This document shows positions 1 through 32,000 of a stretch of 32,000 nucleotides of DNA, in pieces (position 1 is the stretch's first letter; each line of letters begins with the position of its first letter). Where the stretch lies: the NCBI GenBank assembly GCA_021789895.1, contig JAJYIU010000010.1:1246-33245 (forward strand). Direction: 5' to 3'. A program made the position numbers and the translations under genes. The DNA is from Acidobacteriota bacterium. GTDB lineage: Bacteria > Acidobacteriota > Terriglobia > Terriglobales > SCQP01. The notes under the pieces were generated by a model. The model was not told the origin of the DNA. It ran no database searches and worked only from the letters and a program-made list of their open reading frames with translations.

Positions 1-726
1 CCGGCCGCATTCGACGCCTGCCTGGATAGCGGCCGCATGGCCGCGCGCGTCCGGCAGGATGTTGCCGATGGCACTGCCCTGGGCGTGCGCGGCACGCCTA
101 CTTTTTTCATCAACCGCCGCGCCCTCATCGGCCCGCCCCGCTATGCTCAACTGCAGCGCCTCATAGAACAAGGACTTAGCGGGCAATCGCCTGGCTCTGA
201 GGCTCAAATTCACCCCTCCGTTGGCGCATCCGCTCCGCCGCCGCCCCTTGCCCCCGCCGCCGGCCAGCCGCCTGCGGCTCAGTCCCCGGCTTCTCTCCCG
301 TCACCGTCCGGCTCCGGTTTCGGCGGTAATTTGTTCGCCAATGCCGATCCGCTGACCTGCAATGTGAACGAGGCCAAACTCGTAAAGCCGGTCATGATCC
401 ATACCCCGGAAGCGAAAATTCTCTACCAATCCACTGCCCGGCCTTTGTTTATAGACGTTCGCATGGCTTCGGATTTCGCCCGCGGCCATATCCCCGGTGC
501 CGTCAATATCCCGATTGAAGATTTCGCCGCCCGCAGCGCCCGCCTTCCCCGGTCCAAAACCATCGTCCTGTACGAAAGCGGCGCCGGCGTAGGCGAAGAC
601 GCCTGCGCTTTCAGCCGCGCTGCCGCCCGCATCCTGCTGGCTCGCGGTTTCAGCCCGGCCAGGGTGAAGGTGTACCAGAGTGGACTGCTCGCCTGGCAGC
701 GCGCCGGCCTTCCCGTCGCTAAATAA
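1..726 (+). CDS. DsbA/thioredoxin-like C-terminal segment fused via Pro/Ala-rich linker to a rhodanese-like domain (5' truncated by window edge)
   Basis: Frame is open upstream of the listed ATG at 37 to base 1 (PAAFDACLDSGRMAARVRQDVADGTALGVRGTPTFFINRR), typical of a DsbA-family C-terminal half with cis-Pro loop GTPTFF. Then linker and rhodanese-like FIDVRMASDFARGHIPGAVNIP ... GLLAWQRAGLPV. Confidence 0.8.
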   Translation, partial: PAAFDACLDSGRMAARVRQDVADGTALGVRGTPTFFINRRALIGPPRYAQLQRLIEQGLSGQSPGSEAQIHPSVGASAPPPPLAPAAGQPPAAQSPASLPSPSGSGFGGNLFANADPLTCNVNEAKLVKPVMIHTPEAKILYQSTARPLFIDVRMASDFARGHIPGAVNIPIEDFAARSARLPRSKTIVLYESGAGVGEDACAFSRAAARILLARGFSPARVKVYQSGLLAWQRAGLPVAK

Positions 727-1010
727 CCGGGCGCCCCGCATGAGGCGGCGTTTTGATCGGGTTTTATAAGTTAGTAAACACCCGTGTGGAAGCCGTTCCG
801 GAGTGTGTCTGTAAACTATAGCAATCCCTCGGAAAATATTTATCGAGGTAACGTTTTATTTTTTAATATGCGTTTTTTCATTTATTATGAATTTTCTCCT
901 CGAAAATACTGGCTGAAATTGACTTTCGTTTATTGTTCGCCTTATGTAGCATTTATGTAATTGATATATCTTAACTTATAAATAAAAAGCTCATCTTTGG
1001 ATTGCCATGC

Positions 1011-1016
1011 TATAAT
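1011..1016 (+). promoter_or_regulatory. Putative extended -10 promoter element (TGCTATAAT)
   Basis: Perfect TATAAT preceded by TGn (ATGCTATAATGGGG), directly after an AT-rich stretch; no obvious -35 at 17 bp, as expected for extended -10. Confidence 0.5.
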
Positions 1017-1063
1017 GGGGCTTTAGAGTCAGAAGACTCGAATTAGCCGTCTTAAGCCGGCGC

Positions 1064-1077
1064 GCTCTTTGACAATT
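1064..1077 (+). promoter_or_regulatory. boxA-like antitermination motif (GCTCTTTGACAATT)
   Basis: Close match to rrn boxA (TGCTCTTTAACA) about 50 nt downstream of the putative extended -10. Confidence 0.4.
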
Positions 1078-1169
1078 CGTCGTATCCATTGCCGCAGCCG
1101 TTACGCGCGGGATTGCCAACGAGGTTGAACGCTGGCCCGCGCGCGAACAGGCACCGGTCAATCAGGGTC

Positions 1170-1286
1170 ATCCAGGGTCATCTCAGGGGCATCTTGAATT
1201 AGCAGATGGCACTGACTATATTGCTGACAATAATGCCCTTAACTGCAATAGGGTCATCTGTGCCATCTTTTTTGTATTTCCCCCTC
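1170..1286. repeat. Imperfect direct repeat copy A (~117 bp)
   Basis: ATCCAGGGTCATCTCAGGGGCATCT...AGATGGCACTG...ATAGGGTCATCT...CATCTTTTTT...CCCTC aligns along its length with 1318-1435. Confidence 0.75.
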
Positions 1287-1317
1287 ATACTTCCTTGGCG
1301 TTGTTCTCCTTTCGGAA

Positions 1318-1435
1318 ATCCAGGGTCAACTCAGGGGCATCTCTAAATCAGAGATGGCACTGTATATCTGATTGGCGCATCAGGGCTTACTATCGATAGG
1401 GTCATCTTGTACATCTTTTTTATCGTTTTCCCTCA
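1318..1435. repeat. Imperfect direct repeat copy B (~118 bp)
   Basis: ATCCAGGGTCAACTCAGGGGCATCT...AGATGGCACTG...GATAGGGTCATCTTGTACATCTTTTTT...CCCTC, diverged copy of 1170-1286. Confidence 0.75.
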
Positions 1436-1455
1436 ACAACTGCGAGTGTATGCTG

Positions 1456-1472
1456 CCGGCGCGCCGCGCCGG
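1456..1472 (-). terminator. GC-rich hairpin downstream of ssrA (possible terminator/processing hairpin)
   Basis: CCGGCGC-GCC-GCGCCGG, 7-bp perfect stem, 3-nt loop, 28 nt past the tmRNA 3' end; no U-tract on the minus strand. Confidence 0.35.
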
Positions 1473-1499
1473 ATCTTAAGTCTATGTAGGAATGTGTTT

Positions 1500-1849
1500 T
1501 GGTGGAGGCGGTGGGAGTTGAACCCACGTCCGAGAGTGCTGCCAGACCAGAGCCTACGTGTGTAGTCCGTTCCGCGTGTCTCGCCGTCTCCAATTAGAAC
1601 GAACAAGAATCGGATTCAGCCAGCCTGTGGATCTCGCCCTGCTGCGCCCAGGCCCGCGCCGCCGGCCAGCCCACTAAGATGACGCTCAGTTGCGGCTTAT
1701 GGGCTCGCCGCAGTGAACGCGTTGCTTAAAAATTAAGCAGCGTATGCCAGTTGTTGATTGGCATTTCAGGGTTTCCATGCGCTTGCGGGTGCATGGCGCC
1801 CGACACGCCTCTCGTCCTCATCCACTCCCGTCGAAACCGGGACGCCCCC
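1500..1849 (-). ncRNA. ssrA: transfer-messenger RNA (tmRNA)
   Basis: On the minus strand: 5' GGGGGCGTCCCGGTTTCGACGGGAG...; 3' ...GGACGTGGGTTCAACTCCCACCGCCTCCACCA; internal tag ORF GCC AAT CAA CAA CTG GCA TAC GCT GCT TAA. Length 350 nt. Confidence 0.95.
1733..1762 (-). other. tmRNA tag-encoding mini-ORF, predicted tag ANQQLAYAA
   Basis: In-frame A-N-Q-Q-L-A-Y-A-A-stop on the tmRNA sense strand, ending in the hydrophobic AA expected of a ClpXP-recognised ssrA tag. Confidence 0.85.
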
Positions 1850-1966
1850 TTTGCTAATCGTTGTTATTGTAACACTTTATTCAATGTGCCTCGGCGGACG
1901 TGGATTCAGGCCGCTCGGCAACGTTGACCAACCTTGACCGCACCCGGCAACCCGTATTCTATTCCC

Positions 1967-4108
1967 ATGGTTCGCTGCTGTTGTGTATTGCTGTTTGTAG
2001 TGGCGATGGCGGGCATGACGCGCGCCCAATCCCCCTGCCGTCTTCTATCCGCCAATGCCCATGCCTGGCTGCGAAGTGCCGGGGCCGAGCCCGCCGCCTC
2101 CGCGGCGCTTCGCCGGTGTGCGCTCCGCAGCCGCAGCCCTCGCCGCCGCGCCTTGGCCAGCCTCGCCCTGGCGGTTGGAGCAGCCCGGCGCAATCTGCTG
2201 CCCCAGGCGGCAGCCGGTTTTCAAGCCGCCCGCCAGTATGCCCCGCTTGAAGATGTTGCCCGCTTTGAGCAAGGCCGCGAATTGCTGCGCCATAGCCAGC
2301 CGGCCGCGGCTCTGCAACCGCTGTTGGGCTTTCTCCAAGGTGAGCGCTCCAGTCCCCTGCGCCGCGCTGCCCTGCTGGCCGCGGTTCAGGCCGCGGAGCA
2401 GATTGGCAACTGGCCGGTGGTGCTTCAGCTCGTGCGGGCGCTGCCGTATTCCCCGCAACTGGAATTCTGGCGCGGTGAAGCCGATGAGGCCCTGGCTCGC
2501 GTCCCGCAAGCCGTGGCGGCGTATGAGCGCGTCTATTTCGATTCGCCGGCCTCTGCCGCGGCTTCGCTGGCCGGCCGGCGCTTGGCCGCCCTCTGGCCGC
2601 ATCTCCCAGGGCCCCGGCCCGGCTGGCAGCTCTATTTCCAGCGCGGCCTCCGGCTGTTGCGCAGCGGGCGGGCCTCGGACGCGGCTGCGGCGTTCCGCCA
2701 GGCGCAGGCGCTGGCGCCGGCGGCGGCGCAGTCCCGCTTCCTCCTGCCGCTTGTCGAAACCGACTTCGCCCTGCGCCGGAATGCTGCTGTCGGGCGCCTC
2801 CTGCCGGCGCTCGCCCAAAGTGGCTTTCGCGCTCAAGCTGCTTGGTTCCAACTGCGCCTGGATTTGCGCCGGAACCAAATGGCGGCGGCGGAAAATGAGT
2901 TGCGCCGCCTGGCTCGGGATCGCGCCGCGCTTCGGCTCTACTCCCGCGCGCTCGTTTTGGTCGCGGATACCGAGTTGAACCAGCATTCCCTGCTTGGCGC
3001 CCAACACTGGTTCGATGCCTACGCCGCCCGCTTCCCTCATTCCTCCTTCGCCGCCTCCGCCGCCTGGCGCTCCGCCTGGCTGGCCTACCGCCTGCGTCAG
3101 CCTTCCGCGCGTCTGCGGCTTGAGCGTTATCTGCTTCTCTATCCCCGCGCCCGCGACGCCGGCGATGCGCTCTATTGGCTCGGCCGCATCTCCCAGCGGC
3201 AGGGCCGTTTGGGCCTCGCCGCGGAATGCTTCCGCGCCGCGATGTCGCGTTACCCGCAAACCTATTTCGGCCGCTTGGCCGCGCGGCGGGCGTCGCGCCT
3301 GCGCCGCCGGCGGCTTCAACATCTGCCGCGCTTCTTTTACCGCCTGGTACGGCCCGCTTCCGTGCCCCCGCCGGCGCCGCTGCCCGCTTCTGCATTGCGC
3401 GCCTGGCGGCGCAGTCATTGGCTCGCCGCCATCTGGCTTCCGCATCTCGCCATTCGCTTGCTGCTGCCGCAGTTCTGGCGCTTTCCCCGCTCGTTGCTGC
3501 TGGCTGAAACCTTATCCGCCTGGGAGGCGCAAAACCGTAACTATGCCGCCTCGATTGCGGACCTCCAGCAGGTGCTGCCGCCGGCCGAACGCTTGTCGCT
3601 GGCGCAGTTGCCCCTGCCGCTGTGGCGCCGGCTCTATCCCTTCCCCTTTCCCGGGCCGACCGCGCGTGCCGCCCGCCGCTTTGGTTTCTCAGTCCCGCTG
3701 CTGTTGGGCCTGATCCGCCAGGAATCGGGTTTCAACCCGCGCTCCCTTTCCTATGCGCATGCGCGTGGGCTGATGCAGCTTGAGTTGGCTACCGCCCAGG
3801 CGCACGAGCGCCTGGTGGGCCGCCGGCGGCTACGCGCTGCGGACCTGTTTACGCCGGGCTTGAACCTGCAGCTCGGTGCGGCGGAATTGGCTGCCCTGCG
3901 CCGGCATTTCCACCGCAGCCTGGTTTATATGCTCGCCGCCTACAACGCCGGGCCGCATGCCGTAGATAGCTGGCTGGCCGCCGGCCGCCCCGGCTCCGAA
4001 GCCCGTTTCATCGAATCCATTCCTTACGTGCAAACCCGCCATTATGTGCAGACCGTGCTCAGCAACGCCCGCCTGTATGCCCTGCTCTACCATCGCCCTC
4101 CGCGCTGA
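1967..4108 (+). CDS. slt: Soluble lytic murein transglycosylase (Slt70-like), secreted
   Basis: Track ORF 1934..4108; ATG at 1967 gives a better signal peptide (MVRCCCVLLFVVAMAGMTRAQ). C-terminal goose-lysozyme/SLT motifs GLIRQESGFNPRSLSYAHARGLMQL and AAYNAG. Confidence 0.88.
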   Translation: MVRCCCVLLFVVAMAGMTRAQSPCRLLSANAHAWLRSAGAEPAASAALRRCALRSRSPRRRALASLALAVGAARRNLLPQAAAGFQAARQYAPLEDVARFEQGRELLRHSQPAAALQPLLGFLQGERSSPLRRAALLAAVQAAEQIGNWPVVLQLVRALPYSPQLEFWRGEADEALARVPQAVAAYERVYFDSPASAAASLAGRRLAALWPHLPGPRPGWQLYFQRGLRLLRSGRASDAAAAFRQAQALAPAAAQSRFLLPLVETDFALRRNAAVGRLLPALAQSGFRAQAAWFQLRLDLRRNQMAAAENELRRLARDRAALRLYSRALVLVADTELNQHSLLGAQHWFDAYAARFPHSSFAASAAWRSAWLAYRLRQPSARLRLERYLLLYPRARDAGDALYWLGRISQRQGRLGLAAECFRAAMSRYPQTYFGRLAARRASRLRRRRLQHLPRFFYRLVRPASVPPPAPLPASALRAWRRSHWLAAIWLPHLAIRLLLPQFWRFPRSLLLAETLSAWEAQNRNYAASIADLQQVLPPAERLSLAQLPLPLWRRLYPFPFPGPTARAARRFGFSVPLLLGLIRQESGFNPRSLSYAHARGLMQLELATAQAHERLVGRRRLRAADLFTPGLNLQLGAAELAALRRHFHRSLVYMLAAYNAGPHAVDSWLAAGRPGSEARFIESIPYVQTRHYVQTVLSNARLYALLYHRPPR

Positions 4109-4110
4109 GA

Positions 4111-4626
4111 TTAATGCACCAGTCCCAGCTTGCTCGGCGGCCAATAGCAGAACACCGCTTTGCCTACGATCAGGCGCTCCGGCACCATCCCCCAATCGCG
4201 GCTGTCGTCGGAAGCGGTGCGATGATCGCCTAACACGAAAAAATCGCCCGCGGGTATGCGCGTCCGCGGGTAATCGGCGCGGCCGCGCCAGCCGCCGCGC
4301 AAATACGGCTCCGATAGCCGCCGCGAGTTGACGTACACCACCCCTCGCCGTATCCGCACCCAATCGCCGGGCAGGCCGATCACCCGCTTGATAAAGCAGG
4401 TGCGGGGATTCAAGGGAAAGTAAAATACCACCACGTCGCCGCGCCGTATGGGAGTGACGCGATAGAGAAAATGGTTGATCAGCAGCCGTTCGTGATTCGC
4501 CAGGCAGGGTTGCATGCTGTCGCCGGCGACTCGAACCGGCTGATAGCAGGTCACCACCAGCAGCGGCGCCAGCACCAGGCCCAGCAGCAGGTCGCGCGCC
4601 CAGAGTCCCTTGAAAGGGCGTAGCAT
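4111..4626 (-). CDS. lepB: Signal peptidase I
   Basis: N-terminal TM segment, catalytic Ser motif GDSMQPCL, catalytic Lys motif FIKRVIGLPGD, box E GDHRTASDDSRDWG. Confidence 0.92.
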   Translation of the reverse strand: MLRPFKGLWARDLLLGLVLAPLLVVTCYQPVRVAGDSMQPCLANHERLLINHFLYRVTPIRRGDVVVFYFPLNPRTCFIKRVIGLPGDWVRIRRGVVYVNSRRLSEPYLRGGWRGRADYPRTRIPAGDFFVLGDHRTASDDSRDWGMVPERLIVGKAVFCYWPPSKLGLVH

Positions 4627-4675
4627 CGTGGCCTCATCCTAGCCGATTCCATCGCCGTCTGCCATCATCGGCCCG

Positions 4676-5443
4676 CTACGCGCGCCTGCCCGATAGCAGG
4701 TCGAAATGGTGGAGCGCGCCCTGGGCCGCAGCCTGCTCGGCCGCCTTCTTCGTCGCGCCTCGCCCTTCGCCGCGGTAGATTCCCTCGATCGCCACCTCGA
4801 CGTGGAAGGTTTTCCCGTGCTCCGGGCCGCTGGCCGAAACTACCTGGTAATGCGGCAAGGGATGGCCCTGCGCATGCGCCCATTCCTGCAGGGCGGATTT
4901 GTAGGCGAACTCATGCAGTTGCCCGATCTGCAGCGCGTCGAGCGAGGGCAGCACGAAATGGTCAATGAAAGCGGCGGCCGATGAATAGCCGCTGTCGCGC
5001 TGGATCGCGCCAATCATGGCTTCCAGGGCATTCGCCAGCAGGCGCAGCTTCCCCCGCCCGCCGACCCGTTCCTCATTTGGACTCAGCCGCAGGTACGCGC
5101 CCAGATCCAGGCGCTCCGCCATTTGGGCGAGATAGCGGGAGCTGACGATCCAGGCGCGCAACCGGCTGAGCTGGCCTTCGCTGCTCTCCGGATAGGCCTG
5201 CAGCAGGCGCTCGCTGGCGCGCAGGCCCAGCACCGCATCCCCCAGAAACTCGAGCAGTTCATTGTCTTCCCGTTCGCCTGCGGTTGTGGTTTGCGTGCTC
5301 CAGGAACGATGGGTTAAAGCCTGCAGCAGCCAGCGCGGCTGGTGAAAGCGATATCCAATGCGCTCCTGCAGGCGCGAAATCGCATCGTGAGCGGAGTCCG
5401 CCGGAGAGGGTTGCGCGGGCGCAGGACGGCGGCGTGCTGTCAT
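4676..5443 (-). CDS. rnc: Ribonuclease III
   Basis: RNase III signature NELLEFLGDAVLGL, C-terminal dsRNA-binding domain GKTFHVEVAIEGIYRGEGRGATKKAAEQAAAQGAL. Confidence 0.95.
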   Translation of the reverse strand: MTARRRPAPAQPSPADSAHDAISRLQERIGYRFHQPRWLLQALTHRSWSTQTTTAGEREDNELLEFLGDAVLGLRASERLLQAYPESSEGQLSRLRAWIVSSRYLAQMAERLDLGAYLRLSPNEERVGGRGKLRLLANALEAMIGAIQRDSGYSSAAAFIDHFVLPSLDALQIGQLHEFAYKSALQEWAHAQGHPLPHYQVVSASGPEHGKTFHVEVAIEGIYRGEGRGATKKAAEQAAAQGALHHFDLLSGRRA

Positions 5444-5449
5444 GTTCGA

Positions 5450-6376
5450 TCAGTGCGGCGTTGTTGGCGCGGAGTGCGCTGTCGCCGGCGCCGCGGGCGG
5501 CTGCGTGGGCGCGGCCGGCGGCGGTTGCATGCTCCGCCGCACCGCCCCCATTTCGGCGCGTAACTGCGTCTGCAGTCCGGCGTCTTGCGGGGCCAGCGCC
5601 GCGGCTTTGTGCAGCGATGCCAGCGCCTCGGAATACTGGTGCAGCTTGGCCTGCTCCAGGCCCATGCGGAAATAATCGTTGGCCGCGCTGATGCCGGTTT
5701 CGAGCGCGACCGCTTGCTGAAAATAGCCGATCGCCTTCGCCGATTGGCCGCGAACCGAATCAATCCGGCCGAAGGCGCTTTCCGCCGTGGCATGAATCAA
5801 TTTTTGCCAGCCCGCGACCTGGGCGGCCGTCATCGGCGGCTTGCCCATGCCCGGCTTCAGCTTCGCAACTTCCGCCATCGCCCGCCGGGCATAGGATGCG
5901 GCATTGTTCAGCATCTGGTCGCGATTCAGGTCGCTCGGCCGCACCACCATCGGAATCACCGTCGCCAGTTGCATCAGGGCGACTAGTTGATGCGGTTCCC
6001 GCTGGAGGACGCGCTCGCCGTAGCCGATTTCCTGCGCGAATAGGCTGCGCTGGCGAAAGTATTGCATCGCGAGAAAATAAACGCCCCCCAGATAGGGATT
6101 GTGCGGATGTTGCGCCGCGAATGCATCAATGTCCTGCGAAATTCGCGTCGGCTCCAGCTTCGCGTTTTGCATCTCCATCACCAGATTGCGCGCGGCCACC
6201 AGTTGCGGCGGCGGCGGCCCGGCCAGGCTGGGGCGGGCGTTGGCTGGAGCGGGGTTCGGATTCGCCGCCGTTGGCGCCGCCGGCGCGGGTGCGGCGGGCG
6301 CGGCCGCCGTTTGCGCCGCCAGGCCGGCGGCGAAAACCAGAACGAGCAGTGTGGGCAGTGCAGGTTGAATTCTCAT
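5450..6376 (-). CDS. Secreted TPR-repeat protein
   Basis: Signal peptide MRIQPALPTLLVLVFAAGLAAQ, start at 6374-6376 inside the longer listed ORF (upstream part overlaps the next gene); TPR-like helices (AIGYFQQAVALETG..., EALASLHKAAALAPQDAGLQ). Confidence 0.72.
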   Translation of the reverse strand: MRIQPALPTLLVLVFAAGLAAQTAAAPAAPAPAAPTAANPNPAPANARPSLAGPPPPQLVAARNLVMEMQNAKLEPTRISQDIDAFAAQHPHNPYLGGVYFLAMQYFRQRSLFAQEIGYGERVLQREPHQLVALMQLATVIPMVVRPSDLNRDQMLNNAASYARRAMAEVAKLKPGMGKPPMTAAQVAGWQKLIHATAESAFGRIDSVRGQSAKAIGYFQQAVALETGISAANDYFRMGLEQAKLHQYSEALASLHKAAALAPQDAGLQTQLRAEMGAVRRSMQPPPAAPTQPPAAPATAHSAPTTPH

Positions 6377-6393
6377 AAAGAAGTGAAAGATGG

Positions 6394-7932
6394 CTATTGC
6401 GAATCCGGATGGGGTGGCGGGGGAACAAAGGCCTGCCGTACGCCTTGTTGCGCAATCTGCCGGGCCGCAGGGGTGGCGGCGGTCGCCAGTGCCGCCTGAT
6501 AATGTGCGATGGCCTGCGCGCGTTGATGTTCCAGGTCGAAAATGCGTCCCAGGTAAATATTCGCCCAGGTCCGGATGTGCGTTTCCGAATAGGACGCCGT
6601 GGCCAGGGCGTTTTCGAAATGCCGCTGCGCCGCTTGCGGATGTCCCTGGCGGGCGGCAATTTCCGCCAGCAGGTACTCGGCTTCCGCTCTCGGACTTGAG
6701 CCGGAGGCCAGGCTGTCGCGCGCCAGCTTCCCGGCTTCGGCTATCTCTCCGGAGGCAATCAGGTCTTCGCCGCGCGCCAGCAGGCTCAGCGCCGGATGCG
6801 GCCGCGGCGGCGGCGGCGGTGCCGGCGCGGCGGCAAAACGGATTTTCCCTTTTTTGACCTCGCCGGCAATCGTGCGGACGGGAATGGTGAAGGCTGCGCT
6901 TGGATAGAATTCGCTGAAATTCACCACGTCGCGCTCGTAATGTTGCTCCAGTTCGCGGAAAAAGAAGCCGCACAGCAGAAAGCCCTGGGCCTGGTCGCGT
7001 TGTATGCGGCTCCATTGCTGGGCCGGTGTGCCCCCGTCCAGCCGGGTTTCCACCGCGCGCACCCAGCTCTCGTCGTAAAACAACGACGGGCTGCGGCGGA
7101 ATTGCTCGCCTAGCGCCGGCGCCTGGCGCGCCAGCGGCATCAGGGGCATGATCTCGTCAATCGCCGCCGGATATTTGCGCACTAGCGGATCGAGCACGTA
7201 ATGCAAATAGGTGTGCTGGATGTCGCGCATCTCGGCCGCCGGGTTCAGGCCGACCACGATGAAGTAATTGCCCAAAAAATTCCTCGCATGCGTCTCCACC
7301 GGCGATGCCAGAAACTCGGGAAAGATGTACAGACTGCGCCCGAGATAGGTTTGCGATAGCCGCAGATAATTATCCACTTGGGCGATCGCCTGCCGGGTCA
7401 CCGGCGAATAGGCTTCGATCGCCTGGCGGTAATAGCGGGCGTATTGCCCCCAGTACCCGGCTAAACCGGCTTGCCTGTAGAAACGGCGCAGCAACGGCAG
7501 CAAGCCGGTCAGCGCGGCCGCGTCCGGCGGCAGATTGGTGGCCGGCACGGTCAGGCGCAGGTTCGGCGGCGGTCCTAAAAACATGGATAACGAAATGTAT
7601 TGCGCCAGGTTCAAGGCGGGATTGGCAAGCTCATGCGCCTGGTAAAACATGCGCAGCTCGCCATAGATCGGTAGATTCTTGGCCAGCAGTTGGCGGCGCA
7701 GCCGGTCGCGCAACGGGCTGGCTCCGGGGGCATGCAACCCGGTCCGGTAGCCGGCGACATTGATCGCCGCCAACACGGTGAATAGCGCCGGGTTGGAGTC
7801 CAACTGTATGTTGGTGCGTATGCCTGCGGATGCGCCGGGCGGCGGAATCGCCTGCGCCCCAAGCGCGATGCCAAGACTGGCGGACAGCAGGCTTCCTGCC
7901 ATCCAGCGGAAGATGCGGCGGGGGAAATGCAC
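6394..7932 (-). CDS. Secreted protein with metallopeptidase-like central region and C-terminal TPR repeats
   Basis: GTG start at 7930-7932 with GGGAAGA upstream; signal peptide FRWMAGSLLSASLGIALGAQA; C-term TPR motifs (AEYLLAEIAARQGHPQAAQRHFENALATAS). Confidence 0.7.
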   Translation of the reverse strand: MHFPRRIFRWMAGSLLSASLGIALGAQAIPPPGASAGIRTNIQLDSNPALFTVLAAINVAGYRTGLHAPGASPLRDRLRRQLLAKNLPIYGELRMFYQAHELANPALNLAQYISLSMFLGPPPNLRLTVPATNLPPDAAALTGLLPLLRRFYRQAGLAGYWGQYARYYRQAIEAYSPVTRQAIAQVDNYLRLSQTYLGRSLYIFPEFLASPVETHARNFLGNYFIVVGLNPAAEMRDIQHTYLHYVLDPLVRKYPAAIDEIMPLMPLARQAPALGEQFRRSPSLFYDESWVRAVETRLDGGTPAQQWSRIQRDQAQGFLLCGFFFRELEQHYERDVVNFSEFYPSAAFTIPVRTIAGEVKKGKIRFAAAPAPPPPPRPHPALSLLARGEDLIASGEIAEAGKLARDSLASGSSPRAEAEYLLAEIAARQGHPQAAQRHFENALATASYSETHIRTWANIYLGRIFDLEHQRAQAIAHYQAALATAATPAARQIAQQGVRQAFVPPPPHPDSQ

Positions 7933-8214
7933 GGAAATCTTCCCTAGTGTATCAAAGCGGACGGCGGCGAATGCGCCGCTTCCGCCCGGCCATCGGATTT
8001 AGCATTCAGTAAGCGTTGACGTCCAAGTCGGACAGCTTTTCTGTCCGAGAACGCAGGCCGAAGCGCGGGGTGCCTTCAAGGTCCCGCGCCAGTTAACGGC
8101 TAAGAATTTCCGGCATTTATACGTTTCGCAATGTGTCCGGGTTCGGCCGGTCCATTGCGATAGCGTCAGCGCCTAAGCTGCAACAGCGGCCGTGCCGCAT
8201 TGAAATCTACAGTT

Positions 8215-8249
8215 TTTCTCCCGGGACGGAGCCTCCGTCCCGGGAGAAA
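8215..8249 (-). terminator. 16-bp perfect hairpin just downstream of the TonB receptor gene
   Basis: TTTCTCCCGGGACGGA-GCC-TCCGTCCCGGGAGAAA; lies 12 nt past the stop codon at 8262-8264. No U-tract follows on the minus strand. Confidence 0.55.
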
Positions 8250-8261
8250 TGGTAGTGGCCG

Positions 8262-11200
8262 TTAAAAGCTCAAATGTAGCGACATCTGTATAAACCGCGG
8301 GCTGCCCAGGGTGTTCTGAATCACGCCAAAGCCTGAAACCTGCGAGAAGGCAGGAAAATCGCTGTAGCTGGCGTTGAGTTCCGAATTGTTGTTGGGCGCG
8401 TCGAAGCTGGGAGTGTTGAATAGGTTGAAGAAATCGGCTTGATACTTCAGGGTAAAGCGTTCCGAGAGGCGGATGTTTTTAAACAGCGACATGTCGAAGC
8501 GCGATTGGAAGGGCCCGCGGAAATTGTTCCGCCCGGCCGCGCCATAGCCGGTTTCCACGCTATCGCAATAGTTGCCAAATCCGTCCTGCGTGGGCCCGCA
8601 GGGAGGCACTCCGTCTTGCCCCGGTTGCACGAGCGGCGGGGCGAAGGCATTGGGATTGAGACCCGGCAAACCGTTCTGCGTCTGTTGCGCGGTCTCCACG
8701 CCTTTGCCCGAGGCAATTGGAATTAATGGGTTGGTGATCACGTCGTTGGAGCTGTAGTAGAGCGAAGCCGCCCCGCCGGAATAATCCCAGACGCTATAGG
8801 GCATGCCGCTTTCCAGCACGGTGACGCCGCTCAATCCCCAGCCGTTGAGCACCCGGCCGGCGAAGGAAGTATCGTTGGCGACGGCCCGGGGCAGCGCATA
8901 CATGTAGCTGAAGGCGAATACATGGGTGCGATCGAACCCGGCGGTGCCATAGGCCGTGCGCGGATTGTTCGGATCGTTGCCGTTATAGAACAGGCCCAGG
9001 CCGCTGCCTTCGTCCAGCACATGCGACCAGGTGTAGGAGCCCTTGATCTGTAAGCCGTGCGAGAGACGCTTATTGACCGAGAATTCCAGGGCGTTGTAGT
9101 GGGAAATGCCTTCCGCTTCCCACAGCGCCAGGTTGGGGCTGTAGCCGATGTAGGGGACCCGCAGGTCCACGTTGCCGCCATCATAGCTGCTGTTGTAATT
9201 GCTGTAGGGCTCGGTGACCAGGCCGCCCCAGGGCGTGCCATACGGCCCCCACTGGCTGCAATTCGGGTCGTTGGGATTGCAGGGATTGAAGCCGTAGCTG
9301 TAGGTCTGGCCATTCACCGGATGCGACGGAGTGGCGATCTGCGGCTGATTGATGGGAATCGGCAGAACTTCGTGCACGCCATGATTGCCGGTGTACCCGA
9401 GGGTCAGGACGAGATTGTTCGAGGGCTGCCACTGGGCATCGAGCGTCCAGTTCTCCGAATAGGGCAGCTTGTTGCTCATGTCGTAGCCGCCGATTTGCGC
9501 GGCCATGGCGCCGCCGTCGGCGGTGTCGGGCACGTCGTTATTCGGTCCGCAGCCGAGCGGGCCGGGCATTTCGCCGGCGGGGCAGCCGGCTGTCGCGGTC
9601 AGGTTGGGAATGGTCTGCGCAAACAAAGCCGGATTCCCCGTGGCCACGTTGGGCGCGGTGGGGCCGAGCGGATCGGAGAGGGTCGAGCCGCTGGGACTTC
9701 TGAACGGAACGACGAAGGGAAGTTCCTGGGTCACGCCCAACGGACCGCTGATGCCGTAGCCTGCGCCGGGCGAGAATTCGGTGAAGAACTCGCCGCGGTC
9801 GTAATACATGCCGTAACCGGCGCGCAAAACCAGATTGTGATTGAAGCCCGGCGTCCAGGCCAGACCGATGCGCGGGGCAAAACCCCACTGGTTTTGCGTC
9901 AGGGTCGAGTCGCTGACGCCGGGGGTGGCATAGACGGCATTGTTGCCGGCGACCACCAGGCCGTCGTTGACGACTGTATCGCTAGCGGCATCGTATTTGT
10001 AGCGCGAGGGGTCGAAATTGGTCAGCAGCCCATGCTCCTCCGACAACGGGCCGTCGTAGTCGTAGCGCAAGCCGTAGTTCAGCGTCAGCCGCGGCGTGAG
10101 CTGCCAGGTGTCTTGCACGTAGGCGCCCGCTTCTTTGGCGCGGTAATAGCGATTGGTGGACCCTTGCAGCAGATTGGTGGAGCGGATCTTGCCCTGGAGG
10201 AAATCCGCAAAATTTGAAATGGATATCTGCGCCGCCGCGTTCGAGCGGTTGATGATGTTGAGCTGGTTGTAGTTGTAGTCGAAGCCGAAGGCGAGGTTAT
10301 GCGATCCCAGCACCCAGTTCAGGTTGGTGGAATAGGTGTATTGATTCTGGTAAACCCCGCCGTTGGTGAAGTTGCCGGCGGACCCGAATCGAAAACCGTT
10401 CCCAATGGACGGATCGGCAGTGCGGATGGTAATGCCCGGAAATAGCGGGTTGCCGAACATGTTGATGCCGAAGTCGCCAGGGCTGAATTGTTGCTGGATT
10501 TTCGCGTATGCCAGCTCGCGAATGAAGCCGACTTTCTGCGACCAGGTGACGGTTGGCCCCATGACTTGGGTGTTTTCCAGCGAAAATACCTGGCTCCCCG
10601 CCTGCAACCGCTGCGGGAAGCCGAGCAGGCCGCTCACCGCGAATGGCGAATCGGTGGGATCGCTCTGGTAATAGTACTTTTCCGCCATATGGTCGTTACG
10701 GCTGAGGTTGAAATCCAGATTGGCATTGGCCTGGTTGGCGGAAAATTTGGGCGTTCCGTAAACGATGGCATCGTAGCCCAGATTGGAGGCCGTGTTGGCG
10801 TCGGTGATGCTCGGCGTCGGGATCAGATACTGCCCGTTCACCTTGGTGTTCATCAGCTTCAAGGCAACCGGATTGATCTGCGTAACCCCGAATTCGGATT
10901 CCAGCGTCGCCTGGCTGCGATCGTTTGTCAGGTTCAGCGGCACGGTCAAATACGAGGTCCCGTTCAATTGATCTTTGGTGCGCACCCCCTGAAAAGAACC
11001 GAAAAAGAACACCTTGTTATGGATCAGCGGGCCGCCCAAAGTGGCGCCGAGCACGTTCCGATGCAATTCAGGCACTTTCTGGCTTTGCGGAATGGAGGGA
11101 TCGGCGTTGTAGAAAAAGGGCGCCGCGTTCCATGCGCTGGATTGGCGATACCAATACAATTGGCCGTGATAGTGGTTGGTTCCGGCGCGGGTCAGGATGG

Positions 11201-12050
11201 CGACATGGGCGCCGCTGTTGGCGCCTTCGGCCGCGTCGTACATCGAACTGTTGACGCGTAGTTCTTCGATCGTTTCCGGCGGCGGCGTGGGTAATCCCTG
11301 GCCGATGGCGTCATAGACGGACGTATTCGTCTGAATTTGTCCGCCGGGCAGGAAGTGCTCGCCGGTATTGAAGGTGAAACGCGCTTCGCCAACCGAGCTG
11401 GACGATTTGCCGTTGAAAAGATTGTTGGCGTTGACGCCATTGAAACTGATGCTGTTGCTGGTATCGCGCTGCCCGTTGGCCCAAATCTCCTGGTTCCCCA
11501 TTCCGGCATTGGTGCCCGATCCGCTCAGTAGGTCGGCATTGACGCCGGGGCTGAGCGTAGCGAGTTGAGTAAAGCTTCCGGTGCCTAAGGGTATGGTCTG
11601 GATGGTATTGGAGCTGAGGATGTAGCCGTTCGTCGTGTTGACGCGATTGAGCAGGGGGGTCGCCGTAACCGTGACGGTAGTATTGATGCTGCCCGGCTGG
11701 AGCGTTACCGGCACGGTGGCGGTTCGATTGGCCAGGACCAGGATGTCGGAATGAACGACTTTTTTAAATCCATTCTTGCTGAAAGTGATCTGATACGTGC
11801 CGATCGGCAGGCCATAAAAGATGAAATTGCCGCGGGAATTGGTCTGCGTCTGCCGCACGAGACCCGTATTCACGTTGAGTAGGCTGATTTGCGTTCCAGC
11901 GACTGCTCCGCCGGAAGCATCCAGCACCGTCCCATTAATGTTCCCGACCGTCATCTGGGCTGGCAGCGTTAGCCCCAGCAGGCCAAGCACCAAGCCGATA
12001 CAGCCGACCACACGACCGAAAGTGAAACGACCTGAAATGTTGCCAAGCAT
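8262..12050 (-). CDS. TonB-dependent outer-membrane receptor, Oar-like, with N-terminal carboxypeptidase-regulatory-like domain
   Basis: N-term GNINGTVLDASGGAVAGTQISLLNVNTGLVRQTQTNSRGNFIFYGLPIGTYQITFSKNGFKK; plug/barrel features, 1262 aa, ends in aromatic RFIQMSLHLSF. Confidence 0.9.
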   Translation of the reverse strand: MLGNISGRFTFGRVVGCIGLVLGLLGLTLPAQMTVGNINGTVLDASGGAVAGTQISLLNVNTGLVRQTQTNSRGNFIFYGLPIGTYQITFSKNGFKKVVHSDILVLANRTATVPVTLQPGSINTTVTVTATPLLNRVNTTNGYILSSNTIQTIPLGTGSFTQLATLSPGVNADLLSGSGTNAGMGNQEIWANGQRDTSNSISFNGVNANNLFNGKSSSSVGEARFTFNTGEHFLPGGQIQTNTSVYDAIGQGLPTPPPETIEELRVNSSMYDAAEGANSGAHVAILTRAGTNHYHGQLYWYRQSSAWNAAPFFYNADPSIPQSQKVPELHRNVLGATLGGPLIHNKVFFFGSFQGVRTKDQLNGTSYLTVPLNLTNDRSQATLESEFGVTQINPVALKLMNTKVNGQYLIPTPSITDANTASNLGYDAIVYGTPKFSANQANANLDFNLSRNDHMAEKYYYQSDPTDSPFAVSGLLGFPQRLQAGSQVFSLENTQVMGPTVTWSQKVGFIRELAYAKIQQQFSPGDFGINMFGNPLFPGITIRTADPSIGNGFRFGSAGNFTNGGVYQNQYTYSTNLNWVLGSHNLAFGFDYNYNQLNIINRSNAAAQISISNFADFLQGKIRSTNLLQGSTNRYYRAKEAGAYVQDTWQLTPRLTLNYGLRYDYDGPLSEEHGLLTNFDPSRYKYDAASDTVVNDGLVVAGNNAVYATPGVSDSTLTQNQWGFAPRIGLAWTPGFNHNLVLRAGYGMYYDRGEFFTEFSPGAGYGISGPLGVTQELPFVVPFRSPSGSTLSDPLGPTAPNVATGNPALFAQTIPNLTATAGCPAGEMPGPLGCGPNNDVPDTADGGAMAAQIGGYDMSNKLPYSENWTLDAQWQPSNNLVLTLGYTGNHGVHEVLPIPINQPQIATPSHPVNGQTYSYGFNPCNPNDPNCSQWGPYGTPWGGLVTEPYSNYNSSYDGGNVDLRVPYIGYSPNLALWEAEGISHYNALEFSVNKRLSHGLQIKGSYTWSHVLDEGSGLGLFYNGNDPNNPRTAYGTAGFDRTHVFAFSYMYALPRAVANDTSFAGRVLNGWGLSGVTVLESGMPYSVWDYSGGAASLYYSSNDVITNPLIPIASGKGVETAQQTQNGLPGLNPNAFAPPLVQPGQDGVPPCGPTQDGFGNYCDSVETGYGAAGRNNFRGPFQSRFDMSLFKNIRLSERFTLKYQADFFNLFNTPSFDAPNNNSELNASYSDFPAFSQVSGFGVIQNTLGSPRFIQMSLHLSF

Positions 12051-12171
12051 CGAAGTTCTCTCCTGAATCCGAGCTTTTCATGCGAACTGATTCCGCCAGG
12101 TTTGCGACACAGGCTGCTGTCATACCCGGAAGCGAAATATTAACGGCAGAGAGATGCTGGATTCAAGTGAG

Positions 12172-13110
12172 TTAAGACTGATTCATTGAAATATCATTTT
12201 CTGCGGCCGGAACTGTCGAAGACTCTTCACAATACTGCCGGCGAAGCCGGTTCATGCAGGCCTGCGCCTCAGCTAAGTACTTTGGATTTAAGTGGATAGG
12301 AATCCCTTCGGCGCGTAATGCCTGGAGCGCGGCTTCGGTGGCGATATTGCCCACCAGGCGATCGCCCGCAAAAGGGCATCCGCCCATGCCGCCCAGGGCG
12401 GTATCGAAGCGGCGGCAGCCAGCGGCAAAAGCCCGCTGAATTTTCTCAATTGCCCGCTCCGGACGGGAATGCAAATGCAGCCCCAGTTCAAGCTGCGGAA
12501 AGCGTTTCCGGGCCGCAGCGTAGCGTTCGACAATGGCCTCAGTCGCCGTCCGGCCGGCGGTATCGGCCAGGGCAATTTCCCCTACGCCCAGGCTGGCGAG
12601 ACGATCAAGCGCCCGCAGCATGGTCTCCGTGCTGTCGGGATCGCCATAGGGGTTGCCAAACGCCATGGAAAGGTACACGGCCAGCTTGCGCCCGCTCTCA
12701 TCGGCCAAGGACTTTATTTCCAATAGCGCCGCCAACGCTTGTTCCTGAGTCTGGCGGGCATTGCGGCGCTGGAATTCAGGCGAAAGGGAAAATGGAAAGC
12801 CAAATGTGGTCACTACGGTGTCAAGCCCGCGTTCCGCACCGCGCCGGTTCAGCACGATTCCGATCAATTCCAGCGGCTCGCCGCGCCGCGCGAATTTCTC
12901 GATTTCGGGCGTTAGCTTACGCAGCACGGCCTCCGAATCTGCCATCTGCGGAACGGCTTGGGGCGATACGAAACTGACACAATCGAGATGGCGGAAGCCG
13001 GCTTCGAGCAAAAGCCGGATCAACTCGGCTTTATCTGCTGCCGGAATGATGCGCGGGCAGCCTTGCAGCGCGTCGCGTGGGCATTCGATCAGCTTGACCG
13101 CGGCATGCAT
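12172..13110 (-). CDS. mvaB: Hydroxymethylglutaryl-CoA lyase
   Basis: HMGL-like TIM barrel: CPRDALQGCPRIIPAADKAELIRLLLEAGFRHLDCVSFVSPQAVPQMADS, GEIALADTAGRT, LHLHSRPE, GGMGGCPFAGDRLVGNIATE. Confidence 0.85.
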   Translation of the reverse strand: MHAAVKLIECPRDALQGCPRIIPAADKAELIRLLLEAGFRHLDCVSFVSPQAVPQMADSEAVLRKLTPEIEKFARRGEPLELIGIVLNRRGAERGLDTVVTTFGFPFSLSPEFQRRNARQTQEQALAALLEIKSLADESGRKLAVYLSMAFGNPYGDPDSTETMLRALDRLASLGVGEIALADTAGRTATEAIVERYAAARKRFPQLELGLHLHSRPERAIEKIQRAFAAGCRRFDTALGGMGGCPFAGDRLVGNIATEAALQALRAEGIPIHLNPKYLAEAQACMNRLRRQYCEESSTVPAAENDISMNQS

Positions 13111-13122
13111 AAGGTTGGCAGT

Positions 13123-14793
13123 TTAAGTTTGCAAAACACCGGTGCGCAGCGGCGGCACTTCGGGATTCAGCGCAGCGGCTTCCAGCGCCAAAACTAGCGC
13201 GCTGCGGGTCACGCGCGGCTCGACGATGCGGTCAATCCACAAACGGGCGGCGCCATATTCGGGGGCCATCTGGCCGGTGTAAGCCGTTTGGATTTCCTGC
13301 AGCAGGCGCTCCCGCTCCGCCGGCGAAACGGCCTGGCTTTTGCGCTGGCGCACCCGTACTTCGAGCAGCGTCTGCGCCGCCTGTTCCGCGCCCATGACAG
13401 CGTAACGGGCGCTTGGCCACGCCAGCAGCCAGCGCGGATCGTAGGCTTTGCCGCACATGGCATAATGCCCGGCGCCGAAGCTGCCGCCAAGAATGACGCT
13501 GATTTTCGGCACGACAGAATTAGAGACGGCATTCACCATTTTGGCCCCGGCGCGAATAATGCCTTCGGATTCCGCCTCGCGGCCGACCATAAAGCCGCTG
13601 ACGTCGTGCAAAAAAACGATGGGAATCAGCGATTGATTGCAATCGAGAATGAAGCGCGCCGCTTTTATTGCACTGTCGGAGTAAACGACGCCGCCGAATT
13701 CCACCCTGCCGTCAGGACGGCGGATATGAATCCGCTGGTTGGCGACAATGCCGACCGCGAAGCCCGCCAGGCGTCCATAGCCGCAGACCAAGGTACGGCC
13801 AAACTCAGCCCGATATTCATCAAAGCGGCTGTCGTCGAGCATGCAGGCGAGCAGATCGCGGACATCATATTGAGCCTGTGGCTCGGCGGCAAAGATGCCT
13901 TCCAGCCAATCCGCCGGATAACGCGGCGGCCGGGCTGCAATGCGGTCGAAAGGAGCAGGGCTGGACGCTCCGAGTTGCGCCATCAAAGCGCGTATGCGGC
14001 GCAGGCAGGCGGCGTCGTCGGTTTCCTTGAAATCCACCGTGCCGCTGATGGCGGCGTGCATGGAGGCGCCGCCGAGCTCCTCGCCGGCGACTTTCTGACC
14101 GATCGCGGCCTGCACCAGGGCCGGACCGGCCAGGTACAATCCGCTGCCCTCAGTCATAAGTACGGTGTCGCACATCACCGGCAGATAGGCGCCGCCGGCG
14201 ACACAACTGCCCATAATTGCGGCGATCTGCGGGATGCCGCGCGCGGAGAGCACGGCATTATTGCGAAAGACCCGGCCGAAATCGTCGGTATCGGGAAACA
14301 CATCTTCCTGTAGTGGCAGGAAAATACCGGCGGAATCGACCAGGTAAACTACCGGGAGGCGATTATCGAGCGCGATGGTTTGGGCGCGAATGACCTTTTT
14401 CGCGGTCAGCGGGAAAAAAGCGCCGGCCTTGACGGTGGCATCGTTGGCGATCACCATGGCCAGCCGGCCGGAGATTTTGCCCACCCCGCAGACCACACCG
14501 GCGGCGGGCGCGCCGCCCCATTCCGCATACATGCCATAGGCGGCGAGGGCGCCGAGTTCGTGCCAGGCGGTATCGCGGTCGAGCAGCGCGTCAAGACGCT
14601 CGCGCACACCAAGACGGCCGCGAGCATGCTGGCGCTCAAGGGCCTCGGCCCCTCCGCCGGCCCGCGCTTCGGCTTCTAACGCGCGCCAGGCGTCAATCCG
14701 GGCGCGCATGCTGCGTAGATTTTTTTGAAACAACGGTGAACCCGGGTCGAGATCCAAGCTAAGGATCGAGCGCTCCGGATCGGTGCTCATCAT
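13123..14793 (-). CDS. Biotin-dependent acyl-CoA carboxylase carboxyltransferase (methylcrotonyl-CoA carboxylase beta-type)
   Basis: Carboxyltransferase motifs ERLDALLDRDTAWHELG, VYLVDSAGIFLPLQEDVFPD, GSCVAGGAYLPVMCDTVLM, GYMVGREAE-like FMVGREAESEGIIRAGAKM, GGSFGAGHYAMCGKAYDPR; next to HMG-CoA lyase (leucine catabolism context). Confidence 0.87.
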   Translation of the reverse strand: MMSTDPERSILSLDLDPGSPLFQKNLRSMRARIDAWRALEAEARAGGGAEALERQHARGRLGVRERLDALLDRDTAWHELGALAAYGMYAEWGGAPAAGVVCGVGKISGRLAMVIANDATVKAGAFFPLTAKKVIRAQTIALDNRLPVVYLVDSAGIFLPLQEDVFPDTDDFGRVFRNNAVLSARGIPQIAAIMGSCVAGGAYLPVMCDTVLMTEGSGLYLAGPALVQAAIGQKVAGEELGGASMHAAISGTVDFKETDDAACLRRIRALMAQLGASSPAPFDRIAARPPRYPADWLEGIFAAEPQAQYDVRDLLACMLDDSRFDEYRAEFGRTLVCGYGRLAGFAVGIVANQRIHIRRPDGRVEFGGVVYSDSAIKAARFILDCNQSLIPIVFLHDVSGFMVGREAESEGIIRAGAKMVNAVSNSVVPKISVILGGSFGAGHYAMCGKAYDPRWLLAWPSARYAVMGAEQAAQTLLEVRVRQRKSQAVSPAERERLLQEIQTAYTGQMAPEYGAARLWIDRIVEPRVTRSALVLALEAAALNPEVPPLRTGVLQT

Positions 14794-14827
14794 CGTGGCG
14801 TCCGCCGTCGAAGGGCGGCAATCAACA

Positions 14828-16078
14828 TTAGAGCGTATTCATGGCGCCAAGAAATTCGGCGTTGGCCTTGGTCTTCAACAGCTTATCCCGCAAAAGTTCC
14901 ATGGATTCGGTAACCGACAGCGGATTCAGCACCTTGCGCAATACCCAGATGCGGTTGAGATCGTCTTTGGGTATGAGCAGCTCTTCCTTGCGGGTTCCGG
15001 AGCGCTGAATGTCGATAGCGGGAAAGACGCGCTTATCCACCAGCTTCCGGTCGAGGATAATTTCCATGTTCCCGGTGCCTTTGAATTCTTCGAAAATGAC
15101 GTCGTCCATGCGGCTGCCGGTTTCAATCAGGGCGGTGGCGATGATGGTCAGCGAGCCGCCTTCCTCGATATTGCGCGCCGCGCCGAAGAAGCGTTTGGGC
15201 CGCTGCAATGCATTGGAATCCACGCCGCCGGAAAGCACTTTGCCGGAAGGCGGAACAACGGTGTTGTAGGCGCGGGCCAGCCGCGTGATGGAATCGAGCA
15301 GAATGACCACGTCGCGCTTGTGCTCGACCAGGCGCTTGGCTTTCTCGATGACCATCTCGGCCACCTGGACGTGACGGGTAGCCGGCTCGTCGAAGGTGGA
15401 ACTGATGACTTCGCCTTTGACGGTGCGCTGCATGTCCGTAACTTCTTCCGGCCGCTCGTCAATCAGCAGCACGATCAACACGATTTCCGGATGATTGGCG
15501 GTAATCGAGTTGGCGATGGACTGTAACAGCATGGTTTTCCCGGTGCGCGGCGGAGCGACAATCAGCCCGCGCTGGCCTTTGCCCACCGGGGTCAACAGGT
15601 CCATGATGCGGCCGCTGACGTTTTCCCGTACGGTTTCGAGCCGCACCCGTTCGCTGGGATAAAGCGGGGTGAGGTTGTCGAAAAGGATTTTATTGCGCGC
15701 CTCCTCAGGCGCTTCGAAGTTGATGGCCTCGATTTTGACGAGGGCAAAGTATTTTTCACCCTCATGCGGCGATCGCACCTGGCCGGATACGGTATCCCCG
15801 GTGCGCAGGTCGAAGCGGCGAATTTGGGAGGGGGATACGTAAATATCGTCGGGACCGGGGAGGTAATTATAGTCGGGTGAGCGCAGGAAGCCGTAGCCGT
15901 CGGGCAGGATTTCCAGGACGCCCTCGGCGAAGATATGGCCTTCCTTCTCGCTTTGCGCCTGCAGAATTTTGAAGATCAGGTCCTGCTTGCGCATCCCGCT
16001 GGCACCCGGTAATTCGAGGGTGCGGGCGATTCGAGTCAACTCGGCAATGTTCTTTTCCTTCAGTTCGGCAATGGTCAT
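14828..16078 (-). CDS. rho: Transcription termination factor Rho
   Basis: RNA-binding [43 protein letters not shown]-loop [71 protein letters not shown]. Confidence 0.98.
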
Positions 16079-16268
16079 AGGGTTAGATCAGGCGGATGAT
16101 AGACAACCACAGCGGCGCCGGCCGCTCACAACTTCCAAAACGGGGGTTTTAACGGATAGCCGCGTCCACAACGCGCGGTATCTATGCGGAATTTCAGCTT
16201 AACCTTCCATGTCCGTCTTGTCAAGCGTTTGCGGGCGGATACCGCCTGGGGGCGTTGGACCAGGAAGG

Positions 16269-16568
16269 TCAGTCCAGATCGAGATCGCGCACGGGCGGAG
16301 GCGAGTCATCGTCGCGGGCGCGGCGCAATCCCTCTTCGAATTTTCGGGCGAGCCGCTCGCCGGCCTGGCGTTGATCGGAGCGAGCGCGTTCGAAGCGTTG
16401 TTCGCGCTCCTGCTGCTGGCGGCGCAGCAGGCTGGCCGCCTGGCCCAGATCGAGCTCCGGCGCGGGCTCGGCGCTGGCTTCCAGCCGCAGCGCGCCGCTT
16501 TCCAAATCCATTTCCAGGGCGGCGCCGCATGCGGGGCAATGCGCCCGTTTGGCCCGGGATCTTGTCAT
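16269..16568 (-). CDS. Small CxxC-containing protein of unknown function (99 aa)
   Basis: HCPACGAALEMDLESGALRLEA then a charged coiled-coil-like tail; ATG start at 16566-16568. Overlaps the 3' reading frame of the ybeY ORF. Confidence 0.45.
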   Translation of the reverse strand: MTRSRAKRAHCPACGAALEMDLESGALRLEASAEPAPELDLGQAASLLRRQQQEREQRFERARSDQRQAGERLARKFEEGLRRARDDDSPPPVRDLDLD

Positions 16569-17016
16569 GAGACGAGCTTATCACGGCGCGTGCGATCAGA
16601 CCGGAGGGTAAGCCTAGCCGCCGCCGCAGCCGGTCTTCACGCGCCGCCATTTCGCCTTGATCGGTCTCGTGATCCTCGCCGGCTAGGTGCAACAATCCAT
16701 GCAACGCCAGGATGCGCAATTCTATTTCGAAGGCATGCCCGCGAGCCCGCGCCTGGCGTGCGGCGGTTTCGCGCGACACGGCAATGTCGCCCAGGTACTC
16801 TGCTTCCCCGCTGGGAAAGGACAGCACATCAGTCGTGCGATCGCAACCGCGGTAAGTCCGGTTCCAACTCCGCATGCGGCGGTTGGAAACCAATGCAAAG
16901 CCGAAATCTCCCTGGATGCCGCAACGGCGGGGTAGGCGCCGCAGCCAGTCTTGCAAATCCGCCGGAAGAGGGACAGGCCTGGCGGCGCGTGAGCGGGCAG
17001 CCTCTCCGCCGGGCAT
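16306..17016 (-). CDS. ybeY: Endoribonuclease YbeY (rRNA maturation factor); ORF as tracked is longer at the C-terminus than expected
   Basis: DVLSFPSGE, GDIAVSRETA, LHGLLHLAGEDHETD metal-binding motif; start overlaps the stop of the upstream PhoH-like gene. Confidence 0.88.
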   Translation of the reverse strand: MPGGEAARSRAARPVPLPADLQDWLRRLPRRCGIQGDFGFALVSNRRMRSWNRTYRGCDRTTDVLSFPSGEAEYLGDIAVSRETAARQARARGHAFEIELRILALHGLLHLAGEDHETDQGEMAAREDRLRRRLGLPSGLIARAVISSSHDKIPGQTGALPRMRRRPGNGFGKRRAAAGSQRRARAGARSGPGGQPAAPPAAGARTTLRTRSLRSTPGRRAARPKIRRGIAPRPRR

Positions 17017-18074
17017 TAATGTTCCAATCCGGCCGGCTCCGGTTCGGCTTCCGGCGCGGGTATTCGCGGCGGAGGCGGGGATTCCGGCTCGGCTGCGGGC
17101 AAAAGCGAAAGTTGTTGCGCTGCCCGGAGTTCCGGGTTCTTCTCTTCCTCGTAAGCGCGAATGATCTGCTGCACCAGATTATGGCGCACGACGTCGTGTT
17201 CGTTCAGATAAACGATGCCAATGCCGGAAATCCCGTTCAGAATGCGTATGGCCTGCAGCAGTCCACTGGCCCGCCCGCTGGGCAGGTCGATCTGAGTGAT
17301 GTCGCCCGTGATGACAGTTTTGGAGCGGAAGCCCATGCGGGTGAGGAACATCTTCATTTGTTCCTGAGTGGTGTTTTGCGCCTCGTCCAGGATGATGAAG
17401 GCATCGTTCAAAGTGCGGCCGCGCATGAAGGCGATAGGCGCGATTTCGATGGTGTTGCGTTCCAGCAGGCGATCCACCTTTTCGGCGTCCAGCAGGTCAT
17501 AAAGCGCATCATAGAGAGGACGAAGGTAGGGATCGACCTTTTCCTGCAAGGTGCCGGGCAGAAAACCAAGACGCTCACCGGCTTCCACGGCTGGGCGCGC
17601 CAGAATGATGCGGTTGATTTCCTTATTCAACAGCGCGGAAACCGCCATCGCGACGGCAAGATAGGTTTTCCCTGTGCCCGCCGGTCCTACTCCAAAGACC
17701 ATATCCTGGCGGCTGATGGCTTCCAGGTACAGGCGCTGGTTCAACGACTTGGGCTGAACGGCTTTTTTACCAAAATTTCGCTGTTGGCCGCTGCGAGCCA
17801 GGCTCAGCAGGCTGAGGTTGCGGTCGGCGGCAATAACGCGCAGCAAATCGTGCAGATCGCCATTATCGAATTGCATGCCTTCCTGCCGAAGCTGGCGGTA
17901 GTCGCCGAGGATGGCTTCCATGCGGTCCAGACCCGAGGGGTCGCCCTGCAATTCAATGCCGTCGGCCAGCAATTGCACGGTAATGCCCAGGCTGGTTTCC
18001 AGCATGCGGAGATTTTCATCCAGCGGGCCAAACAGGACTTCGATATCACGGCTGTATTCAAGCGTTCGCTTCAT
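17016..18074 (-). CDS. phoH: PhoH-family ATPase (YbeZ-like)
   Basis: P-loop [80 protein letters not shown]; operon order with ybeY. Confidence 0.95.
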
Positions 18075-18269
18075 GAAACTTTACGGGGCAGGCTCGGAAT
18101 CGCGGGTCCTGGAAAAGCGTACATTTTTTTCAATCATATCATGCGGACTGGACGCAAGCGCCGATCGGGCGGCGCTTTTGACAGACCTGCAAGGAGACTT
18201 TAAACTAAGTAAGTTGGTAATTTTTAAGGAGCATTCGCCGGGAAAGTTGGAAATTCCGGCCACGACCGC

Positions 18270-18539
18270 ATGGCCAATCATGCATCCGCACTGAAGCGCG
18301 TCCGCCAGACCCGGCGCCGCACAACCCGTAACCGGGCCAATGCCAGCCGTCTGCGCAGTTCGATTAAGCGGCTGGAACAGGCGCTGGCCAGCGGCAATCG
18401 TGGCGCCGCCGATTCCCTGCTGCTCGCTACGATGAGCGCAATCGACCGTAGCATCCAGAAGGGAGTGCTGCACCGCAATGCCGCTGGGCGATACAAAGCC
18501 CGCTTGACCCGCGCCTTCAATCAACTGAGCGCGCAGTAG
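18270..18539 (+). CDS. rpsT: 30S ribosomal protein S20
   Basis: MANHASALKRVRQTRRRTTRNRANASRLRSSIKRLEQAL...DRSIQKGVLHRNAAGRYKARLTRAFNQL. Confidence 0.93.
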   Translation: MANHASALKRVRQTRRRTTRNRANASRLRSSIKRLEQALASGNRGAADSLLLATMSAIDRSIQKGVLHRNAAGRYKARLTRAFNQLSAQ

Positions 18540-18554
18540 CTGTACCTCCTTAAA

Positions 18555-19658
18555 CTATCCAGGCCGCACGCCCGGCCGGCTGAACCCGAAACGAGAGCGC
18601 ACGACGTGCAGTTTCGGGTCCAGCCAGACGCGCAGCCCCATTCGGGGCGGCGCGCCGTGGTAGCCGAAACGCAGATCGGTGATCCAGACTTCGGTGAGAT
18701 CCCCGGTATGGAGAGCGCCGGCCAGGGGGAAGCGGGCAAAGTCAAGAAAGATGCGCCCGCTGCGGCTGCGTTCAGCTGCCTGCATGGCGGGAGTCGGCTC
18801 GGTTTTATAGACGATCTGGGGCGCTTTCTGCCAGCTTTCCTCAGGTGAATCCACCTCGCCTACGTAATAACGATCGGGCAGGCTGACAATGCCTCGCCAA
18901 AACAGCGGATTGGAGAATTCCGGGATGGCCGCGGAGCCGCGTCCGGCCGCGGCAGGAATAGGGCCGCGCTTGACGGCGAGAAGGGCTCGGGCGTGCATCT
19001 CGGCGCGGAATCCCCACCAGGCTAGCATCGCGATCAGGGCGACTGCAGCGCCAGTGCGATGCCGATTGGGGCGGGCGCCCATTTCCCTGCTCACCAGCCC
19101 CAACACCATGGGCAACAATAAGAAAACTAGGAGTATGAGCCATAGCCAGGGATCCAAAATCGGCATCCAATCGAGCGCAAACCAGCGCATGCTGAGGGGT
19201 GAGAAGAGGCGAATGCCGTAGGAATTTGTCCAATCCAGCAAGAGGTGCGAACCGACACCTAAAAATCCAGCCCACAGCGCCAGACGCCACGGCACAGGGT
19301 TAGGCAAACCCGGCCCGGAGCGAGTGGCGGCAGCGCCGAGTTCTTTTAGGGCCTGATTTTCGGGCGCAGACTGCCAGGCGCCGCGCTCTCGATTCCAGGT
19401 TTGTCCGCGCCGCTGCCGCAAGCGCGCCAGGCTGCGCCATACCAGCGCCACGATGGCTATCCAGACGGGAAGAAACAACAGAGAATGGGTGAGATTGCGG
19501 TGCCAGGCAAGGTAGTCGATACCGCGCCCGGCGACGAAAGCGTCCACATCGGGAGCGTTGGCGGCCAATACCAGCATCGTGGTTGCCAATGGCGCCTTAT
19601 CTTTGAAAAAGACCCGCGATAACGCCACGCCGACAAGGGAATGCGTCAGATTATCCAT
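18555..19658 (-). CDS. Membrane-bound metal-dependent hydrolase family protein (YdjM/DUF457-like)
   Basis: MDNLTHSLVGVALSRVFF..., ANAPDVDAF, AWHRNLTHSLLFLP, HLLLDWTNSYGIRLFSP, multiple TM segments. Confidence 0.85.
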   Translation of the reverse strand: MDNLTHSLVGVALSRVFFKDKAPLATTMLVLAANAPDVDAFVAGRGIDYLAWHRNLTHSLLFLPVWIAIVALVWRSLARLRQRRGQTWNRERGAWQSAPENQALKELGAAATRSGPGLPNPVPWRLALWAGFLGVGSHLLLDWTNSYGIRLFSPLSMRWFALDWMPILDPWLWLILLVFLLLPMVLGLVSREMGARPNRHRTGAAVALIAMLAWWGFRAEMHARALLAVKRGPIPAAAGRGSAAIPEFSNPLFWRGIVSLPDRYYVGEVDSPEESWQKAPQIVYKTEPTPAMQAAERSRSGRIFLDFARFPLAGALHTGDLTEVWITDLRFGYHGAPPRMGLRVWLDPKLHVVRSRFGFSRPGVRPG

Positions 19659-19673
19659 GTGTCAGCCGCCTGA

Positions 19674-22620
<2,947 letters not shown>

Positions 22621-22788
22621 GCACCTCAGACATCTTGATACCGCGTTCTTAAATACAACACAAGGGGTTTTAATATTTTTCGATACTGCATATTGTGCCA
22701 GTGTATCAAAGCTGCACTACAATTAATGGAAACTAAAGGTGCTTTTTATTACGTTGCAGAACCCTTCCCTTTCAGCCAATCTCCTGGC

Positions 22789-24474
22789 ATGCAATCCGAT
22801 CGCTTGTTTTCAATCGCGCTAGTGGCATGGACGCTTTGCGGGGGCTCCCTGGCTTCAGGGCAAAACCTGGCTTGGGGACATCAAGGGGCGGTGACCAGCG
22901 CTGAGCGGCACGCAACTCAGGCTGGGATTGGGATTTTGAAAAGCGGAGGGAATGCCGTAGATGCCGCCGTAGCAGTGGGCTTCGCATTGGCCGTTACGCA
23001 CCCGGCCGCCGGCAATATTGGCGGCGGTGGCTTCATGCTGATCCGCATGGCCGATGGGCATGCCTATTTTCTCGATTTTCGGGAAGAGGCGCCAGGCAAG
23101 GCTGGTCCCAAAATGTATTTGGATAAGAACGGAAACTACATTCTGAACTCGAGCATTGTCGGTTTTCGGGCCATCGGTATTCCGGGCAGCGTAGCCGGCT
23201 TGACCATGGCCCGCCGGCGGCTTGGAAAATTAAGCCTGGCAGCAGATATGGCGCCGGCGATACGGCTCGCAGCCGGCGGGTACCGGTTGTCGTATACTCA
23301 AGCCCAAGATCTGCATAGCCCTTATCTCGGTCGCTTTAACGGATCGCGGCGAACATTTCAGCGGAACGGCAAATTTTATTTGGATGGAGAAGTCTTCCGA
23401 CAGCCGCATCTGGCCGCTACGCTGCGCGCCATTGCCGCCGGAGGCGCGCGCGTTTTTTACCATGGTGCGATGGCGCGCGAGTTGGCATCGTACCTTCAGC
23501 GCCACGGCGGCTTGATTACTGCCGCGGATCTGGCGCGCTATCGCGCACGATGGCGTACACCGCTATATGGACATTATCGCGGATACACGATTTTGACTTC
23601 GCCACCGCCTTCTTCCGGCGGGGTCTGTATCTTGGAGATGCTGCACATGCTGGAGCCGACCCGGTTCTGGCGATATGGATTTCAATCCGCGCTCAGCCTG
23701 CATTATCAGATTGAAGCCATGCGCCGCGCCTTCGCTGATCGGGCCGTTTACCTGGGCGATCCCGATTTCGAACGTCTGCCAGTGCGTCAACTGCTGAGAC
23801 GGTCGTGGGCCCGGCAACGCTGGGCAAGCTTTCGCCCCAACCTGGCCAGCCGCAGCGCCGAAGTCGGCGCCGGCCCGCTGCCCGGATTCGAATCCACGCA
23901 GACCACCAGTTACTCAGTCGTGGACCAGGCGGGTAATGCGGTGGCGGTCACCTATACCCTCAATAATTGGTTCGGCTCCGGAGTAACCGATCCACGATTG
24001 GGTTTTTTATTGAACGACGAGATGGACGATTTCACCTCCAAGCCGGGGGTGCCGAATATGTTCGGATTGATTCAAGGCAGGGTGAATCAAATCGAGCCCT
24101 ATAAGCGGCCATTGTCATCCATGGTGCCCACGATTGTGACGCAGCATCACCGGTTGTACATGGTTTTGGGTTCCCCCGGCGGACCGCGGATTATCACGAC
24201 GGTTTACGAAATCATCTCCAACCGCATCGACTTTCATCTGCCCCTGCGCAATGCAGTCGCCGCGGCCCGATTTCATCAACAATGGATGCCCGATGTGGTT
24301 GATCTGGAACAATATGGATTTTCATCCGATACGCGCCGGCGGCTGCAGGCGATGGGTTATGTTCTGAAACTGCAGCCGGATTGGTGCGATGGCGAGGCGA
24401 TCGGAGTGGGACGTTCCGGCACTTTAGCGGCGGTTAGCGACAATCGCCGTACGGGGTCGGCCGGCGCCTATTGA
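22789..24474 (+). CDS. ggt: Gamma-glutamyltranspeptidase, secreted
   Basis: ATG at 22789 begins a signal-peptide-like N-terminus (MQSDRLFSIALVAWTLCGGSLASGQ); AERHATQAGIGILKSGGNAVDAAVAVGFALAVTHPAAGNIGGGGFML; nucleophile region QTTSYSVVDQAGNAVAVTYTLNNWFGSG. Start site uncertain (track starts at 22693). Confidence 0.9.
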   Translation: MQSDRLFSIALVAWTLCGGSLASGQNLAWGHQGAVTSAERHATQAGIGILKSGGNAVDAAVAVGFALAVTHPAAGNIGGGGFMLIRMADGHAYFLDFREEAPGKAGPKMYLDKNGNYILNSSIVGFRAIGIPGSVAGLTMARRRLGKLSLAADMAPAIRLAAGGYRLSYTQAQDLHSPYLGRFNGSRRTFQRNGKFYLDGEVFRQPHLAATLRAIAAGGARVFYHGAMARELASYLQRHGGLITAADLARYRARWRTPLYGHYRGYTILTSPPPSSGGVCILEMLHMLEPTRFWRYGFQSALSLHYQIEAMRRAFADRAVYLGDPDFERLPVRQLLRRSWARQRWASFRPNLASRSAEVGAGPLPGFESTQTTSYSVVDQAGNAVAVTYTLNNWFGSGVTDPRLGFLLNDEMDDFTSKPGVPNMFGLIQGRVNQIEPYKRPLSSMVPTIVTQHHRLYMVLGSPGGPRIITTVYEIISNRIDFHLPLRNAVAAARFHQQWMPDVVDLEQYGFSSDTRRRLQAMGYVLKLQPDWCDGEAIGVGRSGTLAAVSDNRRTGSAGAY

Positions 24475-24532
24475 CGCCCGTGCCGGCAGAACCAAGCCTG
24501 CGCGCCAGTCTACACCGAAAGGATGGAGGCAA

Positions 24533-25372
24533 GTGCCAATTTTAGTTTCTACTCATTTGTTCTCCAACCGGCGCCTGCATACGGCGCTGTTTGATCGGAT
24601 GCTTCATGCTGGAGCGGAAGGGTTTGAAATATTTTGCGCCCGGCAGAGCTTCGACTACACCAATCGAGGCGAGATGGAATCTCTGGCCGCCTGGTTCCGG
24701 CAGAATCCCGGACGCCTGCACTCGCTGCACGCTCCCATGTATAGCGACGACTGCTGGGGACGATCCGGCGAACCGCCGTTGAACCTGGCCAATCCCGATC
24801 ACCGGCAGGCGGTGCGGTCGTTGGAAGAAACCGAGCGCGCGCTGGCCTTCGCGGAATTAGCACCGTTTCGCTACCTGGTGCTGCACCTCGGCATCGGCGG
24901 CGAGCCCGATAGCGAGGCGCGGTCCGAAGCCGCCTGCGCGCAATTGAGCCGGCTGCGCGTCAAGGCCAAAGCCTTGGGGGTGCATCTGCTGGTGGAAAAC
25001 ATCCCCAATGGACTTTCGACACCGGCGCGTTTATTGCAATTCCTGCGGCAAAATCGCTTGGATGACGTCGGAATTTGTTTCGACGCCGGTCACGCTCACT
25101 TGCCCATAGAAAATTACGGAGGCGGAAGCGCGCTGGAGAGCTTCGAGATGGTGGCGGCGCGGACTCTTTCCACCCACTTGCACGACAATCATGGCGAGCG
25201 CGATGAGCATTTGTGGCCGGGCGAAGGCACCTTGCCTTTCGACCAATTATTGCCGCGCATGGCGCAAGCTCGGGGCTTACCCTGGCTGCTCGAGCTTCGC
25301 GACACGCCGGAAAGCGAAACCACCTTCGAACGGCTGCGTCAGGCGATTGCACAGTTACGGGCAAGACTCTAA
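24533..25372 (+). CDS. Sugar phosphate isomerase/epimerase-like (xylose isomerase-like TIM barrel)
   Basis: LHSLHAPMYSD, LVLHLGIGGEPD, LLVENIPN, VGICFDAGHAHL, THLHDNHGERDEHLWPGEGTLPF. Confidence 0.82.
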   Translation: MPILVSTHLFSNRRLHTALFDRMLHAGAEGFEIFCARQSFDYTNRGEMESLAAWFRQNPGRLHSLHAPMYSDDCWGRSGEPPLNLANPDHRQAVRSLEETERALAFAELAPFRYLVLHLGIGGEPDSEARSEAACAQLSRLRVKAKALGVHLLVENIPNGLSTPARLLQFLRQNRLDDVGICFDAGHAHLPIENYGGGSALESFEMVAARTLSTHLHDNHGERDEHLWPGEGTLPFDQLLPRMAQARGLPWLLELRDTPESETTFERLRQAIAQLRARL

Positions 25373-25456
25373 TCACGCGGCGGTTATGGCGCCTTCCGCT
25401 TCGGTTTGGCCTGCATTCGCGCGGAACTGAGACTGCGCCGCCCTACCCCGCTTACA

Positions 25457-26791
25457 ATGTCAGACATGGCAGAAGCTTCAGTGAGCGCCGCTCCGGTGGT
25501 GGCAATTGCCAGGCTTGGCGAACACATCGGCGAAGAAGTCAGGGTTCGCGGCTGGGTCTATAACTTGCGCGAGAGCGGCAAGCTGCTGTTTCCCATCTTG
25601 CGCGACGGCAGCGGTTTGCTGCAGGCCGTTGTGTTTCAGAAAAATGTCCCGCCGGAACTATTCGCCCAAGTTCGCGAATTGACACAGGAGTCGTCGGTCG
25701 AGGTGCGCGGCGCGATACGAGCCGACGCACGCGCCCCCGGAGGGGTGGAACTCGACCTGCGCGAAATCTCGGTGCTGCAACTCGTGCCGGCGTCGGACCC
25801 TTACCCGATTACGCCCAAAGAGCACGGAATCGACTTCCTCATGGACCACCGCCATCTTTGGCTTCGAAGCCAGCGGCAGACGGCGATATTGCATGTGCGT
25901 CATCAGGTAATTCGAGCGGTACGGGACTTCTTCGATGGCGAGGGCTTTGTGCTGGCCGACGCGCCGATTCTGACGCCTTCGGCCTGTGAAGGCACCAGCA
26001 CGCTATTTGAAGTGGAATATTTCGGAGAAAAAGCTTACCTGACCCAATCCGGGCAGCTCTACGCCGAAGCCGCGGCGCTGGCGTTAGGCAAAACGTATTG
26101 TTTTGGCCCGACGTTCCGGGCGGAAAAAAGCAAAACCCGGCGGCACCTCACCGAGTTCTGGATGGTCGAACCGGAAGTAGCTTTTGCCCAGTTGGATGAC
26201 TTGATGCATCTTGCCGAGCGCCTGGTCGCGGCGATTATCTCGCGCGTGTTGGAAAACAGCCGCCCGGCCTTGAAAGTGCTGGAACGCGATTCAACGCCCC
26301 TGGAAGCCGTCCAGCTTCCCTTCCCCCGGCTGAGCTATGATGACGCGGTGTGCCGGTTGCAGGCGGCCGGCAGTACGATGCAATGGGGTGACGATCTGGG
26401 TGGCGCGGACGAAACGCTATTGTCGAAACAGTTCGACCGGCCGGTGATGGTGCATCGCTATCCGGCTGCCGCCAAAGCCTTTTATATGCAGCCGGATCCG
26501 GAACGGCCTGAGGTCGCGCTATGCGTGGATATGCTGGCTCCGGAAGGATATGGCGAAATTGTCGGCGGCAGCCAGCGCATACACGATCTGGAACTGCTGC
26601 GCCGGCGCCTCGAAGAAAATCATCTGGCGGAAAAAGATTTTCGCTGGTATCTGGACCTGCGCCGCTGGGGAAGTGTGCCGCACGGCGGTTTCGGGATGGG
26701 CATTGAAAGGGTCGTGGCCTGGATATGCGGACTTGAGCATATTCGCGAAACGATTCCTTTCCCGCGCACCATCTATCGCATCACTCCCTGA
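25457..26791 (+). CDS. asnS: Asparaginyl-tRNA synthetase
   Basis: Class II aaRS: OB fold [32 protein letters not shown]; [82 protein letters not shown]. Internal ATG at 25457 fits better than 25406. Confidence 0.92.
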
Positions 26792-26798
26792 GGCGGCC

Positions 26799-27710
26799 AT
26801 GCCCAACTGCATTCGCGTCATCGGGGCGCCGATCGATCTGGGCCAGGACCGCCGCGGCGTGGAAATGGGCCCCGCCGCGCTGCGGGTCGCAGGCTTGATC
26901 ACGCGCATCGCTCAATTGGGCCTATCCGCCGAGGATGCCGGAAATGTTGCCGTCGCGCCGGCTCGCCTGGAAGATCTGGGCAATCCCAGCGTCAAGTACC
27001 TGCGTCCCATCGCCGCCAGTTGCCGTATGCAATCGGACTGGATTCAACAAGCTTTACAGGCCGGAGATTTCCCCTTGGTGTTGGGTGGCGATCATTCAGT
27101 TGCCATCGGCGCGACGGCTGGCGTGAGCGCATTTTTTCGCCAACGTGGCCAGTCGATCGGGCTCATCTGGCTGGATGCGCACGGCGATTGCAATACCCCT
27201 GAAACCACGCCCAGCGGCAACATCCACGGCATGGCGCTGGCCTGCCTTCTGGGTGAGGGCCCGAGCGAATTGACGCAGTTAAACGGCTATAGCCCGATGG
27301 TGAAGCCGGAGAATGCCGTCTTGGTTGGCGTCCACGAACTTGATCCGGGCGAAAAGCTGCTGCTGCGCCGCCTGGGGCTCAAAGTATTCACCATGCGCGA
27401 CCTGGACGAGCGCGGATTGCGTGCGGTGATGGAGGAAGCAGTCGCCATGGCCAGCAATGGCACGGCGGGCCTGGTCGCATCCCTCGACATGGACTTCGTC
27501 GATGCGCTGTACGCTCCGGGAGTCGGCACCCCGGTTCGGGGCGGGGCTACTTATCGCGAGGCGCATCTGGCGATGGAGATTCTCGCCGACAGCCTCAATC
27601 TCGCCGCCCTTCAGGTGGTGGAAATCAATCCGGTCTTGGATGAGCGCAACCGCACGGCAGAACTGGCGGTAGAGCTGATCCTGAGCGCGCTGGGCAAGAA
27701 GATCTATTGA
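26799..27710 (+). CDS. rocF: Arginase
   Basis: VIGAPIDLGQDRRGVEMGPAALR, LGGDHSVAIG, IWLDAHGDCNTPETTPSGNIHGM, LVASLDMDFVDALYAPGVGTPVRGGATYREAH. ATG 26799 lies 7 nt after asnS stop. Confidence 0.93.
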   Translation: MPNCIRVIGAPIDLGQDRRGVEMGPAALRVAGLITRIAQLGLSAEDAGNVAVAPARLEDLGNPSVKYLRPIAASCRMQSDWIQQALQAGDFPLVLGGDHSVAIGATAGVSAFFRQRGQSIGLIWLDAHGDCNTPETTPSGNIHGMALACLLGEGPSELTQLNGYSPMVKPENAVLVGVHELDPGEKLLLRRLGLKVFTMRDLDERGLRAVMEEAVAMASNGTAGLVASLDMDFVDALYAPGVGTPVRGGATYREAHLAMEILADSLNLAALQVVEINPVLDERNRTAELAVELILSALGKKIY

Positions 27711-27782
27711 ACTGGCCGCTGCGGACTTGATCGCGGGCTGTTCATGATAAAGTTCCAAGAACTGCTGCTCGGAAATTGATCT

Positions 27783-29486
27783 ATGGCGAATGTGATTCCC
27801 AGTCCAAAAGAATATGACGTCATCATCGTGGGCTCCGGCGCCGGAGGCGGCATGGCGGCCTACATTTTGACGCGCGCCGGCGCGCGCTGCCTCATGCTGG
27901 AAGCCGGCGATTGGTTCGATACGGCAAAAGACTCGACGATGATGATGTGGCCGTGGCAGGCGCCGCACCGAGGCGCCAGCACGCCGGAACATCCCTTCGG
28001 TTATTTCGATGCCTGCGTCGGCGGCTGGCAGTTAAAGGGCGAGCCTTACAGCGTGACCCCGGGCCAGAAGTTCATGTGGTGGCGGGCGCGCATGCTGGGC
28101 GGGCGCACCAATCATTGGGGACGCATTTCTTTACGTTGGGGGCCCTATGACTTCAAGCCGTATACGCGCGACGGGTTGGGGTTCGACTGGCCCATTTCCT
28201 ATCAGGATCTTGCTCCCTACTACGACCGCACCGAAGAGTTGATCGGAGTCTTCGGCTCGCACGAAAACATGGAAAATGCGCCGGATGGGAAATTCCTGCC
28301 GCCGCCGAAACCGAGGGCGCATGAGTTGATCATCCAGCGCGCGGCGCGGAAGCTGAATATCCCCTGCATCCCTTCGCGGCTCTCGATCCTGACCCGTCCG
28401 CTGAACGGACGCATCGCGTGCGGATATTGTGGACAGTGCGGGCGTAGCTGCGCTACCGGCTCGAATTTTTCCTCGCCCACCGTGCTGCTGCCTCCGGCGC
28501 AAGCAACGCAATTGCTGGAGATCCGGACCGGAGCCATGGCGCGTGAAGTGCTGATCGGGCGCAATGGCCGGGCACGCGGCATTTCTTATATCGACAAAAA
28601 GACCCGGAGCGAGGTGCAGGTACACTCCAAGGTGGTCGTGCTGGCGGCCAGCGCCTGTGAAACTGCGCGCCTGTTGTTGAATTCGCGCAGCCCGCAGCAC
28701 CCCGATGGTTTGGCCAACCGCCATGGATTGGTTGGCAAGTATCTGATGGACACCGTCGGCTCGGACGTCGGCGGTTATCTGCCGCAACTGACCGGCTTGC
28801 CGCCCTTTAACGAAGATGGCGTCGGCGGCATGCATGTGTACATGCCGTGGTGGAATTATGAAAAACAATTGCGCCACCAGATGAACTTTCCGCGCGGCTA
28901 TCACATTGAAGTGGGCGGCGGGCGCGGCATGCCCGGCCCCGATTCGTTCGGCGGCAGCGAGCGGTACTTGGGCGGAGGCTATGGACTGCAGCTCAAACGC
29001 GGCGTGAGGAAATGGTTTGGCGCATTCATCGGGTTTTCCGGTCGCGGCGAGATGATCCCCAACGAAAACAGCTATTGCGAGATCGACCGCACGACGGTGG
29101 ATGAATGGGGGATCCCCGTGCTGCGCTTCCATTGGCAATGGAGCGAGCATGAGATTCAGCAGGCGCGGCACATGCAGCAGACCTTCCAGGAGCTGATTGA
29201 AACCGCCGGGGGGAAAGTCACCTACTCGTCCCGCGGGCCGGATTGGGGCATCTCGCGCGGCGGGGAAATCATACACGAGGTGGGAACGGTGCGCTGCGGC
29301 CTCGATCCCCGCACCGCCCCCCTGAATGCTTGGTGCCAGGCCTGGGATTGCAAAAACCTGTTCGTCACCGACGGGGCGCCACTGGTAAGCAACGCCGACA
29401 AAAATCCAACCTTGACCATCATGGCGCTGGCATGGCGGACCGCCGAGCGCCTGGCCAGCGAAATGCGCAAAGGTAACCTCGCCTGA
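27783..29486 (+). CDS. GMC-family oxidoreductase (glucoside-3-/gluconate-dehydrogenase-like large subunit)
   Basis: FAD-binding YDVIIVGSGAGGGMAAYILTRAGARCLMLEAGDWFD; GGRTNHWGRISLR; Cys cluster CGYCGQCGRSC; C-term LFVTDGAPLVSNADKNPTLTIMALAWRTAERL. No own signal peptide. Confidence 0.92.
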   Translation: MANVIPSPKEYDVIIVGSGAGGGMAAYILTRAGARCLMLEAGDWFDTAKDSTMMMWPWQAPHRGASTPEHPFGYFDACVGGWQLKGEPYSVTPGQKFMWWRARMLGGRTNHWGRISLRWGPYDFKPYTRDGLGFDWPISYQDLAPYYDRTEELIGVFGSHENMENAPDGKFLPPPKPRAHELIIQRAARKLNIPCIPSRLSILTRPLNGRIACGYCGQCGRSCATGSNFSSPTVLLPPAQATQLLEIRTGAMAREVLIGRNGRARGISYIDKKTRSEVQVHSKVVVLAASACETARLLLNSRSPQHPDGLANRHGLVGKYLMDTVGSDVGGYLPQLTGLPPFNEDGVGGMHVYMPWWNYEKQLRHQMNFPRGYHIEVGGGRGMPGPDSFGGSERYLGGGYGLQLKRGVRKWFGAFIGFSGRGEMIPNENSYCEIDRTTVDEWGIPVLRFHWQWSEHEIQQARHMQQTFQELIETAGGKVTYSSRGPDWGISRGGEIIHEVGTVRCGLDPRTAPLNAWCQAWDCKNLFVTDGAPLVSNADKNPTLTIMALAWRTAERLASEMRKGNLA

Positions 29487-29506
29487 GACGGCGTAGGGAG
29501 GAAAAT

Positions 29507-30226
29507 ATGCCATCCAGGAAATCCCAACCTTCCGCCGAGCCGGGCGCCGGCCTGCGAAGGCGCGAGTTGCTGAAAATCATCGGGCTCGGACCGGCGGCTT
29601 CGATATTGCCTGCGGCAGCAGCGGCCGAAACTGCCGCCGCCCAGGCGCCCGCCTCCGCCTCCGCCACTGCCGCGCCTCAGCTCAAGTCGCTTAACCGGCA
29701 GGAATTCGACACTATTGCCCTGCTGAGCGATTGGATTTTGCCGGCAGATGAACGCAGTGGCAGCGCCAGCCAGGCCGGCGTACCGGCCTTTATTGACGAC
29801 TGGCTCGCATTTCAAGGCGACTGGCTGAGCGCCGAAATACGCGGCGGTCTGGCCTGGCTCGATCTGGAATGCAATCGTTTGTACAAGCATGACTTCAGCC
29901 GTTGTTCCACGGCCGAGCAAAAAAAAATGATCGACCGCATGGCTTGGCCGCATTCTGCTGCGCCGGAGGATTCCCACGCGGTGGCTTTTTTCAACCGGTT
30001 GCGCAATTTGGTGCTGGGGGGATTTTATTCCAGCCCGATGGGCGTCAAGGATCTTCCCTATCTTGGCAATCAGATGATACCAGAGTGGAATGGAGGCGCG
30101 CCGCCGGCGGTACTTGCCCGGCTGGGATTGACCGAGGAAGAGGAAGAAAACCAGCGCTGGCTGCGCCAGCGCCAGGCCGAAGGGCATTGGGTGCAACGCC
30201 CGCTGCCGCCAGCGCGGCGATCCTGA
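29507..30226 (+). CDS. Gluconate 2-dehydrogenase subunit 3-like small subunit with Tat-like signal
   Basis: RRRELLKIIGLGPAASILPAAAAAE twin-arginine-like leader; LNRQEFDTIALLSDWILPADERSGSASQAGVPAFIDDWLAFQ characteristic of subunit 3; directly follows the GMC gene. Confidence 0.85.
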   Translation: MPSRKSQPSAEPGAGLRRRELLKIIGLGPAASILPAAAAAETAAAQAPASASATAAPQLKSLNRQEFDTIALLSDWILPADERSGSASQAGVPAFIDDWLAFQGDWLSAEIRGGLAWLDLECNRLYKHDFSRCSTAEQKKMIDRMAWPHSAAPEDSHAVAFFNRLRNLVLGGFYSSPMGVKDLPYLGNQMIPEWNGGAPPAVLARLGLTEEEEENQRWLRQRQAEGHWVQRPLPPARRS

Positions 30227-30235
30227 TGGCCGGCC

Positions 30236-30496
30236 TCAGTATCCGCGGCTGCGCTGTAAATCGCGCGCTTCGACGCGGGTTTCCCCGGGATTCAGTACGC
30301 CGCGTTGATGCTCGACTCCCCATGCCGTCAGCGTATCGGCGACCAGCGCGGCCATGATGCCTTCGCCGCGCCCATGTATAATGCGCAAGCCCAGGTGTTT
30401 CCGACGGGCTTGCTCCAGAGCCTCGCGCAAAAGATAGCCCACCCGGCCGGCGTCGGGCGGTACGCCATGCAAATCGAGTTCGTCGAATGCGGCCAT
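30236..30496 (-). CDS. Stand-alone Smr domain protein (86 aa)
   Basis: DELDLHGVPPDAGRVGYLLREALEQARRKHLGLRIIHGRGEGIMAALVADTL: Smr signature LDLHG...IIHGRGEG. Confidence 0.8.
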   Translation of the reverse strand: MAAFDELDLHGVPPDAGRVGYLLREALEQARRKHLGLRIIHGRGEGIMAALVADTLTAWGVEHQRGVLNPGETRVEARDLQRSRGY

Positions 30497-30624
30497 AGGC
30501 GGACGGCAGGAAACATATCAGTCTAGACAATTCTTCCCGCATAGCGGGAGAAAATGCTTGGCCAGATCGTCAGGCAATGCTAAAAAGGAGAATTGCCGGG
30601 ATGCCGGCCGAGGAGAATCCTGAT

Positions 30625-30918
30625 ATGGAAGCCTTAGGCATGGTAGAAACGAAAGGTCTGGTCGGCTCGATTGAAGCCGCCGATGCAATGGTCAAAGCCG
30701 CAAACGTAATCCTGATCGGGCGCGAATATATCGGCGCCGGCTATGTCACCGTCATGGTACGCGGCGATGTCGGCGCGGTGAAGGCCGCCACCGATGCCGG
30801 CGCGGCGGCGGCGCGGCGCGTGGGTGAATTGGTCAGCGTGCACGTGATTCCGCGGCCGCATTCGGAAGTCGAGCGTATCCTGCCCAATAAAGGTGCTGCC
30901 CCGGCGGAAAAGAAGTAA
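30625..30918 (+). CDS. BMC-domain hexameric shell protein (BMC-H, PduA/EutM-like)
   Basis: [87 protein letters not shown]; GAGGAG 9 nt upstream of ATG 30625. Confidence 0.95.
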
Positions 30919-31011
30919 TCCGTCGAGCTTTCCCGCGCGGAGTTGCGCGCCGGCCCAATGTGGACCGGCGGATGAAATTCGCGCTTTTTCACCTTACGTT
31001 TTACGTCCGGC

Positions 31012-32000
31012 ATGGATAAAGACCTCCAATCCATTCAAGAGGCCCGCGACTTGGCCGAACGCGCGCACCGCGCCTGCCTCGGCTTTCGCAGCTATTCCCA
31101 AGCCCAAGTTGACGCGATCGTGACCGCCATGGCCGCCGCGGCTGGCCAGCATGCGGAACGCTTGGCCCGGATGGCGGTGGAAGAAACCGGTTACGGACGG
31201 GCGGAAGACAAACTCCAGAAAAATCTGTTTGCTGCGCAGCGCGTGTTTTCCGCCATCCGCGATTTAAAAACGATTGGAATCGTCAACGAGAAAAAAGACG
31301 AGGGCATAATCGAAATTGCCACCTCGGTGGGGGTAGTGGCAGCCATTCTGCCTTCGACCAATCCCACCAGCACGGCGATTTACAAGATTCTGATCGCGAT
31401 CAAATCCGGCAATAGCATCGTAATCAGCCCGCATCCGTCGGCCATGCGGTGTATATGCGAAACGGTAGGCATCATGGCGCAGGCGGCCCGGGCCCAAGGC
31501 GCGCCTGAGGACCTGATCTGCTGCTTCGGGCAGCCTACCATGGCCGGCACCCAGGAATTGATGCGCCACCGGCGCACCAGTGTAATTCTTGCCACTGGCG
31601 GCATGGGTATCGTAAAGGCAGCCTATAGTTCCGGCAAGCCGGCGTTCGGAGTCGGTCCCGGCAATGTGCCCGCATTTATTGATCGCTCCGCCCGGTTGGA
31701 AAAAGCCGTTGCCGACGTGGTTGCCGGTAAAACCTTCGATTGGGGCACGATCTGCTCTTCCGAGCAGGCGCTGGTCGCTGAGCATGCATTGCGTGAACCG
31801 GTGTTGGCCGAGTTACGCAAACAGCGGGCGCAATTTTTAAGTCCGGAGGAAATTCAAAAGCTCGGCCGGGTGCTCATCCTGCCGGATTCATTTACCGTCA
31901 ACCCTCGCTGCGTGGGACAATCGCCGCAAAAGCTGGGCGAACTATCCGGCATCGCTGTGGCTCCGGATACTCGAGTTTTGATTGCCGAACTGCCGGGCAT
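31012..32000 (+). CDS. CoA-acylating-type aldehyde dehydrogenase, BMC-associated (3' truncated by window edge)
   Basis: Open frame ATG 31012 to window end, absent from ORF track: [34 protein letters not shown]...[44 protein letters not shown]...[13 protein letters not shown]...[16 protein letters not shown] (catalytic Cys), AdhE/EutE/PduP-like. Confidence 0.9.

Follow-up and report, generated by a model that had tools for sequence, protein, structure and literature searches.

A shell hexamer and aldehyde dehydrogenase gene pair in Acidobacteriota is probably a satellite of an ACI-type bacterial microcompartment

The last two genes of the window (the whole stretch of DNA analyzed, 32,000 nucleotides) encode a bacterial microcompartment (BMC) shell hexamer, BMC-H, and a CoA-acylating aldehyde dehydrogenase, AldDH. 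We read this locus as the AldDH satellite of an ACI-type BMC, a self-contained BMC-H and AldDH unit among housekeeping genes, and put the probability of this reading at about 0.8. The ACI type was defined in the BMC catalogue of Sutter, Melnicki, Schulz, Woyke and Kerfeld (2021, Nat Commun 12:3809; PMC8217296). The two-gene arrangement itself is already catalogued there as an ACI satellite, and the locus is one more case of it. The earlier note on this DNA had taken the BMC type to be unresolved; as the arrangement matches a catalogued satellite, the type can be resolved. The features on which the argument rests are the following.

30236-30496, minus strand: small Smr-domain gene
30497..30624, no strand assigned: divergent intergenic region between the Smr-domain gene and BMC-H, presumed promoter region
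30625..30918, plus strand: BMC-H shell hexamer gene (PduA/EutM-like), 97 aa, canonical IPRPH motif
30919..31011, plus strand: spacer of 93 nt, from the end of the BMC-H stop codon (30918) to the AldDH ATG (31012)
31012..32000, plus strand: CoA-acylating aldehyde dehydrogenase (AldDH), N-terminal 329 aa, PF00171 and TIGR02518; cut by the window end
31753..31755, plus strand: catalytic Cys codon of AldDH (Cys248, motif TICSSEQ), computed position

The BMC-H open reading frame matches PF00936 over the full length of the model (E 1.4e-28, positions 1-75 of 75, Pfam) and reaches 131.8 bits against the NCBIfam EutM equivalog, for which the cutoff is 133. This full-length match and EutM-like score bear out the earlier claim of a BMC-H shell gene at 30625. 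E. coli EutM aligns with the protein at high identity over 87 residues, starting from BMC-H residue 1, and both the edge lysine (DAMVK) and the IPRPH motif are present. The gene is under purifying selection. Between the window and its closest relative, a 95-kb soil-metagenome contig (L001), 50 BMC-H codons differ, all of them synonymously, with 0 amino-acid changes, and the contigs L001-L004 all encode a protein identical to the BMC-H of the window. Across the two genes, the DNA of the window differs from that of related genomes by 17-25%, while the shell protein is unchanged.

The downstream gene was correctly described before as an acylating AldDH. It has the Aldedh fold (PF00171, E 1e-22, Pfam), and among the NCBIfam families it matches TIGR02518, acetylating acetaldehyde dehydrogenase, best (E 1e-131), with the catalytic Cys248 in place; this cysteine is invariant in the alignment of AldDH orthologues (C255 of orthologue P0002). 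Model positions 1-324 of TIGR02518 align from AldDH residue 2. Since the protein starts flush with the model, it has no N-terminal extension. Over the visible 329 residues, the window AldDH is 80.9% identical to its 587-aa orthologue in L001, and the score of that full-length orthologue against TIGR02518 is 599.8 bits, just below the equivalog cutoff of 620.1. The full length of the AldDH in this genome is expected to be about 550-590 aa. The best match among those listed in the protein search is 73% identical, and the top matches carry the names Terriglobales, Acidiferrales or Bryobacteraceae.

The pairing of the two genes is not a chance association, as it recurs in related loci and the BMC-H differences are all synonymous. 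In 90 of the 91 distinct loci that encode this AldDH and reach far enough upstream, BMC-H lies directly before it on the same strand; scanning metagenomes with the AldDH alignment contributed 80 loci. Our scripted call had flagged five of the 91 loci as being without BMC-H. Four of these were artefacts of overlapping stop-to-stop ORFs, and L145 is the sole locus that truly has no BMC-H upstream of AldDH. Seen from the shell gene, the picture is the same: among 80 BMC-H loci from GTDB species representatives, a long AldDH comes next in all acidobacterial loci that are readable past BMC-H. The best of these BMC-H loci are from Acidobacteriota MAGs (L005, at 93%, L006-L008, L013, L020 and L021). 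The presence of BMC-H beside AldDH in 90 of 91 loci suggests that the enzyme is co-expressed with its docking tile. The pair is a real unit and not a meaningless orphan, and it corresponds to the catalogued ACI satellite.

The unit typically stands alone. At least 63 of the 91 loci consist of the pair only in the available DNA, and for 17 of those the available DNA extends at least 8 kb on both sides. In three contigs of Terriglobales MAGs (L087, L088 and L090), RecJ and zf-UBP genes flank BMC-H and AldDH, and the 10 kb to the left and to the right are free of other BMC genes. The pair also neighbors RecJ in a Bryobacteraceae contig (L173), where the surrounding genes are unrelated and 10 kb in both directions contain neither BMC-P nor another BMC-H. 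The genes that follow AldDH in L001 are RRM, RecJ, P-type ATPase and BacA, all on the opposite strand, and there is no other BMC gene within 10 kb. The window itself contains no BMC-P and no second BMC-H in the 30 kb upstream of the pair.

This layout agrees with what the catalogue reports for ACI, a type with 125 loci, exclusively from Acidobacteria (PMC8217296). The ACI main locus encodes a class II aldolase (PF00596) whose encapsulation peptide is C-terminal and a PF00389/PF02826 hydroxyacid dehydrogenase, together with a BMC-P triplet, one BMC-H and three proteins without known homologues (PMC8217296). The AldDH is encoded on a satellite locus, sometimes alongside BMC-H, and a fourth BMC-P is occasionally found on the satellite as well (PMC8217296, Supplementary Data 2). 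The BMC-H proteins that accompany an ACI AldDh mostly have standard interface motifs and belong to the H_fuchsia or H_royalpurple classes; the ACI AldDhs cluster phylogenetically with those of MIC3, and close to their C-terminus they carry an encapsulation peptide, after which comes a domain of about 50 aa that the catalogue left unassigned (PMC8217296). The window and its relatives share the acidobacterial host, the separation of AldDH from aldolase, hydroxyacid dehydrogenase and BMC-P triplet, the BMC-H with the standard IPRPH motif encoded with the AldDH, and, in the orthologues of the window AldDH, the C-terminal encapsulation peptide with a domain of about 50 aa behind it. There are two differences. 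ACI loci come mainly from subdivisions 4 and 6, whereas the nearest relatives of the window are named Terriglobales, and the terminal domain that is unassigned in the catalogue is here linked to the N-terminus of EutQ. As for the first, Solibacterales/Bryobacterales (class Terriglobia) and Ca. Solibacter are also listed as ACI (PMC8217296); the parts of the catalogue tree files considered here hold no entry for Terriglobales, Acidobacteriaceae, Koribacter or Bryobacter (PMC8217296). If the pair is an ACI satellite, a main ACI locus should exist elsewhere in this genome.

The catalogue proposes a carbohydrate-related function for ACI on the grounds that the PF00596 aldolase of the main locus resembles those of PVM and GRM5 (PMC8217296). 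PVM and GRM5 BMCs degrade fucose and rhamnose via a class II aldolase; by this analogy, the ACI AldDH would oxidize the aldolase-derived aldehyde. In PVM and GRM5, however, the AldDH is part of the main locus, and the window has no visible aldolase.

The window AldDH is cut at residue 329, short of its C-terminus; the protein probably carries the same tail as its orthologues past the window end. The earlier note had proposed a search for an encapsulation peptide on the AldDH. Such a peptide is found at the C-terminus of the orthologues, and the window protein ends before that region. In the 29 aligned orthologues, the enzyme core (up to about residue 455) is followed by a Pro/Ala-rich linker, an amphipathic helix, a second linker and a domain of about 45 aa. 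The amphipathic encapsulation helix has a consensus of roughly DRxxIAxIVDRFLxxR (in L001, for example, LDRGEIRNIVDRFLAEKGL), and the terminal domain has the consensus xDFVxExDVRxAixxGxKIxigxKTIiTPsARDlGe. This tail architecture occurs in 23 of 89 database matches of at least 520 aa, and the 12 closest include no full-length protein without it. The AlphaFold2 model built for P0002 (from an alignment of 20 sequences) has a confident core, disordered linkers of low confidence, a helix that spans 476-489 and, at 520-567, a compact terminal domain with pLDDT values of 82-91 and the order strand-helix-strand-strand-helix-strand.

Pfam and NCBIfam searches with the AldDH tail gave no match. A profile of the terminal domain, in contrast to these family searches, matches residues 8-39 of E. 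coli EutQ and the N-termini of four Firmicute EutQ proteins, there outside the PF06249 cupin region. It also matches the C-terminus of a PduL phosphotransacylase (L035) and the C-terminus of an unannotated 229-aa protein in a BMC locus (L073). Aligned with the EutQ N-termini, the domain obtains an hhalign probability of 98.1% (E 1.3e-13, 38 columns); at the level of profile comparison, this shows homology to the N-terminal helices H1/H2 of EutQ. A search of a representative library with the terminal domain returned 494 matches, and the nine that were read among the top 150 are C-terminal fragments of AldDHs, which gives little guidance on fusions to other proteins. E2 peripheral-subunit-binding domains were considered as possible homologues as well and rejected, as the PDB profile matches to them are below threshold (E 0.06-0.27). 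In the literature considered, we found no paper that links the terminal domain of ACI AldDHs to the EutQ N-terminus.

What is known of EutQ gives this homology a likely meaning. In Salmonella, EutQ residues 1-99 are enough to direct GFP into Eut compartments (Yang et al. 2025, Sci Adv; PMC12487888). Helices H1/H2, as judged by deletion of residues 9-41, mediate shell association, and H3/H4 are the docking site for the EutC and EutE encapsulation peptides (PMC12487888). It is EutQ residues of about 4-42, with H1/H2 and the pattern ITxxDVRxA...IITPxARDxA, that align with the terminal 45 aa or so of the AldDH orthologues. The setting of the module differs. EutQ is a separate linker protein in which the module is N-terminal and followed by the cargo-binding H3/H4 and a cupin acetate-kinase domain, whereas in the AldDH orthologues the cargo enzyme itself carries it as a C-terminal fusion, behind an encapsulation-type helix. 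We therefore predict, from a homology that extends over 38 columns and reaches into a distantly related system, that the terminal domain is a shell anchor. The EutQ-like domain on PduL suggests a portable shell-anchoring module beside the classical encapsulation peptides; a portable anchor, if true, would be useful for the engineering of cargo loading.

Together, the data suggest a model for the ACI satellite. BMC-H would be a PduA/EutM-like hexameric facet tile of the shell, co-expressed with the AldDH for which it is the cognate tile. In the lumen, AldDH would convert aldehyde, CoA and NAD+ to acyl-CoA by means of its active-site cysteine. The aldehyde would be supplied by the class II aldolase of the distant ACI main locus, and would probably be lactaldehyde or a similar sugar-derived aldehyde. 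Loading or tethering of AldDH would depend on the C-terminal helix and the EutQ-like domain, so that the enzyme would bring its own shell anchor in addition to an encapsulation peptide. As ACI is functionally uncharacterized, the tethering of AldDH and its partner BMC-H are a starting point for reconstitution. The pair is remarkably constant across Acidobacteriota, a dominant soil phylum, and reaches lineages named Terriglobales.

The constancy of the pair could also be explained without any main locus. Terriglobales-like genomes might have an autonomous minimal system that lacks main locus and pentamer and serves as a scaffolded module for aldehyde detoxification. We regard this as unlikely, and the same goes for its structural details, according to which BMC-H would form sheets, tubes or an open or minimal shell, with AldDH docked via the EutQ-like anchor. 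The pair is conserved, under strong purifying selection, across several acidobacterial classes, and the AldDH, judging by its orthologues, combines an encapsulation-type helix with a domain that probably binds the shell. Further points in favor are the concentration of catalogued ACI main loci in subdivisions 4 and 6, the fact that Terriglobales do not appear in those parts of the catalogue files that were considered, and the absence of BMC-P from the 30 kb upstream in the window and from 10 kb to the left and right of the pair in the Terriglobales contigs. However, in the catalogue the AldDh satellite accompanies main loci, the Solibacterales/Bryobacterales of class Terriglobia are listed as ACI, and cofactor recycling for an acylating AldDH that has an encapsulation peptide normally depends on partner enzymes in a closed shell. 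If true, the minimal-system reading would describe a scaffolded enzyme that is encoded by two genes and derived from parts of a microcompartment, without pentamers.

Much less probable is the reading of the earlier note, which placed the pair at the left border of a complete metabolosome locus, with BMC-P, BMC-T and enzymes just past position 32000. The window DNA does end there, inside AldDH, and some relatives have more shell genes: in Pyrinomonadaceae-type loci, one BMC-P directly follows AldDH in 14 cases, and about 18 have another BMC-H at a distance of 0.4-7 kb downstream. However, these extended loci end after one BMC-P or BMC-H and are surrounded by unrelated genes. The locus in L011, for example, has IMPDH and a RodZ-like gene at one end and VWA and T2SS genes at the opposite end. 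Every Terriglobia-type relative, L001 included, shows the pair only; downstream of AldDH, the contigs L001, L087, L088, L090 and L173 have no further BMC genes, and the shell genes or enzymes that were expected downstream are missing from all 17 loci that have the pair only and at least 8 kb of DNA to its left and right. Nor is there an aldolase, a PTAC or a BMC-P beyond the single downstream one in any examined flank. A search for BMC-P in Terriglobales, seeded with the Pyrinomonadaceae satellite BMC-Ps, says nothing either way: the 120 matches listed are all similar to the queries, and those with names belong to Pyrinomonadaceae, Blastocatellia or unclassified Acidobacteria. We agree with the earlier note that the signature enzyme that would define the substrate is not in the window.

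The pair does resemble EutM-EutE and PduA-PduP, in which a canonical BMC-H hexamer is likewise combined with a CoA-acylating AldDH that recycles within the shell, but EutE and PduP have N-terminal encapsulation peptides and are encoded in large operons with signature enzymes, whereas the window AldDH has no N-terminal extension, is part of a two-gene island and is only 31.6% identical to E. coli EutE. That the pair is the remnant of a decaying EUT or PDU operon, reduced to EutM and EutE, has hardly any probability left and is rejected as contradicted by the conservation data: BMC-H scores just below the EutM cutoff and the best family of AldDH is the EUT-associated TIGR02518, yet no pseudogenization is seen (all 50 codon differences from L001 are silent and the catalytic Cys is intact), the pair is kept in all but one of the 91 loci, the lineage-specific C-terminal tail is never seen on EutE, and the flanks contain neither eutBC nor pduCDE, with eutB and eutC absent from the window and all related flanks according to the Pfam lists.

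The 30 kb upstream of the pair in the window is taken up by housekeeping genes. They include genes for a rhodanese-domain protein, SLT transglycosylase, signal peptidase and RNase III, a TonB-type outer-membrane barrel, an HMG-CoA-lyase-like protein, a carboxyltransferase and Rho, and a DNA ligase and a TPR gene that were identified via the L001 gene calls. There are also genes for gamma-glutamyltranspeptidase (GGT), a xylose-isomerase-like TIM barrel, arginase, a class II aminoacyl-tRNA synthetase (tRNA-synt_2, here termed AsnRS), and a GMC oxidoreductase with a partner that resembles gluconate-2-dehydrogenase subunit 3 (G2DH3). The window and L001 have the gene order GGT-AsnRS-arginase-GMC-G2DH3-Smr in common, and L001 is without the TIM barrel. 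A 5.3-kb Logan contig (L085), which is near-identical to the window, ends inside BMC-H. Beyond L001 and L085, none of the screened Acidobacteriota loci has GMC/G2DH3, the TIM barrel or Smr near the pair. A functional tie of the pair to any of these genes was considered and dropped, as no screened locus but L001 and L085 has them beside it, and even L001 has no TIM barrel.

The earlier note had read the GMC/Tat-partner pair and the sugar-isomerase-like barrel as hints at a sugar substrate, and this inference falls with the lack of conservation of these neighbors beside the pair. The idea of a sugar-derived substrate fares better than the grounds given for it, since the catalogue proposes a substrate of this kind for ACI, on the ground of the main-locus aldolase.

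The spacer between the two genes is exactly 93 nt long, as had been noted, from a stop codon that ends at 30918 to the ATG at 31012. It contains a GC-rich hairpin followed by a U-run at about 30935-30990, with a terminator-like site at 30968-30982. The folding stability of the spacer is not above that of shuffled sequences (z 0.17), and its sequence is not conserved among relatives. On account of these two results, a terminator or attenuator in the 93-nt spacer was not adopted, and any attenuator role of the hairpin is speculative.

On the other side of BMC-H, a sigma-70 consensus scan of 30497..30624 found no promoter-like site; the position of this region between divergent genes would fit a promoter. 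Upstream of the BMC-H start at 30625 there are two alternative in-frame ATGs, at 30577 and 30601. We consider 30625 the best start, because orthologues are called at 93-98 aa and because of the alignment with EutM. The start at 30601 is used by one Logan gene call, and GGAG motifs resembling Shine-Dalgarno sequences, two in number, are located 5' of the ATGs at 30601 and 30625.

The EutQ-N-terminal-like module, which forms the terminal domain of orthologues of the CoA-acylating aldehyde dehydrogenase (AldDH), also occurs at the C-terminal end of two other proteins, each in a Firmicute BMC locus:

L035:5193-6215, + strand, PduL phosphotransacylase (PF06130)
L073:4759-5445, + strand, unannotated protein of 229 aa

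Its presence there suggests that it is portable and common to BMC cargo proteins. A PDB profile search with the alignment of the AldDH terminal domain (A4) gave only weak, non-significant matches (E 0.06-0.27). These fall in the branched-chain 2-oxoacid dehydrogenase E2, within its peripheral-subunit-binding domain (GRKTLATPAVRxLAMENNI). The resemblance, which concerns the second half of the AldDH terminal domain (KTIxTPAARDLG), could be due to convergence on a helix motif or to very remote homology.

Many Bryobacteraceae-like homologues (P0029, P0039, P0047, P0111 and others; locus L173:10001-11638) have an alternative AldDH C-terminus without the EutQ-like domain, in which two encapsulation-like helices (..VERYLAARG.. 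and ..AAEVVDRFLARRG..) lie on either side of a conserved cysteine motif, SCGCS, and the last residues are GGYS or GGFG. Some fragments (e.g. P0336) have two helices together with the terminal domain. The setting of the gene with the alternative C-terminus is unchanged, a BMC-H and AldDH pair adjoining RecJ. RecJ (DHH/DHHA1/RecJ_OB) is repeatedly found next to or close to the pair in Terriglobia-type genomes, including L001, the closest relative of the window:

L001:12821-14335, - strand, RecJ
L087:7956-9635, + strand, RecJ
L090:7203-8945, + strand, RecJ
L173:12525-14273, + strand, RecJ
L054 and L063, about 12.4-14.4 kb, RecJ

It lies upstream of the pair in some loci and downstream in others, and on both strands; it is probably an ancient synteny anchor, not a functional link.

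In the window itself, BMC-H has three in-frame ATGs (30577, 30601 and 30625), the latter two each preceded by a GGAG motif. The gene call on the Logan contig L085 (5.3 kb) starts at the equivalent of 30601; homologues favour 30625. The 93-nt spacer between BMC-H and AldDH contains a GC-rich hairpin followed by TTTTT (30935-30990), terminator- or attenuator-like in appearance; its stability does not exceed that of shuffled sequence (z 0.17), and L001, L090 and L005 show no conservation of it.

Among the other window genes, the xylose-isomerase-like TIM-barrel gene (PF01261; 24533-25372), which separates GGT from AsnRS, is missing from the otherwise syntenic L001 and is thus an insertion or deletion specific to a lineage. 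In NCBIfam the gene matches CbiR, a cobamide-remodelling phosphodiesterase, weakly and below threshold. The 664-aa ORF at 16209-18203 (+) has no Pfam match at E <= 1e-4.

In three MAGs, AldDH is broken into two to four overlapping reading frames:

L007:10334-12218, split AldDH
L008:10397-12434, split AldDH
L039:10500-12267, split AldDH

These splits are most likely assembly frameshifts, not pseudogenes. Several of these MAGs are MFD isolates. Pyrinomonadaceae-type satellites encode a small zinc-ribbon protein of 137 aa between AldDH and a second BMC-H (L011:12213-12626, + strand).
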